Shown: positions 1-55,211 of the stretch, in pieces
Position numbering within the stretch: the stretch's first letter is position 1
How the letters are laid out: each line of letters starts with the position of its first letter
Source of the DNA: a virus
Lineage: Duplodnaviria > Caudoviricetes
Strand: one strand, 5' to 3'
Length of the DNA stretch: 55,211 nucleotides
IMG/VR virus record: IMGVR_UViG_3300036859_000142
Span: 1 to 55,211 of that record
Program-made: the position numbers and the translations under genes
Notes under the pieces: model-generated
The model's input: the letters and a program-made list of their open reading frames with translations, nothing else
Database searches by the model: none
What the model was told of the DNA's origin: nothing

Positions 1-127
1 GCGGGATCCGCCGGTGATCCCTGGACCACGCCTCTACCCGGGGCGTACGGAGCAGGTACGGCAGGAAAGATCATTGGTGACAACGTGAACGCCACGATCA
101 GCAGTCGCGCCTCACAAGTCTCCGTCG
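1..127. repeat. Terminal direct repeat (identical to 55085-55211); circular-assembly overlap
   Basis: The first 127 nt (gcgggatccg...tccgtcg) recur exactly at the end of the window, and one ORF reads in frame across the junction. Confidence 0.97.
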
Positions 128-492
128 ATGACGTGCCGACGAATGCCGAGCTCACGACGGCACTCGGAACCGCCGACGATGCCGTACTCGCGCAGGTCGC
201 ACTTGTGAAGGCGCAAACGGACTTGATTCCAGCGGCACCTGCAGCGGTCGGAGATGTGCCGACAGCCCTGCAGAATGCGGATGCGTTGCTCGCTCGAGAC
301 TTGGGATCGGGCACTGGAGCCGGTACGTTAGATGAGCGCACGGTGCGATCGGCCTTGCGGTTCAGCCGGAACAAATTTGCCATCGCCGGCGGCGTACTCA
401 CGGTGAAAAAAGAGGATGACACGACCACGGCATGGACCTCGGCGATTACGACGACGGCTGGCGATCCCGTGTCCGCCTCTGATCCGGCGTAG
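1..492 (+). CDS. 3' part of a ~478-aa putative virion structural protein that starts at 54140 and wraps across the origin
   Basis: 54140 to 55085 is 945 nt, in frame with position 1; Ala/Thr/Gly-rich with repeated LDAAISSR/ATISSR-like motifs. Confidence 0.8.
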   Translation, partial: AGSAGDPWTTPLPGAYGAGTAGKIIGDNVNATISSRASQVSVDDVPTNAELTTALGTADDAVLAQVALVKAQTDLIPAAPAAVGDVPTALQNADALLARDLGSGTGAGTLDERTVRSALRFSRNKFAIAGGVLTVKKEDDTTTAWTSAITTTAGDPVSASDPA

Positions 493-494
493 CC

Positions 495-614
495 ATGTGG
501 GTCTGGCTGCTCATTCAGTTGACGTCTGGTTCAGGACTGGCGACTGCGCCAAGCGATATAGTCACGGTGGATGTGACGTTCCTGAAAACTGTCACCGTCA
601 ATACGGAGCGGTAA
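495..614 (+). CDS. Small hypothetical protein (39 aa)
   Basis: ATG 495 to TAA 614 fills the gap between flanking genes exactly (MWVWLLIQLTSG...). Confidence 0.45.
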   Translation: MWVWLLIQLTSGSGLATAPSDIVTVDVTFLKTVTVNTER

Positions 615-1001
615 ATGCCAGGACTTGACGCACGTCCAGAAGTCCATGTCGGCGACCTTGGCACGCTCTACCGTGCGCGTGTCTGGGATGAAGATGTTCC
701 CTTTGATCCAAGCTCGGCGCTCATTAAGCAACTGATCTTCCGATTACCTAATCACGACGTGATCACGAAGAACGCTACGGTGGTTGATGATGGCCTGAGT
801 CCTCCAACCGCGTGGTACCTCACGTACATGATTCAAGCCGGAGACGGGTTAGGCAGCCCTCCGCAAGAATTTCACCTTGAGCCTGGCCCAATGAAGATCC
901 AAGCGTTCTTGGAGTGGGCTGATGGGACACATTTCCATTCAGACGTGAGAACCACAGACGATCAAGGGCGTGAACTGCGTATCTACAGGAACTTGGATTA
1001 A
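615..1001 (+). CDS. Putative virion protein, BppU N-terminal/Ig-like
   Basis: VHVGDLGTLYRARVWD...YMIQAGD...IQAFLEW pattern resembles BppU-like domains; abuts its neighbours. Confidence 0.55.
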   Translation: MPGLDARPEVHVGDLGTLYRARVWDEDVPFDPSSALIKQLIFRLPNHDVITKNATVVDDGLSPPTAWYLTYMIQAGDGLGSPPQEFHLEPGPMKIQAFLEWADGTHFHSDVRTTDDQGRELRIYRNLD

Positions 1002-1190
1002 ATGACACGTGTGTCCCTCATGTTCAAGAACGGCAAGGTAGTCGAGCATCGGTTGCCTGATGGGGACATCCCTCGGGTCAGCCTGCCTATTTCCACCGTG
1101 CACGGGAACGGTGATGTAGGGCCAGCGCAGTTCGTACGGACAGGCTTACGGGATGCAGAGGATCGGCTGATTTACAAGGAAGAACCATGA
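1002..1190 (+). CDS. Hypothetical protein
   Basis: 62-aa ORF tightly coupled to its neighbours. Confidence 0.6.
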   Translation: MTRVSLMFKNGKVVEHRLPDGDIPRVSLPISTVHGNGDVGPAQFVRTGLRDAEDRLIYKEEP

Positions 1191-1405
1191 ATAGACGAGA
1201 AGCCTTAGCCGCCTTGATGTCCTTGCCTCAGGTCGCACGTATCAGTGTGGCCGATTTGAAACCTGATGATGTGCTGGTTTTTGAGTGTGAATCGCCCGTA
1301 TCCCAAGACACAGCCGAGCGCATCAAATCTTATGCGCAGGAAGTCTTTCCAGGCAGGAAGTGCATAGTTGTTTCGGACATGACGCTGAAGGTGATGAAGG
1401 GCTGA
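1187..1405 (+). CDS. Hypothetical protein
   Basis: 72-aa ORF with ATGA overlap and AAGGAAG SD. Confidence 0.6.
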   Translation: MNRREALAALMSLPQVARISVADLKPDDVLVFECESPVSQDTAERIKSYAQEVFPGRKCIVVSDMTLKVMKG

Positions 1406-1773
1406 TGCCGACGTCCGTGCTCCAATACTGTGCCGAGCCCTTATGTACCACCAAGGTCATGCATGGACGCTGTGCCCTACATAGTAGGCAGATCCAGCAG
1501 GCTCGAGGGAGTAGCACTGAGCGAGGCTATGGGTACCGCTGGCAGCAACGAGCTGCACGGTTTCTAAAGCACTTCCCTCTGTGCGGCATGCGCCCTGAGG
1601 AGCAAGCCCCAGTGATGAGTGAGTGTCATGCACAGCAGCGAGTCACCGAAGCCAAGCAAGTGGACCATGTAGTACCCCATCGAGGCGATCAGTCCTTGTT
1701 CTGGGATGAACTCGGGAACTGGCAATCCCTCTGTGCAAGCTGCGGCGCGAGGAAGTCGAAGGCGGGATTGTGA
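1405..1773 (+). CDS. Packaging-associated HNH endonuclease (HK97 gp74-like)
   Basis: RGYGYRWQ..., VDHVVPHRGD...FWD..NWQSLC..C motif; immediately upstream of terS. Confidence 0.88.
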   Translation: MPTSVLQYCAEPLCTTKVMHGRCALHSRQIQQARGSSTERGYGYRWQQRAARFLKHFPLCGMRPEEQAPVMSECHAQQRVTEAKQVDHVVPHRGDQSLFWDELGNWQSLCASCGARKSKAGL

Positions 1774-1820
1774 TGGGAGTATCACGCATAACCCTACGCA
1801 GTACCGACAACGACCGAAAT

Positions 1821-1895
1821 CAGGGCACCGGGGGGTACGAAAATGTTAACAATTCTTTCGTTTCTAGACCGCTGCCGCCTTCACGCGAGTTTTCG
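1821..1895. other. Putative cos/packaging initiation region
   Basis: Non-coding gap between HNH and terS with GGGGGGT...AGACCGCTGCCGCC; this position is typical of HK97-like cos phages, and the cut site was not determined. Confidence 0.4.
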
Positions 1896-1917
1896 GGGAA
1901 TTTGAGCCTCTGATTTT

Positions 1918-2358
1918 ATGGCTGGAAACGAAAACAGCGGGCGCCGCCCGAATCCCACGTCATTGACGGTGCTCCGCGGGAACCCAAGTAAGAAAAGGCT
2001 TAATGAAAATGAACCTGTCCCACCACCTGGAGAGATTCAGAAACCGGCCGAGTTGTCGGCGGCTGGCGAGCAGGTGTGGGATGAGCTCGCGCCGATCTGC
2101 TTGGCCATGGGCACGCTGACGACGGCTGACGTGCGGCCGTTTACCACGATGTGCGAATTACAGGCGACGTTCACCGCGGCGGCCAGGGGGAAGGGCAGCG
2201 CGGCCTTTGACGCGAAGCTGGAGCGCGAGACGGCGAACGCGCTGCGGCCGTATTACGCGCTGTTCGGCTTGGAACCGGTTTCGAGGGCGCGGATTCAGGT
2301 GCCAAAAACTGGCCAGCCGGCGCCACCGGCCAGTAAGTGGGCAGGGGCGCTGAAGTGA
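1918..2358 (+). CDS. terS: Terminase small subunit (P27 family)
   Basis: GRRPNPT...LRGNPSKKRLN...P..LS......W...FGL.P.SR.RI motifs. Confidence 0.92.
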   Translation: MAGNENSGRRPNPTSLTVLRGNPSKKRLNENEPVPPPGEIQKPAELSAAGEQVWDELAPICLAMGTLTTADVRPFTTMCELQATFTAAARGKGSAAFDAKLERETANALRPYYALFGLEPVSRARIQVPKTGQPAPPASKWAGALK

Positions 2359-3254
2359 CGCAGGAAACGGCGGCGGCCAGGGCGATTCGGTTAGTCAACC
2401 AGTTGACGCATACGAAGGGGCCGTTTGCCGATCAGCCGTTCAACCTTCGGCCGTGGCAAGTCCAGATTCTGAAGAAGTTGTTCAAGACGAAGCGCGACGG
2501 CTTGCGGCAATACCGGACGTGCCTGCTGATGCTGCCTCGGAAGAACGGGAAGACGGAACTCGCGGCCGCGCTAGCGATTTACTTTCTGCTGTTCGACAAC
2601 GAGATCGGGGCTGAGGTGTATTCAGCGGCAGCGGATAAGGACCAGGCGGCGCTCGTGTTCAACGTGGCTGCGCAGATGATCAGGAACGATGCCGAACTCC
2701 TGGCGCAGTGTGAACTGATCGATTCGCAGAAACGGATCGTGAACCGGCGCAGCGGGAGTTTCTATCGGGCGATTTCCGCTGAGGCCTACTCCAAGCACGG
2801 GTTCAACGCGTCGGCGGTGATTTATGACGAGCTGCACGCGGCACAGAGCCGGGAACTCTGGGATGTGCTGACGACGTCACAGGGCGCGCGGAAACACCCG
2901 TTGACACTAGCGATCAGCACCGCCGGGTACGACCGCCATTCGATCCTCTGGGAACTCTACCAGCACGCGAAGAAGGTATTAGAGAATCCCGCGCTCGATC
3001 CGACGTTCCTTGCAATTCTGTATGAAGCACCGATCGACGCCGACTGGACGGATGAACGCGTCTGGAAGAAAGCGAATCCGGCGCTCGGCGATTTCCGCAG
3101 CTTGGAAGAAATGCGTGTCGCTGCTGCGCGAGCTCAGGAAATCCCAGCGCAAGAGAACGTCTTCCGCAGACTCTATTTGAACCAATGGACGGAGCAGGCG
3201 GCACGGTGGATCCAGATGCCGACCTGGGATGCCTGCTGTGTGGTGAACGCATGA
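2355..3254 (+). CDS. terL: Terminase large subunit, N-terminal ATPase part (separate ORF)
   Basis: LRPWQ motif, Walker A PRKNGKT, Walker B VIYDELH, ISTAG motif III; GTGA overlap with terS. Confidence 0.95.
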   Translation: MTQETAAARAIRLVNQLTHTKGPFADQPFNLRPWQVQILKKLFKTKRDGLRQYRTCLLMLPRKNGKTELAAALAIYFLLFDNEIGAEVYSAAADKDQAALVFNVAAQMIRNDAELLAQCELIDSQKRIVNRRSGSFYRAISAEAYSKHGFNASAVIYDELHAAQSRELWDVLTTSQGARKHPLTLAISTAGYDRHSILWELYQHAKKVLENPALDPTFLAILYEAPIDADWTDERVWKKANPALGDFRSLEEMRVAAARAQEIPAQENVFRRLYLNQWTEQAARWIQMPTWDACCVVNA

Positions 3255-3910
3255 CTCGCGCTGAATACCGCGCGAGCCTTCGTGGCCGACGGATGTATGT
3301 CGGACTGGACCTCAGCTCCACGAAGGATCTGACGGCTGCCGTCGGAACGTTTCCGGATGACGACGGCTTCGATGTGCTCCCCGCGTTCTTTTGTCCGAAG
3401 GATACGATCAAGGAAAGGTCGACACGGGATCGTGTGCCGTACGAGCAATGGATGCGCGATGGTCAGCTGATAGTCACGCCTGGAAACGTCGTGGATTACG
3501 AGGCGGTCCGCAAGCAGTTGCTAGATTGGGCCGACGAATTCGATCTACGCGAGATTGCCTACGATCCGTGGAACGCCACCGATCTCGTGACACGTCTTCA
3601 GGCGCAAGACGGCTTCGCCTGCGTGCCGATGCGCCAGGGGTTTGCCTCGCTGTCCTCGCCGACGAAATCACTCGAAAAGGCGGTCTTGTCCCGGACGTTG
3701 CGGCACGATGGCAATCCGATTTTGCGGTGGAACATGTCGAACGTGTCGGTCGAAAGCGATCCGTCAGGGAATATCAAAGTCTCCAAGAAAGTCTCGACGG
3801 AGCGGATCGACGGCGCGGCGGCATTGGTGATGGCAGTGGACGTCATGGAACGGAACAACAGCCAGAAGACGCCGAATTATGAAGTCCGGTTCTTTGGAGG
3901 GGTGCGGTAA
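3251..3910 (+). CDS. terL: Terminase large subunit, C-terminal nuclease part (separate ORF)
   Basis: YVGLDLSSTKDLTA, IAYDPWNA, RIDGAAAL RNase H-like motifs; ATGA overlap with the ATPase ORF. Confidence 0.93.
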   Translation: MTRAEYRASLRGRRMYVGLDLSSTKDLTAAVGTFPDDDGFDVLPAFFCPKDTIKERSTRDRVPYEQWMRDGQLIVTPGNVVDYEAVRKQLLDWADEFDLREIAYDPWNATDLVTRLQAQDGFACVPMRQGFASLSSPTKSLEKAVLSRTLRHDGNPILRWNMSNVSVESDPSGNIKVSKKVSTERIDGAAALVMAVDVMERNNSQKTPNYEVRFFGGVR

Positions 3911-4098
3911 TGGCCAAGCCAGGCCGTCCTCCGTTGGACGCCGCCGCGACAGCTCCGTCGGCTAATGTGCAATTACGTATTGCCGCCTCCGACTACGATC
4001 GGGCTCAAAAACTCGCCAAAGAATGCCGAGAGTCCGTCTCGGACACGATTCGTCGCGGCCTCAAGCGACTCCTAGACGAGCGCGGCAATAGCATTTAG
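3910..4098 (+). CDS. Small ribbon-helix-helix DNA-binding protein
   Basis: GRPP...VQLRI....YD.....A.....SVSDTIRRGL pattern. Confidence 0.6.
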   Translation: MAKPGRPPLDAAATAPSANVQLRIAASDYDRAQKLAKECRESVSDTIRRGLKRLLDERGNSI

Positions 4099-4225
4099 TA
4101 ACAGAAAATAGGTACCTCGTCGGTCACTCCGTAGCCTCTAAGCTACGGTAAAGCACTCCTTATTTCCGTCTGCTGGTCAAGCCGAGCCACTGCGCTGGAA
4201 TCGGCGTCTCTCCAAAGCGTTCGAC

Positions 4226-7200
4226 GTGGCTGGGGAGCAATTTCCTGCCCGATCTGTCGAGGAAGCGCTCGTCGCCAAGTACCTCGAAGTTGAAATCAAG
4301 CATCTCGAACGGCGGGAGACACGCGTCCCCGCTGTTCGCATGGGCGCCTTTCTCACGGCTGTCAACGATGTTCTGCGGAAGTGGTCAGTTGACGACGTTC
4401 GGAATCTGAATTCCCGCGGGGAAGAGACGCCGCCCAGCTACGACATCATTCAGTTGAATTCCACGCAGAGCGCAGACTTCCTCGTCGATGGCATGCGGTT
4501 TCTGCATACGGCGGATGTTGCCAACGGTCAGCGCGCCAGCCTCCGAGTGCAAGCAGCCTGGTATGGCTTGGACGTCACGGCCTATGGGTTGCGCACTACT
4601 GGCACGGCAGAAAAGCTCCTCGGCGAAATCACCCACCGGTCCAAGGAAATCAATTTTCTGAAGGGCGAGGCGTTTTCCCTCTCAGGGGAATTCCTGCCGA
4701 AGACTGACGAGACATTCGCGGATTTATTCCTTGAGCAGAAGAATGCCGCGGCGCTTGACCGCGTAGTGAAATTGGTGAACGCCCGCGGGAAGACACTCGA
4801 GAACCGTGGCGTGCTGTTAATGGGACCGCCTGGCACTGGTAAAACGCTGGCGGCGCGGATCGTCAGAAACGAAGCCAAGGCCACGTTTATCTGGGTCAGT
4901 TCGCGAGACTTCCATTACAGCGGCAGCTTCGGCGGTTTCACGCAGGCGTTTGACATCGCGCGCGAATGCGCCCCATCCGTCGTCGTCTTTGAGGACATCG
5001 ATAACTGGTTGTACGACACGACGGTCGACCTGATTAAGACCGAGATGGACGGCGTGTCGAAGAGCGCCGGCGTTGTCACGGTCATGACAACGAACTACCC
5101 AGAACTCCTACCTGCCGCGCTAATTGATCGCCCTGGTCGTTTCCATGACGTGTTGAAGTTTGACCTGCCGAACGAGGCTGCGAGAAGCCAGATGCTGCAT
5201 CGCTGGCTCCCCAGCCTCACCACGGCTGATGTTATCCGAGCAGTCAAGGCGACCGCCGACTATAGCGGCGCGCACGTCCGAGAATTAGCCAGGTTTGCGA
5301 AGATCATTGCGGAGCAAGACGCGCTACCGATCGATCAGGCGCTCACCGTTGCGCTCACCAAACTCGCCGAACAACGCGACCTGATCACGACGACGCAGCG
5401 GACAGGGTCTCGTTATCGGATGGCGCCGGAGCTGCTGCAGAAGGCTGGCGCCACGACGGCGCGCATTCCGCAGCGCGCCTACGCACTGCTGCGTGTCAAG
5501 TCGATCGATGGAACACGACGCGTGTTCTCAGGCATGGCGACGACACCAGAACCAGATCGGCACGGGGACATCGTCGATCCGGCCGGTGTGAAGTTCCACA
5601 ACCCGCTGCCGCTACTGTTCCATCACGATCCCAAACACCCCGTTGGTACGGTGACCTTCCATCCGGCGACCACCGCCGGGATCGCCTTTGAGGCCACCTT
5701 GCCGGTCATCGAGGAGCCCGGCATCTTGAAAGATCGGGTCGATGAGGCCTGGCAGTCGATTAAGGCCGGCCTCATCACGGGCGTCTCGATTGGGTATCGC
5801 GTGGTCGACAACGCGATCCAAGTTCTCAAGGATGGCTCCGCAAAGCTGCTCAAGACGGAGGTCTTCGAATTAAGCCTCGTCACGATTCCAGCCAACGCGC
5901 AAGCCACCATCCTCAACGTCAAATCGCTTGATCTGGCCGCGTCCGGCCTTCACTCGCCCGGCGTTACGGGCCTCCCCGTTGTCCGAGCGCGCAAGGACGC
6001 GCCAGCTATGACTATCACCGAACAAATTACGCAATGGTCGAATACGCGTGCGCCGAAAGCCGCGCGGATGACCGAGTTGATGGCCAAGGCCGCTGACACC
6101 GGCGTGACCCTCGACGAGACACAGGCCGAGGAATACGACGGCCTCGAGCAGGAGATCAAGAGCATCGATGTGCATCTCACGCGGCTGCGTTCGGCTGAAC
6201 AAGCCAACCTCGCGGCCGCGACGCCGATCACGCCTATCACGACACAGACCAAGGCGTCCGAGATGCGTTCCGGCATCTCACAGGTACATGTCAAGCCGAA
6301 TGTGCCCAAGGGCACGGCGTTCACCCGCTACGTGATGGCGAAGATCGTCGGCAAGAACAGCCTGTCCGATGCGATTCGCTACGTCGAACAGAACCAGCAG
6401 TGGATGGATCAGACGCCGGAAGTCGCGCTGGCCCTGAAGGCCGTTGTGAATCCTGGCACGATCGCGGAACCTGCATGGGCGGCGCCGCTCGCGGTGGCCC
6501 GGCCGATGGTCGACGAATTCCTCGACATCCTCCGACCGGAAACGCTGATCGGCAAGATTCCAGGCTTGCGGAATGTGCCGTTCAACATCTCCATTCCGGT
6601 GCAGACCGGTGGTGGGACGTACAACTGGGTCGGAGAAGGCGCCCCGAAGCCGGTGGGCCAGCTCCAGTTCGCGAGCGTGACGCTGGGGATCGCGAAGGCC
6701 GCGGGGATCATCGTGATCTCGGAAGAGCTCGCGAAGATCTCCAGTCCGTCGGCGGAAGGCGTCGTACGCAACGACATGATCCGCGGGATGGCGCAGTACC
6801 TCGATCTGCAGTTCATCGATCCGACGATCGCGGCGGTGGCGAATGTCTCGCCGGCCTCGATCACCAACCTCGCGAACGGCTTCGCCACGGCCGGCACCTC
6901 GGGCGACAACGCGCGCACCGACATCAAGAAAGCGATTACCTTGATGACGGCGGCGAACTATCCGATCTCGGAAGTCGTGCTGATCATGTCTGAGGCGAAC
7001 GCGTTCGCACTGTCAACCGCGCTCAGCACTAACGGCGTGCGTGTTAATCCGGATCTGACGGCGAAGGGCGGCAACATTCTCGGCGTGCCCGTCGTGACGA
7101 GTCAGGCGGCTGGGCAAGTTGTCGCACTCGTGCATGCGCAGTCGATTCTGTTTGCTGATGATGGTGGTGTGAACATCGATGTGAGCCGTGAGGCGAGTGT

Positions 7201-7357
7201 CGAGATGAACACCGCACCGACGTCACCGGCGACGGCATCGAGTGTCTATATCTCGCTGTGGCAACTGAACTTGATAGGTTTACGCGCAGAGCGCTTCATA
7301 AATTGGAAACGCGCGCGGACTACGGCCGTAGTGTATACGACCGCAACTTATGTGTAA
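4226..7357 (+). CDS. AAA+ ATPase - HK97-type prohead protease - major capsid protein fusion (1043 aa)
   Basis: Walker A GPPGTGKT (~4823-4846), Walker B VVFEDID, TTNYPE...DRPGRFH; protease FSGMATTPEPDRHGDIV...LLFHHD...GVSIGY...FELSLVTIPAN; capsid from MTITEQ (ATG 6008) with YNWVGEGAPKP and SLWQLNLIGLRAERFINW. Confidence 0.93.
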   Translation: MAGEQFPARSVEEALVAKYLEVEIKHLERRETRVPAVRMGAFLTAVNDVLRKWSVDDVRNLNSRGEETPPSYDIIQLNSTQSADFLVDGMRFLHTADVANGQRASLRVQAAWYGLDVTAYGLRTTGTAEKLLGEITHRSKEINFLKGEAFSLSGEFLPKTDETFADLFLEQKNAAALDRVVKLVNARGKTLENRGVLLMGPPGTGKTLAARIVRNEAKATFIWVSSRDFHYSGSFGGFTQAFDIARECAPSVVVFEDIDNWLYDTTVDLIKTEMDGVSKSAGVVTVMTTNYPELLPAALIDRPGRFHDVLKFDLPNEAARSQMLHRWLPSLTTADVIRAVKATADYSGAHVRELARFAKIIAEQDALPIDQALTVALTKLAEQRDLITTTQRTGSRYRMAPELLQKAGATTARIPQRAYALLRVKSIDGTRRVFSGMATTPEPDRHGDIVDPAGVKFHNPLPLLFHHDPKHPVGTVTFHPATTAGIAFEATLPVIEEPGILKDRVDEAWQSIKAGLITGVSIGYRVVDNAIQVLKDGSAKLLKTEVFELSLVTIPANAQATILNVKSLDLAASGLHSPGVTGLPVVRARKDAPAMTITEQITQWSNTRAPKAARMTELMAKAADTGVTLDETQAEEYDGLEQEIKSIDVHLTRLRSAEQANLAAATPITPITTQTKASEMRSGISQVHVKPNVPKGTAFTRYVMAKIVGKNSLSDAIRYVEQNQQWMDQTPEVALALKAVVNPGTIAEPAWAAPLAVARPMVDEFLDILRPETLIGKIPGLRNVPFNISIPVQTGGGTYNWVGEGAPKPVGQLQFASVTLGIAKAAGIIVISEELAKISSPSAEGVVRNDMIRGMAQYLDLQFIDPTIAAVANVSPASITNLANGFATAGTSGDNARTDIKKAITLMTAANYPISEVVLIMSEANAFALSTALSTNGVRVNPDLTAKGGNILGVPVVTSQAAGQVVALVHAQSILFADDGGVNIDVSREASVEMNTAPTSPATASSVYISLWQLNLIGLRAERFINWKRARTTAVVYTTATYV

Positions 7358-7385
7358 AAGGTTGTAAAATAAAGACTTACACAAC

Positions 7386-7440
7386 GTGCGCGTCTAGGCT
7401 TAGCGGCCGAAATACCTGCCCTGATCAGGCTGACGCGCAC
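7386..7440 (+). ncRNA. Structured three-way-junction RNA element (copy 1)
   Basis: GTGCGCGTC/GACGCGCAC 9-bp stem enclosing TA-GGCT(TAGC)GGCC-GAAA and a CCTG..CAGG hairpin; same architecture at 15348. Confidence 0.55.
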
Positions 7441-7480
7441 GCTCTTTTTATCAGGTCGCTTTCTTATCAGGAGGAAGCAA

Positions 7481-8161
7481 ATGGCAGCGTGCGTGATCTG
7501 CGGCGATGTGACACCGCTACCGAAAAAGCGAGGACAAGCGCCGAAGTATTGCAGTCAGAAGTGCCGACTAGATGGGCGTGGCTTAGCGAGACAAACACTT
7601 AGAGCAACGACGCCTGACACCGTCCGAGGACGGAATCGACTCAAGCAAGCGAAGTGGCGTGCGAACAAGCCTGAGAGTTTCCGAGCGTATCGCAAAAAGC
7701 ACTACGCGGAGAATCGCCAACTGATTCTTCAGCAACGCAGAGAGAGACTGGATCTTGGGAAAGAGCGCGCGATGGCGCGACAGAGATATGCCAAGAACCG
7801 TGAGCATGTCAGGGCACGTGAGAATGCCAGGCGAGAGCGCGCTGACATCAAAGAGTCGGCTCGGCGCCGCACGGCGTTGTGGCGCATTCAGAATCCAGAA
7901 CGCTCCAAACAAAACAACTTCCGATCTGGGGCTGAGTGGCGTGCTCGAATTAAAAATCTGTTCATTGAAACTATCAGCCGCACGGTGGTCTTTGTTCGCG
8001 ACAAGGGTCAATGCGGCATCTGCTCAACGCCAGTCGATCCCGCCAGCCCGTGGGAAGTCGACCACATCATTCCGATCTCCAAAGGCGGGCCGCACTCGTA
8101 CGCCAACGTTCAACTCTCTCATCGGAAGTGCAATCGCCCTAAGAGCGCACGCCTGCTCTAG
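7481..8161 (+). CDS. Free-standing HNH (homing) endonuclease
   Basis: CVIC...YCSQKC N-terminus; RDKGQCGIC...EVDHIIPISKGGPHSYANVQLSHRKCN C-terminus; GGAGG SD. Confidence 0.9.
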   Translation: MAACVICGDVTPLPKKRGQAPKYCSQKCRLDGRGLARQTLRATTPDTVRGRNRLKQAKWRANKPESFRAYRKKHYAENRQLILQQRRERLDLGKERAMARQRYAKNREHVRARENARRERADIKESARRRTALWRIQNPERSKQNNFRSGAEWRARIKNLFIETISRTVVFVRDKGQCGICSTPVDPASPWEVDHIIPISKGGPHSYANVQLSHRKCNRPKSARLL

Positions 8162-8176
8162 TCAGGCGGTGGCCTA

Positions 8177-8371
8177 GTGGCCAAGAAGGACGGGAAAGAT
8201 CCGACCGTCTGGATGCGCACGATCCGCCCGCACACGTACGAGAACAAGCCGAAAGACGTGGGCGATATTTACCTCGCGCACGAAGACATGGTCGAGACCA
8301 TCGAAAAGGTCTTGCAGTTTGCCGTGCGGGACACCCCGCCCCCTCGAGCCACGCGGAAACCAGCCGAGTAA
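8177..8371 (+). CDS. Hypothetical head-module protein
   Basis: 64-aa ORF abutting the portal start. Confidence 0.6.
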   Translation: MAKKDGKDPTVWMRTIRPHTYENKPKDVGDIYLAHEDMVETIEKVLQFAVRDTPPPRATRKPAE

Positions 8372-9760
8372 ATGTCCTTCCTCGATCGCTTTACCGGCAC
8401 CACGCTCAGCCTGCAGACGAAGGCACAGCAGACGTTGCAGCCGTTGAATTCTCGCGGGTCATGGTGGCCGGTGATCCGTGAGAGTTTTTCAGGCGCGTGG
8501 CAGCGCAATGTGGACATCAACGTCGACACGGTTCTCACGTTCCACGCCGTGTATGCGTGCATCTCTTTGATCGCTGGCGATATTTCCAAGATGTGCCTGC
8601 GGTTGGTGGCCGAGGACGAGAACGGCATTTGGGAACCCGTTGAGAGCGCGGCGTTCTCTCCGGTGCTGCGCAAGCCGAATCGCTACCAGAACCGGATCAA
8701 GTTCTTTGAATGGTGGATGACCTCCAAACTGATCAACGGGAATACGTATGCGTTGAAGCAACGGGATCAGCGGGGCGTGGTGACGGCGCTCTACATCCTC
8801 GATCCGATGCGCGTCACGCCGCTCGTGGCTCCGGATGGTGCGGTGTTCTATCAGTTGAAGCGGGACGATCTGTCCGGGATCCCGGATGACGACCTGATCA
8901 AGAACACCGTTCCTGCGAAGGAAATCATTCACGACATCATGTGCGCGCTCTATCACCCGTTGATCGGGGTCTCGCCCATTCACGCGTGCGGGCTCGCGGC
9001 CTTGCAAGGGCTGAAGATTCAGAACAATTCGTACAAGTTTTTCGCGAATGGATCCGTGCCTGGGATGGTCGTGACCGTGCCAGGGCAGATCAAACAGGAA
9101 CAAGCGGACGCCATCAAAGCCGCATGGGATCTGAATTTCGGCGGCGACAACTTCGGCAAGGTCGCGGTGCTCAGCGATGGCATGACGGCCGAAGGGTTGA
9201 AGATCAGCAACGTGGACGCGCAGTTGATCGAGCAGTTGAAGTGGACGGCCGAAGTCGTGTGTTCGGTGTTCCACGTGCCCCCCTACATGATTGGCGTCGG
9301 GCCTCCCCCGAACTACAACAACATTGAAGCCCTGAACCAGCAGTACTACCAGCAGGCGCTGCAGCATCCCGTGGAATCGATCGAACTGTGCCTCGATGAA
9401 GGGTTGGAACTGCCGAAGCCTTACGGCACGGAATTCGATCTCGATGATCTGTTGCGCATGGACACGGCCGCGATGATCGATTCGGAAGGCAAAGCCGTCG
9501 GCGCCGGGATCAAGGCGCCGAACGAATCGCGCAAACGTATGAACCTGAAGCCGAAGCAGGGCGGGGATACGCCGTACCTGCAGCAGCAGAACTATTCCCT
9601 GGCCGCGCTAGATCGGCGCGATCAAACCCCTGCGCCGGCGACGAATGTGCAGCCAGTGCCACCGCTGGATGACGAACCTCAGGCGGATCTGGCGGCGAGT
9701 TTCGGCGAAGCCCTCCACCGCAAGATGATCGAGCGCCAGCTCTATGCCGCCTGGCGCTGA
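8372..9760 (+). CDS. Portal protein, HK97 family
   Basis: AVYACISLIAGDISK, KPNRYQ, LINGNTY, IGVSPI, FFANGSVPG, VCSVFHVPP, PNESRKRMNL motifs. Confidence 0.95.
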   Translation: MSFLDRFTGTTLSLQTKAQQTLQPLNSRGSWWPVIRESFSGAWQRNVDINVDTVLTFHAVYACISLIAGDISKMCLRLVAEDENGIWEPVESAAFSPVLRKPNRYQNRIKFFEWWMTSKLINGNTYALKQRDQRGVVTALYILDPMRVTPLVAPDGAVFYQLKRDDLSGIPDDDLIKNTVPAKEIIHDIMCALYHPLIGVSPIHACGLAALQGLKIQNNSYKFFANGSVPGMVVTVPGQIKQEQADAIKAAWDLNFGGDNFGKVAVLSDGMTAEGLKISNVDAQLIEQLKWTAEVVCSVFHVPPYMIGVGPPPNYNNIEALNQQYYQQALQHPVESIELCLDEGLELPKPYGTEFDLDDLLRMDTAAMIDSEGKAVGAGIKAPNESRKRMNLKPKQGGDTPYLQQQNYSLAALDRRDQTPAPATNVQPVPPLDDEPQADLAASFGEALHRKMIERQLYAAWR

Positions 9761-10748
9761 GGCGATGGCGGAGACGGTCGTGCTGGCGTTTGAGACGGCG
9801 ATTCGGCCAGTGCTCGCGAAGGTCACGAGCCTCGCTGAACAGGTGATGGGTCTTGAGGCACGGTGGGCGGATCTCAATGCGTTGCGGGACCGCGTAGCGG
9901 TGATGGAAATGAAAGAGATGCCGCTCGTGAGGCCGGAGCGCGGTGAACAAGGGAAACCCGGCGAGCCAGGGAAAGACGGCGAGAGCATCAAGGGGGATCC
10001 CGGTAAAGACGGCACCAGCGTCACGCTTGAGGATGTGGCCCCGTTGATCGTCGCGGAAGTTGCCAAGGCGGTGAGCGCGCTGCCGCCTCCCATAAACGGG
10101 AAAGATGGCGAGAGTGTGAAAGGCGAACAGGGCGATCCGGGCCTTCCAGGAAAGGACGGATCCAGCGTCACGGTGAACGACGTGGCCCCGCTCATCACTT
10201 CGGAAGTGGCGAAGGCAGTCCACGCGTTGCCACGCGCGATCGCTGGGAAAGACGGCCTCGGTCTCGTGAGCGCACTCGTGGATCGTGACGGGCATCTGGT
10301 GATGACGATGTCAGATGGGTCTACCAAGAATGTCGGGACAGTGGTCGGCCGCGATGTCGATCGCGCGGACGTCGTGCGCGTTATTGCTGAAGAAGTGGCG
10401 AAATTTCCCAAACCGCTCGACGGTAAGGACGGATTTGGATTTGACGACTTCGACTTCGAGTACGACGAGCACGGCCGTCTGTCGCTGAAGTTTGCGCGCG
10501 GGGATCAGATCAAGCGTGGGCGCGTTCCTGGCCACGTGGATCGCGGCGTCTACAAACAGGGCGACGCATATTTACGCGGCGATGAAGTGTCGTTCGGCGG
10601 CGGATTGTATATCGCACAAAAGGACATCGAGAGCGAAAAGCCTGGGGATGGATCAGGCGGGTGGCGGTTGGCGGTGAAAGCGGGCCGCGATGGCAGAGAT
10701 GCACGGGCGACACAATCGAATGCCCTGCCGATCATGAGAACGAAGTAA
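9744..10748 (+). CDS. Collagen-like (Gly-X-Y) head-associated protein
   Basis: GEQGKPGEPGKDG repeats, duplicated SVT..DVAPLI..EVAKAV.ALP unit, C-terminal RGVY...GDEVSFGG...W.LAVK.GRDGRD. Confidence 0.85.
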   Translation: MPPGAEAMAETVVLAFETAIRPVLAKVTSLAEQVMGLEARWADLNALRDRVAVMEMKEMPLVRPERGEQGKPGEPGKDGESIKGDPGKDGTSVTLEDVAPLIVAEVAKAVSALPPPINGKDGESVKGEQGDPGLPGKDGSSVTVNDVAPLITSEVAKAVHALPRAIAGKDGLGLVSALVDRDGHLVMTMSDGSTKNVGTVVGRDVDRADVVRVIAEEVAKFPKPLDGKDGFGFDDFDFEYDEHGRLSLKFARGDQIKRGRVPGHVDRGVYKQGDAYLRGDEVSFGGGLYIAQKDIESEKPGDGSGGWRLAVKAGRDGRDARATQSNALPIMRTK

Positions 10749-11080
10749 TGGAAGACCTCGTGACGCTGGAGCAAGCCAAGAAGCATCTGCGGTTGAGTGG
10801 TTCGCATGAAGACGACGATCTACGGATGAAGCTCACGCAGGCGCAAGACATCATCATCGACTATTTGGACGAGAGTCGAAGTACGGAGTGGGCTGCTGAA
10901 ATGGACGCGTGGACCGAAGAGACCGTCCCCGAACGCGTGCGCGGCGCGATTCTCCTGCAGTGTGCGGAGTTGGTCAGGTTCAGGGGCGATGACGTCGACG
11001 AGCCGAAACGCGAACGGGGATCGTTATCGCCGGCGATCGTCGCGTATCTCAATCGCACGCGGATGCCGGTGATTGCATGA
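10748..11080 (+). CDS. Head-tail connector (HK97 gp6-like)
   Basis: LVTLEQAKKHLRL...DDDL...A...IIDYL...VRGAILL motif. Confidence 0.88.
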   Translation: MEDLVTLEQAKKHLRLSGSHEDDDLRMKLTQAQDIIIDYLDESRSTEWAAEMDAWTEETVPERVRGAILLQCAELVRFRGDDVDEPKRERGSLSPAIVAYLNRTRMPVIA

Positions 11081-11724
11081 CACAGAACCCGCCACGCCTC
11101 GTGACGACCGCCACGGTACCAAAGCTGTGGCTCGGCGAGACGTGTGTGATTCTTGGCGGTGGGCCAAGCCTTAATCAGCAGGACGTTGACTACGTGCGTG
11201 GGAAAGCGAAAGTGATTGCGATCAAAGAGGCTGGCGCATGTAGCCTGCCAGGGTTCCCACCGTTGGCGCCGTGGGCGGACGCGTTATTTGCTTGTGATGG
11301 GAAGTATTGGGCCTATGAGAAAGGCGCTCCTGATTTCAAAGGGTTGAAGTACGCACTGGAGCCACAAACGACAGCATGGCCTGGTGTTCAGGTCTTGCGA
11401 AACACAGGCCACGACGGGCTTGAGCTGGATCCGAGTGGACTGCGCACCGGGCATAACTCGGGGTATCAGGCGCTCGGGTTGGCGTTTCATCTCGGCGTCA
11501 AGAAAATCATTCTGCTCGGCTTCGACATGTGGGCCGGTCCTGACCGTGCGAATTGGTTCGGTCCTCATCCTGGACACGTCGCCAGTCCGTATCCGATCTT
11601 TTTGATGCGCTTCGCGTCGATCGCGGAGCCGCTAAAAGCCGCTGGCGTCGAGGTGTTAAACGCATCTCGCTTTACGGTGTTGCAGGCGTTTCCACGCGTC
11701 ACGCTTCAGGACGTGCTGCCATGA
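11077..11724 (+). CDS. Maf/MptE-like (DUF115-type) glycosyltransferase-like protein
   Basis: CVILGGGPSL...VIAI...ALFACD...NSGYQAL.LA.HLG.KKIILLGFDM...VLNAS. Confidence 0.7.
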   Translation: MTQNPPRLVTTATVPKLWLGETCVILGGGPSLNQQDVDYVRGKAKVIAIKEAGACSLPGFPPLAPWADALFACDGKYWAYEKGAPDFKGLKYALEPQTTAWPGVQVLRNTGHDGLELDPSGLRTGHNSGYQALGLAFHLGVKKIILLGFDMWAGPDRANWFGPHPGHVASPYPIFLMRFASIAEPLKAAGVEVLNASRFTVLQAFPRVTLQDVLP

Positions 11725-11839
11725 CCGCGAGCATCCCGTCGCTGAGTAGTCCGATCTTGCCAGTAGGCATCGTCAATGCTCGGCGAATAGTCCAACCACG
11801 GTTCAGTCGACCATTGCACGATTACAAAATGAGGGCGGC

Positions 11840-12604
11840 GTGATCCCGGTCTCCTACTTCGTGCCGTCTGAGCAAACGTCGCCGATGTTTGCCTACGCCT
11901 TTGCGAAGGGGTGCGGCGGGACGATCACGGACGATCTCGACTATCTGTTCGATGGTCCGGTCGCGGCGTTTGGATCGCCGCCGGTGTGGCCAGTCTTGCG
12001 AATGGCCCAAGCTGCTGGAGTGGACTGGATCTATGGAGATCACGGCTATCTGGGCCGTGGCAAGTACTACCGAATCACCAAGAACGCGTATCAGCACGAT
12101 GGGACCGGGCCCGGATCCGCTGGGCGCTTCGAGGCCTTCCGTCGACCCATTCAGCCGTGGCGCAAGACCGGTCGGCACATTCTCATCTGCCCGAACTCCA
12201 ACGTCTATTTCAATCTCCACGGGATTGATGCGGCGAAGTGGCTGCGCACCGTGCAAGCGGAACTTCGGCAGCACACCGATCGCGAGATTCGAGTCCGCTG
12301 GAAGAATCAGGCGCGGTTCAATCCGATCAGCAACGACCTGAAGAACGCGTGGGCGGTTGTGGTGTTCAGTAGTGCGGCAGCGATTGATGGCCTTATTGTT
12401 GGCGTGCCATGCGTGACCTTGGCGCCGTTTGCGGCCACAGTGCGCATGGGATTGACGGACCTGTCGAACATTGAGGCACCGATCTATCCCGCAGATCGTG
12501 AATCGTTCCTGCATGCGTTGGCGGCCAATCAATTCACGATTCAGGAAATGCTCGACGGCAAGGCGTGGCGCCACATCCGCGCTGCGGAGGAGCAGGCCGC
12601 ATGA
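11840..12604 (+). CDS. GT-B glycosyltransferase-like protein (capsule-synthesis/KpsS-like)
   Basis: YGDHGYL...YYRI, PWR..G.HILICP, IRVR.K, AWAVVVFSSAAAIDGLIVGVP C-terminal motif. Confidence 0.65.
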   Translation: MIPVSYFVPSEQTSPMFAYAFAKGCGGTITDDLDYLFDGPVAAFGSPPVWPVLRMAQAAGVDWIYGDHGYLGRGKYYRITKNAYQHDGTGPGSAGRFEAFRRPIQPWRKTGRHILICPNSNVYFNLHGIDAAKWLRTVQAELRQHTDREIRVRWKNQARFNPISNDLKNAWAVVVFSSAAAIDGLIVGVPCVTLAPFAATVRMGLTDLSNIEAPIYPADRESFLHALAANQFTIQEMLDGKAWRHIRAAEEQAA

Positions 12605-13311
12605 ATATCTTTATCGGCTACGACAGCGCGGAACCGGTGGCGTATCACACGCTGGTGCATTCGCTAATCACGCGATCCTCGGTACCGCTGACGATTACGC
12701 CGCTGGTGTTGGCGTCGTTACGACGCGGCGCGTATCGGCGCGAACGGGGTCCGCTCGAGTCGACGGAGTTTTCCCTCACGCGATTCCTCGTGCCCTATTT
12801 GTCGAATTACGAAGGCCGCTCGATTTTCATGGACTGCGACATGCTGTGCCGCGTCGACATCGCTGATCTGATGTTAGACGTCCTGTCGCAGCGGGCCAAA
12901 GCGGTCCTCGTGTGCAAGCACGATTACACGCCGACTTCCACGGTGAAGTTTTTAAACCAGCCGCAGACGGCGTACTACCGCAAGAACTGGTCTTCGTTCA
13001 TGGTGTTTAACAACCCGATGTGCAAGGCCTTGACACGGGACTATGTGAATACCGCGACGGGCTTGCAGCTCCATCGGTTCGAGTGGGTGCCAGAAGCGGA
13101 GATCGGGGAACTGTCGCTCTCGTGGAATTGGCTCGTCGGGGAATACCCCAAGAACGACGACGCCAAGATGCTCCACTTTACGCAGGGCGGTCCCTGGCAT
13201 GAAGGCTTTGAAGACGTGGACTACGCCGAAGACTGGCGGTTGGAACGCGCGGCCATGCTCTCGGCCTCTCGAATCAAGGAAGGTGTGCCATCGGCGTCGG
13301 TGACGAAATAG
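12601..13311 (+). CDS. GT-A glycosyltransferase (GT8/CDI-like)
   Basis: IFIGYD, STEFSLTRFLVP, DxD motif FMDCDM, RKNWSS, WNWLVGEY, HFTQGGPW. Confidence 0.85.
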   Translation: MNIFIGYDSAEPVAYHTLVHSLITRSSVPLTITPLVLASLRRGAYRRERGPLESTEFSLTRFLVPYLSNYEGRSIFMDCDMLCRVDIADLMLDVLSQRAKAVLVCKHDYTPTSTVKFLNQPQTAYYRKNWSSFMVFNNPMCKALTRDYVNTATGLQLHRFEWVPEAEIGELSLSWNWLVGEYPKNDDAKMLHFTQGGPWHEGFEDVDYAEDWRLERAAMLSASRIKEGVPSASVTK

Positions 13312-14081
13312 TCGCGGCGGGCCAAGCGCAGAGGCTGTACGACGCCGATCCGGCGACGCGGATAGCGATCTGCGACATTAACGGGTATGCCCGCTGGCAT
13401 GACATCTGGGATCACAATCCGATCCTCGCGCGGCCGTCTGACGTTGCACGCGGGGAAGTCGTGCGCAAGGTGCGCAACGGTCCGAACTGTCGCCCCTACA
13501 TCGTGTATCCGTTCTCCAAAGAGACGGGTTGGACGTTTGATAAATCGTTTCGGTGCGCCGACCACGTCGCCAAGATTTACCTGACGGACGCGGAACTGGC
13601 CCGTGGCAAAGAGGCGCGGAAACAGCACGGCAAGTACATCCTGATTGAACCGTTTACCAAGCATCAGAACTTCCGCTGGCCGCTGGCAAAGTGGAACCAG
13701 CTCGTGGCCGCCTGTCCGGATCTGACCTTCGTTCAGCACACGCACAAAGACTCCGTGCAGCTCGTCACGGGTGCCATTCCCGAAGAAGCCACGTTCCGAG
13801 AGGCGTGCGGGTTGCTGACTGGGGCGGACGCCTACGTGCGGTCGGAAAGCGGGATGTGTCATGCGGCGGCAGCGCTCGGAGTCAGGCAAGTGACGATCTT
13901 CGGCGGGTGTATGGATCCAGAGGTGATGGCTGGCTATCCCTTGCAGACGGTCCTGGCTGAAGGGCCTCCGTGCGGCTCTTGGCTGCCCTGTGACCACTGC
14001 GCGAAGGTCATGGAACGGTTGGCGGTAGGCCAAGTGATCGATGCGCTACGGGGCTGTCTCAGGGCGAGAAAGGCCGCCTAA
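13290..14081 (+). CDS. GT9-like (heptosyltransferase-like) glycosyltransferase; probable ATC start
   Basis: Frame open from 13212; G.GDEI at 13293; RWPLAKW, TFREA..LL..A..YV..ESG.CHAAAALG...VTIFGG, PCG....C.HC. Confidence 0.75.
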   Translation: MGVGDEIVAAGQAQRLYDADPATRIAICDINGYARWHDIWDHNPILARPSDVARGEVVRKVRNGPNCRPYIVYPFSKETGWTFDKSFRCADHVAKIYLTDAELARGKEARKQHGKYILIEPFTKHQNFRWPLAKWNQLVAACPDLTFVQHTHKDSVQLVTGAIPEEATFREACGLLTGADAYVRSESGMCHAAAALGVRQVTIFGGCMDPEVMAGYPLQTVLAEGPPCGSWLPCDHCAKVMERLAVGQVIDALRGCLRARKAA

Positions 14082-14455
14082 TGCCGCTCACCCGATCTGT
14101 CCGCACGAATCAGCCGGCAGGGTCCGGGGAGCGTGATCGGTACGTCTATCTGGTGCCAATTATCCGATCGACTGGGCCGTCCGGATTCCCGATCGAGACG
14201 GACGGAACTCGGCTGGCGATGTGGGCGCACCAAACCGATGTGGACGGCCAGGAACTATTCGCAGCGGCGCAGCTGTCGGCACCCTATACCGCACGTTGGG
14301 AAGTGGATTACCGGCCAGAGATCGATCCGGATCTCGTGGAAGTGCCCAAAAACTTCTTACTTACGTATGAGGGCCGTCGGCACGACATTGTCACGGCGGA
14401 AACCATCGGGCGCAAAGCGGGTGTGCTCCTGTCAACCCTGGCGAGGATGGGGTGA
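14081..14455 (+). CDS. Head closure / head-tail adaptor
   Basis: GQELFAAAQL...RWEVDYRPEI...YEGRRHDI; synteny. Confidence 0.75.
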   Translation: MPLTRSVRTNQPAGSGERDRYVYLVPIIRSTGPSGFPIETDGTRLAMWAHQTDVDGQELFAAAQLSAPYTARWEVDYRPEIDPDLVEVPKNFLLTYEGRRHDIVTAETIGRKAGVLLSTLARMG

Positions 14456-14901
14456 TTACCGTCCGGTTTGAAGGCGGATCGGAACTCGCGAAGACGTTGG
14501 CGACGTTGTCGCAGCGGGTGTCCAAGAAGATCCAGCGCGAAGCGCTCGTGGACGCGGCGGAACCGATGCGGGCGCGGATGGCGCGCTTGGCGCCGTTTGA
14601 GCCAGGGAAGCCGGATCTGCGGGATGCGATGGTGATCAGCAACGCGCGCGGAACGGACGTGCAGGAAACCGCCGTCGCCGTTGGGCCGAGCAAGGCCGGC
14701 TTTTACGGATCGTTTCTCGAGCTCGGGACAAAGTTTCTGGCGGCACGGCCGTTTGCACGGCCGGCGTTTGATGAACTCGCGCCTACGTCTTTGGGGATCA
14801 TCGGCGCGGCGATGTGGACGGCGCTGGCTGCGCGTGGGATACGCCGTTCGTCCACCGTGGAAGCGCCCGTGCAGAGCGGCGGTGGAAGTGGTCTGCTGTG
14901 A
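14452..14901 (+). CDS. HK97 gp10-like tail-completion protein
   Basis: FYGSFLELGT....ARPFARPAFD motif. Confidence 0.88.
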   Translation: MITVRFEGGSELAKTLATLSQRVSKKIQREALVDAAEPMRARMARLAPFEPGKPDLRDAMVISNARGTDVQETAVAVGPSKAGFYGSFLELGTKFLAARPFARPAFDELAPTSLGIIGAAMWTALAARGIRRSSTVEAPVQSGGGSGLL

Positions 14902-15329
14902 GTCCCGAAGAAGCCGTGATTGCGCGGTTATCCCAGATCGCGGCCGTCACGGTGCTGGTCGGGGATCGGATCTACATGCTGGTCGTGCAACAGCACACCG
15001 ATCAGCCGTCGATCCGCGTGCAGTTGGTTGATGACGTGAGCGACTACCATCACCGTGGTGGCAATCGCAGCGGGCCAGCGCGGGTGCAAGTTGATTGCTG
15101 GGCAGCGGCAAGTTCAGGCGCGGATGCCTATGCGGCGGCGCTCGCACTGGCTGCGGCGGTCAACGGTGACGATGCGGGATCGGGGTTGTCTGGCTGGCGC
15201 GGCACGTTAGGCAGCCCCGCGTTTACGGTTCAGGGTATCTTTCGCGTCGATCGTAGTGTGGATTTTGAATCCGAGGAACGGCGAGAAGTACGAGTGCGAC
15301 AAGATTACCAAGTGCATTACCGCGCATGA
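14898..15329 (+). CDS. Tail terminator (DUF3168-like)
   Basis: VTVLVGDRIY...RVQVDCWA; GTGA overlap; synteny. Confidence 0.75.
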   Translation: MSPEEAVIARLSQIAAVTVLVGDRIYMLVVQQHTDQPSIRVQLVDDVSDYHHRGGNRSGPARVQVDCWAAASSGADAYAAALALAAAVNGDDAGSGLSGWRGTLGSPAFTVQGIFRVDRSVDFESEERREVRVRQDYQVHYRA

Positions 15330-15347
15330 CATAAACGATCTTTTGGC

Positions 15348-15398
15348 AGTGTCGCTAGGCTGGCCGGCCGAATCCCCGTAGTCCACGGGCGCGACACT
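15348..15398 (+). ncRNA. Structured three-way-junction RNA element (copy 2)
   Basis: AGTGTCGC/GCGACACT stem enclosing TA-GGCT(GGCC)GGCC-GAAT and a CCCGT..ACGGG hairpin. Confidence 0.55.
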
Positions 15399-15413
15399 CA
15401 CAAGGGCTGCAGA

Positions 15414-15472
15414 GAAAGGGCGCTCTGTCTTCACGGGTTACACCGTGAGCGACGGGGCGCCCTTTTCTTTTG
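15414..15472 (+). terminator. Long hairpin with U-tract upstream of the tail tube gene (attenuator/terminator or mRNA stabiliser)
   Basis: AAAGGGCGCTCTGTC...GACGGGGCGCCCTTTT followed by CTTTT. Confidence 0.5.
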
Positions 15473-15509
15473 CAGTACGGCAACGGTTCGATAACGAGGA
15501 GTAACGCAC

Positions 15510-15998
15510 ATGTCTGATGTGACCGGCACCTATTACGCAGGCGAAGCCTTTATCGGCTACGGCGCCGAGCTGCTTGTGGGACAGGCGACCGGGTCGCCTG
15601 AACTCTTTGTCGCGATGGCGGACATCGCGTTGATCACGCCCGGCGATTGGACCACGGGCGTTCTGGAAAAGACGCATCTGCGTAGCCCGGATCGGCATCG
15701 GGAAAAACTCGCGACGTTGCGGGACAGCGGGCCGTTTCAGATCCAGGGCAACTATCGCCCTGGGCACGGCGAGCACAAGAGCGCTGGTGGCGACGGGTTC
15801 ACGGCGACACGCAATCTGGTCGTGTTGTGGCGGGATGTGATCGAGAACAACTTCAAGATCAACCTGCCTGTGTCGCCGCAGATTGTGCTGTCGTTTCGCG
15901 GGGTGATCACGAAGTACCAGGTCGGCGCGCTCGGCGTCGATGTGAAGTGCGACTTCACGGCCGAGATCACGCCACTCCAGGGCTTCACACTTCCATAG
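15510..15998 (+). CDS. Major tail tube protein
   Basis: IGYGAEL...ITPG......EKTHL.SP...RE.LA.LRD.G; GAGGAG SD; synteny. Confidence 0.85.
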   Translation: MSDVTGTYYAGEAFIGYGAELLVGQATGSPELFVAMADIALITPGDWTTGVLEKTHLRSPDRHREKLATLRDSGPFQIQGNYRPGHGEHKSAGGDGFTATRNLVVLWRDVIENNFKINLPVSPQIVLSFRGVITKYQVGALGVDVKCDFTAEITPLQGFTLP

Positions 15999-16005
15999 GT
16001 GACAC

Positions 16006-16419
16006 ATGGCGAATCCAGAACGTGGGGAAGTGGGCTTGACCGCCACACGCACGGTGGACGGTCAGCCCCAGACGAAAGAGTACACGCTGAAGATGAGCAC
16101 CAATGCGGCTGTGGCGCTGCAGCGCAAGTGCAAAAAGCCGATGTCGGAGATCGTGGCGCATGTCGAGAAGATGGACTTTGAAGCCATTCGCGACATCGCG
16201 TTCATGTTGCTCCAGAAACATCACGCGGACGAAATCAAGACACAGGAGCAGGCGGGTGATGTGCTGGACGATCTCGGCAGCATCGGGAAGTTCTTCGATG
16301 CGTTCCGACAACTAATGGAAGTTAACCAGCCACCACAGGGGGAGGGTAGCGCAAACCCTCTGGTCACTCAGACACCGACTGGCGACAGCTCTATATCGAA
16401 GCCCGTCGCAGTGAACTGA
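16006..16419 (+). CDS. Tail assembly chaperone (gpG-like)
   Basis: MANPERGEV...YTLKMSTNA; lies between tube and tape measure genes. Confidence 0.8.
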   Translation: MANPERGEVGLTATRTVDGQPQTKEYTLKMSTNAAVALQRKCKKPMSEIVAHVEKMDFEAIRDIAFMLLQKHHADEIKTQEQAGDVLDDLGSIGKFFDAFRQLMEVNQPPQGEGSANPLVTQTPTGDSSISKPVAVN

Positions 16420-16703
16420 GGCCGGATGAGTTCTGGGATATGTCGCCGTGTGAGTTGTATCGAGAAATCGAAGTCGCGCGGCGTGTGCGCATCGATCGAT
16501 TCAACGATCAAATCATGCTGGCGTGGCGCATGGAGCAAATCCGTGTCCTGACGCAGAACCAGCATCGGCTCCCAGATCCGCGCACATTACTGATGCATCA
16601 GCAGCCACGCCGCCAGTCTGTTGATGAACAACGCACCGTGCTGCACCAATTGGCCGAGCAGTACGGCCTGACGCTCCAGATGAAGAAGAGGGATATGCAC
16701 TAA
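16353..16703 (+). CDS. Tail assembly chaperone -1 frameshift extension (gpT-like)
   Basis: In-frame slippery heptamer A AAC CCT at 16353-16359; the -1 frame reads DWRQLY...LRPDEFWDMSPCEL. Confidence 0.75.
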   Translation, partial: KPSGHSDTDWRQLYIEARRSELRPDEFWDMSPCELYREIEVARRVRIDRFNDQIMLAWRMEQIRVLTQNQHRLPDPRTLLMHQQPRRQSVDEQRTVLHQLAEQYGLTLQMKKRDMH

Positions 16704-19700
16704 GTGGCGTCCATCGTCGTTGGTACCCTGCGGGCGCTGCTCACCGCAGACACTGCCCAATTTGAAGCGGGGATCCGGAAGGCCACGAGTGGCCTGCAGG
16801 CCTTCTCGCGCGATTGGGGGCGTGTCGGTCAGCAGATGAGCACGATCGGCCGCTCGATGACCGCCGCGGTCACGCTGCCGATTGTGGGCGCTGGCGTCGC
16901 GGCGACGAAGTTGGCGATGGATTTTGAGTCGTCCTTCGCGGGGGTCCGCAAGACGGTGAATGCGACGGAAGTCGAATTCAAGCAGATGTCGAAGGCCTTC
17001 CGCGACCTCGCGAAGACGATCCCGGTTAACGTCAACGAACTGAACCGGCTTGGCGAGGCCGCCGGCGCCCTGGGCATTCCCAAGAAAGAAATCGTCGACT
17101 TCGCGCGTGTCATGGCCCTGCTCGGCCAGACGACCAACGTAACTGCCGATCAAGCCGCTGAAAGCATCGCCAAGATCCAGAACATCTTCGGGGCGGCTGG
17201 GCAAGACACCGACCGGTTTGCGTCCACGCTGGTCGCCCTCGGGAACGATGGGGCATCGACCGAGGCGCAGATCCTGGAGATGGCCACGCGCATTGCGGGC
17301 GCGGGGAACGTCATCGGCCTAAGACAAGGCCAGGTACTCGGGTTCGCCAGTGCATTGTCGAGCGTGGGCCTTGAGGCGGAAGCCGGCGGCACGGCGATCT
17401 CTCGCGTCTTTATCGACATTGCGTCCTCGGTCAGCAAGGGCGGCGATCAGCTGACGAATTTCTCGCACGTCGCTGGCTTGTCCACGGCGGAATTCTCGAA
17501 GATGTTCAAGACGGACGCTGCTGGGGCCGTCACCGCGTTCATTGAGGGACTCGGTCGCATCAAGACCTCTGGCGGGGACGTCATCGGCACACTCTCCACG
17601 CTCGGGATCGAAGAAGTCCGGCTGCGGGATACGTTGCTGCGCGCATCCGGCGCGGGCGATCTCTTACGGACCTCGCTGGAATTGCAGGGCAAGGCGTGGC
17701 GAGACAACTCCGCGCTCACCGAAGAAGCGCGTAAGCGATTCGAAACGACCGAGTCGCAGCTCACGTTGCTCTGGAATCGATTGAAGGACGTCGGGATCAC
17801 GCTGGGGAATGCCCTCCTGCCGCTCATCCAAGCCGCGGTTGAGGCCATGAATACCTTCGTCCCAGTCCTGGAGCGGGCCGCCCAACTCTTTGGCGAGTTA
17901 CCGGTGCCCGTGCAGGCGGTGGTCGTGGGTTTCGGTCTGCTGCTGGCCGCGGTCGGTCCTGTCCTGTTTGTGATGGGGCAAATGATTACGGCCGCGACCA
18001 CCGTCGCCGCGCTGTTCTCCGGGCCAGCCGCCGTGGGCATGGGCACGCTGGCACTCGCGGCGCGCGGTCTGACGTTGGCGCTTGGGCCTGTCGCGATTGC
18101 GATCGGAGCGATCTGGACCGCCTGGCAGATTGGCAATATCGAAGGGGTCAAAAACACGATCGCGGAATGGACGCTGCGCCTGCAGGGCTACACCAAGGAA
18201 GCGGCCCATGCCGCGGTGGCTGGACATGCCGCCGCAGTGGCCGCCGTGGCTCATGGCACGGCCACCAAAGACGCGCTCGCGCCGATGGCGAGCCATGCCA
18301 CGGCCATCAAGGCGTCGACCGCCGGAGCGTTGGGACTCATCGAGCCGGTGAAAAAACTGACGGCCGCGCAACGGGCGGACTTTGCCGCGGTGATGCACAA
18401 CGTCGAGGCGCAGATGCAGCTCGCGAAGCAATATGCCGCGACGCAACTCGCTTGGCGCAAGTTGGCGACGGAGATGAGCGATCAGACCATGAAGGATCTG
18501 ACGTCTCGAATCGAAGCGATCCAGAAAGCGCAGTTAGAAGCCATCGTCGACACGATGAAGGTTCGTCAATCAAGCGCGAAGATCCAGAAGGACATTGATT
18601 TCGATGTGGCCCAGTCCGCGATCGACGCCGCCAAGAAGCATGGCGCCGCCTGGCAGACCGTGTACCGGATGGAAACGGATCTGTCCAAAGCACGACTCGC
18701 TGCAGCGGTTGACGATGCGAATCGGCAGTTCCAGGCAGAGACGGCGCTGATCGATCGGACGACCCAGATCGGACGCGACCAATACGCGGCCTATGCGGAG
18801 GAACATCGTCTGCGCGTCGATCAGATGGTGGGCGATTGGCGCACTGGCGAAGAGGCCAAGATCGAGGCCTTACGTCACACCCACGACATCTGGGTACGGA
18901 CGTGGGACAGCCTGCGCGAACTGCAAGCCGGAATTGTCCAGTCAGTCACCGACGGATTCGCCAGCATCATTATGGGTGCCACGAGCTTTAAGGACGCCAT
19001 GCTGAACATCTGGCGATCGATTCAGCAGGGCATTGCGAAGATTCTCAGTGACATTCTGAGCGACTACATTGGGCGCTTCATCAAAGGGTTACTCGGGGCC
19101 TCGTCCTGGCTCGGCGGGAGCGGTGGGATCACCGGGCAACTCGGCGGGTCTGTCGCCGGCATGATCGGTCTTGGTGGCGCTGGGACAGGCGCCGCGGCTG
19201 GTGTGGCAGGCGTGGAAGCGGGCGTCTTGGGTGGGGTCGGCGGCGGTGCGGCGGCTGGCGGCGGTGCGGCTGGAACGGCCGGGGCTGTCGGCACGGGGAT
19301 CGGCGTGGGATCGACGATCGCGCTGACTGGGGGCATTGCGGCGGGTGCCCTGCTCGCGTGGGGCATCTGGAAGAAAGGATTATTCCGCGGCGGTGAAGAG
19401 AGCCTGAAAGTGAATCCGGCCCGCGATGTATTTCTGCAGCAGTTCGGCGGCGCGGGTACCGGGCCGGACTCTGGATTCAGGCACCTGGCCGATCAGTTGT
19501 TTGGGCTGGACAAGAACGAAGCGCTCTTCAAAGCCTTGACCGACGCAAGCTCCATGAAGGAGTTCGATGCGGCCGTCGCCGCGATCGCGACCCGTCTAGA
19601 CGAGGCCGCTGCTGCCGCCAAGGACCTCGGGGATCAGGCGGGGGACGCGGCCGGAACTGCGCGTTGGGGATTCAATGAGGCGCGAGACGCCATCAGCAAG

Positions 19701-20453
19701 CTCCATGACGCTGCGGCGGATCCCAAGGCGATCCATGACCTGACGAATCAGTTGGATGCAGCGGCACGGGCTGGTGTCACCGACTTTGGGTTCATGACGG
19801 TCGCGATCGCCAGGGCCATGAAGGAGGCCGGCGCGCATGTCTCCGACATGCGCGATCTCATCGCCAAGCCGATTGATATTCAAGTCCGTTGGGCGGTGGA
19901 GAACCTGCCGAATCTGCCATCACCGAGTGGCGGTGGCGCCGCGAGCCAGGGCGACATTGAAAAGTTCCTCCGCGAGAACACGAATCCGGACGGCTCCACT
20001 GACATCCACCGTCTGAAGCAAGCGTTTGGGAACATCCCTGGTCGCCATTTCGGCGGAATGATCACGGCGCACGAAGGCATGTACGTCGGTGGCGTTGGCA
20101 CCGGCGAGCGGATGATCAAAGCCTTAGTCGGCGAAGGCGTCTTGAGTAAATGGGCCACGTCCATGTTGGGCGGCAAGGCGGGCATTGATGCGATGAACGC
20201 CGGCCGGTGGGGAGAGGTGTCATGGCCGTCCAGCAGTCCGAGCTTGGGCGCATCGGTCGCGACAACGAAGGCTGTCGCCGCCGGCGGCGGTGGCAGCCTC
20301 ACCGTGAACATTCAGCCTGGCGCGATCGCCATTACGAGCAGCGGGAATCCTGAGCAAGACGCACGGCGTCTTATGCCTGCCCTGGTCACGGAAATTCGTC
20401 GGAACTTCAGCGGCACGCGGTCAGACCTCCAGACGGCGCTGGGAATTGCCTGA
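16704..20453 (+). CDS. Tail tape measure protein (TP901 family core)
   Basis: 1249 aa, Ala/Gly-rich; DFESSFAGVRKT, EAGGTAISR and hydrophobic segments. Confidence 0.95.
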   Translation: MASIVVGTLRALLTADTAQFEAGIRKATSGLQAFSRDWGRVGQQMSTIGRSMTAAVTLPIVGAGVAATKLAMDFESSFAGVRKTVNATEVEFKQMSKAFRDLAKTIPVNVNELNRLGEAAGALGIPKKEIVDFARVMALLGQTTNVTADQAAESIAKIQNIFGAAGQDTDRFASTLVALGNDGASTEAQILEMATRIAGAGNVIGLRQGQVLGFASALSSVGLEAEAGGTAISRVFIDIASSVSKGGDQLTNFSHVAGLSTAEFSKMFKTDAAGAVTAFIEGLGRIKTSGGDVIGTLSTLGIEEVRLRDTLLRASGAGDLLRTSLELQGKAWRDNSALTEEARKRFETTESQLTLLWNRLKDVGITLGNALLPLIQAAVEAMNTFVPVLERAAQLFGELPVPVQAVVVGFGLLLAAVGPVLFVMGQMITAATTVAALFSGPAAVGMGTLALAARGLTLALGPVAIAIGAIWTAWQIGNIEGVKNTIAEWTLRLQGYTKEAAHAAVAGHAAAVAAVAHGTATKDALAPMASHATAIKASTAGALGLIEPVKKLTAAQRADFAAVMHNVEAQMQLAKQYAATQLAWRKLATEMSDQTMKDLTSRIEAIQKAQLEAIVDTMKVRQSSAKIQKDIDFDVAQSAIDAAKKHGAAWQTVYRMETDLSKARLAAAVDDANRQFQAETALIDRTTQIGRDQYAAYAEEHRLRVDQMVGDWRTGEEAKIEALRHTHDIWVRTWDSLRELQAGIVQSVTDGFASIIMGATSFKDAMLNIWRSIQQGIAKILSDILSDYIGRFIKGLLGASSWLGGSGGITGQLGGSVAGMIGLGGAGTGAAAGVAGVEAGVLGGVGGGAAAGGGAAGTAGAVGTGIGVGSTIALTGGIAAGALLAWGIWKKGLFRGGEESLKVNPARDVFLQQFGGAGTGPDSGFRHLADQLFGLDKNEALFKALTDASSMKEFDAAVAAIATRLDEAAAAAKDLGDQAGDAAGTARWGFNEARDAISKLHDAAADPKAIHDLTNQLDAAARAGVTDFGFMTVAIARAMKEAGAHVSDMRDLIAKPIDIQVRWAVENLPNLPSPSGGGAASQGDIEKFLRENTNPDGSTDIHRLKQAFGNIPGRHFGGMITAHEGMYVGGVGTGERMIKALVGEGVLSKWATSMLGGKAGIDAMNAGRWGEVSWPSSSPSLGASVATTKAVAAGGGGSLTVNIQPGAIAITSSGNPEQDARRLMPALVTEIRRNFSGTRSDLQTALGIA

Positions 20454-21238
20454 TGCCAGGCCCGCTCTACGGCACGCCGGTCGATAACGTCACCGCTGTT
20501 GCCACGCCCTCACTGACCACAGGGGCAGCGGATGCCGCCTTCCCGCTCACGAATATCGATGACCTTGATCCGGGGGTCGTCTTCAAAGGGACGAGCGGCA
20601 CGATCACGATCCGGTTCACGTTTGGCGTGGCGCAGCTCCTCGCCGCCATCGCCCTGATCAATCACAACCTACACGGCATGACCCTCACCGTCACCAATAA
20701 CGCGGGGATGGCCTCGCAGAACTTGGTGGTGCCTGCTGTTCCTGAAGATGGCCTCTCGAAAAACCCCTGGTTGGACTTGCGCGCGGTCTCGAGCACCACG
20801 GCCACGCAATGGAACATCGCGATCAGTGGTGCGGCATCGAATGTGGCGATTGGCGAGATCGTGTTGCTCTCGGCGCTACGGGAATTGAATATCCGGTGGG
20901 ACTATTCCTACAAGGAACTGCATCCGGCCGTGCAGCACCGCACCGAGTACGGGAAGCGCTTGCAGTACGGGCTGGGCGTGCGCACGCGGCTGTTCTCCGG
21001 CGAAGCGCTGCTCTATCAGGATCGCAATGCGATTCGCACGCTTCGCCGGGCGGCCAAGGGCACGCTCCTGCCCTGGCTGTTCATTCCCGACGAAGACGAG
21101 AACGACGCGCTTCTTGCGCAGTTTGCAGATGGGGATGACGGATCAGAAGAGTACCAGTGGGTCCATCCGGACCTATCAGGTGGGATCGTGGACATGCCGG
21201 TGGCGGTGGAGGAAGTCCAGTCCGGCCTGGCGCTCTGA
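20453..21238 (+). CDS. Tail tip / distal tail protein
   Basis: Follows the tape measure gene; IALINHNL motif; synteny. Confidence 0.65.
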   Translation: MPGPLYGTPVDNVTAVATPSLTTGAADAAFPLTNIDDLDPGVVFKGTSGTITIRFTFGVAQLLAAIALINHNLHGMTLTVTNNAGMASQNLVVPAVPEDGLSKNPWLDLRAVSSTTATQWNIAISGAASNVAIGEIVLLSALRELNIRWDYSYKELHPAVQHRTEYGKRLQYGLGVRTRLFSGEALLYQDRNAIRTLRRAAKGTLLPWLFIPDEDENDALLAQFADGDDGSEEYQWVHPDLSGGIVDMPVAVEEVQSGLAL

Positions 21239-22029
21239 TGCCGCTCGAATTTGTCTCCACACCGATAGTCATCGCACCGGCCGCAGGATCTGCGGGTATC
21301 ACCTTAACGCCGAGCGCAACGTTCTATACGAACTCTGGCTGGTCTACGGTCATTGCGTCGACATCTAACGCGATCGTCCTGGTAGGGGTCTACATCAGCG
21401 ACGGCCCGGCAAGCATGCAAGTAGACATCGGCACCGGTGGTGCCGGGTCCGAGGTCGTCGTGGGCACGGTCATGAAGACGAGCCCACAAGATCGCACGTA
21501 TTATTTTCCGATCCCGATCGACAACGTTGGGTCAGGCGTGCGCGTGGCGGCACGCATTCGTGGCGAGGCGGCGACGGCGGCGCGCGTACGAGTGGTCTAT
21601 TACGATGGCACTGGGTTGCCGGGGTTCACCGCGACGGTCAACGCGTGCCTTGTGCTCCCAGTCGTGACGCCAGGTGGCGCATTTGTTGACGTGCCTACGA
21701 ACGGTGTCTGGACGAATGGCGCGTGGACGACGCTGGTCGCATCGAGCTCTAATGCCTACGCAATTACAGGCATCGCAGCGTGGATGTCAAGCCTGTCGGT
21801 CGAGTACGAAGTCGATCTCGGCGTTGGTGGGGCTGGGTCGGAGGTGGTGATCGCGACGCATCGAGCGACACGCTTTGCGAGTACGCGTGGGGGTATTGAA
21901 CAAGGTCTGCTGAAACCTGCGTACGCGACCGTGGCGTCGAGCTCCAGAATTGCGGCGCGTGTCCGCCATGAACAGACGGGTGTGAACAACGCCCGCGTCT
22001 TCTTTTACGCCTATCAAATGCCGATATGA
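21238..22029 (+). CDS. Minor tail protein with two copies of a ~130-aa beta-rich module
   Basis: DIGTGGAGSEVVVGT and DLGVGGAGSEVVIAT repeats. Confidence 0.7.
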   Translation: MPLEFVSTPIVIAPAAGSAGITLTPSATFYTNSGWSTVIASTSNAIVLVGVYISDGPASMQVDIGTGGAGSEVVVGTVMKTSPQDRTYYFPIPIDNVGSGVRVAARIRGEAATAARVRVVYYDGTGLPGFTATVNACLVLPVVTPGGAFVDVPTNGVWTNGAWTTLVASSSNAYAITGIAAWMSSLSVEYEVDLGVGGAGSEVVIATHRATRFASTRGGIEQGLLKPAYATVASSSRIAARVRHEQTGVNNARVFFYAYQMPI

Positions 22030-25000
22030 GCATCACGACCTCGTTGGTGCTCAAAGCGATTCCATCTGCCGCTGACGGTGTGTCTATCACGCCGAGCGGG
22101 ACGGCCTGGAACAACTCGTCGTGGGTAGAACTCTCGGCATCGACACCTGGCATCTGGTATCTCCGGAACGTCACGTTATTTGAGGCCACAAATACAGCTG
22201 ATGACCTTCATTTCGAGGCCGACATCGGCGTGGGCAGCGCTGGCAGTGAGGCGGTCGTCGGAACGTTGGCCGGTGCCAAGGAGCAGAACTGGACCCAGGG
22301 TTCCTTCTATGTTGAGTTCGGCATCCCGATACAGATCGCGGCCGGCGTCCGCGTCGCCATCCGGCTACGCAAGCAAGGCACGAGCACGCTGGCCTGGACT
22401 GCGTCCCTAGGCTATTACGAGGGCAGCATCGGATCTGATCAGGTCACCACGCTTCCACAGCAATGTTATCCGTCCGCCGCGGACCCTGTTTCGATCGTGT
22501 CCTCCACGAGTTGGACCTTCGGGAGCTGGACGGAGGTGGCACCCGCACTCGCAGCGGGTGTGCGGATCGTCGGCGTCTCGGTGTATCGGCCGACGATGGT
22601 GTCGAACGAGGACTTGGTCCTGGAGATCGGCATCGGTGGTGCTGGAAGCGAGACCGTGCTCACGCGCATCGTGTCTGGGCCTAAGGATCGCGTATTCGGC
22701 GAAACGCTGTTCTGCGTGCCGCACCGATTGGATGCAACGTCTCGTATCTCTGCGCGTCTGGCGACGCAGAACGCTGGCACGCTCACCGCAAAGGTCAAAC
22801 TGATCTACTACGGACCGCAGGTAGCAGCTGCTCCAAGCGCAGAGGGTCTCAACCATCAGGTCATCGAGTACACCGGCAACGGCGTGGTTGGGCGACTAAT
22901 CCTCACGGACTTTCCGCTCGACGTTGGGGCCGTGGCTGTCTGGATTTATCCCGTGCTGCCTGCCGGGGCCGGCACGGCCACGCCGCCCGTGGTGCGGACG
23001 TCGGCTGATGCGACGAACAGTTGGCTGGATGGTACGGCGGGGACGTCCGCGAATTTCATCACCAGCCTCACGGCCGATGGCTTCACGCTTGGCGCTGGTG
23101 ATGCGTTTGGAAAAGTCAACACATCCGGAACTAAGTACATCGCCATCGTATGTTCGGACATATCGGCGACAAACGACTTGATCAGAGTGGGTACCTATAC
23201 CGGGACCGGCGGAGACGATCGACTGATCGAGGTGGCTGGCGGGTACGCATGGCAACCGACCCACGTCTGGGTGCAAGGCATCTCGCAGGTGTATCGGTCC
23301 TCGGAGTTTGTCGGGGACTCCTCGGTTACCCTGCGGAATTCGGTGGCTGGCGCGAACATGATCCAGTCCTTTGCTGCGACGGGCTTTGTCGTGGGCACGT
23401 CGGTGAACGTCAACACCAACACCAACGCGTACGGGTATGTGGCGTTCAAGGCCAACGCAGCATTTCTGGCGACCGGCTTCGGGAGTTTCACGCTCCAAGG
23501 CACGGCGGTCGATGACGTTGTCTCGGGGTTGGGGTTCACGCCCGGGTTTCTTCTCGCCAAGGAGTACAGCGCCAGCGGGGTGTCCTATTACAAAAGCACG
23601 ACCTTCCCGAACAACGTCGCCGATGGCGGCGATGACTCGCAGGGATGGAACAGCGTCAACGATACCGGCGCAGCGGTCAAGGCGCTGATCTCCGGAGGGG
23701 CCATTCTCGGCGCGGTGGTGGCTCCAGCAGGCGCCACCGTCTACGGATGGGCGTGGTCAGCCACGGTCAGCCCCGATCCCCCCCCGAGCACCTCGGCGTG
23801 TGCCGGTGGCGGGACGGTGGCGTCAGGGACGAACCCGGCCGCCGGCACCTCACTGGCTACCGCCACGGCCATTCATAAGTGGCTGGAGTTCACCGTCGGC
23901 GCCACGACGTACCGCTTCTCGGACGTGGCGATCAACTGGACGGCGCACAAACAACCCAAGGTGCTGTCGTGGGGGCGTACGGCCAGAGGGCTGACGGACG
24001 GACGCGGCGGGATCGAAAGCGCCGCGATGACGATCCGGATCTCGGACGTGGATCGCGTGCTCCGTGGCTTGCATTCCACCAGCGTCATGTTGAACAAAGT
24101 CGTGACCGTCTACGCCGCAGACGAAGCGACGATCCGTGCAGCCGGCACCCCGTGGACCGTCTTCACCGGTGTGATCAGAGATTTTCGCCCTGAGTCCGAT
24201 CTCACATACCGCCTGGTGCTCGAGGATGCGCTCACGTTTGCCCTGTCAGCCTTTGCGCAAGAACGACTTGTGCCGTCGTATGTGGTGTCCAACCAGATCA
24301 GTGACCGGACGCCGGTTGACAAGGTGCTCGATACGCCCGTGCAACTCTGTTACGGCTCGCTCAGTGACGAAGACGAGGACGAACCGATTGGGACGGTGCT
24401 CGCCACCTATGTTCAAGGCATCACGGTCACGGGCGCGGAGGCGCTCGGGAACCTATATCACTTCCTCGTCTGCCTCGGGGCCTGTCATGACGTGCAGGCG
24501 GTGTTCCTCGCAGATCCCTTTAGTGGCGATCCCCCGACGACACGCGCGAAAGCCGGCGCCAGCGAATACGGGACCCGAATATTTGTCCCACATCAAGCGG
24601 GGTGGTTTGGCGCAGGTCAGTATTACGAGACGGACGAACCCAGACGTTTTACCAGTGTGTTCGTCCAGGAGGAACATCCCGGTGCGGATCTCGCGCGCAA
24701 CGGAAAAATACCGATGCTGGTCAATCCGTGCGGACGTGAAACGGTTGGCGATGCGACGGGGAACACGATCGACTCGCTGCCGTTGCAGTTCCTGCACTTC
24801 CTGAATAACGAAGTGGCGCAAAGCGCAACAGGCAACTGGCTCGCGATCAAGGCGCTCGGTGCGTACAGCTTGTTTGATACGGCGTCGTTTGCGGCTGTGA
24901 AGACCGCGAGCGAAGCCCGGATCGCGGGCGGCTATAAAGGCGCCTTCGTGCTCGGGCACAGCTTCAAACAGATCACCCTGCGCGACGCGATTGCGCAGTT

Positions 25001-25625
25001 CTGTCAAAGCGGCGACTTCGATTTAGGGATCAATCGGTTCGGCCAGGTGATGCTGACGATGCTCGATCGCACGAGCACGGCATCGGCGGCCACGCTGTTC
25101 ACGGATGCCCTGCACATTCTCAAGGACAGCTTCAGCATTGATCCCAAGGCCGATGAAGTCGAAAACAAGATCCGGTACGCCTACAAGCGGAACTACGTCC
25201 CAGCGTTGCAGCAAATCAACCCTGACACGGGCACGCGGCTCCCACGCGAACCGTTCGATGGTCCATGGTTAAGTGGCCTGCAATCCGTGGAGGATGCTAC
25301 CTCGATCAGTGACATCGGCGAGACACGCGAATCCCAATTACTCGAACTGGAAATGGTGCGCCAGGCGTTGACCGCTGACGATGTGGCGGCCCAGCGCCTG
25401 GCGATGCGGAAGAACGCATCTGGGCGTGCCGTGGCCACGTTTGACGTCACCGTGTCTGCGGGCGCTGGTGTGGAGCTCGGCGACATTGTCAAGGTGACGC
25501 ACTTTCAAGGCTTGGGCGCCAGCGGGTGGACCGCCAGACGCGTGCAAGTGCGACGGATCGAAGTCGATCTGGATCGACTCACGATTACGTTCACGTGTCG
25601 GGATGTCCACGATCTCCTCGCATGA
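22026..25625 (+). CDS. Large tail tip/hub protein with N-terminal repeated modules
   Basis: 1199 aa; two more GxAGSE modules, YTGNG/YTGTG repeats, C-terminal VELGDIVKVTH hub-like end. Confidence 0.75.
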   Translation: MSITTSLVLKAIPSAADGVSITPSGTAWNNSSWVELSASTPGIWYLRNVTLFEATNTADDLHFEADIGVGSAGSEAVVGTLAGAKEQNWTQGSFYVEFGIPIQIAAGVRVAIRLRKQGTSTLAWTASLGYYEGSIGSDQVTTLPQQCYPSAADPVSIVSSTSWTFGSWTEVAPALAAGVRIVGVSVYRPTMVSNEDLVLEIGIGGAGSETVLTRIVSGPKDRVFGETLFCVPHRLDATSRISARLATQNAGTLTAKVKLIYYGPQVAAAPSAEGLNHQVIEYTGNGVVGRLILTDFPLDVGAVAVWIYPVLPAGAGTATPPVVRTSADATNSWLDGTAGTSANFITSLTADGFTLGAGDAFGKVNTSGTKYIAIVCSDISATNDLIRVGTYTGTGGDDRLIEVAGGYAWQPTHVWVQGISQVYRSSEFVGDSSVTLRNSVAGANMIQSFAATGFVVGTSVNVNTNTNAYGYVAFKANAAFLATGFGSFTLQGTAVDDVVSGLGFTPGFLLAKEYSASGVSYYKSTTFPNNVADGGDDSQGWNSVNDTGAAVKALISGGAILGAVVAPAGATVYGWAWSATVSPDPPPSTSACAGGGTVASGTNPAAGTSLATATAIHKWLEFTVGATTYRFSDVAINWTAHKQPKVLSWGRTARGLTDGRGGIESAAMTIRISDVDRVLRGLHSTSVMLNKVVTVYAADEATIRAAGTPWTVFTGVIRDFRPESDLTYRLVLEDALTFALSAFAQERLVPSYVVSNQISDRTPVDKVLDTPVQLCYGSLSDEDEDEPIGTVLATYVQGITVTGAEALGNLYHFLVCLGACHDVQAVFLADPFSGDPPTTRAKAGASEYGTRIFVPHQAGWFGAGQYYETDEPRRFTSVFVQEEHPGADLARNGKIPMLVNPCGRETVGDATGNTIDSLPLQFLHFLNNEVAQSATGNWLAIKALGAYSLFDTASFAAVKTASEARIAGGYKGAFVLGHSFKQITLRDAIAQFCQSGDFDLGINRFGQVMLTMLDRTSTASAATLFTDALHILKDSFSIDPKADEVENKIRYAYKRNYVPALQQINPDTGTRLPREPFDGPWLSGLQSVEDATSISDIGETRESQLLELEMVRQALTADDVAAQRLAMRKNASGRAVATFDVTVSAGAGVELGDIVKVTHFQGLGASGWTARRVQVRRIEVDLDRLTITFTCRDVHDLLA

Positions 25626-25957
25626 CCATGCCTCCCTTGCTCATCGCGGCCGTCACGTTTGACTGGTCTATTTCGCTGGGCCAGATCGTGAACGCCTTAA
25701 TGGTGTTAGGAGGTGGCGCCTTCGTGGTGTTCCGGATGTTTCACGCGCTGGATAAACGCGTCTCCGAATTCGAGTTCAAGATCGAAACGCATGCGGAGAC
25801 GTTGAAGGATCATGCGACACGGATGGAACGATGGGAATCGACGTTGTTCAAAGTCGTCTCGGATTTAAGCCACGTACTCGGCCGACTCGAAGTGCGGCAG
25901 CACGAGAGCCAGTGGGACGGACGCAATCGACGGACGGACCCGCGCAACCGCGATTAA
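25622..25957 (+). CDS. Membrane protein, holin-like
   Basis: N-terminal TM helix plus coiled coil; lysis-module position. Confidence 0.55.
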   Translation: MTMPPLLIAAVTFDWSISLGQIVNALMVLGGGAFVVFRMFHALDKRVSEFEFKIETHAETLKDHATRMERWESTLFKVVSDLSHVLGRLEVRQHESQWDGRNRRTDPRNRD

Positions 25958-25969
25958 AGGGAGGGTGAC

Positions 25970-26218
25970 ATGAACGAGATTACCGGCTGGCGGCGCTTAC
26001 TGAATGAACCGGCCCTGATCAGTGCGTTCGTCAATACGCTGCTGATTGCGCTGATCGAGTTCGGATTCACCCTCACGCAGGGCCAGATGGTGGCGACGAT
26101 GGCCTTGGTCAATGCCGCGTTGGCCATGTTTGTGCGTGTGTTCAGTGTGCCGACGCAGTTGGCGGAAGCGCGTGTCGCGGCAGGCTTACCGCCGACGACA
26201 CCGATGAACAAACCGTAA
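25970..26218 (+). CDS. Putative holin
   Basis: 82 aa with two TM helices (EPALISAFV...FGFTLTQGQ...); GGAGGG SD. Confidence 0.65.
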   Translation: MNEITGWRRLLNEPALISAFVNTLLIALIEFGFTLTQGQMVATMALVNAALAMFVRVFSVPTQLAEARVAAGLPPTTPMNKP

Positions 26219-26230
26219 GGAGACCACACG

Positions 26231-26365
26231 ATGGTGACGTTGCATCTCGTCTTGCTGATCCTGTCGTTCTTGCTCTTTGCGCTGGCGGCGATGGGTGCGC
26301 CGAGCGCACGGGTCAATCTGGTTGCAGCCGGGTTGGCATGTTGGGTACTGACGTTGCTGGTGTGA
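26231..26365 (+). CDS. Small two-TM membrane protein (44 aa)
   Basis: MVTLHLVLLILSFLLFALAAMG...LVAAGLACWVLTLLV; AAGGAG SD. Confidence 0.65.
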   Translation: MVTLHLVLLILSFLLFALAAMGAPSARVNLVAAGLACWVLTLLV

Positions 26366-26366
26366 G

Positions 26367-26462
26367 GTGAATCCATGGGCCGCCACGTTCCTGGTCGGCG
26401 CTGTGACAGGTAGTGTGCTGATGCTGGCCGCGGTCCTGCTGTATCGATGGGTCATGAAATGA
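26367..26462 (+). CDS. Small single-TM protein (31 aa)
   Basis: GTG start; hydrophobic; ATGA overlap with the next gene. Confidence 0.45.
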   Translation: MNPWAATFLVGAVTGSVLMLAAVLLYRWVMK

Positions 26463-27655
26463 GCGCCGAACTCCGCACGCGCGACGGGCACTTGGTCTTC
26501 GCCGATCAGGATGACGGGAACAGCGTCGTCTACCTGATCACACCGAGCGGGTTGCGCCCAATCTGGGATGCCTGGTCATGGCAGGCGAGCACTGGGCTCA
26601 CGTTTCCGGAGCCAGCGCCTGGGCCGATCGGGGTGCCACCATTGCCACCCGTTGGCCCGGCGGTAGGGACCGGCGTCTCTGGACAGGTGATCCGCGTCAC
26701 GGCCGACAGCGACCGTCCGCGGCCGGTGGGGATGGCGTATTGGCCGGTCATCAACAACCACGCTGGTCAGGCGATGCTGCGCGTCCTGGTGAGCCTCGCC
26801 GATGCGCTGACCCTGTTCTATGTCGACAAGGCATCAGGTGTTGTGTCGCGCGGCGAGACGTTGCCCCTGCCACCGAACACCGGGGAGTTCTGCTACTGGA
26901 GTTTCTCAGATCCCGACCTGTTCTACTTCCCCTCTGGGAATGTGCTCTTCAGTTATCACGTCGTGACGGGCGAGCTCCGCGAGGTGGTGACGGCGCCAGT
27001 GCCCATTACGCAATGTCACTCGAGCGCTGACGGGCGGTCGCATTCCTGCACGATGGACGGCGGCGCGGCCGTCTCCCGAGAGGGGCGCATCACCACGTAT
27101 CCGTCTGCAGGCAGCTATGACGAGTGCCAGATCGACAAGAGCGGTGAATGGTTATTAATCAAAGAGGGTGCGGACAACCGCGTGGTGCACTTGTCATCCG
27201 GTCGCATGTGGACGATCACGGATAAAGGACTCGCCGTCGGGCACTCCGATATGGGCTGGGGCTACATGGTCGGCGAGGATGATCAAACGAATCCGGGCGG
27301 TGTCTTCCGGCGCTGGCGGTTCACGGAACAGGGGCCCGTCGATGAAGGGGTGGTGTATGCGTGGGGCGGCTGGGCACCGATGACCCGCTACGTCTCGCAC
27401 TGCAACGCGCGTCCTGGACAGGCTGATGGGCAGCGCGTCTTATTTAGTGACTCGGCGCACGGACTGGTGGCGAAGACGATGGGCCGTGACGATGCCTGGA
27501 TGATCGCGCCGAGCTTGACGGACCTGAATGCGAGCGGTGGCGGTGAACGGTACTGGAAACACACGCGCGCGACCCTTGACCCGACTGGCGAATGGGCCTG
27601 CTGGTCCGGCAACGACGGCACGGACCACATGGTGATTTTCCTGGTGCGTCTTTGA
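26459..27655 (+). CDS. Beta-propeller-like protein (TolB/oligogalacturonate-lyase-like repeats)
   Basis: WS..DPD, SADGR, IDKSGEW and LDPTGEW..W blade-type motifs. Confidence 0.5.
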   Translation: MSAELRTRDGHLVFADQDDGNSVVYLITPSGLRPIWDAWSWQASTGLTFPEPAPGPIGVPPLPPVGPAVGTGVSGQVIRVTADSDRPRPVGMAYWPVINNHAGQAMLRVLVSLADALTLFYVDKASGVVSRGETLPLPPNTGEFCYWSFSDPDLFYFPSGNVLFSYHVVTGELREVVTAPVPITQCHSSADGRSHSCTMDGGAAVSREGRITTYPSAGSYDECQIDKSGEWLLIKEGADNRVVHLSSGRMWTITDKGLAVGHSDMGWGYMVGEDDQTNPGGVFRRWRFTEQGPVDEGVVYAWGGWAPMTRYVSHCNARPGQADGQRVLFSDSAHGLVAKTMGRDDAWMIAPSLTDLNASGGGERYWKHTRATLDPTGEWACWSGNDGTDHMVIFLVRL

Positions 27656-27718
27656 CGAGGCAACTATGAGAATCGAGCTTTCGGCTTCATCGAAACGCGG
27701 AACAACGGCGTCCGCGTC

Positions 27719-28288
27719 GTGTCGACCGTGGGCGATCCCGCCGAGATCGTGATCGCCACACAGCGTGGCGGATCACTCGCGAAGGTCTCTGCCGGCATCG
27801 TGCGCGAAGATGGCGAGATCGAGGAAATCGCGCTCTTTCAAATCAAGCGAGACGAACGGTACCGCCATGATCCGATGAACTGGTCCGGGGAATTAACGGT
27901 GCATGCGCGGGATGCCCGATTGCCAGGCGATGGCCTGGTCCACATCGCCACGTTGCGTCATGACGAACAATGGTTCAAGAACTTGGTGGCGCAGCCGACG
28001 CCAGGACTCTCGCAGGATCAGGACTGGTTCAACCGTCACCCCGGCCAGAATCCGTGGGAAGGCGCCGACCCGAATGTACCGCCCGTCGTCGCGGGTGCTG
28101 ACTACCCGCCTGGGACAGTCGGCATTCCGATCGGCGACTTCGCCGCGCTCGAAGCGTTCTACGGATTCGAGAGCGAGGATCGCCAGCACTATGCGGACGG
28201 CGATATACCGTGGGTCGCACCGAACACGCCAGGGACGTTTTCAGTGGTCTGGGAAATGGAAAAACGCAAGGCGAGCGACGCCGATTAA
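27719..28288 (+). CDS. Hypothetical protein (start uncertain)
   Basis: 189-aa ORF; the frame is open from 27656. Confidence 0.65.
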   Translation: MSTVGDPAEIVIATQRGGSLAKVSAGIVREDGEIEEIALFQIKRDERYRHDPMNWSGELTVHARDARLPGDGLVHIATLRHDEQWFKNLVAQPTPGLSQDQDWFNRHPGQNPWEGADPNVPPVVAGADYPPGTVGIPIGDFAALEAFYGFESEDRQHYADGDIPWVAPNTPGTFSVVWEMEKRKASDAD

Positions 28289-28362
28289 CGCAAAGGGATG
28301 GCTCGGCCTTTGATCGTTGCTGGGGACTCGTTGGCTGATACCCCGGCTGGCGAGATGCGCGG

Positions 28363-28554
28363 TTAGATGGCCGAGCCTGCATGCACGACTGCTGTGGCAA
28401 TACGCTCAGCGTCCGCGTCGTCTTGTGCTGACAGAGTAATCATCAGCTTAAGGTAGTCATTCAGCTGTTCTGCTAAATCGACGCGTCCTCGTCTTCTCAG
28501 TCTCAGCACTCGACGCCATATGTTGACTAATTCAGGATCGACGCTGGTGCTCAC
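28363..28554 (-). CDS. Hypothetical protein
   Basis: 63-aa ORF in the leftward accessory operon. Confidence 0.5.
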   Translation of the reverse strand: MSTSVDPELVNIWRRVLRLRRRGRVDLAEQLNDYLKLMITLSAQDDADAERIATAVVHAGSAI

Positions 28555-28751
28555 GGATTCGCGTCCTCACCTGCGAGAAACGGCCGCGCACTTTCCGGCA
28601 ACCGTTGCGCGCCGCACTGACAGCGGTCGCCGACGTCCGCGTGTTCGTCCCAGACATGGACGCAGACGCCCAACGGCGAGCGCGTGCCGCAGAGCGGCTC
28701 ACTCGAGGGTGGAAATTGGACGATATTCGACACGGCCCAAAATAGTAGCAA
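28551..28751 (-). CDS. Hypothetical Cys/His-rich protein
   Basis: CVHVWD...CQCG; overlaps the next leftward gene. Confidence 0.4.
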   Translation of the reverse strand: MLLFWAVSNIVQFPPSSEPLCGTRSPLGVCVHVWDEHADVGDRCQCGAQRLPESARPFLAGEDANP

Positions 28752-28780
28752 AGCGGCCGCGGGCCTGTCTGTCGCCTTCC

Positions 28781-29068
28781 TTACCCTCCGCAGACCGTCA
28801 CCACCCCATACGCCGCCGTGGTGGTTTTCTCCTCGCCGCTGTCAATTTCCACCGTCAGGAAGCCGCCGGTGGTTTGCTTCTGGACCGAGGCGCACTTAGG
28901 ACCGGAGCCGTAGCCAAGCGAGATGATCTGATTCCCTCGGCCGTCCACCGTCGTGCCGTCGAAGGATCCGGACCAGGACGTATCGGAGCGCACATGGGCA
29001 TCGGTGCGGAACACGCCGCAGGCGGCGACGAGCAACGACACAAAGAGCAGCGCAGGCAGTGCTTTCAT
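28781..29068 (-). CDS. Putative lipoprotein (possible superinfection exclusion)
   Basis: MKALPALLFVSLLVAAC lipobox signal peptide. Confidence 0.65.
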   Translation of the reverse strand: MKALPALLFVSLLVAACGVFRTDAHVRSDTSWSGSFDGTTVDGRGNQIISLGYGSGPKCASVQKQTTGGFLTVEIDSGEEKTTTAAYGVVTVCGG

Positions 29069-29242
29069 GGGGTGATGCTTTCTCTGTGAGCCGAGTGACC
29101 GAGCGCGAGGCGAGAAGTCTTCCGGAGAGGTGACGCGGTGTCGGATTCACACGAGCGCATTTCGACGTGCAAACTTACAGCGCTGGTACTTGCAAGCCTG
29201 TTACGGACGGCCCTAGACTGTCGTTCTCCGGAGGCTTCCCCT

Positions 29243-29506
29243 ATGATTCGGCCTCGCGTCGTCGTTCCCTTCACGCCTGCTACCGTATCCGTCGATCCGG
29301 CCGCGTACGAATGGCTGATGCTGTGGCGTCGAATGACCCCCTCCCAGCGGGCGGCGCATCTCCGCCTCGCTCAGTGCGCTGCGCGCGCAACACGTCATCA
29401 ATCGCCTGTTCGATATACCGGCGATCGGACGGGCTTCCTGATCCGTGAGACCTTAATCCACCAGCGGCGCTGCTCCTTTTCTTCCGGGAGCAGCCCCGCA
29501 AAGTAA
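29243..29506 (+). CDS. Hypothetical protein convergent with the repressor
   Basis: GGAGG SD and upstream TTGCAA-18-TAGACT promoter-like sequence. Confidence 0.45.
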   Translation: MIRPRVVVPFTPATVSVDPAAYEWLMLWRRMTPSQRAAHLRLAQCAARATRHQSPVRYTGDRTGFLIRETLIHQRRCSFSSGSSPAK

Positions 29507-29856
29507 TCAAACATCGCCATGACCCGTTCCTGCACGTCGAGCGGGAAGTCGCGCCAGTGTGCAATCAAGCGCACTTCGTCCGGTGCCAATTCGTGCAGCG
29601 TGTTGCTCGGTAGCATGACCAGCAGGGCCGGCGGCACTCCAAAGTACTCGGCAATGACGTCCACATGCTTTAGACGGATCGCGTGCGAATCGCGGCCGTT
29701 GAGGGCGTTAGAAAGGGTGCCTGGCTCGATCCCGAGCTTTCCAGCGAGGCCCTTCTGCGTTCGGCGCTGGTAGGCCCGTGGTTTGTGCCGTTCCCGGTCG
29801 AATAGTTCTTTCGTGCGGAGCCGGACCCGCTCCGGTAAATCCTTGTCGTGCGCCAT
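29398..29856 (-). CDS. XRE-family HTH repressor (cI-like)
   Basis: TQKGLAGKLGIEPGTLSNALNG...IAEYFGVPPALL; divergent from the cro-like gene. Confidence 0.85.
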   Translation of the reverse strand: MAHDKDLPERVRLRTKELFDRERHKPRAYQRRTQKGLAGKLGIEPGTLSNALNGRDSHAIRLKHVDVIAEYFGVPPALLVMLPSNTLHELAPDEVRLIAHWRDFPLDVQERVMAMFDYFAGLLPEEKEQRRWWIKVSRIRKPVRSPVYRTGD

Positions 29857-29926
29857 GTTGCACGGGGTAGTTACCACGGCTGCACGGAAAGAGTGCGGAG
29901 GCTTAGGGAAAGGCTAATAATGCCTA

Positions 29927-29956
29927 TTGACACTGTGTAGAGTGCCGATATACAGT
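29927..29956 (+). promoter_or_regulatory. Sigma70-type early promoter (leaderless cro transcript)
   Basis: TTGACA-18-TACAGT with ATG 6 nt downstream and no SD. Confidence 0.65.
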
Positions 29957-29962
29957 TTACAC

Positions 29963-30283
29963 ATGGTTAGGAAAACGCTAACGCTCAACCCGCCAGCCAA
30001 GAGCGTGGCCGAATGGCTGGAGCGCACGGGTACCAACATCACGGAGCTGGCCGCCATGGTGCGGGCCAAGGGATTGCCACTCACGCTCGGTGGCCTGTCA
30101 AACGTTTTGCGCCGTTCGAGGCCCTGCCGTCTCGCCGTCGCGATCGCGTTGTCAGACATTACCGGTGTCCCGGTGCAGCAACTGGTGGCATGGGGCAAGG
30201 CTAAGCGCTATCCGGTGGGTGAAACACGCACACCGAAACGTCGGAAGTCCACGAAAAACGAACCTTCTGGGGCGGCTGCCTAA
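29963..30283 (+). CDS. Cro-like HTH regulator
   Basis: TNITELAAMV...LSNVLR..RP....A.ALSDITGVPVQQL. Confidence 0.75.
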   Translation: MVRKTLTLNPPAKSVAEWLERTGTNITELAAMVRAKGLPLTLGGLSNVLRRSRPCRLAVAIALSDITGVPVQQLVAWGKAKRYPVGETRTPKRRKSTKNEPSGAAA

Positions 30284-30743
30284 AATGCCTAAGAATTTCA
30301 GTCAGCACTATTCACAGGGTCGTGTAATAGATGCTCTGATCGCTAAGCGTGGCGCTAACTGCTACGTTTACCTCTTCTTACAGCCCGGCGCTCCCCCAAT
30401 CCCAGTTTGGAGACTCAAGTGATGATTTCCTTTTGCCTGCTCGCGCTCGGCTTTATTGCCATTGGTTTGCTCGGCGGATGGGACGCAAAGTGACGGCCTG
30501 CGACTGCGGCTGTGAACACCTGACGGTTGATCAGTTCCTCGATCACCTCGAAGCGGAGATCGGGGAAGTGGATGAGTCCGGCCGAAATGTCGCGCCCACG
30601 CAGCACGACGCGCCGCTGCAGGCCGGCTTGCATTTCCGTATTCAGTGTTCATGGTGCGGCCTTGTGTTGGAACAGGGCAGTCCTGACGCTGAGACTTCCC
30701 ACACGATTTGCCCCGCGTGTCTCGCGGTGGAGATGGCGGCGGT

Positions 30744-31214
30744 ATGAACGCGACGAAGTCCGACACTAACGCGCGCGTCACCGCGCCGACCAACGGTGAC
30801 AACGTGGATCAGCCGAGCACGATCGAGGACATCGACCGCCGGATCGCTATCTTGCAAGAAGAGCGACGGGCTGCGCGGCGGAAGTATCAGACTTTTGAGA
30901 CGTTCGCGCGCCTGCCGTGGCGCCATTCCGGCGCTGGCGTGATCCGATCTGCGTCCGATGCGTGCGTTGTGTTGATTGCTGACGCCGACTTCGCGGCCGA
31001 CGGGGCCGAGAAGAACGTCGCCCGCGACACGCTGGCGCGCATGGTTGTCGGTGCGGTCAACAGCCATGACGATCTGCTTGTCGCGCTGAAGGAAGTCGCG
31101 CCACACGTCTGTTCGTTGCTCTGTCCGTCTACGTGGAGGACTGGACATCACCCACCGCATCACGAGCGATGTCAAGCCGTGACTGCTGCCATTGCGAAAG
31201 CCGAAGGCCGCTGA
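30744..31214 (+). CDS. Hypothetical phage protein (AAIAKAEGR C-terminus family)
   Basis: AVNSHDDLLVALK...AAIAKAEGR; coupled overlaps. Confidence 0.65.
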   Translation: MNATKSDTNARVTAPTNGDNVDQPSTIEDIDRRIAILQEERRAARRKYQTFETFARLPWRHSGAGVIRSASDACVVLIADADFAADGAEKNVARDTLARMVVGAVNSHDDLLVALKEVAPHVCSLLCPSTWRTGHHPPHHERCQAVTAAIAKAEGR

Positions 31215-31429
31215 TGTTGTACGGCTATCCACCATTAGCGAGGCCCCTTCCGGATCCGCCGGCGCCACCGAAGCGCCAGCCTGAGCCGACGCACAGCCAG
31301 CGTGAGACGGATCTCCTCCAGGCGCTCACGGACTTTTGCGAAGCCTACGAAGACTCGGGCTACAGCTCCATGTGTCTGGGCGCGGCGTATCTCAACGCGA
31401 AACGGTTGCTGCGCGAGGCTGGCCGGTGA
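31214..31429 (+). CDS. Hypothetical protein
   Basis: TGATG coupling. Confidence 0.55.
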   Translation: MLYGYPPLARPLPDPPAPPKRQPEPTHSQRETDLLQALTDFCEAYEDSGYSSMCLGAAYLNAKRLLREAGR

Positions 31430-31824
31430 AGTCACAACGCGGTGATTCTCAGCTGACCTTCGGTCCTGCGGAAGTCCGGAATTCGGAAGAGGCCCAACCC
31501 GTACTCCGATCTTCGGAAGATGACGCGACAACGCCCGATTCTATTCATGAAATCTCGGCCTCTCTGTTCGATGACGCCTGCAAGGGCGCACGGCTGACGA
31601 ACAAGGAAGTCTCGTTCCTGTGGAAGTGCAGCGTCTCCAACGTTGAGAAGATGCGGCTGGTGGGTACGCGCACCTGTCCGTCGCTCGTGCAGTTGCTGCT
31701 CTTGCCTCCACGGTTCCATTACGAATTTCACAAGGCGATGAACAAGCGGTACGGCTACGGCCGGGCGGCGTTGCGCGAGGTGCTTGAGGCGCTGGGGACG
31801 CTGGCGTTGGTCACGGAACGCTAA
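31426..31824 (+). CDS. Putative cII-like HTH regulator
   Basis: LTNKEVSFLWKCSVSNVEKM HTH-like segment; lies downstream of cro. Confidence 0.45.
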   Translation: MKSQRGDSQLTFGPAEVRNSEEAQPVLRSSEDDATTPDSIHEISASLFDDACKGARLTNKEVSFLWKCSVSNVEKMRLVGTRTCPSLVQLLLLPPRFHYEFHKAMNKRYGYGRAALREVLEALGTLALVTER

Positions 31825-32260
31825 TGAGTAACGCCGACATGTTCGCCTTGTTGCTCCGGCTCGTCGCCGCGCTGTCGGTGATGTTCCTGGTGATCTGTGG
31901 CGCGATGGTGATTGGCGCGGCGGTCAACCTCTATTTCTATCGGCGGGATCGACGGAGGTCACGGTGAGTGAGTACCTCGCGTACGGCCTGTTCTTCCTGC
32001 TGGTTCTCGCGTGGATCTATTGGGATCGGCGCGACATAGACGGAAAGGATGCCGATGATTCGTATTACCGCGATCCAGCGAGCCCGCGCATGGGAGGCGG
32101 AAACGCCAACTCAGGCTGCGGAAGACCTACGGCCGTTGGCAGTCGATGGAAGTTTTGCGGCGAGCGCCGGTGATCAAGTCGTTGCCAGCGAATTCCACGG
32201 CACAACGGCATTGAGACTTGAGCGCGTGAACGGTCAGCCAGTTGGAAATGCGAGGCGGCT

Positions 32261-32500
32261 ATGAACCCGATCACGGCTTGGTGGAAGGCTCGGCAGAAGG
32301 CCAAGCAAGACGCGTGGAGAAGGCAACTGGAGGCGCTGTGGGCAGCCTATCCCCATGACGAACGGTTCATCGTGGCGGGGTTGTTAAGTCCAGTGCCGGC
32401 CATTCAACTTGCCGCGTCTCAGACGCTGCGGCGCTCAGCAGAGCAGCGCGCATTTGAATTGACCCTACGCACGATTATTCGCGAGGAATGTCACAAGTGA
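32261..32500 (+). CDS. Hypothetical protein
   Basis: 79-aa ORF flanked by a 17-bp direct repeat. Confidence 0.55.
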   Translation: MNPITAWWKARQKAKQDAWRRQLEALWAAYPHDERFIVAGLLSPVPAIQLAASQTLRRSAEQRAFELTLRTIIREECHK

Positions 32501-32529
32501 ACGGTCAGCCAGTGCGGAGGCGCGCGTAG

Positions 32530-32979
32530 ATGGCATTCCACGTTTCCGAGCTATCGCGCGTGACGTCGGGGCGCATGAGAAGCAGTTTCATGGACGGCAA
32601 TAACGGCGCCTTTGACATCGAGTCCCCGGAGCCAGGATGGCGCCTCGCGATCATTGCCAGTGACGGAACGGAAGACATCGGCGTGCCTGAGGCACTTGGA
32701 TGGGAGCACGTCAGCGTTCACGCATACAGGCCTGGGTCGCAGCGCCCACGATCGGTGACCACGAAGCCCGATCTGGTGCGAACGCCTGCGTGGAAAGAAA
32801 TGGTCTACGTCAAGGATCTGTTCTGGGATGCCGAAGACGTCGTGATGCAGCTGCATCCGAAGCGTAGCGAATACATCAACCAACATCCGAAGGTGCTCCA
32901 TCTCTGGCGGTCACGCCTCCGCGAGATTCCAACACCGCCGCCTATTTTAGTTGGTGTACTTCAAGAGGTCGGCAAGTGA
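32530..32979 (+). CDS. Conserved phage hypothetical protein
   Basis: GWEHVSV...RTP.W.EM..VKDLFW..E....QLHP...Y.N.HP..LHLW family motif. Confidence 0.8.
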   Translation: MAFHVSELSRVTSGRMRSSFMDGNNGAFDIESPEPGWRLAIIASDGTEDIGVPEALGWEHVSVHAYRPGSQRPRSVTTKPDLVRTPAWKEMVYVKDLFWDAEDVVMQLHPKRSEYINQHPKVLHLWRSRLREIPTPPPILVGVLQEVGK

Positions 32980-33188
32980 AGAAGACGCAGATCGAGAAAG
33001 CCATTGAGCAGTTGCAGGCGGAGATCGCGGAGCGCGAGAAAACGATCGCCTTGCTCAAACAGTATTCCGTGCCCAAGCGGAAACCGCGGGCTTTGAAGGC
33101 TGAGACGCTTGGACCGCACCCGCCGGACAGCGACAAGTTTCACACGGCCAGCGGTCTGAAGGCCGTCGGGGAAGGCAAGCCAGCGTAA
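32976..33188 (+). CDS. Hypothetical coiled-coil protein
   Basis: 70 aa, coupled to neighbours. Confidence 0.6.
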   Translation: MKKTQIEKAIEQLQAEIAEREKTIALLKQYSVPKRKPRALKAETLGPHPPDSDKFHTASGLKAVGEGKPA

Positions 33189-33581
33189 ATGAGCGCGGTA
33201 GTTGTGGACGCCGTCGTGCGAGAAGGCCGACTCCACATTGTGGACGGACGCTTTCACCGCAAACGTGTCCTGCGTGCATGCAAGCGGTGGGGGAATGGCG
33301 CCGCGTTGAAGATCCGGATCGAGCCTGAAGAGGACGCGTACACGTACGGCCAGCTGAAACATTACTGGGGCCATGTCGTACAGCCGTTCTCTGAAGACAC
33401 CGGCTACCACAAGCACGAAGCGCACTTGCTGTTAAAGGCCGAATGTATGCCGGAAGGGAAGTCGTCGCTGACGCAATTGAACCGTGAGGAGTTGCGGGCG
33501 TACACGGAAGCCGCGGAACAGACCGCTCGCGAGTGGGCGCCGGACGCGTTCATTCTCTACGACCGGCACGCGTCGAACTGA
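33189..33581 (+). CDS. NinB-like recombination accessory protein
   Basis: T.GQ.KHYWG.V...SE.TGY...E.H..LK...S.TQL...E...Y. Confidence 0.6.
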   Translation: MSAVVVDAVVREGRLHIVDGRFHRKRVLRACKRWGNGAALKIRIEPEEDAYTYGQLKHYWGHVVQPFSEDTGYHKHEAHLLLKAECMPEGKSSLTQLNREELRAYTEAAEQTAREWAPDAFILYDRHASN

Positions 33582-33628
33582 CAAAAGAAAAGGCCGACGG
33601 TGCAACGCCGGCCCTTAAGGACACCCGA

Positions 33629-33913
33629 ATGACAGAGAAGACTTTACCACAACCCGATCCCGTTACTGAAGGGTTGAAAGTGGCGAACGCGATCGCACAC
33701 GTCGTGTACTCGCCCTTGCGGATCGCCTATACGAACACAACCTGGCGGGACTTCAAGCACGCCATGCAACTCCTCGGCGTGAAGGACACCGACCCCCTTG
33801 CCAGCATTGAATACGGCGTGTCAGCCGACGGCGTCGGCGCGATCAAGGCGGAACGAGACGAACAAGGCGCCATTGAGATACGGGAAGTATCGCGCTCGGA
33901 AGGGGTGCGCTGA
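33629..33913 (+). CDS. Hypothetical protein
   Basis: AAGGA SD; coupled downstream. Confidence 0.55.
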   Translation: MTEKTLPQPDPVTEGLKVANAIAHVVYSPLRIAYTNTTWRDFKHAMQLLGVKDTDPLASIEYGVSADGVGAIKAERDEQGAIEIREVSRSEGVR

Positions 33914-34206
33914 TGAACGAACATTTAGCGCTACTCGGTTTCAAGGTGCGCGACGTCGTCACGGGTTACGAAGGCGTCTGCGAAAGTATCAGCTTCGATC
34001 TCTACGGCTGCATTCAGGGCGTGGTGCGTCCGCCAGTCGCGAAAGACAAACCGGACATGCCTGACGGCCGCTGGGTTGACGTGAAGCGGCTGATCAAGAT
34101 CAGCGACGCGCCAGTCATGGCCGCGCCACCATTCGCCGCTCTTCCAGTTGGCCGTGAAATAGGCGGTAGCGAGAAGCCAGTTCAGAGCGAAGGACGGGTG
34201 CGCTGA
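33913..34206 (+). CDS. Conserved phage hypothetical protein
   Basis: LG.KVRD.VTG.EG......FDLYGC......P....W.D.KRL motif. Confidence 0.7.
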   Translation: MNEHLALLGFKVRDVVTGYEGVCESISFDLYGCIQGVVRPPVAKDKPDMPDGRWVDVKRLIKISDAPVMAAPPFAALPVGREIGGSEKPVQSEGRVR

Positions 34207-34976
34207 TGGCCTCGCCCTTACTGGCCGCCGGCGAACGGGAGTTAGTGACGCGCGAGGACGCGCCGCAGAACGCCACGCTCGCGTTCTTCGAACGTCTCGC
34301 CCGGGATCCGGCCGCCTCCGTAGAGAAGATCGAGCGCCTCATGGCCATGTGGGAACGTAGCGAAGCCAGGAAGGCTGAGGCTGCGTTCAATGCCGCCATG
34401 TCGGCCGCACAGACGGCTATGCGGCCCGTCGCCACGGACTCAGCCAACTCCCAAACCCGCAGCCGGTATGCGTCCTACGAGGCGCTGGACCGCGTCATTC
34501 GACCGATCTACACGTCGAACGGGTTTGGCTTGTCGTTCGATACCGGCGACGGTGCGCCTGCAGACACGATCCGGGTGCTCTGTTACGTGACCCACAGGGA
34601 CGGCCACGCGCGGACGTATCACGTTGACATGCCTGCCGACGGTAAAGGGGCCAAGGGCGGCGACGTGATGACGAAGACACACGCCGCCGGCGCGGCGATG
34701 TCCTACGGGATGCGCTACCTGCTCAAGATGATCTTCAACGTGGCTGTCGGGGAAGACGATGACGACGGCAACAGCGCCACACAGAAGGAAGGCCCTGAAG
34801 CGCCGGCCGGTTATGACGCATGGTTCGCCGCCCTTGAAGGCGTTGCCGCGAACGGCATGCCAGCGTTCTCTGAGGCGTGGAACAAGTCGTCTGAGGCCTT
34901 TCGACGGTATCTCAGCTCCACCGCGCCGAAGGTACTGGCCTCGCTCAAGACGAAGGCCGGGAAGGTGAAGCCGTGA
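34206..34976 (+). CDS. erf: ERF-family ssDNA annealing protein
   Basis: SRYASYE...IRPI...GF.LSF...VTHRDGH...GAAMSYGMRYLL...FN..VGEDDDDG. Confidence 0.92.
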   Translation: MASPLLAAGERELVTREDAPQNATLAFFERLARDPAASVEKIERLMAMWERSEARKAEAAFNAAMSAAQTAMRPVATDSANSQTRSRYASYEALDRVIRPIYTSNGFGLSFDTGDGAPADTIRVLCYVTHRDGHARTYHVDMPADGKGAKGGDVMTKTHAAGAAMSYGMRYLLKMIFNVAVGEDDDDGNSATQKEGPEAPAGYDAWFAALEGVAANGMPAFSEAWNKSSEAFRRYLSSTAPKVLASLKTKAGKVKP

Positions 34977-35485
34977 CTGCGCTCTGTCAGTGCGGCTGCG
35001 GCCTGCCGGCTCCGATCTCACCGGACAACGACGCATCGGAAGGTCGGGTGAAAGGTCAGCCCATGCGATTTCGTAAGGGGCATAGGCCAGCGTTACGCAG
35101 TAAATATCGCGTTCGCCGGCACACAGGCGGCGGGGTCAAGGCCGTCCACATCCTTATCGCTGAAAAGGCTCTCGGACGTCGGCTTCCAGCGACCGCCCAG
35201 GTGCATCACGTTGACGAGGACACTCGCAATAACGACAACAGCAATCTCGTTATCTGCGAGAGCGACAGTTATCACAAGTTCCTCCATGCGCGGACCCGCG
35301 TCGTCAAGGCCGGTGGCAACCCTAACACTCAACGCATCTGCGACCACTGCCACCAGTTGAAACCATTCGACGCGTTTGCGAAATGTCGCCGCCAGGACAG
35401 CGGCATTCAGACCCGCTGTCGTTTGTGCTCAATGGAGACGAGTCGCCTGCGAAGGCAACACCGGAGCGCCCATGCCGCAGCGTAA
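34973..35485 (+). CDS. HNH homing endonuclease
   Basis: CQCGCG N-terminus; HILIAEKALGR.L....QVHHVDED..NN...NL.IC...H. Confidence 0.85.
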   Translation: MTALCQCGCGLPAPISPDNDASEGRVKGQPMRFRKGHRPALRSKYRVRRHTGGGVKAVHILIAEKALGRRLPATAQVHHVDEDTRNNDNSNLVICESDSYHKFLHARTRVVKAGGNPNTQRICDHCHQLKPFDAFAKCRRQDSGIQTRCRLCSMETSRLRRQHRSAHAAA

Positions 35486-36146
35486 TTTCATTGTTGTGAA
35501 TTGCGATCAGAGATCCGAGGAGTGGCATCTGGCGCGCTGCGGGCGCCTCACTGGTTCCAGGGCTGCGGACGCCATGGCGACGATCAAGAGCGGGGAAGCC
35601 GCAGCCAGACGCGATCTTCGGATGCAGATCGTGTGCGAACGGTTGACCGGTTTCCCTCAAGAGGACGGCTACGTCAACGCTGTGATGCAGAGGGGGATCG
35701 ATATGGAGCCCGCAGCCCTGGCCGCCTACGAAGCCATTACCGGGACGCTGGCGCTGACGACTGGCTTCCTGTCACACACCTCACTGCTCGCGGGTTGTTC
35801 GCTTGACGGGCACGTCGGCGACTACGAAACAGTCGTCAGCTTGAAGTGCCCCAAGTCAGCCACACACCTTCGGTATCTGCGCGATGGCGTGTTCCCGTCC
35901 GAACACCGGCCGCAGATGTTGCACGAGCTCTGGATCTCAGGGGCGAAGTTCTATGACTTCCTGTCGTTTGACGGTCGCATGCCGGCTGGGTTGCAAACCT
36001 TCTGGGTACGTGTCGTGCGCAATGACGAACAAGTAGCGGAGTACGAACGGAAGGCGCTGGCGTTTCTTGCTGAATGCGATACCGAGACGCAAGCCATTCG
36101 CACCCTCGCCAATGTGAAAGCTCAACTCCAGGCGGCGGTCGCATGA
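35472..36146 (+). CDS. YqaJ/lambda-exonuclease-family recombination nuclease
   Basis: QRSEEW..AR.G.LTGS...M.RG...EP.A...Y...GCSLDG.V.....LKCP. Confidence 0.92.
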   Translation: MPQRNFIVVNCDQRSEEWHLARCGRLTGSRAADAMATIKSGEAAARRDLRMQIVCERLTGFPQEDGYVNAVMQRGIDMEPAALAAYEAITGTLALTTGFLSHTSLLAGCSLDGHVGDYETVVSLKCPKSATHLRYLRDGVFPSEHRPQMLHELWISGAKFYDFLSFDGRMPAGLQTFWVRVVRNDEQVAEYERKALAFLAECDTETQAIRTLANVKAQLQAAVA

Positions 36147-36454
36147 ACCTTCCAACTGTTCCGCCGAACCGTGAAATCCGAGAAGGCGATCTACGCCCGC
36201 GCGAGTCGACGGCCGTGGATCTCAGCGGCTTAGAACAATCCGTTGATGACATTTGCGCCCTAGTGGATCGCCTCCGCGAAGAGCGGGCCGACTTACTGGA
36301 AGCCGTGCGCGCGGGAGGTCGTTATGCAGAGGCGCTAATGAGTTTTCAAAACCAGGGCCTGAACGGCCAGATGGGCACGGACGAACTCGAACGCCTCTTT
36401 ATGGACTGGTACGAAAAGGGCGGCGCTGCCATCGCAAAGGCGGAAGGCCGATGA
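36143..36454 (+). CDS. Hypothetical protein (AAIAKAEGR C-terminus)
   Basis: Coupled ORF. Confidence 0.6.
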   Translation: MNLPTVPPNREIREGDLRPRESTAVDLSGLEQSVDDICALVDRLREERADLLEAVRAGGRYAEALMSFQNQGLNGQMGTDELERLFMDWYEKGGAAIAKAEGR

Positions 36455-36642
36455 AACGCGGCTATTGCCTTGAATGCAACGCCATGTATGAAGCCCCAAC
36501 GGTTGAAGACGGCCTCTGTCCCAAGTGCCTGGCGTTAGGACCAAAGAACGATCCCTCAGCGTATGACGATCCCTTTCCGTGGAAGTACTCAAGGGAAGCG
36601 CTGCGTGAACGGCTTGGTGTCTCTGGAGACAAGGACGAGTAA
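36451..36642 (+). CDS. Small Zn-finger protein
   Basis: CLEC...CPKC. Confidence 0.55.
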   Translation: MKRGYCLECNAMYEAPTVEDGLCPKCLALGPKNDPSAYDDPFPWKYSREALRERLGVSGDKDE

Positions 36643-37052
36643 TGCCGGCGTCTCCGAAACCTGCCCGCGGCACGTTGGTGCTTGAACGTGAAGCCCGGCG
36701 GAAAGCGATCAAGGACGACGAGATCGCCGTGTCCAAAGCCGTGAAGGAACGTGACCACTATCGCTGCCGGTGGCCTGAAGCCCATAAGTGCAGAGGCGGA
36801 CTCGAGGCGGCACATATTCGAGACAAGTCGCTGTGCGGACCAACGATCACCAGCAACGAAATTACCTTCTGCGCCTGGATCCACCGCCGCGGCCCGCACT
36901 CCATTCACGGGAAGCAATTGAAAGTCACGTGCGACACGCCAGACGGCGCGGACGGACCCTGCGGTTTTTGGAAACAGGCCAGCGACAGTTCGTATGACGG
37001 GTATTACCTGGTTGCTCGCGAACGGGCGATCGGGATTTTAGAACACGACTGA
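36642..37052 (+). CDS. HNH/NinG-like nuclease
   Basis: VKERD.YRC...C...LEAAHI....N....C...H...H. Confidence 0.65.
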   Translation: MPASPKPARGTLVLEREARRKAIKDDEIAVSKAVKERDHYRCRWPEAHKCRGGLEAAHIRDKSLCGPTITSNEITFCAWIHRRGPHSIHGKQLKVTCDTPDGADGPCGFWKQASDSSYDGYYLVARERAIGILEHD

Positions 37053-37258
37053 GGTTGTCAGGCTTGGTAGAGGACGAGGAAGGACACCGGCTGTCGTCGG
37101 TGCTTGTTCGATCCAGCCTTGACCACATTTTGTAAGGAAGTAAACGCGGGCGGGTGCGTTCTAGCTTGGCGGCACGACGCACCCCACCCGACCACGACGA
37201 CCCGAGTAGGAGCGTTCATGGCGGTGGGAATTCTATCTATTTGCGTGAGGTTGCGACA

Positions 37259-38170
37259 GTGAGTCGTCTCGCGCAGCGCGTCGCAACTGACGTCGCGAAG
37301 CGGACGCCGATCGGTAAGCTCCGCAGCGAGTTAGCCCGCCTCTCAACCCCTACGGACGCACTTGATCTTGCCCAGCGCGCGTCGCGTGCCAAGCAAATCT
37401 ATCAAGCGATCGGCGCCAGCATCGAAGAGTGCAACCAATTCGCTGAGGTCTACCTCGGGGCGTATTGGAAATTCGGCGAGCTGGTCAAGGACAACCCCGA
37501 AGGTCGGCCCAGAAAACTACTCACCGATACGCAGTTTCCTGGTAGCCGGACTCAGCGCCAATACGGAAAGAGGCTGCAATCGGCGATCAAGGAATCAGAT
37601 ATTCCTGATTACGTCCGTAAGGCAACTGAGGATCTGGAGCCTGCCTCGATCGCCGGCTGCCTTGAGTGGATCGACCCAGGCCGACACGGAAATCTGAAGG
37701 GCGAGTACGAATGGTACACCCCGCCCGAGATCATTGAAACGGCGCGCGAGGTGCTTGGGGCAATAGACCTCGACCCCGCCTCCTGTGATGAAGCCCAGGA
37801 GACGGTGAAGGCCACGACGTTCTACACCGAAGAAGAGAACGGCCTTGAGCGCGAGTGGTCAGGTCGGGTGTTTCTCAATCCCCCATTCGCGCACCCGACG
37901 GTCAAGTACTTCGCCGAGAAGTTGCTGGCGTCGTTCTCCACCGGTGCGGTCCAGCAAGCGGTCTATCTCTCAAATGCCTGCACGGACACCGGTTGGTGGC
38001 AGGGGTTGGCGGCGCACGGCCTTGTGTGTTTCCCAGAGGGACGGATCAAATTTAAGGGGCCTCTCGATCAAGGCCAATCACCCACATTAGGACAAACACT
38101 GATCTATCTCGGAGAGAACACGGACAAGTTCAGGGAGGTATTCGGCAAGTTCGGCGTGGTGTTGTCGTGA
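37259..38170 (+). CDS. DNA N6-adenine methyltransferase (phage Dam-like) with N-terminal extension
   Basis: EWYTP.EII...R.VLG.IDLDPAS...GL...W.GRVFLNPPF...GRIKF. Confidence 0.9.
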   Translation: MSRLAQRVATDVAKRTPIGKLRSELARLSTPTDALDLAQRASRAKQIYQAIGASIEECNQFAEVYLGAYWKFGELVKDNPEGRPRKLLTDTQFPGSRTQRQYGKRLQSAIKESDIPDYVRKATEDLEPASIAGCLEWIDPGRHGNLKGEYEWYTPPEIIETAREVLGAIDLDPASCDEAQETVKATTFYTEEENGLEREWSGRVFLNPPFAHPTVKYFAEKLLASFSTGAVQQAVYLSNACTDTGWWQGLAAHGLVCFPEGRIKFKGPLDQGQSPTLGQTLIYLGENTDKFREVFGKFGVVLS

Positions 38171-38700
38171 AGTTCGAGAACCTCGCCAGCTACCGGAAGG
38201 GGCGCATTGGCGAACAGATCGTCGACGACTGGTTGATCGCTGACGCTTGGGTGCCGTATCGGCCACAGGAAGGCGTGGCGCACCCATTTGATCGCCTCAT
38301 GGCGAGTCGGGACAAGCAACGACTCTGTATCGTGGAAGTGAAGACAAAACCACACCGCAACGCCTACATGGATACCGGGATCAACCGCAGCCACTTTGGT
38401 GATTACGGGCGCGTCACGATCAAGCACGACGTGCCGTTGTTTCTGGCCTTCGTGGACGAGAACACGCGATCGATCTACGGCAATTGGTGGACGGAACTTC
38501 TACGAACGAGAGAGGCGGACCGCGAGAGCGCGCGACACGGTTGCACAAGTTACCCCTGGTTTCATGGCGGGCAAGTGTATTTCCAACTCGCAATCATGCG
38601 GACGATTAAGCACCTCAACGATCAACAGTGCGGCGAACTCAGGGCACTTCGGAAGACGGCTTGGGTAGACACCGCTGAGGGCGCGGCGGTCTCGAAGTAG
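38167..38700 (+). CDS. PD-(D/E)XK nuclease-like protein
   Basis: GRIGE..V...HPFD........IVEVKTK; GTGA overlap with the MTase. Confidence 0.7.
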   Translation: MKFENLASYRKGRIGEQIVDDWLIADAWVPYRPQEGVAHPFDRLMASRDKQRLCIVEVKTKPHRNAYMDTGINRSHFGDYGRVTIKHDVPLFLAFVDENTRSIYGNWWTELLRTREADRESARHGCTSYPWFHGGQVYFQLAIMRTIKHLNDQQCGELRALRKTAWVDTAEGAAVSK

Positions 38701-39020
38701 GCGCTCTCGCTCGTAGGAAAGCTACGCAAAGGACCGCGCGAGCGGTGCCGGTTGTGTTAAGGGGACCAAAGGATGAACGGATCGCGGGGCGTGTAGCGTT
38801 CGCGGATCGTGCGGTGCAATTCCGCACCCGGCACCTAACCAGGGGTGCTGTCCTCCCCGCCGCTGAGGCGTCGTCGTAAGGGCCTAACGTGGCGGCCCAG
38901 CACACAAAAAGCCACTACATAGCGCGTACGACACTGGGGCCTAACGCTTTGAGGGATAGGTAAAAGCCGTCGTGTATTTGTTCTTCACGTAGATCGTTTC
39001 GGATCGTACAGAGGCCCGAA

Positions 39021-39359
39021 TTGTCGCACCGCGCCTTCGAAGAATTTTGGAAACGCTATCCGAGAAAAGTCGGAAAGCTCGCCGCGAAACGAAAGTGGGA
39101 CGCCTTGAATCCTGGCCCGATTGTGATCGCGCAGATCATGGATACCCTCGCCTGGCAGATCGAGGAGTGGACGGATCCGCGGTTCATTCCACACCCGGCG
39201 ACGTGGTTATTTCAAGGCCGCTACTTGGACGAACGGCCGGCGGTGCAGGCCGAAGACTCCGAGAGTTACCTGGAACGCATTGGCTTTTGCTTCCACGATC
39301 CCAAGTGCAAAGACTCCGACGTGTGCCGAGCGAAACGCGCGGCGGAGAAACGCGCGTGA
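39021..39359 (+). CDS. Replication-initiator C-terminal-like small protein
   Basis: FEEFWKRYPRKVGK.AA...W...FIPHPATWL..GRY.DE. Confidence 0.8.
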   Translation: MSHRAFEEFWKRYPRKVGKLAAKRKWDALNPGPIVIAQIMDTLAWQIEEWTDPRFIPHPATWLFQGRYLDERPAVQAEDSESYLERIGFCFHDPKCKDSDVCRAKRAAEKRA

Positions 39360-39592
39360 CGATTCACAACGTTGAATGCCCCAGGTGTTGGCAGGCGACC
39401 TCGGCGCATCTGCACCCCTCTTACGGTTGGTCCATCTTGCCTTGGAGGAGTTGAAAGTGGTGCGCGCCCAACGTATGACTGCGTCCAGCTCGCGGCTGTC
39501 CGGGTTATCTATCAGGGCTGCGGACGGCCGTTTGACATGACGCATCCGAAGGAATTTTGCAAAGACTGCACGGTGGGGACACAGGAGCCGTC

Positions 39593-39970
39593 ATGAGCCA
39601 AACGTTTTGCGATGTCGATTTTAGCGATGAGAGCGCGGACGCCGATCCAGTCGAGTTCCACGACACAACGACGCCAACAGCCCGCAAGGATTACGTCTGC
39701 GATGAATGCCGAGAGCCGATTTGTAAGGGCGACAAGTACCAGAAGACGGCGTTTAAGTTTGAGGGGAAGCTCGGCGTGGACCGGCTCTGCGCGTCGTGTG
39801 CGGAAGCGAAGGCCGAATTTGAATACCACATGTATGGCGGCGACTTCTGGGCGCATATGCGCGAGCAGTGGGACAACGGAGCCAACGTGCAGGGCTGTAT
39901 CAATCGGTTGACGACGATGCGCGCCAAGGACTTAATGCACCGGCAGTGGTTGAAATGGAAAGGTCTGTGA
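39593..39970 (+). CDS. Conserved phage Zn-binding hypothetical protein
   Basis: ARK.Y.C.EC...I..G..Y...C..C; AGGAG SD. Confidence 0.7.
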   Translation: MSQTFCDVDFSDESADADPVEFHDTTTPTARKDYVCDECREPICKGDKYQKTAFKFEGKLGVDRLCASCAEAKAEFEYHMYGGDFWAHMREQWDNGANVQGCINRLTTMRAKDLMHRQWLKWKGL

Positions 39971-40067
39971 GGCTTCCGCCTCCTGAGGAGCCGTCATGAG
40001 CCACCAGACGCAAAAAGAGGTAATTATGGCTTTCACAAACCCAGCTAGAGAAAAACCGTCTTTAGCC

Positions 40068-40109
40068 TCAGACCGCGCCTTGAACCTTCCAGTAGTCGGG
40101 CTTCTTGAA
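40068..40109 (-). pseudogene. Displaced C-terminal tail of the NYN gene
   Basis: Reads FKKPDYWKVQGAV-stop; joins HPTSGHT after removing the IS and one 8-bp flank. Confidence 0.7.
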
Positions 40110-40157
40110 GGGAATTATATACTTGACTCCCGTGGTCATTTCGAGCCATAATCCTCT

Positions 40158-41087
40158 ATGTCGAAAAGCACTATTTCCACCTTCCAATTGTTCGAGCGGT
40201 TCCCCGATAAGGAATCCGCCCGCGTCTATTTCGAGAAGCGGCTGTGGCCGAACGGCGTCGTCTGCCCGGTCTGCAAGAGCGGCGACCGGATCACCGTCAG
40301 GAAGGGCGGCTACTACCGCTGTAACGCCTGTAGCGAGGACTTCACCGTCCGCACGGGCACCGTCATGGAGCGCAGCCATATCCCGCTCCACAAGTGGCTC
40401 TACGCCATGTACCTGCTCGTCACGGCCCGCAAGGGCATCAGCTCCATGCAGCTCGCCAAGGAAATCGGCGTGACCCAGAAGTCCGCCTGGTTCATGCTCC
40501 ACCGGTTGCGCGAAGCCTGCGGCGGGAAGAACCTGACGAAGTTGCGCGGCATCATCGAAATCGATGAGTGCTTCGTCGGCGGGCTGGAAGGCAACAAGCA
40601 CGCGCACAAGAAACTGCACGCGGGGCGCGGGCCAGTCGGCAAAACGGCCGTACTCGGGATGCGCGAGCGCGGCGGGCGCACGCTGGCGCGTCCCTCGCAG
40701 CAGATGACCTTTGACGAAATCCACGGCTCGATTCACGAGCAGATCGAAGTCGGGTCGCAGCTCTACACCGACGATCACGCCATCTTCGACGGTCTGGACG
40801 GGCTGTTCTACCGTCACGACACGATCAACCACTCCACCGGGGAATACGCACGCGGCGACGCGCACACGAACAGCATCGAAAGCGTTTGGGCGGTTCTGAA
40901 GCGCGGGCTGATGGGTGTCTATCATCAGGTCAGCCCGAAGCATCTCGGCCGCTACGTGGACGAGTTCACGTTCCGGCTGAACGAGGGCAACGTCAAAATC
41001 CACACGCTTGACCGGCTCGATTCGTTCGTGAGCGGCATGGCCGACAAGCGGCTCACCTACAAGAGGCTCATCGCATGTCAAAACTGA
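40158..41087 (+). CDS. IS1595-family (ISXO2-like) transposase
   Basis: Zn ribbon CPVC...CNAC, KGISSMQL HTH, IEIDE, YTDD, HTNSIES.W...K, Y.DEF.FR.N; leaderless TTGACT..CATAAT promoter. Confidence 0.96.
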   Translation: MSKSTISTFQLFERFPDKESARVYFEKRLWPNGVVCPVCKSGDRITVRKGGYYRCNACSEDFTVRTGTVMERSHIPLHKWLYAMYLLVTARKGISSMQLAKEIGVTQKSAWFMLHRLREACGGKNLTKLRGIIEIDECFVGGLEGNKHAHKKLHAGRGPVGKTAVLGMRERGGRTLARPSQQMTFDEIHGSIHEQIEVGSQLYTDDHAIFDGLDGLFYRHDTINHSTGEYARGDAHTNSIESVWAVLKRGLMGVYHQVSPKHLGRYVDEFTFRLNEGNVKIHTLDRLDSFVSGMADKRLTYKRLIACQN

Positions 41088-41206
41088 AAACGCCGAAGGC
41101 TCTGGACGCCATCGCGGACCTGGTGCTGGCCTACCGGCCGAAGGCGAAGTCGAAACCGGCGCGGCGACGGAAGCGCCAAGCCACGAAGATCGCCAAGGCG
41201 AAATAA
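41075..41206 (+). CDS. Small basic IS-associated protein (43 aa)
   Basis: MSKLKTPKALDAIADLVLAYRPKAK... Confidence 0.6.
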   Translation: MSKLKTPKALDAIADLVLAYRPKAKSKPARRRKRQATKIAKAK

Positions 41207-41207
41207 C

Positions 41208-41942
41208 GTGCTGGTGCTCTCTCTCTTTCCTGGTATTGGCTTGCTCGACATGGCGTTCGAGCAAGAAGGGTTTTGCATCGTGCGCGGACCTGATGCGCTG
41301 TGGGGCGGCGACGTGGCGCTGTTCCATCCGCCTGCGGACAAGTTCGACGGAATTATCGGCGGGCCGCCCTGCCAAAGCCATAGCCGCTTCAGGCATCTGG
41401 CGGAAGCAACCGGCAAGAGCACCGCGCCGGATTTGATTCCCGAGTTCGAGCGGTGCGTAGCTGAGGCGCGGCCGTCCTGGTTCCTGATGGAGAACGTGAT
41501 CGACTCGCCCGAGCCCGTTGTCGAAGGCTACAAGGCGTTCCGGTTCATCCTGCAAAACCGGCATCTGGGCGAAATCCAGAATCGAGAACGCGCGTTTACC
41601 TTCGGGACAACCGGAGCGCGCCAGGACCTGCGCCGCTACATTCAGCTCGCGCCGTTGGAGAACGTCGAATGGTGCGGGGCGATCCTCGCATCTGGCGGCC
41701 GGCGACCAGGCACGGAGTCCCGCCGCGGTAAAACGCAGGGCGCTTGGCACGGCTTCGTCGGGCCGCGCGAGTTCGCCCACGCGCTGAAGGCGCAAGGACT
41801 GCCCGAAGATTTCCTGGCTGACTCGCCCTTCAAGATGAAGGAACGATTTCGAGTCGTCGGCAACGGCGTCCCGCTCCCGATGGGCCGAGCAATCGCCCGA
41901 GCCGTGCGGGAAGCGACCGAGCGCCGGAAGCAGACGGCCTGA
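41208..41942 (+). CDS. DNA (cytosine-5) methyltransferase, IS passenger
   Basis: Motif I SLFPGIG, IV GGPPCQ, VI MENV, VIII QNRER, X VGNGVP. Confidence 0.93.
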   Translation: MLVLSLFPGIGLLDMAFEQEGFCIVRGPDALWGGDVALFHPPADKFDGIIGGPPCQSHSRFRHLAEATGKSTAPDLIPEFERCVAEARPSWFLMENVIDSPEPVVEGYKAFRFILQNRHLGEIQNRERAFTFGTTGARQDLRRYIQLAPLENVEWCGAILASGGRRPGTESRRGKTQGAWHGFVGPREFAHALKAQGLPEDFLADSPFKMKERFRVVGNGVPLPMGRAIARAVREATERRKQTA

Positions 41943-41979
41943 GTTACGATTATGCGAGGGAGTCATGTATATAATTCCC

Positions 41980-42605
41980 TTCAAGAAGGTGTGCCCGGAA
42001 GTGGGATGAACAACGTCGTCAGGGAAATGGCAGAACTTGAGGAAATCGGTGGGAAGGTTCTTCCCGCTCGTCGCAGCTTGCCGCAATTCAGAGGCGTGCC
42101 TTTCATCGACGCCGTCCCTGGTAGGCGCGTAGACAACGACCCGCTTGAGGGGAAAGCGTTCCCGAATTACTTTAACCACCGGCACAAGGTCAGAGTCGCC
42201 GCTGACGAGAATCAACCGGTCAGACAGGTCGCGATATGCGTCGTCCATCATTTGCACAGCGATAGCTACGTCGGTTCGCTTTTCTTCCGGCTTGGTGAAG
42301 AAGCGATCACCAGTCAATGTGCAGCCCGGATGGGTGCAGTTGACCTTCTTTTCTTTAAACTTGCCCACGACGACATTTACCGATGGCAGCGTGCTCAGCG
42401 CGCCAATGTACGAGTACTGCCGAACTTGGGCGACCCCCGAGACGATGGATGTGAAGAAGCGGATATGGCGGATGTCGTCGTCTTTTCTAAGGCGACGACA
42501 AAATTCGGCCAGATTCAGCCACTTGTGCGGGGTGCCCTTGATGGCTCCGTAGTAGAAATTGAAGCCGTCAATGTAGACGATGGAGCGGTTGGCTGGAGTG
42601 GTCAA
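41980..42605 (-). CDS. NYN/LabA-like (PIN-fold) ribonuclease, interrupted near its C-terminus by the IS
   Basis: VYIDGFNFYYG, EEKRTDVAIA..M..DA, ILVSGDSDLVP. Confidence 0.92.
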
Positions 42606-42656
42606 AAAAATGGGCGGTCCTTGTCGAACCGCCCGCCGGCCCCTCTTGAGGGCCGG
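42604..42656 (-). terminator. Two-hairpin leader ending in an intrinsic terminator that overlaps the NYN start codon
   Basis: CCGGCCC/GGGCCGG hairpin, then GGGCGGT/ACCGCCC hairpin plus A and T7; the TTG start lies at the end of the T-run. Confidence 0.7.
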
Positions 42657-42670
42657 GGAGTCGTATCCGA

Positions 42671-42699
42671 ATGCTAAGCGGCAATGACCGCGTTGTCAA
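42671..42699 (-). promoter_or_regulatory. Sigma70 promoter for the NYN leader
   Basis: TTGACA-17-TAGCAT on the minus strand. Confidence 0.75.
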
Positions 42700-42734
42700 T
42701 CTGTACAGTTTTTCACAATTCAGAAAATTACGCC

Positions 42735-42763
42735 TTGATGAACCCATTGGGTTTGTGTAGTCT
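42735..42763 (+). promoter_or_regulatory. Promoter of the second transposase (leaderless) with a palindromic spacer
   Basis: TTGATG-17-TAGTCT, spacer contains AACCCATTGGGTT; ATG 6 nt downstream. Confidence 0.6.
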
Positions 42764-42769
42764 TAGTGC

Positions 42770-43723
42770 ATGGAAAAGAAGCCGCTGGCGTGGTCGAAAC
42801 TCGGGGCGCATCTAACCGACCCTGACAAGGCGCGGGAATACATGGAATTCCTGCGATGGGGTCAGTCTGGTCCTGCCTGCCCGCGTTGCGGCGGCGCCGA
42901 CCCCTACCGGCTGACGCCTAAGACGACCAGCAACAAGCCCGGTCGCAAGGGTCTATTGAAGTGCCGCGCCTGCCGAAAGCAGTTCACCGTGACGGTGGGC
43001 ACCGTGTTCGAGGATTCACATATTCCCCTTCACAAGTGGTTGCAGGCGATTTACCTGATGGGCGCGTCGAAGAAAGGCATCTCCGCGCATCAGCTCCACC
43101 GGATGCTCGGCGTCACGTACCGCTCGGCGTGGTTCATGGCGCATCGTCTCCGCTACGCAATGGGTGTTCAGCCAATGGCCGACAAGTTGCGCGGCATCGT
43201 CGAAGTCGATGAGGCGTACATCGGCGGCAAGCGCAAGGATGGCCGTGGCCGAGTTCCGGCTGACGGTGGCCGCAAGGTGTCGGTGCTCGCCCTGGTTGAG
43301 CGCAACGGCCGCGCACGTTGCTACCCGGTCGAGAACGTCGATACCAAGACCTTGCACGCCGCGATGATTCAGCATATTGATCCCCTCAACACGGCGGCGA
43401 TCATGACGGACGGCGCTTCGCGCTACGGCGGCGACAAGGTCGGACGTATCCCGCGCCACAGCGTCAACCATCAAGCTGGCGAATTCGTGCGGGGTCAAGC
43501 CCACACGAACTCCGTAGAGGGCTTCTTCTCGCTCTTGAAGCGTGGCATCGTCGGCACGTTCCACCACGTCAGTAAGGGCCATCTGGGGCGCTACGCGACG
43601 GAATTTGAGTTCCGCTACAACAACCGTAAGGTTGGCGATGCGGGCCGTCCTAAGCTGATTGTGGAAGGCGCGGAAGGCAGACGCCTCACCTACAAGCAGC
43701 CAGCTTCAACTAGCACGCATTGA
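42770..43723 (+). CDS. Second IS1595-family transposase
   Basis: CPRC...CRAC, KKGISAHQLHR, VEVDEAY, MTDG, HTNSVEGFFSLLKRG, EFEFRYN. Confidence 0.96.
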   Translation: MEKKPLAWSKLGAHLTDPDKAREYMEFLRWGQSGPACPRCGGADPYRLTPKTTSNKPGRKGLLKCRACRKQFTVTVGTVFEDSHIPLHKWLQAIYLMGASKKGISAHQLHRMLGVTYRSAWFMAHRLRYAMGVQPMADKLRGIVEVDEAYIGGKRKDGRGRVPADGGRKVSVLALVERNGRARCYPVENVDTKTLHAAMIQHIDPLNTAAIMTDGASRYGGDKVGRIPRHSVNHQAGEFVRGQAHTNSVEGFFSLLKRGIVGTFHHVSKGHLGRYATEFEFRYNNRKVGDAGRPKLIVEGAEGRRLTYKQPASTSTH

Positions 43724-43732
43724 GAGAGAGCT

Positions 43733-43769
43733 ATATCGCGGGCGCGTGTGGCACCAAGGCCCGCGATAT
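43733..43769. terminator. Hairpin between the transposase and the convergent tRNA-like element
   Basis: ATATCGCGGGC/GCCCGCGATAT 11-bp stem. Confidence 0.5.
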
Positions 43770-43774
43770 GATGA

Positions 43775-43847
43775 TGGTGGAGGGCAGGGGGATCGGACCC
43801 CTCGCTTGCACGACTCCAGACGCCGCCAGCGGCACCACGCGCCCCCC
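43775..43847 (-). ncRNA. tRNA-like element with alanine identity (pseudo-tRNA)
   Basis: GGGGGGC/GCCCTCC acceptor stem with G3:U70, A73, encoded CCA, T-arm AGGGG-TCCGATC-CCCCT; no canonical D or anticodon stems. Confidence 0.55.
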
Positions 43848-43936
43848 AAACAACGGGCGGGTAGGGTCGAACCTAAGCAGCCGACCCTACCATTCGATTA
43901 ACGCACCCGTGGTGGCGGTCGTGCTAGAATGCGCAC

Positions 43937-44025
43937 GAAGCCACGCAGCTTCACCGCTGCCATCGCGTACCCCGCAGATGAGCTTCAGGGCTGTGCAGTT
44001 CGCACCTGCACAGCCCATTGTTTTT
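43937..44025 (+). ncRNA. Putative small structured RNA with terminator
   Basis: Extended -10 TGCTAGAAT; multibranch GAAGC..GCTTC; 11-bp GGGCTGTGCAG hairpin followed by ATTGTTTTT. Confidence 0.4.
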
Positions 44026-44301
44026 CCGCTAGACCAATTGCTCAAAGAGTCGTCGCGCGAGATCCTCAGCTTTAGAAAACCCGGTGTTTGTCAATCGGTA
44101 GACGCCGCCCTTGGCGCGTCCGGCCTTGCGGTGGGGGATGGAGCCGTGGACGGCTGCGGCCTTCCTGCACTATCTCCGCACGACCAAGATGTTCTCGCTC
44201 GACATGGGCTATGACGAATTATGGAAGTGGTGGGAAAGTGGGATCGCGGCTGATGCGCACGTCCGGGCGCTGCTGATCGATGCTGCGAAGGACGACCGGC
44301 T

Positions 44302-44487
44302 ATGACTCGTGACGAGGTGGAGACACACGAAAAAGCTGTCTTACTGGGTTTGGTGACGGGTGCGTATATCGCACGGAAAGTCGAATGGCCGTTGGCAGAA
44401 TTTATGCGCGCTGCGCTGCTGGCGTGGGAATGGAAAAGGCACGAAGCGTCACCGTCCGCCGACGCGGTACGGGAGGAGCCTCGGTGA
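44302..44487 (+). CDS. Hypothetical protein
   Basis: 61 aa; ATGA overlap. Confidence 0.45.
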   Translation: MTRDEVETHEKAVLLGLVTGAYIARKVEWPLAEFMRAALLAWEWKRHEASPSADAVREEPR

Positions 44488-44525
44488 ACACCGGATTCGC
44501 CTTCGCGTATGGGAAATTTCCTTCT
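44461..44525 (-). repeat. CGCG-N37-CGCG dispersed element, copy 1
   Basis: Minus strand CGCGAAGG...CCCGTACCGCGTC. Confidence 0.7.
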
Positions 44526-44561
44526 TAGCTTTTGAGGTTTTGGATGCCCCGAGACACCCCT

Positions 44562-44873
44562 ATGTGGCATTTCAACGAATTAACACCGGCCGAAGATGAG
44601 CGGTTGGCGCTGTTGCTCGAAGAGTGCGGCGAAGTCATTCAGGTCATCGGCAAGATTCAGCGGCACGGGTACCTGAGTCACGACCCAACATCACAGGCCC
44701 AGTATCCACCGAATAACCGCGATTTGCTGGCGAAAGAACTCGGGGATGTGCTCGCGGCGATCACGATGATGGAAGCGGGCCGGGATATTGTCTCTAGCGA
44801 AATACTGACTCGGCGCGACGTGAAGCTTAAGAAGGTTCGCAAGTATCTCCATCATCAGCCGGAGCCAAAGTGA
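44562..44873 (+). CDS. MazG-like NTP pyrophosphohydrolase
   Basis: LLLEECGEVIQ...K..RHG...LAKELGDVLA. Confidence 0.8.
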   Translation: MWHFNELTPAEDERLALLLEECGEVIQVIGKIQRHGYLSHDPTSQAQYPPNNRDLLAKELGDVLAAITMMEAGRDIVSSEILTRRDVKLKKVRKYLHHQPEPK

Positions 44874-44925
44874 TGCCTGGCGCCACCCCAGCCGATCCCC
44901 GACAGCCGAGAGAGGCAGACATCTG

Positions 44926-45114
44926 ATGAAGGTTAGCGTTGTTCGCTTATCGAGTGGGTATTTCCACGTACGCGGCGTTGGGCCGTGTAATTGGGCGCAA
45001 CCCGCATACTGGCCGTGTAGCGAAGAGTCATTGCGAAAGGCCGCGTTTCCACAAGCCTGCGAAGAATTTATCCGCTCAGCCTTGGCGCTCCCGCCGCAGG
45101 AGGAGGACGAGTGA
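44926..45114 (+). CDS. Hypothetical protein
   Basis: 62 aa with SD. Confidence 0.55.
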   Translation: MKVSVVRLSSGYFHVRGVGPCNWAQPAYWPCSEESLRKAAFPQACEEFIRSALALPPQEEDE

Positions 45115-45122
45115 CGGATCGG

Positions 45123-45181
45123 AAAGATTTTGCGCGCGTGGGCGGACAACGCTGACTCGACCTACGGGATCTACCGCGTCA
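45123..45181 (+). repeat. CGCG-N38-CGCG dispersed element, copy 2
   Basis: AAAGATTTTG-CGCG...GGATCTAC-CGCG-TCA. Confidence 0.75.
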
Positions 45182-45199
45182 TAAGCCGGAGGTGATTCG

Positions 45200-45598
45200 A
45201 TGCGCGGCGACTTCGACGAAGACGAGATTGAAGACGAGAGGTATTACCAGGACATTGAGGATCCGTACTGCCATCGGTGCGACAACAAGGGCACCATCAT
45301 CGTCTGTGTGGACGATATGTGTCGCGGCGCGGGCGAGTGTATGCACGGCGACGGGGAAATCATCTGTCCCGATTGCAAAGGCGAGAACAGTAGTCTCACT
45401 GAAGCGGAGATGCTGATCCGGTTGCACGCCGAGTGCATGCGGTATCCGTCCGACAGTCTGACGGCGCAGCGATTAGGCGTCTCACGGGGTCATCTGTGCC
45501 ACGTCCTGAAGGGGCGAAAGCCGATCACGGAGAGTCTCGCGCTGGCGATGGGCTATGAGCGACAGGTGTTCTATCGTAAACGTCAGAGGCCAAAGTGA
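45200..45598 (+). CDS. Zn-finger plus HTH protein
   Basis: CHRC...C.DD.C....C.HG...CPDC, then AQRLGVSRGHLCHVLKGRK; GGAGGTG SD. Confidence 0.7.
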   Translation: MRGDFDEDEIEDERYYQDIEDPYCHRCDNKGTIIVCVDDMCRGAGECMHGDGEIICPDCKGENSSLTEAEMLIRLHAECMRYPSDSLTAQRLGVSRGHLCHVLKGRKPITESLALAMGYERQVFYRKRQRPK

Positions 45599-45605
45599 GG
45601 TGTGG

Positions 45606-46043
45606 ATGCCCCGAGACACCCCAGCCGAGCCCCGACAGAATGAGAAAGAGAAAGATTTAGAGTCGCGAATGGACACACAAGCTAATTCCAACGACGCCCG
45701 TACCGCGCCGACCGTTGCGCCCAGTTCGCACACGCCTGGACCGTGGGATTACCGGCCGATGGAGTTTGACGATTGGGGATGGGTGCGCGCTCGCAACGGC
45801 GGCGAGATCGTCGCGCGCGCTGGCGGCTTCGCGTCTGAGGAAGAGCAGGCGAGACACCGCACGGCTGGTACGGACCCATACGAGGCCAACGCGCGTCTGA
45901 TCGCCGCTGCGCCTGACTTGTTGGTCGCGCTCAGGATGTGCCGAGCCGTCATTGGTTGCGGTTCACGTGGAGCACGGATCCGCGCTGAACCAGAAGCGAT
46001 TGCGATCGCTGAGGCCGCCATCGCTCGCGCGGAGGGCCGATGA
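45606..46043 (+). CDS. Conserved phage protein (HTPGPW / NARLIAAAPDLL family)
   Basis: HTPGPW...EANARLIAAAPDLL...AAIARAEGR. Confidence 0.8.
   Translation: MPRDTPAEPRQNEKEKDLESRMDTQANSNDARTAPTVAPSSHTPGPWDYRPMEFDDWGWVRARNGGEIVARAGGFASEEEQARHRTAGTDPYEANARLIAAAPDLLVALRMCRAVIGCGSRGARIRAEPEAIAIAEAAIARAEGR
45651..45710 (+). repeat. CGCG-N36-CGCG dispersed element, copy 3
   Basis: AAAGATTTAGAGT-CGCG-AATGG...CCCGTAC-CGCG. Confidence 0.7.
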
Positions 46044-46768
46044 GCGGAGAAGAGAATCGTTTTCTTGTTGGTCAGGAGCACATGCCTGACTGCCCGGCGA
46101 CGACGCCACCGTTTGCGGGTAGTTGCACCTGTCCGAAAGACGGTGGGAACCAGCCTCCAAGTGGAGTGCGCGGAGATCCAGGGGTCGATCGTACGTCCAA
46201 CGATGACACTCGCGACAACGGATCTTCTTTATCTTCAACAACTTATCTGGGTGACGCCAGCCCCGGACTCGTGGAGAGGCTGATAAAAGCTGCGCGTAAT
46301 GCGGATTGGATACAAGTGGTGCTGAATCAAGGCCCGCCATGTTTTCATTTCGAGGCTGATCGCGTGCGGTTCTGTCTACGCGCACAGCGGTGGGCTGGGC
46401 ATTCTGACGACGCTGGTGACATCGGGCACCGATTTATCTCACTAGCCGATTTACTTGAAGCCGCGTTGGCCCTCTCCGGAGCGGAGCTCGCCCAACTCAA
46501 GAGCGACCTTGCAAGAACAACTGAGGCCTGGGCTATTGCAGCTGATGATCGAGACGAGGCTAACGGATTATTGCGGGCGGCGGAAGCCGAACTCGCCCGC
46601 CTGGCGCCGTATGTCCAACACAAGAGCGATTGCGCGTCTCAGGGTGGATACGACCATGTCGGCCAAGACGAAGACGGGAATGCCGTTCATCTTGGTCACG
46701 AACCTTATCCCTGCACCTGCGGGTTACAGCAAGAGCACGACGCGCCCACCCAGCAGGAGACGCCGTGA
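46040..46768 (+). CDS. Hypothetical mosaic protein
   Basis: 242 aa; coupled at both ends. Confidence 0.6.
   Translation: MSGEENRFLVGQEHMPDCPATTPPFAGSCTCPKDGGNQPPSGVRGDPGVDRTSNDDTRDNGSSLSSTTYLGDASPGLVERLIKAARNADWIQVVLNQGPPCFHFEADRVRFCLRAQRWAGHSDDAGDIGHRFISLADLLEAALALSGAELAQLKSDLARTTEAWAIAADDRDEANGLLRAAEAELARLAPYVQHKSDCASQGGYDHVGQDEDGNAVHLGHEPYPCTCGLQQEHDAPTQQETP
46166..46231 (-). repeat. CGCG-N38-CGCG dispersed element, copy 4
   Basis: Minus strand AAAGAAGATCCGTTGT-CGCG...GGATCTC-CGCG. Confidence 0.65.
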
Positions 46769-47022
46769 CCAACTGGCAGCCGATTGAGACAGCGCCGAAG
46801 GATGGGACCGTGCTCCGTCTCAAGCGCGTCTACAACGGTGCCGTCATTGCCGATGGGCGCGGCTATTTCGGCAGCGCGACAATCCACTATGCGATCGAAG
46901 ACGGTGGACCCGCGACATTCCACCTCATCTGGGCTGCTGAGGATGGGCGCCATTTCTTTCCGATGCCCACGCACTGGGCTCCTGTAGCGCCGCAGGAGGA
47001 GGAGCCACGAGTAGAAAAATGA
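46765..47022 (+). CDS. DUF551-like phage protein
   Basis: WQPIETAPKDGT...PTHW.P. Confidence 0.8.
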   Translation: MTNWQPIETAPKDGTVLRLKRVYNGAVIADGRGYFGSATIHYAIEDGGPATFHLIWAAEDGRHFFPMPTHWAPVAPQEEEPRVEK

Positions 47023-47023
47023 G

Positions 47024-47083
47024 AAAGACTATGCGCGAAGGTGTACTCCCAAAGTCATTCGCTAAGACTTCCGTACCGCGTCA
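47024..47083 (+). repeat. CGCG-N39-CGCG dispersed element, copy 5
   Basis: AAAGACTATG-CGCG-AAGG...TCCGTAC-CGCG-TCA. Confidence 0.75.
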
Positions 47084-47104
47084 ACGGCTGGAGGTGATTC
47101 GATC

Positions 47105-47542
47105 ATGAGCAGAAGCGGCTATTCGGACGATTGCGACGACGAGATTCCCATCCAGTTGTATCGTCAGGCTGTTTGTAGGGCCACGAGAGGCTACCGAGGG
47201 CAGCATCTCCTTCGCCAGCTCCTCGCTGCGTTGGATGCGATGCCCTCGAAACGCCTTATCACCAAAGCCATTCGGGACACGTCAGGAGATGTCTGCGCAC
47301 TCGGCGCGCTGGATCCAAATGCGCCAGCCTCTGATGCTGACGATTTAGACGACTGGGAATACTCGCAAAAGCTCGCCAAGCATTTCAATGTGGCTCGTGC
47401 GCTCGCCTCCGAGATCGTCTACATGAACGACGAATACGACGCGTGGCGAACGGACAACGAGACGCCAGAGGAGCGCTGGACGCGCATGCGCGCATGGGTA
47501 GCCAGCCAGATTTTGCCCACCCAGACGCCTGAGACCCCATGA
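47105..47542 (+). CDS. Conserved phage hypothetical protein
   Basis: MSRSGYSDD...RGQ.LLR.LL.ALDAMP.KRLI...VCALG...EIVY.NDE...ETPE.RW.RMRAWV. Confidence 0.8.
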   Translation: MSRSGYSDDCDDEIPIQLYRQAVCRATRGYRGQHLLRQLLAALDAMPSKRLITKAIRDTSGDVCALGALDPNAPASDADDLDDWEYSQKLAKHFNVARALASEIVYMNDEYDAWRTDNETPEERWTRMRAWVASQILPTQTPETP

Positions 47543-47739
47543 ACGCCGAGCGCCTTCCAGATCCGGAACGCTGTAAACGTTGCCCGACATTCGGGTGGGT
47601 CATTGCCAGTCGGAAGCGTCGCGGCTTTCGCTGGCGTCGCCATATATGTCCCAACTGCGGATTGAAATGGAGCTCGTGGCAGTCACGGCTCAACCCGCGG
47701 AATATTCGGATCAGCTCGCGCGGCGGTGCTAGCCGATAG
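47539..47739 (+). CDS. NrdR-like Zn-ribbon protein (possible late regulator)
   Basis: CKRC....VI.SR.....WRR..C.NC...W.S; last early gene. Confidence 0.55.
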   Translation: MNAERLPDPERCKRCPTFGWVIASRKRRGFRWRRHICPNCGLKWSSWQSRLNPRNIRISSRGGASR

Positions 47740-47829
47740 CACTGTTGCGTTTCCAGCCAAATTAAAGCGCACACTTCCGTTCCAGCCTTCTTCGCCGTGC
47801 ACCGGCGCCACTTCGTTTACCGCAATGTT

Positions 47830-47991
47830 ATGGAAATACAAGTGCGCCTTGCGTTGGACGATGACTTCGTGACGCTCCTGAAGGCGTTATTTGCCCCTCG
47901 TGGGTTGACGGCGGAGGATGAGGATCTGGTGTATCTCAGGCTGAAACAGGCCGTGGAGCGCGTTGAAGCTGTTGCCATGAAACAATTGTGA
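47830..47991 (+). CDS. Hypothetical protein
   Basis: First ORF of the late block. Confidence 0.45.
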   Translation: MEIQVRLALDDDFVTLLKALFAPRGLTAEDEDLVYLRLKQAVERVEAVAMKQL

Positions 47992-48000
47992 GGAGATGAG

Positions 48001-48228
48001 ATGGCCACGAAAGGTGATTTTGACGCACTGGTGACCCGGCTGAATGCAGCCACGAACGTGATCGCGGCCAAGCTCGCGGCGGCTCGCACGGCCCTCGCTG
48101 ACGCGCTGGCCACAGCAGGCGTCCCCGCCGATCAGGAAGCGGCAGCCTTGGCGGACATTGACAACGCGGTGAAAGCGCTCGAGGCCATGGGCGCGGATCC
48201 GGCGGCACCCGTTCCCGATCAGGTCTAA
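48001..48228 (+). CDS. Small Ala-rich helical protein
   Basis: GAGGAG SD; 75 aa. Confidence 0.7.
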   Translation: MATKGDFDALVTRLNAATNVIAAKLAAARTALADALATAGVPADQEAAALADIDNAVKALEAMGADPAAPVPDQV

Positions 48229-48233
48229 AGGGT

Positions 48234-51062
48234 ATGCGCTGGTTCTGGCTGGCGCTGCTTCTGGTCGCGGCGCCGGCCTCTGCGCAACTCCATACCGGCC
48301 ATTCCGGCCTCGCGCACGGGATCCCGGATCTCTGCGCAGCGGATGCAGTGGCGTTGATCGTCCCGGCTGGACAATCGCGCGTGTTCTCTGGTGTCCAGTC
48401 TATATCTTGTCTCGGCATTCACGGAACCGCGACGCTGGATGGCACCGCGCGGCTGTTGGTCACGACGATCCTGATCTATGACGATGGATCGTTGACTGTG
48501 CAGGACGGCGCGCAGATCACCTATCGGAACACCCCTCTCAATACCACCCTCGATCCAGAACAGTACGGCAATGGTCTGATCGGGCTTGGGCGGTTGCGGG
48601 TCCTCGGGGCTCCCGTTGCGCCGTTCGTGCGCCTCACGGCGGATGTGGAGGCTGGGGCGACCGTCCTTCGGCTTTCCGTCCAAGGCAACTGGCGTGTCGG
48701 GCATCGCCTCTGGATCCCAGACACGCATCAGACCGTAGCGAGTGATCTGCTTCCAGGCTTCCCTGATACAAACGTGGCCGCCCGGCGAATCGATCAAGGC
48801 GAAGTCTGCACGCTGGCCGCAATCACAACCACAACTGTCACGTGTGCGCAGCCGCTGCAGTTCGCCCACCTGGGCGCGCATAGTCCGGCCATGAATGGAC
48901 GGCCGGCGATCGATCTCTACCCGCACGTCGCGAACCTGACGCGCGGGATCGTGTTCCGGTCGGAGAACCCGTTAGGCGTACGCGCCCATTCCCTCTTCAG
49001 TCAACGGGCTGACGTTCAGATCCGAGGCGCGGCCTTTGTCGACATGGGCCGGACGCTCGGCATCCGGTTGGACGACACCACGTTCAACTCAGACGGACTC
49101 GTCGCGCATGTGGGCCGCAACCAACGTGCGCGGTATCCGGTCCATTTCCATCACGTCTTCGGCCCGGTGACTACGCCCGATCCCTATCAATTCATCATCG
49201 CCGACAGCGTCATCGAGCACGGGCAGAAGTGGGGGATCGCCATTCATAACAGCTCGTGGGGCCTCGTGCAGGAGAACATCGTTGTCGATGCGAGTGGCGC
49301 GGGCATTCTCACCGAAGATGGCAACGAAACAGAGAATACGTTCGACCGAAATTTCGTCTCGAGCGTAGAGAACCGGGCGGGGAGCGAAGAGTTCTCGCCG
49401 TTGTTTACCTACGACGTGGACGCCACTGGCGGCACGGCGGTGCGCGGAACCGCCTTTTGGTTCAAAGCCATGAACCAGCGGGTAACGAACAACATCGCAT
49501 ACGCGTCGCGGTCGTGTTATGCCTGGTACACCGGCAATTCGGAAGGCGAACCCACCGATCCTCAGGCGACGTCCCACCCACAACGAATTCCCCGGTTCAG
49601 AGGCGCGGATACCACGGTCGACGCGAACATCCGCATGGAGCCGAACTTCCTGCGCCCCATGCTGCCGATTGACGGCAACGAATGCGCGAGTGCCAGCCAT
49701 TTCGGCATAGAAGCCTGGTGGACGCAGGCCGGATTGGAAGGGCTGCGTCCGGACGTCACCTTCCACAACCTGCCGATCACGAACTCCACCTTCTGGCACA
49801 TCGGCGGCGTCGACAGCACAGGACAGTCGCAGGGCGGCGCGATCTCAGTCCATTACGCGGACGCGGTCGTCGACGGCGTGACGGCGGTCAACGAGGGCGG
49901 GGTCGGGCTCGCCATCGTGGCGGTGAACGATGGCGGCGGCATGGGGCTCGGCAACGGCTACGGGACGGTCAGGAACGCGGACATGCGCGGCTTCGACGGG
50001 ACGTTCCAGCACGGCGGGCAGCTCGCGCTGCCGGCGCACTGGCGCTTCACCAACTCATTCTTTCAGAACCGCGTTGGGATCGACCTGACCAACGTTGGTG
50101 AGCAAGCCAGCATCGATCACACGCTCGACGCGAACGGGAACTGGTCGCAGATCAGCACCGTCGATCTCGAGAACGTGATCTTCACGGCGTATCCCGGCGC
50201 TGCCCTGAACGCTATCCGCACGCGCTACGTCCCAGGCACGAGTCGCGGGTTCGAGGGACGGCGGCGCATCCGCATCAATGTCAAGGGACATCAAGGCAAA
50301 GCGGGGGATGACTTCCGGGTCTACTTCACGGGCCAAGCGGCAAGCGCGCCAGCGCCTGGGCCAAATGACAACCCCAGCGCCGATCCGTATTCGTTTGGGT
50401 GCCCAGAACCGCTGACCAATCAGGCGTGTTTCGACAAGTACAAGATTGCGACGCTGATGCAAGTCGCACCCGCCACGGCCACGTTGCGGCCGGAGATCGT
50501 GGGGCTGATCGGGCCGATCCCCTCTGACGAGATTCAACCGTTGCCCGCGCCTGGAGTGCCGCCGGCGCCGCCAGCGTCGGTGATTGAATGCGTGGAATGT
50601 GTTTCAAGCGTGACGCTCGGCGTGACTGTCTGGACCCTGGGCGCTGCCCATCCTGCCGGCTGGCGCATGGTACTGAGAAATGGCGTGGACACTGGCGCAG
50701 CTGGTCTCGGCTTCATTCTCGCGATCGACGGATTTCTCTACCTCTATACGGCACAAGGGAACTGGTATCGGTGGGAGCCGGCGGGCAGTTTCTGGAATGG
50801 GCCTGGCTTTCTGAAGCCCACACCAGCAACGCCAGTTCCTACGCCAACAACAAAGACGTGCCGCTATGTGGCGCCGGGATCAACAACTGAACAACAGCTC
50901 CCGGTCGGCACTGCGATTAGCGGGATCAATCAGATCGCGACGCAGGCGATCCGCTGGCCGTTGCTGCTGAGCTGGTGGTGGCAGATTGAGGCGGTACCGC
51001 GTGCATCGGCCGGTACACCCACGGCGATCGACATCACGATCACCTGTCAGGGGCCACCATGA
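48234..51062 (+). CDS. Signal-peptide G8-domain / parallel beta-helix protein
   Basis: MRWFWLALLLVAAPASA|Q; NGLIGLG, VANLTRGIVFRSEN, RYPVHFHH, GIAIHNS..GL...N...GAGI..EDG.E..N.F..N. Confidence 0.8.
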   Translation: MRWFWLALLLVAAPASAQLHTGHSGLAHGIPDLCAADAVALIVPAGQSRVFSGVQSISCLGIHGTATLDGTARLLVTTILIYDDGSLTVQDGAQITYRNTPLNTTLDPEQYGNGLIGLGRLRVLGAPVAPFVRLTADVEAGATVLRLSVQGNWRVGHRLWIPDTHQTVASDLLPGFPDTNVAARRIDQGEVCTLAAITTTTVTCAQPLQFAHLGAHSPAMNGRPAIDLYPHVANLTRGIVFRSENPLGVRAHSLFSQRADVQIRGAAFVDMGRTLGIRLDDTTFNSDGLVAHVGRNQRARYPVHFHHVFGPVTTPDPYQFIIADSVIEHGQKWGIAIHNSSWGLVQENIVVDASGAGILTEDGNETENTFDRNFVSSVENRAGSEEFSPLFTYDVDATGGTAVRGTAFWFKAMNQRVTNNIAYASRSCYAWYTGNSEGEPTDPQATSHPQRIPRFRGADTTVDANIRMEPNFLRPMLPIDGNECASASHFGIEAWWTQAGLEGLRPDVTFHNLPITNSTFWHIGGVDSTGQSQGGAISVHYADAVVDGVTAVNEGGVGLAIVAVNDGGGMGLGNGYGTVRNADMRGFDGTFQHGGQLALPAHWRFTNSFFQNRVGIDLTNVGEQASIDHTLDANGNWSQISTVDLENVIFTAYPGAALNAIRTRYVPGTSRGFEGRRRIRINVKGHQGKAGDDFRVYFTGQAASAPAPGPNDNPSADPYSFGCPEPLTNQACFDKYKIATLMQVAPATATLRPEIVGLIGPIPSDEIQPLPAPGVPPAPPASVIECVECVSSVTLGVTVWTLGAAHPAGWRMVLRNGVDTGAAGLGFILAIDGFLYLYTAQGNWYRWEPAGSFWNGPGFLKPTPATPVPTPTTKTCRYVAPGSTTEQQLPVGTAISGINQIATQAIRWPLLLSWWWQIEAVPRASAGTPTAIDITITCQGPP

Positions 51063-52993
51063 CGCGTGTAGCGCTTCTGCTGGCGTGTCTTCTGTTCGCC
51101 GTCACGGCGAACGCGCAAACCGTAGTGACGCGCACCTCTCGCCTCCATTGGACGCAAGCGGCGGCCTCGTTGGAGTTGGCGCAGGCTTTTGAGTACCGGG
51201 CGTATGTCGACGGGGTGACGCTCTGGATTCTGCAGGCGACGTGCATGGGGAGTGTCTCGCCATTTGACTGCACGGCGCCGATCCAGCCGTTATCGGTTGG
51301 GATCCATGCGATCGAATTAGCTGCCGTGGATCTTGCGGAAGGTCCACGGACCGCGCCCTTCTCTGTGGAGGTCCAAGCGGCGCCGGCGGCCCCTGGGAAC
51401 TTGGGGATCGTGGGCGAAGCGCCGCCAAATCCAGATCCACCGCCGGTCAACGCTGGACAAGTCTGCACGCCCTCTTATACGGCGCCGATAGGTATTCCCT
51501 GTCCCTCGTTCGGGATGACGGAGGTAACCGACGACGTCACGTTTACGCATTGGGTCGACAACTCGGGCACCTGTTCCGACAGTGGCGGCCGTGCCGGTAC
51601 GCCTGCCGATCCGCGCTGCACCATTCCCACGACGTTTCCGGCTGGGAGCATTGTTCAAATCCGCGGTACGCTCTATAACAACGCCGGGGCGAATAAGACC
51701 TGGACCTGCCAAGGCACGGTATCGGAGCCGGTCTTTGTGCATGGACCAAGTACGGGCACGAAGCCGGAAGTCTTCAACACGGGCCGCATCACGCTCACTG
51801 GGAGCTACTGCATCATCGAGTATCTCAATTTCAACAAAGGCCGCTTCATTGGCAATCTCGTGAGCGATAACCATCTCGTGATCCGACATACCGACGTCCA
51901 CGATCAGCTCCTTGGTGGCTGTGTCGCGATGATCGGATCGGATCTGGTGGTCTGGGACAACCATCTGCATCATTGTCAGGGGAACGATAAGCACGGCGTC
52001 AACTTCGGATTGGGGTCGGTGCGTGTGTGGGTGCTCGACAACCACATTCACCACAACGGCGGAGACGGCGTTCAGTTTCTGCATAACGGATCCGCGAATC
52101 CGCCCCAGTTCGCCTACGTCGGCCGCAACATCTTCCACAGTGACCGCGAGAACTGCATTGACATCAAGTGGGCCAGGCACGTCGTCATTTCGCAGAACAC
52201 GTGTTACGCCTATCGTGGGGCTCCACCAGATGTGGGGTTTACGTTTGACGACGGGACGACAGGCAGCGGCACGATCTACACCAGCGGATCGGATGGCACC
52301 GCGATCGCGATTGGAAGTGATGGTGGGCCGACTGATGCGTGGGTGATCTACAACACGGTCTATGACGCGGAGATCGGGATTCGCCACGAAGAATCATGCC
52401 TCACGGCGGGGTGCAGCGAGAGTACGGCTCCGCTCTATATCGTTGGGAATGTGGTCTATGACGCGCTGAGCGATTGCTTTGCCGCTGAAAAGGTCAACGG
52501 CAATGGGTATTTTCTCTATAACACGTGCGATGACGCCGCGCGGGATGGGTTTCACTGGAATTTCGGCGCTCCGAAGGAGTTGCATTTCGAGAACAACATT
52601 TTTTCCAACGTCGCCGGCAAGTCGTTAAACGTGCCCTCGGCTGGTCTGCACGCCAATTCGACGGCGGCCAACAACCTATTTTTCCCAAGCCCGGCCACGC
52701 TCACCTGGGGCAGTAAAGACACGGTTGCGCTCACCACTGACGATCTCGCGCTCTTCCCAGGCGGCCCGAATAATCACATCGGCGATCCGCGCTATGTCAA
52801 TGCGCCGCAGCATGACTATGGGATCGGCCAAGGCAGTGCGGCGATCGATGTGGCGACAGAGACGCTCGCCACACTCAACGTGCTGTTTCAAACGACATAT
52901 GGGGTGGGTGTAACCATCCTGCTGGACCATGCGGGACACGTGCGGCCCCAAGGCGCGGCCTTTGACATCGGCGCCTTTGAAGGGGCTCCCTAA
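51059..52993 (+). CDS. Signal-peptide right-handed beta-helix (pectin-lyase-like) protein
   Basis: MTRVALLLACLLFAVTANA|Q; Asn-ladder repeats (DNHIHHNGGDGVQ, RENCIDIK); C-terminal D..G..RPQG.AFDIGAFE. Confidence 0.8.
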   Translation: MTRVALLLACLLFAVTANAQTVVTRTSRLHWTQAAASLELAQAFEYRAYVDGVTLWILQATCMGSVSPFDCTAPIQPLSVGIHAIELAAVDLAEGPRTAPFSVEVQAAPAAPGNLGIVGEAPPNPDPPPVNAGQVCTPSYTAPIGIPCPSFGMTEVTDDVTFTHWVDNSGTCSDSGGRAGTPADPRCTIPTTFPAGSIVQIRGTLYNNAGANKTWTCQGTVSEPVFVHGPSTGTKPEVFNTGRITLTGSYCIIEYLNFNKGRFIGNLVSDNHLVIRHTDVHDQLLGGCVAMIGSDLVVWDNHLHHCQGNDKHGVNFGLGSVRVWVLDNHIHHNGGDGVQFLHNGSANPPQFAYVGRNIFHSDRENCIDIKWARHVVISQNTCYAYRGAPPDVGFTFDDGTTGSGTIYTSGSDGTAIAIGSDGGPTDAWVIYNTVYDAEIGIRHEESCLTAGCSESTAPLYIVGNVVYDALSDCFAAEKVNGNGYFLYNTCDDAARDGFHWNFGAPKELHFENNIFSNVAGKSLNVPSAGLHANSTAANNLFFPSPATLTWGSKDTVALTTDDLALFPGGPNNHIGDPRYVNAPQHDYGIGQGSAAIDVATETLATLNVLFQTTYGVGVTILLDHAGHVRPQGAAFDIGAFEGAP

Positions 52994-54135
52994 TGGCGCT
53001 TCAGGTGGTTGCAAATCGGTATGGGTGGGCGCTTGGTCCGTGGCCGAGTCGATCGTGGGTGCATCCCACCGTCACGACGCGGATCATGGATGCGGCTGGA
53101 GAATCGGTCTTCGGCATCGGGCAAATCATGTTGTCGACCGGGCCAGGGACATCGAAAGTTATTTCTCCAGGCGGCGGCGGGAAGCTGTATTGGCGCGCTG
53201 TGTCTGCGACCTTTGCCAACGCTGGGACGAACCTCCGGATTGGTGTGCAGGATCTGTCTGTTGGCCTTGAAGACGGCACCTTCGACGTATATGCGGATCT
53301 CGTCGGCGGCACCGACACCTTGACGGCTGGCGTGATGGGCACGGCGATGGAAACCGGGACCAAGACGATCGCGCATGGGGATTATGTGGCGATCGGGATG
53401 GAGATGACCACGCGGGCCGGTGCGGACACGGTCAGTATTCGCAACTACAGTTCTTCAGCGGACGCGCTGAATACCTACTGCAGTATTGATACCGGTGCAG
53501 GACCGACGCGCCAAGTTGGTCTACCTATGTTCACGTTGCAGTTCGATGATGGCACGATTGGATGGCTGGTTGGGGCTCCGCCGGTCTTTGTTGAGGTGGG
53601 GACGACGTTTGGGAATGCCTCAACACCAGATGAATATGCCCTACTGTGGCAGCAGCCATTTCCAGCCAAGGCGGTCGGGATCGTCGCGATTCTCGATAAC
53701 GTGATCACCACCGACACCTTCGACTTGGTGTTGTATTCCGATCCGCTTGGGACACCGATCGCTGAAAAGACCGTGACGATTGATCCAAATGTCATCGTCG
53801 ATACAACTGGCGACGGGGGCGTAACAGGGTTGTTCACCAGCGCCTTTGATTTAGTCAAAAACACAACGTACGGCGTCGCTGTGAAAACGACATCGGCTGG
53901 CACGATCACGTTGTCACGGATGCAGTTTGGCACCGGCAATGGTGTCTTGCGTGGCCCCACGAGCCTAGGCACGAACTGGTCTGAAGGGACGCGATCGGAT
54001 GTGACGGGCGCATTTGCCTCAAGCACCGAGAATTTGCCACTGATCGGCGTGTTGCTGGATGCCTTTGATGATGCGGTGAGCGCCAGTGGTGGCCTATTGA
54101 CTCATCCCGGCATGGCCGGCGGAATGAGAGCCTAA
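52993..54135 (+). CDS. Putative virion structural protein
   Basis: 380 aa, Thr/Gly-rich beta protein; TAATG coupling. Confidence 0.65.
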   Translation: MALQVVANRYGWALGPWPSRSWVHPTVTTRIMDAAGESVFGIGQIMLSTGPGTSKVISPGGGGKLYWRAVSATFANAGTNLRIGVQDLSVGLEDGTFDVYADLVGGTDTLTAGVMGTAMETGTKTIAHGDYVAIGMEMTTRAGADTVSIRNYSSSADALNTYCSIDTGAGPTRQVGLPMFTLQFDDGTIGWLVGAPPVFVEVGTTFGNASTPDEYALLWQQPFPAKAVGIVAILDNVITTDTFDLVLYSDPLGTPIAEKTVTIDPNVIVDTTGDGGVTGLFTSAFDLVKNTTYGVAVKTTSAGTITLSRMQFGTGNGVLRGPTSLGTNWSEGTRSDVTGAFASSTENLPLIGVLLDAFDDAVSASGGLLTHPGMAGGMRA

Positions 54136-54139
54136 ACTT

Positions 54140-55211
54140 ATGCAACGTCCAATCACACGCGGTGCGGCGGCTGGGGCTGGGCTCATCTTCCATATCTTCG
54201 CGCAAGATTCTGCGTCGACGGTTGGTGCTGGGAAAGCGAGTGTGGCGTTCGGCTCGTGGACCTGTCGGTATATCCGAAACGGCGAAGCCATCTCTGGCGC
54301 GATCACGCCTGAAGACATCACGACGATCGGCACCTATGGTGCGCCAACCGCCAACACGAACATCCGGATCAAAGCCGTCGACAATACCAACATGATTGGC
54401 GTGTACGAAGTCCATATTCATTTGGATTGGGTGAACGTCACAAACACCTGTCAGAGCCTCACGATTTATCTGACAGCGTCAGGCGTGGCAGTTTTGCCGG
54501 TGCAGATTCCGCTCGAAGGCTTCAATCGGCAAGACACGGTACGCGCAGGATTGACGGCGCTTCCGAATGCGGCAGCCGAAGCGACAGGCGGCCTCTACAC
54601 ACGCGGATCAGGGGCAGGACAGATCAACCAGCAAGCGAATGGACAGATCGACAGCAATTTGGAACGCTGGATTAATGTGGCGCCTCTGGCGCTCAGTGCT
54701 CAGCGCGTGCAAGTGCTGGTAGGCGCGATCACCAACGGCGTGATCGTCGCAGCGACATTCGCGGCGAATGCCCTTGACGCCGTATGGTCAACGGCGACTC
54801 GTATTCTGACCGCCGGCACGAACATCGCCCTCGCCAAAGGCACCGGCGTGACCGGATTCAACGATCTGAGCGCCGCCCAAGTAAATGCGGAGGCGGATAC
54901 GGCCTTGTCCGATGTCGGTGTCACGACGACGGTCACAGGGCGCATCGACGCGGCGATCTCTAGTCGCTTAGCGACAGCAGGCTATACCGCGCCTCCAAGC
55001 GCCGCCGACAATGCCGATGCGGTCTGGAATGAAGCGATTGCGGATCATCTAGGCGCAGGATCGACCGGCGCCGCACTCAATGCCGCGGGATCCGCCGGTG
55101 ATCCCTGGACCACGCCTCTACCCGGGGCGTACGGAGCAGGTACGGCAGGAAAGATCATTGGTGACAACGTGAACGCCACGATCAGCAGTCGCGCCTCACA
55201 AGTCTCCGTCG
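54140..55211 (+). CDS. 5' part of the ~478-aa putative virion protein wrapping to nt 492
   Basis: ATG 54140 (MQRPITRG...); no stop before the window end; missed by the ORF track. Confidence 0.8.
   Translation, partial: MQRPITRGAAAGAGLIFHIFAQDSASTVGAGKASVAFGSWTCRYIRNGEAISGAITPEDITTIGTYGAPTANTNIRIKAVDNTNMIGVYEVHIHLDWVNVTNTCQSLTIYLTASGVAVLPVQIPLEGFNRQDTVRAGLTALPNAAAEATGGLYTRGSGAGQINQQANGQIDSNLERWINVAPLALSAQRVQVLVGAITNGVIVAATFAANALDAVWSTATRILTAGTNIALAKGTGVTGFNDLSAAQVNAEADTALSDVGVTTTVTGRIDAAISSRLATAGYTAPPSAADNADAVWNEAIADHLGAGSTGAALNAAGSAGDPWTTPLPGAYGAGTAGKIIGDNVNATISSRASQVSV
55085..55211. repeat. Terminal direct repeat (identical to 1-127)
   Basis: Exact duplicate of the window start. Confidence 0.97.

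Follow-up and report, generated by a model that had tools for sequence, protein, structure and literature searches.

Tailed phages are considered to build and mature their shells without ATP, if host chaperonins and the motor that packages the DNA are left aside. What, then, could an ATPase do when it is covalently joined to the head proteins themselves? The question is raised by a soil phage whose DNA we analysed over a stretch of 55,211 nt (the window). Here, the head-maturation protease and the capsid protein are parts of one long protein that is headed by an ATP-driven chaperone-like module. A conserved ATPase tied in this way to a prohead protease points to either an energy-using step or a passenger in head biogenesis that is absent from model phages.

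Architecture of the fusion gene

Positions 4226..7357 of the plus strand constitute a single ORF of 1043 aa with a GTG start (ORF listing of the window), and its translation is free of internal stops across all 1043 codons, in agreement with the first-pass annotation. The gene codes for a polyprotein composed of an AAA+ module, apparently of the Bcs1/YjoB type (N-domain and AAA ATPase, residues 1-398), an S78 prohead protease (residues ~416-580), a delta-like scaffold region as linker and an HK97-fold capsid protein, in this order. Every Pfam match in the protein lies above the curated cut-off: AAA at residues 196-313 (E 3.1e-20, 73.4 bits vs a cut-off of 21.2), Peptidase_S78 at residues 461-563 (E 1.5e-9, 38.6 bits vs 21) and Phage_capsid (PF05065) at residues 787-990 (E 9.9e-16, 58.4 bits vs 24.2). 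The N-domain (residues 1-185; 4226..4780, plus strand), an alpha/beta domain according to an AF2 model and structure alignments, directly precedes the AAA ATPase domain (residues 186-398; 4781..5419, plus strand), which is delimited by the Pfam match and by conservation in 137 aligned modules. The AAA motifs that had been quoted for this frame are all found in the translation, namely GPPGTGKT at residue 200 (nt 4823), VVFEDID at 253, TTNYPE at 288, DRPGRFH at 301 and YSGAHVREL at 346.

PHROG 617, a profile of protease-capsid fusions with 626 positions, matches residues 416-1041 on profile positions 10-624 (E 2.9e-129). Together with the Peptidase_S78 match, this fits the earlier proposal of an HK97-type protease at ~5470-5930; the S78 prohead protease domain comprises residues 416-580 (5471..5965, plus strand). 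None of its residues H467, S521 and E548 varies in the 192 aligned protease domains, and we take the conserved His and Ser to be the catalytic pair. The assignment to Peptidase S78 is based on the profile match, these two residues and the position in the head module, fused to a capsid protein. Residues 595-700 (6008..6325, plus strand), located within the PHROG 617 match and before the Pfam capsid match, form a delta-domain-like N-terminal region of the capsid protein, for which we assume a scaffold-like role by analogy with the HK97 delta domain. The HK97-fold major capsid protein itself follows as residues 701-1043 plus the stop codon (6326..7357, plus strand; Phage_capsid, PHROG 617 and PHROG 10). 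Downstream, an HNH gene (7481-8161) is situated between the fusion gene and the portal gene (8372-9760).

The capsid protein had also been credited with an SD and an ATG of its own at 6008. Both elements are present (5993..6010, plus strand): an SD-like AAGGA at 5993-5997 precedes the ATG of M595 at 6008-6010, and of the two-part proteins 104 of 105 have a Met in this column, as do 25 of 27 three-part ones. With a looser pattern, the internal capsid start was located in 76 of 83 loci (23 of 83 with the first two patterns), and an SD-like 4-mer stands before the capsid ATG in 58 of these 76 loci, compared with 10.0% of in-frame background positions. No SD-like motif precedes the capsid ATG in L002 and L003, and the SD-like AAGG, which overlaps a conserved Lys codon, may reflect protein constraint. 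The M595 ATG is a likely internal start of a free capsid protein. Residues 1-594 amount to 65 kDa and ~79 nm3 per chain, and if all 415 subunits of a shell with an assumed T number of 7 carried them along with the delta regions, they would take up ~86% of the volume of a sphere whose inner radius is 22 nm. Therefore, full-length chains are probably a minority of the shell subunits.

Affiliation and distribution of the ATPase module

The ATPase has a Walker A motif at G200-T207 (nt 4823-4846), a Walker B motif at E256-D257 (nt 4991-4996), N290 as sensor-1 and R302 and R305 as arginine fingers. Throughout the 137 aligned modules G200, G203, G205, K206, T207, N290, R302 and R305 are invariant, and the Walker B motif reads 'ED' rather than 'DE' (E256 in 136, D257 in all 137). 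In comparison with L002 and L003 the AAA domain shows a dN/dS of 0.05-0.07. Apparently, the ATPase is active, and the invariant arginine fingers by themselves suggest that it may form a ring. The ATPase is assigned to the classical AAA clade (PF00004) by the profile match, by Walker A, by the Asn at sensor-1 and by the two arginines in its second region of homology; in the PDB, the D2 domains of p97/Cdc48 come closest to it in sequence (E 2e-34).

The narrower placement in a clade of FtsH/Cdc48/PAN-like threading unfoldases, as given in the first-pass annotation, found no support, in view of the ED Walker B, an apparently Bcs1/YjoB-like N-domain and the absence of the pore-loop-2 stretch. An AF2 model of N-domain and ATPase (pLDDT 90.8) was compared with solved structures; over model residues 1-382, YjoB aligns with 347 residues and Bcs1 with 330 (whole-module alignments, rmsd 7.5-8.5 A), and in no other solved structure does the alignment extend over the N-domain as well. 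The ED Walker B is described as a hallmark of the Bcs1/YjoB branch (PMC9565160). Because of this motif and the alignment of the N-domain, the phage ATPase appears to belong with Bcs1 and YjoB, and not with the FtsH/Cdc48/PAN-like proteins.

Mitochondrial Bcs1 is a heptameric translocase of the folded Rieske protein. Whereas it has an N-terminal transmembrane helix and a membrane context, the phage module has neither and occurs in a head-gene context: no N-terminal transmembrane anchor was detected (maximum 19-residue Kyte-Doolittle mean 0.36 in the first 60 residues, 1.05 overall), the module has no match to Pfam BCS1_N, and its N-domain matches no Pfam family. Bacillus subtilis YjoB (PDB 7W42/7W46) is 16-19% identical to the phage module; it is portrayed in PMC9565160 as a stand-alone protein restricted to Bacilli, whereas the module of the phage forms one protein with a head protease. 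In the same source, YjoB and Bcs1 figure as chaperones with a chamber or as translocases that move folded proteins. For the phage module, a hexamer, a chamber and chaperone activity like those of YjoB are putative. BCS1 orthologues of jumbo phages have been proposed to bind and move folded proteins which these phages package in the head (Iyer et al. 2021, PMC7824862), but where that paper describes them they are separate genes, unfused to a protease or capsid protein. Among the 50,697 GenBank phage records, 80 matched the module, none of them over ≥80% of its length. In cultured-phage relatives the ATPase domain alone matches, with 27-34% identity among the 30 records listed, and in the one inspected, Arace01, it lies outside the head module.

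A total of 397 protein clusters match the module at E<=1e-30, and domain orders were counted in 213 retrieved relatives: the protease precedes the ATPase in 168 and follows it in 27, while the remaining 18 are mostly fragments. The AAA module is thus linked to head genes in nearly all relatives: 195 of the 213 carry a detectable protease, in both domain orders. Matches in MAGs indicate Pirellulales and Melioribacteraceae, among other groups. The ATPase-protease-capsid order of the window is shared by 24 further database proteins. Among uncultured phages, well over a hundred groups show this linkage of ATPase and head protease, and the module is almost always fused in frame to a presumably procapsid-directed protein, which is a protease-capsid fusion, as in the window, or a prohead protease whose C-terminal tail is scaffold-like. 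According to a module tree built with FastTree, the domain order switched at least 5 times, and well-supported branches make at least 3 of these switches unavoidable.

In all four protease-first loci examined, the first large gene downstream codes for the capsid protein. Protease-first relatives have a C-terminal acidic region and a ...RGRVD-type tail, and we infer that this tail may bind the capsid. P0333, a protein of 545 aa without ATPase, shares with P0047 the protease, a Zn ribbon, a GRVLS motif and the RGRVD tail. A comparison of the two suggests that the ATPase cassette was inserted into the carrier, between protease and tail; only 4 shorter proteins with the C-terminal extension of P0047 were found by search.

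The other carrier type also has ATPase-free counterparts, of which we collected 105 two-part protease-capsid relatives (600-700 aa, 56-78% identity). The genes represented by PHROG 617 are alike over window residues 416-1041, but begin at window residue 415 and have no ATPase. In print, the fusion of an S78 protease and a capsid protein is on record for the thaumarchaeal proviruses NCAV2-Pro1 and NitIsl-Pro1 (PMC6563490). No description of an AAA-prohead protease fusion was found in the literature searched, in accord with the earlier remark that the annotator knew of no characterised example, while supplementary domain tables, such as those of PMC7824862, could hold relevant data. Because the protease-capsid genes closest to that of the window (70-78% identity) have no ATPase cassette, the cassette is optional and mobile. 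It was found in none of 80 related viral loci, 56 of which include more than 1.5 kb of upstream sequence, and is dispensable for the window's type of capsid. It is therefore unlikely to have a core role in assembly; a role as an accessory or as cargo is equally possible.

Possible roles of the ATPase in the head

The reading that we prefer, and on which we are evenly divided, is that of a procapsid-tethered chaperone of the Bcs1/YjoB type that takes part in building the head, whereupon its own protease clears it away. Translation from the internal ATG at 6008 would supply most of the capsid protein on its own; full-length chains, in the minority, would co-assemble with it and thereby bring ATPase and protease into the shell. 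There, the ATPase could form a chambered ring, as in YjoB and Bcs1, and use ATP to hold or release folded head proteins during shell assembly or maturation, without threading unfolded chains. Candidate clients would be the capsid protein or its delta domain, the scaffold tail or the protease itself. Last, the tethered protease would remove the ATPase along with the scaffold parts. More tentatively, we envisage an ATP-driven, self-destroying assembly chaperone that is built into the head proteins, with a chambered Bcs1/YjoB-type ring tethered inside the procapsid. If true, this would be the first ATPase besides terminase that is intrinsic to head morphogenesis in tailed phages, and the idea that folded head proteins are handled by phage Bcs1 proteins would receive direct genomic support. 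Within the AAA+ proteins, the Bcs1/YjoB branch, which is poorly understood, gains a context with obvious candidate clients. The fusion would also be a natural case of a large enzyme loaded into an HK97-type shell, of interest for the engineering of capsids and encapsulins.

The optional, shuffled occurrence of the cassette, which is reminiscent of an accessory gene, also fits a different, rather unlikely scenario, in which the fusion is only a means of delivering the ATPase to the head; freed by the protease, the ATPase would be ejected with the DNA and act early in the host, where it might, for instance, remodel a host or defence protein. In line with such a cargo, the window and L002/L003 share 81-83% identity in the module despite a dN of 0.57-0.79 for protease-capsid and only ~30% identity for TerL, and a procapsid-directed carrier is consistently attached, in either domain order. 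Moreover, the cassette slot is variable: in L020 it is taken by a 364-aa ORF that has neither a relationship to the ATPase (BLASTP E 0.4) nor a Pfam match. However, the prohead protease gene into which the ATPase is built in protease-first phages is apparently the only one in the head module, proteases of the HK97 type usually degrade whatever is tethered within, and no conserved cleavage sites flanking the ATPase module were identified. Furthermore, we know of no precedent for an ejected AAA+ ring protein.

Still less probable is a phage analogue of single-chain Lon or FtsH, in which a hexameric unfoldase feeds scaffold or delta domains to the fused protease. As in Lon and FtsH, ATPase and protease are joined in a single chain, and the window has their order, with N-domain and AAA domain ahead of the protease. 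The classical AAA clade with its intact second region of homology would suit threading as well, and at pore-loop-1 position 230 a Y, H or W is found in 110 of 137 modules, with G233 in 130. Yet an alignment with p97 revealed that ~12 residues corresponding to the pore-loop-2 stretch are missing from the phage module, and the ED Walker B and the N-domain point to the Bcs1/YjoB handlers of folded proteins. Whereas Lon and FtsH have a fixed ATPase-first order and S16 or M41 proteases, the protease of the phage fusion is S78, of a different fold and family, and it precedes the ATPase in 168 of 195 protease-bearing relatives, with linkers of 41-526 residues, which does not fit a stacked machine of fixed geometry. 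Close capsid relatives also mature without such an ATPase.

Translation of the ATPase part and integrity of the frame

The family N-terminal motif EPLRWNRRLSKAFD, which follows a variable leader in all 20 AAA-first relatives printed, is encoded in frame at 4184..4225 (plus strand), upstream of the first ATG, GTG or TTG. No such codon occurs between the stop at 4139-4141 and GTG 4226, and the sole table-11 start codon within 4184-4225 is CTG 4190, from which a protein of 1055 aa would result (4190..7357, ORF listing with table starts). Consequently, the 5' end of the ATPase-protease-capsid gene is uncertain, and since no canonical start covers the conserved motif, expression of the ATPase part in the window phage is not assured.

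It is nevertheless improbable that this part is untranslated or a recent relic, with products arising only from M399 and M595. Such a view would draw on the missing canonical start, on the lack of a visible SD before 4226 or 4190, on the gene caller behind P0152, which puts the start at M39, and on the M399 ATG (5420..5422, plus strand), at which a protease-capsid product could start internally and which is a Met in 20 of 27 three-part proteins; no clear SD was seen upstream of it. On the other hand, the 398 codons of the ATPase part contain no stop, have kept every family-invariant residue and show a dN/dS of 0.05-0.10 relative to relatives, and the 14 codons at 4184-4225 are also coding-like (dN/dS 0.02-0.06 vs L002/L003). 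CTG 4190 and GTG 4226 are both possible starts. In addition, 68 of 105 two-part relatives begin, as M, V or L, at the column of P415, where ATPase-free protease-capsid genes start. In the window this codon is CCG (5468..5470, plus strand), so the usual protease start is lost and the protease is tied to upstream translation.

Finally, the prospect that a chimera or a sequencing error removed a stop between two genes is next to nil: the record is a metagenome assembly with TerL in two frames, and none of the short, low-depth pieces listed for a second soil run (X2) bridges 5380-5480 or the TerL junction, but a 32,841-nt contig from a second assembler (depth 37, possibly of the source sample) shows 0 differences over 2300-7400, the same architecture occurs in the 24 proteins from other contigs, the junction sequence GSRYRM is conserved, and the two parts of TerL meet cleanly at a domain boundary, in an ATGA overlap.

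Coupling of an AAA ATPase to head proteins

The gene at 4226-7357 (+) is a single ORF of 1043 codons without internal stops. The viral record that carries it is complete at 55,211 bp, with direct terminal repeats and an estimated completeness of 100, and its sequence is present in contigs from two soil-metagenome runs. The gene product carries three Pfam domains, all exceeding the curated cut-offs, i.e. AAA (residues 196-313), Peptidase_S78 (residues 461-563) and Phage_capsid (residues 787-990), and every motif quoted in the first-pass annotation was found at its place. Residues 416-1041 match PHROG 617, a profile of protease-capsid fusion proteins with 626 positions, from end to end (E 2.9e-129). 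The gene order is TerS, TerL (two ORFs), a 62-aa RHH-like ORF, the fusion gene, HNH, a 64-aa ORF and portal.

An exhaustive HMMER search with the N-domain and ATPase (residues 1-398; the module or cassette) returned 397 representative clusters with E<=1e-30. The best 150, together with proteins from a second search, gave a census of the 213 best-scoring relatives besides the window's own, which were assigned to architecture classes with HMMs built in this analysis. The suspected link of the AAA domain to head genes recurs among them: the S78 protease stands ahead of the module in 168 and after it in 27, of which 24 also have a capsid domain. No protease was detected in 18 relatives, most of which begin or stop within the module and are therefore fragments. 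As an independent check, Pfam recognized AAA in all 43 protease-first proteins scanned and Peptidase_S78 in 24 of them (E<=1e-3), and H467, S521 and E548 (window numbering) are kept in 192/192 protease domains. An unrooted FastTree phylogeny of 198 modules requires at least five changes of domain order, at least three of them forced by well-supported branches; the clade that contains the window has 23 members, all ATPase-first (support 99), and is surrounded by protease-first proteins. In all four annotated protease-first loci (L005, L007, L008 and L009) the first large gene downstream of the fusion encodes the capsid protein, and in L009 portal and minor head protein lie upstream. Behind the protease-ATPase gene, L007 (9296-12932) and L009 (8122-10449) each have two paralogous capsid proteins. 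All relatives are metagenomic, and matches in MAGs span Pirellulales to Saccharibacteria and an archaeon.

What can be read directly, at the level of sequence, is an ATPase whose catalytic and inter-subunit residues are intact, an intact protease, and a covalent link between the two that recurs with either domain in front. We regard it as an even bet that the module acts as a chambered chaperone tethered in the procapsid and cleared by its own protease. The ATPase would enter the procapsid together with its carrier, form a chambered ring and, at the expense of ATP, retain or let go of folded head proteins, whether the capsid or delta domain, the scaffold tail or the protease; finally the protease would remove it.

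Distribution of the cassette

Residues 399-1043 of the window protein are nearest (70-78% identity) to two-part (protease-capsid) proteins that lack an ATPase and are about 625-640 aa long; among three-part relatives the highest identity is 69%. Neither ATPase nor N-domain occurs in the 80 best viral loci for this region (53-75% identity), for 56 of which the sequence available upstream exceeded 1.5 kb. In one related locus, L020, with 72% identity and an unchanged gene order, an unrelated 364-aa ORF without Pfam match (3748-4842) occupies the slot after TerL where the window has the cassette (4226-5419), and a SIS-domain gene (7002-7721) follows the capsid gene where the window has an HNH endonuclease (7481-8161). 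Both slots are variable. Between the window and two IMG/VR contigs, L002 and L003, dN is 0.10-0.16 for the cassette versus 0.56-0.79 for protease and capsid, and TerL shares about 30% identity.

Within the protease-first lineage, two database proteins, P0333 (545 aa, without ATPase) and P0047 (1022 aa), have in common the protease, a zinc ribbon, a GRVLS motif, an acidic stretch and an ...RGRVD end; P0047 thus looks like a P0333-type protein with the cassette inserted. Protease-first relatives (e.g. P0047 893-1022) show in their C-terminal extensions a recurring motif, K-x-G-R-V-L-S-x-x-N-E, followed by an acidic stretch and an ...RGRVD-type C-terminus; a GRVLS-like motif is found in 60 and a G-R-V-D-type end in 32 of 166. 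A similar tail ends P0088 and P0117, the two ATPase-first proteins that lack a capsid domain. Cys-rich, zinc-ribbon-like stretches occur in several linkers and extensions, with at least two CxxC in 21 extensions. Judged from these comparisons, the cassette is mobile and optional. The common denominator is its placement, in frame, within any protein presumably directed to the procapsid interior. We infer this direction for the capsid fusion because the N-terminus of HK97-type capsid proteins faces inward, and for the tail-bearing carriers by analogy with HK97 gp4, whose C-terminal tail targets the capsid.

The optional, shuffled distribution and the low dN of the cassette would also suit an ATPase loaded as cargo for ejection into the host. 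We consider this unlikely, although it is the strongest competitor of the chaperone reading, since in the annotated loci the protease-first fusion sits where the prohead protease normally lies in the head module.

As a separate observation, the N-domain and ATPase matches lie ~310-440 residues apart in four relatives (P0020, P0044, P0139 and P0142). Pfam Intein_splicing was found in 2/43 scanned proteins, and PF14890 is recorded for P0044; some cassettes probably contain an intein near the P-loop.

Affiliation of the ATPase

In sequence comparison with the PDB the match is confined to residues 192-367, with the D2 domains of p97/Cdc48 as best hits (E about 2e-34), which identifies a classical-clade AAA protein. 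The Walker A glycines, K206, T207, sensor-1 N290, R302 and R305 are invariant in 137 aligned modules, and purifying selection is strong (dN/dS 0.05-0.10). Walker B, usually D-E, reads E256 (136/137)-D257 (137/137). PMC9565160 states that ED occurs 'exceptionally' in the Walker B of YjoB and Bcs1, both active nonetheless, and ascribes to them N-domains of common fold and a chamber enclosed by N-domain ring and AAA ring; the anti-aggregation activity of YjoB requires this chamber, and Bcs1 moves the folded Rieske protein.

An AlphaFold2 model of residues 1-398, built from 20 sequences, was confident (pLDDT 90.8, pTM 0.85); the N-domain modelled alone without alignment gave pLDDT 35.5. With the former, Foldseek ranked B. 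subtilis YjoB first (E 1.2e-18) and Bcs1 next (3.4e-16 and below), while chains of proteasome, p97, FtsH and spastin came behind them; among the other 50 listed entries most align over about 212-260 residues, i.e. the ATPase alone. The rmsd of 7.5-8.5 Å to YjoB/Bcs1 indicates that N-domain and ATPase are oriented differently. Hydropathy revealed no hydrophobic anchor in the phage module, which in that respect resembles soluble YjoB, unlike Bcs1. Membership in the Bcs1/YjoB branch, as suggested by Walker B and modelled architecture rather than by N-domain fold alone, is well supported. Of the FtsH/Cdc48/PAN-like class proposed in the first-pass annotation, the classical clade stands, with p97/Cdc48 D2 best by sequence, whereas Walker B and Foldseek place the ATPase with Bcs1/YjoB.

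The same annotation envisaged a hexameric unfoldase threading substrates into the fused protease. Position 230 in pore loop 1 is Y, H or W in 110/137 modules, as would befit such a classical-clade machine. However, the ED Walker B and the Foldseek ranking point elsewhere, the ~12 residues bearing pore loop 2 in p97 are absent from the PDB alignment, and the protease precedes the ATPase in most relatives. Threading is therefore unlikely, slightly less probable than the cargo model, and we favour the chambered chaperone.

Protease-capsid (PMC6563490) and protease-scaffold fusions (bioRxiv 10.1101/2023.05.21.541620) are documented. Iyer et al. [quoted passage not shown] In full-text literature searches we found no description of such an ATPase fused to prohead protease or capsid protein, nor did the first-pass annotation know of a characterised example. 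In the GenBank phage set, 0/80 matching records cover 80% of the module; hence no cultured phage there carries it whole. The fusion is a new architectural combination of known kinds and the first direct genomic link of the BCS1 head-protein proposal to head morphogenesis.

Separately, the cultured Pseudomonas phage Arace01 (L100 2281-6017) has another ATPase-protease neighbourhood: outside its head module, a 492-aa AAA-ATPase with ED Walker B and RPGR motif adjoins a further AAA gene and one for a metalloprotease.

Products, starts and assembly

The proposed separate start of the capsid part, with its own ATG and SD, finds support: at M595, where the delta-like region begins, 104/105 two-part and 25/27 three-part proteins have Met. 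An SD-like 4-mer precedes the site in 58 of the 76 loci (out of 83; 7 were missed by the pattern used) where it could be placed, against an in-frame background of 10.0%, which is only moderate evidence as the loci are related and a conserved Lys codon coincides in part with the 4-mer. Residues 1-594 amount to 65 kDa (about 79 nm3). If each of the 415 subunits of a shell assumed to be T=7 carried them, they would, delta regions included, fill about 38,000 of 44,600 nm3 (22-nm radius), so that a mix of free capsid protein from ATG 6008 and a minority of long chains is more plausible.

Two-part genes start at window residue 415 in 68/105 cases; the window has Pro there, and its protease must therefore be translated from further upstream. 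M399 is present in 20/27 three-part proteins. The family N-terminal motif is encoded in frame at 4184-4225, upstream of GTG 4226, with no ATG, GTG or TTG ahead of that GTG; the one table-11 start codon in this stretch is CTG 4190, and both it and GTG 4226 are candidate 5' ends of the fusion gene. This lack of a canonical start would fit an ATPase that is not expressed in the window phage, yet we hold that to be improbable given the purifying selection on the ATPase, the coding-like evolution of the 14 upstream codons (dN/dS 0.02-0.06) and the lost protease start at 415. A 7-bp hairpin (4129-4148, z -2.2) lies just ahead of the motif codons, and in the database copy of the protein the gene caller begins at M39.

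The one-frame fusion across the AAA-protease junction is unbroken in a contig from another assembler (32,841 nt, depth 37.3), which spans 2300-7400 without difference or gap; this checks the assembly, not the biology, as the source sample may be the same. L002 and L003, whose ATPase parts are 81-83% identical to the window's, likewise read through in one frame (1113 and 1107 codons between stops) and thereby lend independent biological support. In all, the order ATPase, protease, capsid protein is found in 24 other database proteins. On this evidence an assembly artefact has a negligible chance of being the source of the fusion.

The large terminase subunit is split into an ATPase part (2337-3254) and a nuclease part with its own ATG (3251-3910), overlapping as ATGA at the domain boundary; the region 2337-3910 is identical in the second assembly (depth 37). 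TerL of L003 is undivided (589 aa) and only ~30% identical. After the portal gene, ORF 9744-10748 weakly matches collagen repeats and portal-C-terminal or fibre-like sequences, and its L020 counterpart likewise matches collagen repeats; ORF 11077-11724 matches a PHROG annotated as sialyltransferase and, weakly, MptE-like proteins.

Follow-up and report, generated by a model that had tools for sequence, protein, structure and literature searches.

Gene-boundary repeats are regarded as a driving force of mosaic evolution in phages, but few families have been defined at the sequence level. Those defined so far lie within single phage groups, namely the PeSLs of T4-type phages and the start-associated sequences (SAS) and stoperators of mycobacteriophages. 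In the part of the report cited here, PeSLs are described as promoter-early stem-loop regulatory cassettes in which an AT-rich lead with a stop codon is followed by a conserved middle part and then by a Shine-Dalgarno sequence and a start codon; they include a promoter of the sigma-70 consensus as well as a stem-loop that acts as terminator, and are proposed to drive modular shuffling via recombination (Arbiol et al., 2010; PMC2839356). The start-associated sequences (SAS/ESAS) of Cluster K mycobacteriophages comprise, in the corresponding part of their report, a 13-bp GGGATAGGAGCCC-type sequence located just 5' of the start codon and nearly always in one orientation (SAS), and two conserved arms, which are 17-bp inverted repeats, around a variable spacer of 4-13 bp (ESAS) (Pope et al., 2011; PMC3203893).

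Here we analyse a stretch of viral DNA of 55,211 nt (the window), in which four loci are part of a previously undescribed family of ~90-nt repeats. This junction element, with its clear boxes and fixed length, is common to phages with unrelated structural genes, which makes it a handle for testing gene movement between phages against a regulon. Readings of what it does differ, and the best of them, a portable junction cassette, is put forward tentatively, at somewhat less than an even chance.

A repeat family in five viral records

The initial annotation had described five pairs of CGCG around variable cores as copies of one dispersed repeat, and all five pairs, with core lengths of 37, 38, 36, 38 and 39 nt, are present as it had listed them. 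For the bare motif CGCG-N36-39-CGCG, the window has 29 occurrences, whereas shuffled sequences average 43.4 (sd 6.3) and 99 in 100 of them contain at least 29; enrichment over shuffled sequence thus fails for the motif as such, and it is extended similarity that sets four of the loci (E1, E2, E3 and E5; Table 1) apart. In blastn comparisons, E2 and E5 align over 108 nt at 68.5% identity (E=7e-7), E3 and E5 over 57 nt (E=0.005), and E1 and E5 over 34 nt (E=0.11). An HMM built from E2 and E5 only finds E3 (E=0.021) and E1 (E=0.11) as its next matches in the whole genome, both nearly full length, after which the best match falls to E=12. Model R2, trained on 11 copies that all come from other phages, recovers exactly E1, E2, E3 and E5 in the 55-kb genome, its best non-family match in the window being partial and scoring 9.0 bits. 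Within this genome, the copies are indeed confined to a 2.6-kb region, as judged by the HMM and by profile scans with R1 and R2.

The fifth claimed copy, E4, is ruled out as a family member. It has no blastn similarity to the other copies, its matches to R1 (2.3 bits, E=8.9) and R2 (4.7 bits, E=1.2) are limited to the A-rich lead, and its block-PWM chain score of 15.1 bits is inseparable from the background tops of 14.9 and 14.1. The background level of E4 and the lack of enrichment of the bare motif would suit a chance motif, or a CRISPR- or guide-like unit with variable spacers, but this explanation is scarcely credible and is refuted for E1, E2, E3 and E5, which R2 picks up after training on other phages only and which show no relevant Rfam match. 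In a CRISPR unit, direct repeats that are almost identical and measure roughly 24-48 nt alternate regularly with unrelated spacers; here the conserved 'repeats' measure just 7-12 nt, and the copies lie 0.5-1.3 kb apart with no regular array. The core interiors, taken at first to be unrelated, are homologous, if diverged (compare E5 with G007e, E3 with G012a and E2 with G007g), and the same subfamilies occur in unrelated phages; the suggestion of guide- or spacer-like units, including a CRISPR repeat-spacer unit, is therefore rejected.

In total, the family comprises 17 copies in five viral records (four in the window, seven in G007, three in G012, two in G006 and one in G009), with 3-7 copies per complete genome. 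Every copy sits at a gene junction, 11 co-oriented with the genes and six inverted, and both orientations are present in each of the four genomes available for whole-genome comparison, of which three are complete and G006 covers about 68%. The picture of a dispersed repeat with conserved ends and fixed length, in both orientations at gene boundaries, was accordingly correct. The phages that carry the element are soil phages with unrelated structural genes; their genomes have few proteins in common (25-55% identity) and almost no common DNA. Subfamilies nevertheless extend across genomes in differing gene contexts and orientations (E5 with G007e, E2 with G007g, and E3 with G012a, G006a and G007a). 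Four control records of 157 kb in all gave no match at E<=1, the GenBank phages contained no match to the element, and the strict pattern had no copy across the genomes of 185,579 species. At the gathering threshold of Rfam 15, the only match in the window was int-alpA at 7387-7455, away from the element, and at E<=5 the region 43.6-47.3 kb gave only a spurious IRES match, in agreement with the earlier statement that the element fits no named family.

Table 1. Positions of the element copies and associated features in the window
Feature	Positions	Strand	Basis or remark
E1	44439-44530	-	R1 62.5 bits (training copy); R2 31.7 bits, E=4e-9
E2	45113-45201	+	blastn to E5 E=7e-7; R2 12.0 bits, E=0.006; G007g subfamily
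E3	45642-45732	+	R2 51.2 bits, E=3e-15; near G012a, G006a, G007a
E5	47014-47105	+	R2 32.2 bits, E=3e-9; core like inverted copy G007e
E4 (claimed fifth copy, rejected)	46129-46249; CGCG pair 46169-46214	-	inside ORF 46040-46768
Flank common to E2 and E5 (CGCCGCAGGAGGAGGA..ACGAGT)	45092-45112; E5 counterpart 46987-47013	+	pairwise alignment
Possible 5' fragment of a further copy	44906-44931	+	by eye; speculative
Cro/XRE-type HTH gene, candidate trans factor only	29963-30283	+	BLAST clustering

Each of the four copies has its own relation to the neighbouring genes. E1 is inverted with respect to the surrounding plus-strand genes, overlaps the last 16 codons of gene 44302-44487 (...ADAVREEPR, then stop) and also covers the spacer ahead of a MazG-like gene starting at 44544. 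E2 takes up all of the interval that separates ORF 44926-45114 from gene 45200-45598 (zinc ribbon and HTH-like), its 3' end reading GGAGGTGATTCG and then ATG. E3 is translated, extending the phrog_1273 protein 45606/45669-46043 at its N-terminus by EKEKDLESRMDTQANSNDARTAPTVAPSS; the PHROG match of this protein begins only at residue 41, and the ATG at 45669 sits within the left box of E3. E5 extends from the TGA of the DUF551-like gene 46765-47022 to the ATG of gene 47105-47542 (phrog_25637). At the start of ORF 44926-45114, the possible 5' fragment listed in Table 1 shows an A/G-rich lead and ATGAAGG and lacks CGCG; it is undetected by R1 or R2, and a 34-nt repeat precedes both this fragment and E3.

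Anatomy and constraint on nucleotides

From 5' to 3', the element consists of an A-rich lead (GAAAGA...), a left box, a diverged core of 32-36 nt, a right box and a 3' block. The invariant boxes, CGCG(AATGGACA) and TACCGCG, are 32-36 nt apart in 17 of 17 copies. The lead resembles a ribosome-binding stretch and usually contains the stop codon of the upstream gene, as in E5, G007a and G007f. The left box is (T/G)CGCGAATGGACA, and its ATG serves as the start codon in E3, G006a, G007a, G007d and G012a, all five of which have cores of 33 or 36 nt. The right box is TACCGCG(Y)CG, with ACC-GCG kept in 16 of 17 copies, and the 3' block G(S)TGATTCGATC follows 15 nt past it. In E2 and E5, which both terminate in GGAGGTGAT and then ATG, this block is a perfect Shine-Dalgarno site before the downstream start codon. 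The inverted copies E1, G007c and G007e stop 10-14 nt short of the next start codon.

Co-oriented copies are often translated, A-rich lead and both boxes included, as N-terminal leaders in a single frame. In all eight of those translated, the right box gives x-Thr-Ala in the frame of the downstream ORF, so the element might be taken for a functional N-terminal peptide tag (MDT..D.RTAS) on different early proteins, the untranslated copies being decayed relics. The five starts at the left-box ATG with cores in multiples of three would fit such a tag, as would E2 and E5, which retain the frame except for one stop codon each (in E5, read in the E3-type frame, a TAA at 47063). This explanation is very improbable, however, and largely refuted by the absence of purifying selection on amino acids: dN/dS lies between 0.8 and 2.6 in six of six pairs, variability at third codon positions does not exceed that at first positions, and identity is lower for amino acids (30-55%) than for nucleotides (50-73%). 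R-M-D alone is invariant in the peptide alignment, and at the nucleotide level neither the wobble positions of ACC-GCG nor the rare CGA codon varies; the inverted non-coding copies are well conserved (30-60 bits), and the A-rich lead is nearly identical in coding E3 and inverted non-coding G007e. Furthermore, in a set of 5.8 billion proteins, none contained three 5-residue words of residues 1-40. With dN/dS about 1 in translated copies, the constraint therefore acts on nucleotides and not on amino acids. Such constraint on a translated stretch is a trap for gene callers, and the apparent starts of at least three genes in the window are shifted or extended by the element.

The right box, moreover, co-varies with the genome. 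Its identity is 0.697 within and 0.601 between genomes (permutation p=0.0004), compared with p=0.20 for the left box and p=0.18 for the core, and its predominant signature is CG-TACCGCG in the window, GC-TACCGCG in G007 and CT-TACCGCG in G012. The cores are as diverged within one genome as between genomes, which means that there was no recent burst.

A genome-specific right-box signature is among the features that would be expected of a sense/antisense RNA regulon, in which inverted copies transcribed as part of the operons would pair via the boxes with co-oriented translation starts and thereby tune early genes. The left box covers a start codon, and sense and inverted copies of one genome have long exact boxes in common (13 nt in the left and 18 nt in the right box for G007b and G007c; 12 nt of the right box for E1 and E5). 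We consider this regulon quite improbable. It would explain the presence of both orientations in all four genomes compared whole, but chance alone would also produce this for any element without a fixed orientation; the right box is found 25-35 nt away from the start codons in actual use, and no structure or terminator delimits a discrete RNA. RNA folding gave z-scores around 0 on both strands with no conserved structure, the consensus structure being a trivial CGCG:CGCG pairing of -2 to -3 kcal/mol without covariation, and end-to-end duplex energies were -11.28 kcal/mol for cognate and -11.23 kcal/mol for non-cognate pairs (permutation p=0.46).

Readings of the element at gene junctions

The cassette recombination site, the two-site operator and the tiny mobile element that the initial annotation had proposed all survive, in modified form, as leading readings, with the caveat that the five records hold no tyrosine or serine recombinase gene and that the element shows no terminal inverted repeats (none in the anchored alignment) and no clear target duplications. 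The search for these recombinases (PF00589 and PF00239) was negative in all five element-bearing records, and PF00589 was detected in 14 of 14 positive-control genomes.

The portable junction cassette, consisting of stop codon, A-rich ribosome site, ATG and leader and shuffled by recombination in a manner resembling the T4 PeSLs, would work at the level of the nucleic acid, as a portable gene-start or junction module plus a homology patch. Recombination in or next to the cassette would attach new accessory genes and carry it between phages, probably by means of the phage's own single-strand-annealing proteins; co-oriented copies would turn into 5' leaders or N-terminal extensions, and inverted copies would survive at junctions, being tolerated nowhere else. 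Recombination as the means of spread and the provision of functional translation signals are both inferred. An ERF- or RecT-type annealing protein is encoded in every genome compared, with ERF in G006 and G012 and a RecT in G007 that was assigned from its translation alone. The flank common to E2 and E5, 16 nt of it identical, falls in coding sequence at the 3' ends of two upstream ORFs that are unrelated. In one public run that holds this DNA and may be the source sample, contigs branch at 45082-45111, 2 nt before E2 (depth 31.3 to the left and 36 to the right); this break is a single hint of recombination. Several points count against the cassette. Neither a recombinant nor an empty-site pair was seen directly, the six inverted copies out of 17 are superfluous for a gene-start module, the conserved boxes of 7-12 nt are short for homologous recombination, and a genome-specific right box fits a genome-specific factor better than passive homology. 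In addition, the stem-loop and sigma-70-type promoter of the PeSLs are lacking: between 43.5 and 48.5 kb, no promoter-like sites were found against 1.7 expected, for an E. coli-type consensus that may not be the host's.

The main rival accounts for the right box through a factor. It holds that the element is a bipartite cis site whose two boxes are bound on the DNA by a putative phage or host factor at the junctions of early accessory genes, where it may act independently of orientation as a roadblock, insulator or operator, with a logic like that of the mycobacteriophage stoperators. We regard this as unlikely. The tight spacing of the boxes in all 17 copies, about four helical turns, their invariance while the core drifts, the use of both orientations and the co-variation of the right box with the genome all point to it, as does a Cro/XRE-type HTH family (HTH_3 in three of four members), which is the only protein common to all four genomes compared. 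An HTH profile search of five control records found nothing in four and a generic partial HTH match in the fifth. The HTH family is generic, however, and its G006 member was missed by single-sequence search, which makes for a weak correlation; neither box occurs in the CI/Cro intergenic region of the window (29878-29926), and the fixed frame and multiple-of-three cores of translated copies are not predicted by a binding site. A doubtful extension of this idea is that the element represents a new class of phage cis-element, a two-box junction cassette read by a rapidly co-evolving putative trans factor, the candidates for which would be a Cro-like HTH protein and the RNA made from inverted copies. 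If so, accessory early genes would be tied into one regulon, and the element would move horizontally among unrelated soil phages, being translated as a neutral N-terminal leader.

Less probable still is a non-autonomous MITE-like element, mobilised by a host or phage transposase and surviving only at gene junctions. It would explain the many diverged copies in both orientations, the subfamilies that unrelated genomes have in common in differing contexts, and copies translated through without amino-acid constraint, as is likewise the case for Rickettsia palindromic elements. ATGAG stands on either side of E5, and six homologues of gene 47105-47542 in other viral contigs occur without the element, the L002 homologue having a plain AATGAGCAGA junction; yet such a duplication-like flank is seen at only one of 17 copies, the ends of most copies are not fixable to the base, and AATGA(G) also lies 5' of E3 and G007a without a 3' partner. 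The window (two genes) and G006 encode IS1595-family transposases, but G007, with seven copies, has no IS1595 transposase and in G012, with three, none was found by tblastn of the window ORFs. The missing terminal inverted repeats and end-to-end complementarity, the zero count of the strict pattern in the species' genomes and the lack of a recent burst also speak against mobilisation of this kind.

Comparison with known systems

Several known repeats resemble the element in part. With attC and shufflon sfx sites it has conserved ends, a variable middle and a position at cassette boundaries in common and, with sfx, both orientations inside coding sequence. These sites require a tyrosine recombinase, which for attC is a cognate IntI encoded alongside it, and attC also an imperfect internal dyad folded into a hairpin on one strand; the element has no hairpin on either strand and its genomes lack PF00589 and PF00239 genes, which rules out an integron attC site. 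Neisseria Correia elements, Rickettsia palindromic elements and ERIC are palindromic or have terminal inverted repeats. They resemble the element in size (about 100 nt), in the dispersal of diverged copies in either orientation along gene boundaries, and in that they sometimes provide expression signals or are read through in frame; the element has no such symmetry and is so far found in phage genomes only.

SAS/ESAS, as far as the cited part of their report describes them, are similar in being repeats at the translation starts of some non-structural genes that are conserved across related genomes, whereas the boxes of the element are not inverted repeats, lie farther apart, belong to inverted copies in six of 17 cases and are unrelated in sequence.

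The PeSLs, also the subject of Comeau et al. (2014; PMC4122927), are likewise short cassettes in multiple copies that cluster in the plastic region of accessory genes, and E2, E5, G007f and G012b span the interval from the upstream stop codon to the downstream Shine-Dalgarno sequence and start codon just as PeSLs do. Unlike the PeSLs, the element has neither an E. coli-type sigma-70 promoter nor a stem-loop, and it is found in either orientation, frequently translated, and is common to phages with unrelated structural genes.

The repeat family and its anatomy

The initial annotation proposed five dispersed copies of an element bounded by paired CGCG tetranucleotides, and the five pairs lie where it had placed them (see the table for all coordinates). 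The bare pattern CGCG-N36-39-CGCG, for which an enrichment test had been suggested, shows no enrichment (29 occurrences, 43.4 expected); the real signal is an extended similarity, not this pattern. By blastn, E2 (here 45100-45218) aligns with E5 (46999-47120) over 108 nt (E=7e-7), E3 with E5 over 57 nt (E=0.005) and E1 with E5 over 34 nt (E=0.11), while E4 matches no other copy. An HMM made from only E2 and E5 recovers E3 and E1, both near full length, as its next matches in the whole genome, followed by a match at E=12. In a block-PWM chain E4 reaches 15.1 bits, against 14.9 and 14.1 bits for the top background matches. A family model, R2, made from 11 copies with those of the window left out, scores E3 at 51.2, E5 at 32.2, E1 at 31.7 and E2 at 12.0 bits (E=0.006 for E2); the next-best match in the window is a partial one of 9.0 bits, and E4 receives 4.7 bits (E=1.2). 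Four of the proposed copies are therefore real, and E4 is false according to blastn, the PWM chain and R2.

A two-gap pattern derived from E3 and E5 led to two further viral contigs, and a looser pattern led to more. The sequence-only covariance model R1, run across whole records, found seven copies in G007 (56 kb, complete), two in G006 (36 kb), three in G012 (49 kb, complete) and one in the fragment G009, as well as the same four copies and nothing further in the window. The element-bearing genomes are very distant, with few common proteins (25-55% identity) and hardly any similarity in nucleotide sequence. In four unrelated viral records (157 kb) the family model had no match at E<=1, and isolated matches scoring about 13 bits in G010, G011, G013 and L017, forced by the search pattern and located in coding sequence, were taken as chance. 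The fixed-spacing pattern TACCGCGTC-N7-GGAGGTGATTCG had no match in viral contigs, the strict element pattern no copy in the genomes of 185,579 species, and the zinc-ribbon/HTH protein encoded at 45200-45598 no match among species genomes. Among GenBank phages, blastn found nothing for E3 and one 30-nt chance match (E=0.9) for the copy G007d; residues 1-40 of the E3-bearing protein, used as a protein-search query, yielded no candidate, and the box strings are absent from the relevant literature. Upstream of the gene at 47105-47542 the element is absent at six of six homologous loci, hence there is no orthologous conservation at this site.

From 5' to 3', the element consists of an A-rich lead (GAAAGA, doubled in some copies), a left box, (T/G)CGCGAATGGACA, located 4-14 nt further 3', a core of 32-36 nt in all 17 copies, a right box, TACCGCG(Y)CG, and a 3' block, G(S)TGATTCGATC or its decayed version, which lies exactly 15 nt past the right box (14 in one copy). 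The core interiors had been described as unrelated, which does not hold: E5 resembles G007e, E2 resembles G007g, and E3 resembles G012a, G006a and G007a. The subfamilies thus cut across genomes, gene contexts and orientation. Guide- or spacer-like units, also proposed initially, were rejected, the copies not being arranged in a CRISPR-like array.

Gene junctions and translation through the element

All copies are located at gene junctions, 11 of them co-oriented with the local genes and 6 inverted. In the co-oriented copies E5, G007a and G007f the upstream gene ends, with its stop codon, within the A-rich lead or immediately 5' of it. Downstream genes start in one of two modes, either at an ATG within the left box (E3, G007a, G007d, G012a and, on an ERF gene, G006a) or just past the 3' block, which in E2 and E5 reads GGAGGTGAT, a perfect Shine-Dalgarno site. 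The inverted copies E1, G007c and G007e span the upstream gene's last codons and reach to 10-14 nt before the next start.

The five copies with a left-box start have cores of 33 or 36 nt. The reading of the right box is x-Thr-Ala, in frame with the downstream ORF, in 8 of 8 co-oriented copies that are translated, and the same frame is open in E2 and E5 save for a single TAA in each. Four inverted copies overlap real ORFs, and all of these are read in a single phase, (D/G)-A-V. Where a gene follows, the element is thus kept translatable. Amino-acid constraint on the translated copies is absent: dN/dS ranges from 0.8 to 2.6 (six pairs), third codon positions vary no more freely than first ones, and R-M-D alone is invariant in the peptide alignment. 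A peptide tag was rejected on this ground. ACC-GCG is unchanged in 16 of the 17 copies, a rare CGA codon is fixed, and the lead GAAAGAGAAAGA(T/C)TTAGAG is near-identical between E3, a coding copy, and G007e, which is inverted and non-coding; together with the dN/dS values, these features indicate that the element is constrained as nucleic acid. Two further candidates were discarded, a conserved small ORF within the element (E2, E3 and E5 would need three different frames) and a minus-strand gene behind E1 (a 159-aa ORF of junk composition, without an in-frame start).

Other gene starts are also of note. An exact 20-nt repeat, TGGATGCCCCGAGACACCCC, makes up the starts of both the MazG-like and the E3-bearing gene, whose proteins both begin MPRDTP; it is followed by a 34-nt repeat of 85% identity. 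This duplicated module represents a second type found at gene starts, adjoining E1 and E3. In the window's ERF gene the opening codons, GERELVTREDAPQ, are similar to the element's lead and left box in both protein and DNA, and the ERF gene of G006 carries a full element copy and 13 extra residues. The window's ERF gene may have at its 5' end either an ancient, eroded copy or the sequence from which the element arose. Between the window and G007, blastn finds a single match, the start of a DUF551-like gene (49 nt, 86% identity; 44478-44526 in G007). This gene, at 46765-47022 in the window, adjoins an element copy in the window, G007 and G012.

The genome carrying the repeat

With its 55,211 bp and direct terminal repeats, the window is a complete virus record; its structural genes (portal, tape measure, large terminase) are lambda-like. 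Downstream of a CI/Cro pair lie the recombination genes ERF and YqaJ and a Dam-type methylase; these are followed by two IS1595-family transposase genes, the run of small genes at 44-48 kb in which the element copies sit, and beta-helix proteins. The sole public run with DNA of the window is a soil metagenome (DNA), possibly its source; no RNA run is listed.

Features of the window discussed in the text
Feature	Position	Strand	Remark
Large terminase ORFs	2337-3254; 3185-3910	+	overlapping, different frames
1043-aa ORF	4226-7357	+	upstream of portal gene
int-alpA match (Rfam)	7387-7455	+	spacer 3' of 1043-aa ORF
CI-like HTH gene	29398-29877	-	faces Cro-like HTH gene
Cro-like HTH gene	29963-30283	+	opposite CI-like HTH gene
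ERF gene, first codons	34230-34270	+
Segment without convincing ORF	38701-39020		320 nt
Replication initiation homologue	39021-39359		fragment-sized
845-aa ORF	40068-42605	-	NYN-domain match
Transposase-like ORF	40158-41087	+	overlaps 845-aa ORF
Apparently non-coding segment	43724-44030	+	directly 3' of IS1595-family transposase ORF
Terminator-like hairpin and T-run	43988-44025
E1	44439-44530	-	element copy
20-nt repeat	44541-44560; 45603-45622		exact
34-nt repeat	44872-44905; 45605-45638
Contig overlap	45082-45111		two bases 5' of E2
E2	45113-45201	+	element copy
E3	45642-45732	+	element copy
E4	46169-46214	-	background
DUF551-like gene, start	46752-46800
E5	47014-47105	+	element copy

The transposase-like ORF has a match (E=2e-51) in G006, to its IS1595-type transposase, so that it looks like a real gene and is a second transposase paralogue, which makes the 845-aa minus-strand ORF at least partly spurious. 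The two terminase ORFs align to successive parts of the G007 terminase and could reflect a frameshift, either programmed or an assembly error. The 1043-aa ORF combines, by PHROG matches, an ATPase-like N-terminus, a head-maturation protease and the major head protein, a fusion and a gene order that are both unusual; the int-alpA match behind it scores 35.9 bits (gathering score 35.8). The segment preceding the replication initiation homologue contains repeated GGCCTAACG motifs and hairpin-like segments. The apparently non-coding segment behind the transposase ORF has several strong hairpins and no Rfam match across its length, and may represent a structured RNA, about 300 nt long.

Function and spread of the element

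Copies from one genome resemble each other more in the right box (0.697) than do copies from different genomes (0.601; p=0.0004), and only the right box differs in this way (left box, p=0.20; core, p=0.18). Its form is mostly CG-TACCGCG in the window, GC-TACCGCG in G007 and CT-TACCGCG in G012, which suggests either homogenisation limited to the box or its co-evolution with a factor particular to each genome. This signature favours the main rival explanation, namely that the element would be a two-box binding site for a candidate trans factor, which we consider rather unlikely. Cro/XRE-type HTH proteins are the only family common to all four genomes compared, and their profile finds nothing in four of five control records; this correlation carries little weight, given the generic fold and the lack of element boxes between the CI and Cro genes of the window.

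Neither single folds nor alifold on 4 and 13 copies, on both strands, revealed a conserved RNA structure, and no long-range pairing of the element's ends was detected. ARAGORN found no tRNA gene, and Rfam contains no relevant family for the element. The element might also form a sense/antisense RNA regulon, which seems quite improbable. Sigma-70-type promoters and terminators are absent within the elements; compared by eye with consensus sequences, none of the sigma-54, ECF-sigma and Caulobacter-type promoters, the RfaH ops site, DnaA boxes, GANTC sites and Chi sites fits all copies. Tyrosine or serine recombinase genes were found in none of the five element-bearing records. The element might also be MITE-like, which seems improbable: it has no terminal inverted repeats, and the IS1595 transposase was not found in G007.

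E2 and E5 have 16 identical bases inside two unrelated upstream ORFs. Contigs of the public soil run end and begin at the 30-nt overlap next to E2, with a depth of 31.3 to the left and 36 to the right. This suggests a strain variant with another left flank, exactly at the 5' edge of E2, and is consistent, as one indirect hint, with a population-level mosaic joint.

The reading that we tentatively prefer, with slightly less than even confidence, is that the element may be a portable junction cassette which supplies the signals for stop, ribosome binding, start and leader, and which recombination shuffles from phage to phage. In architecture it comes closest to the PeSL cassette of T4-type phages (PMC2839356); for PeSL, the joining of copies in mini-circles has been shown. 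Compared with PeSL, the element is without a sigma-70 promoter and a stem-loop, and it occurs in both orientations and is translated through.
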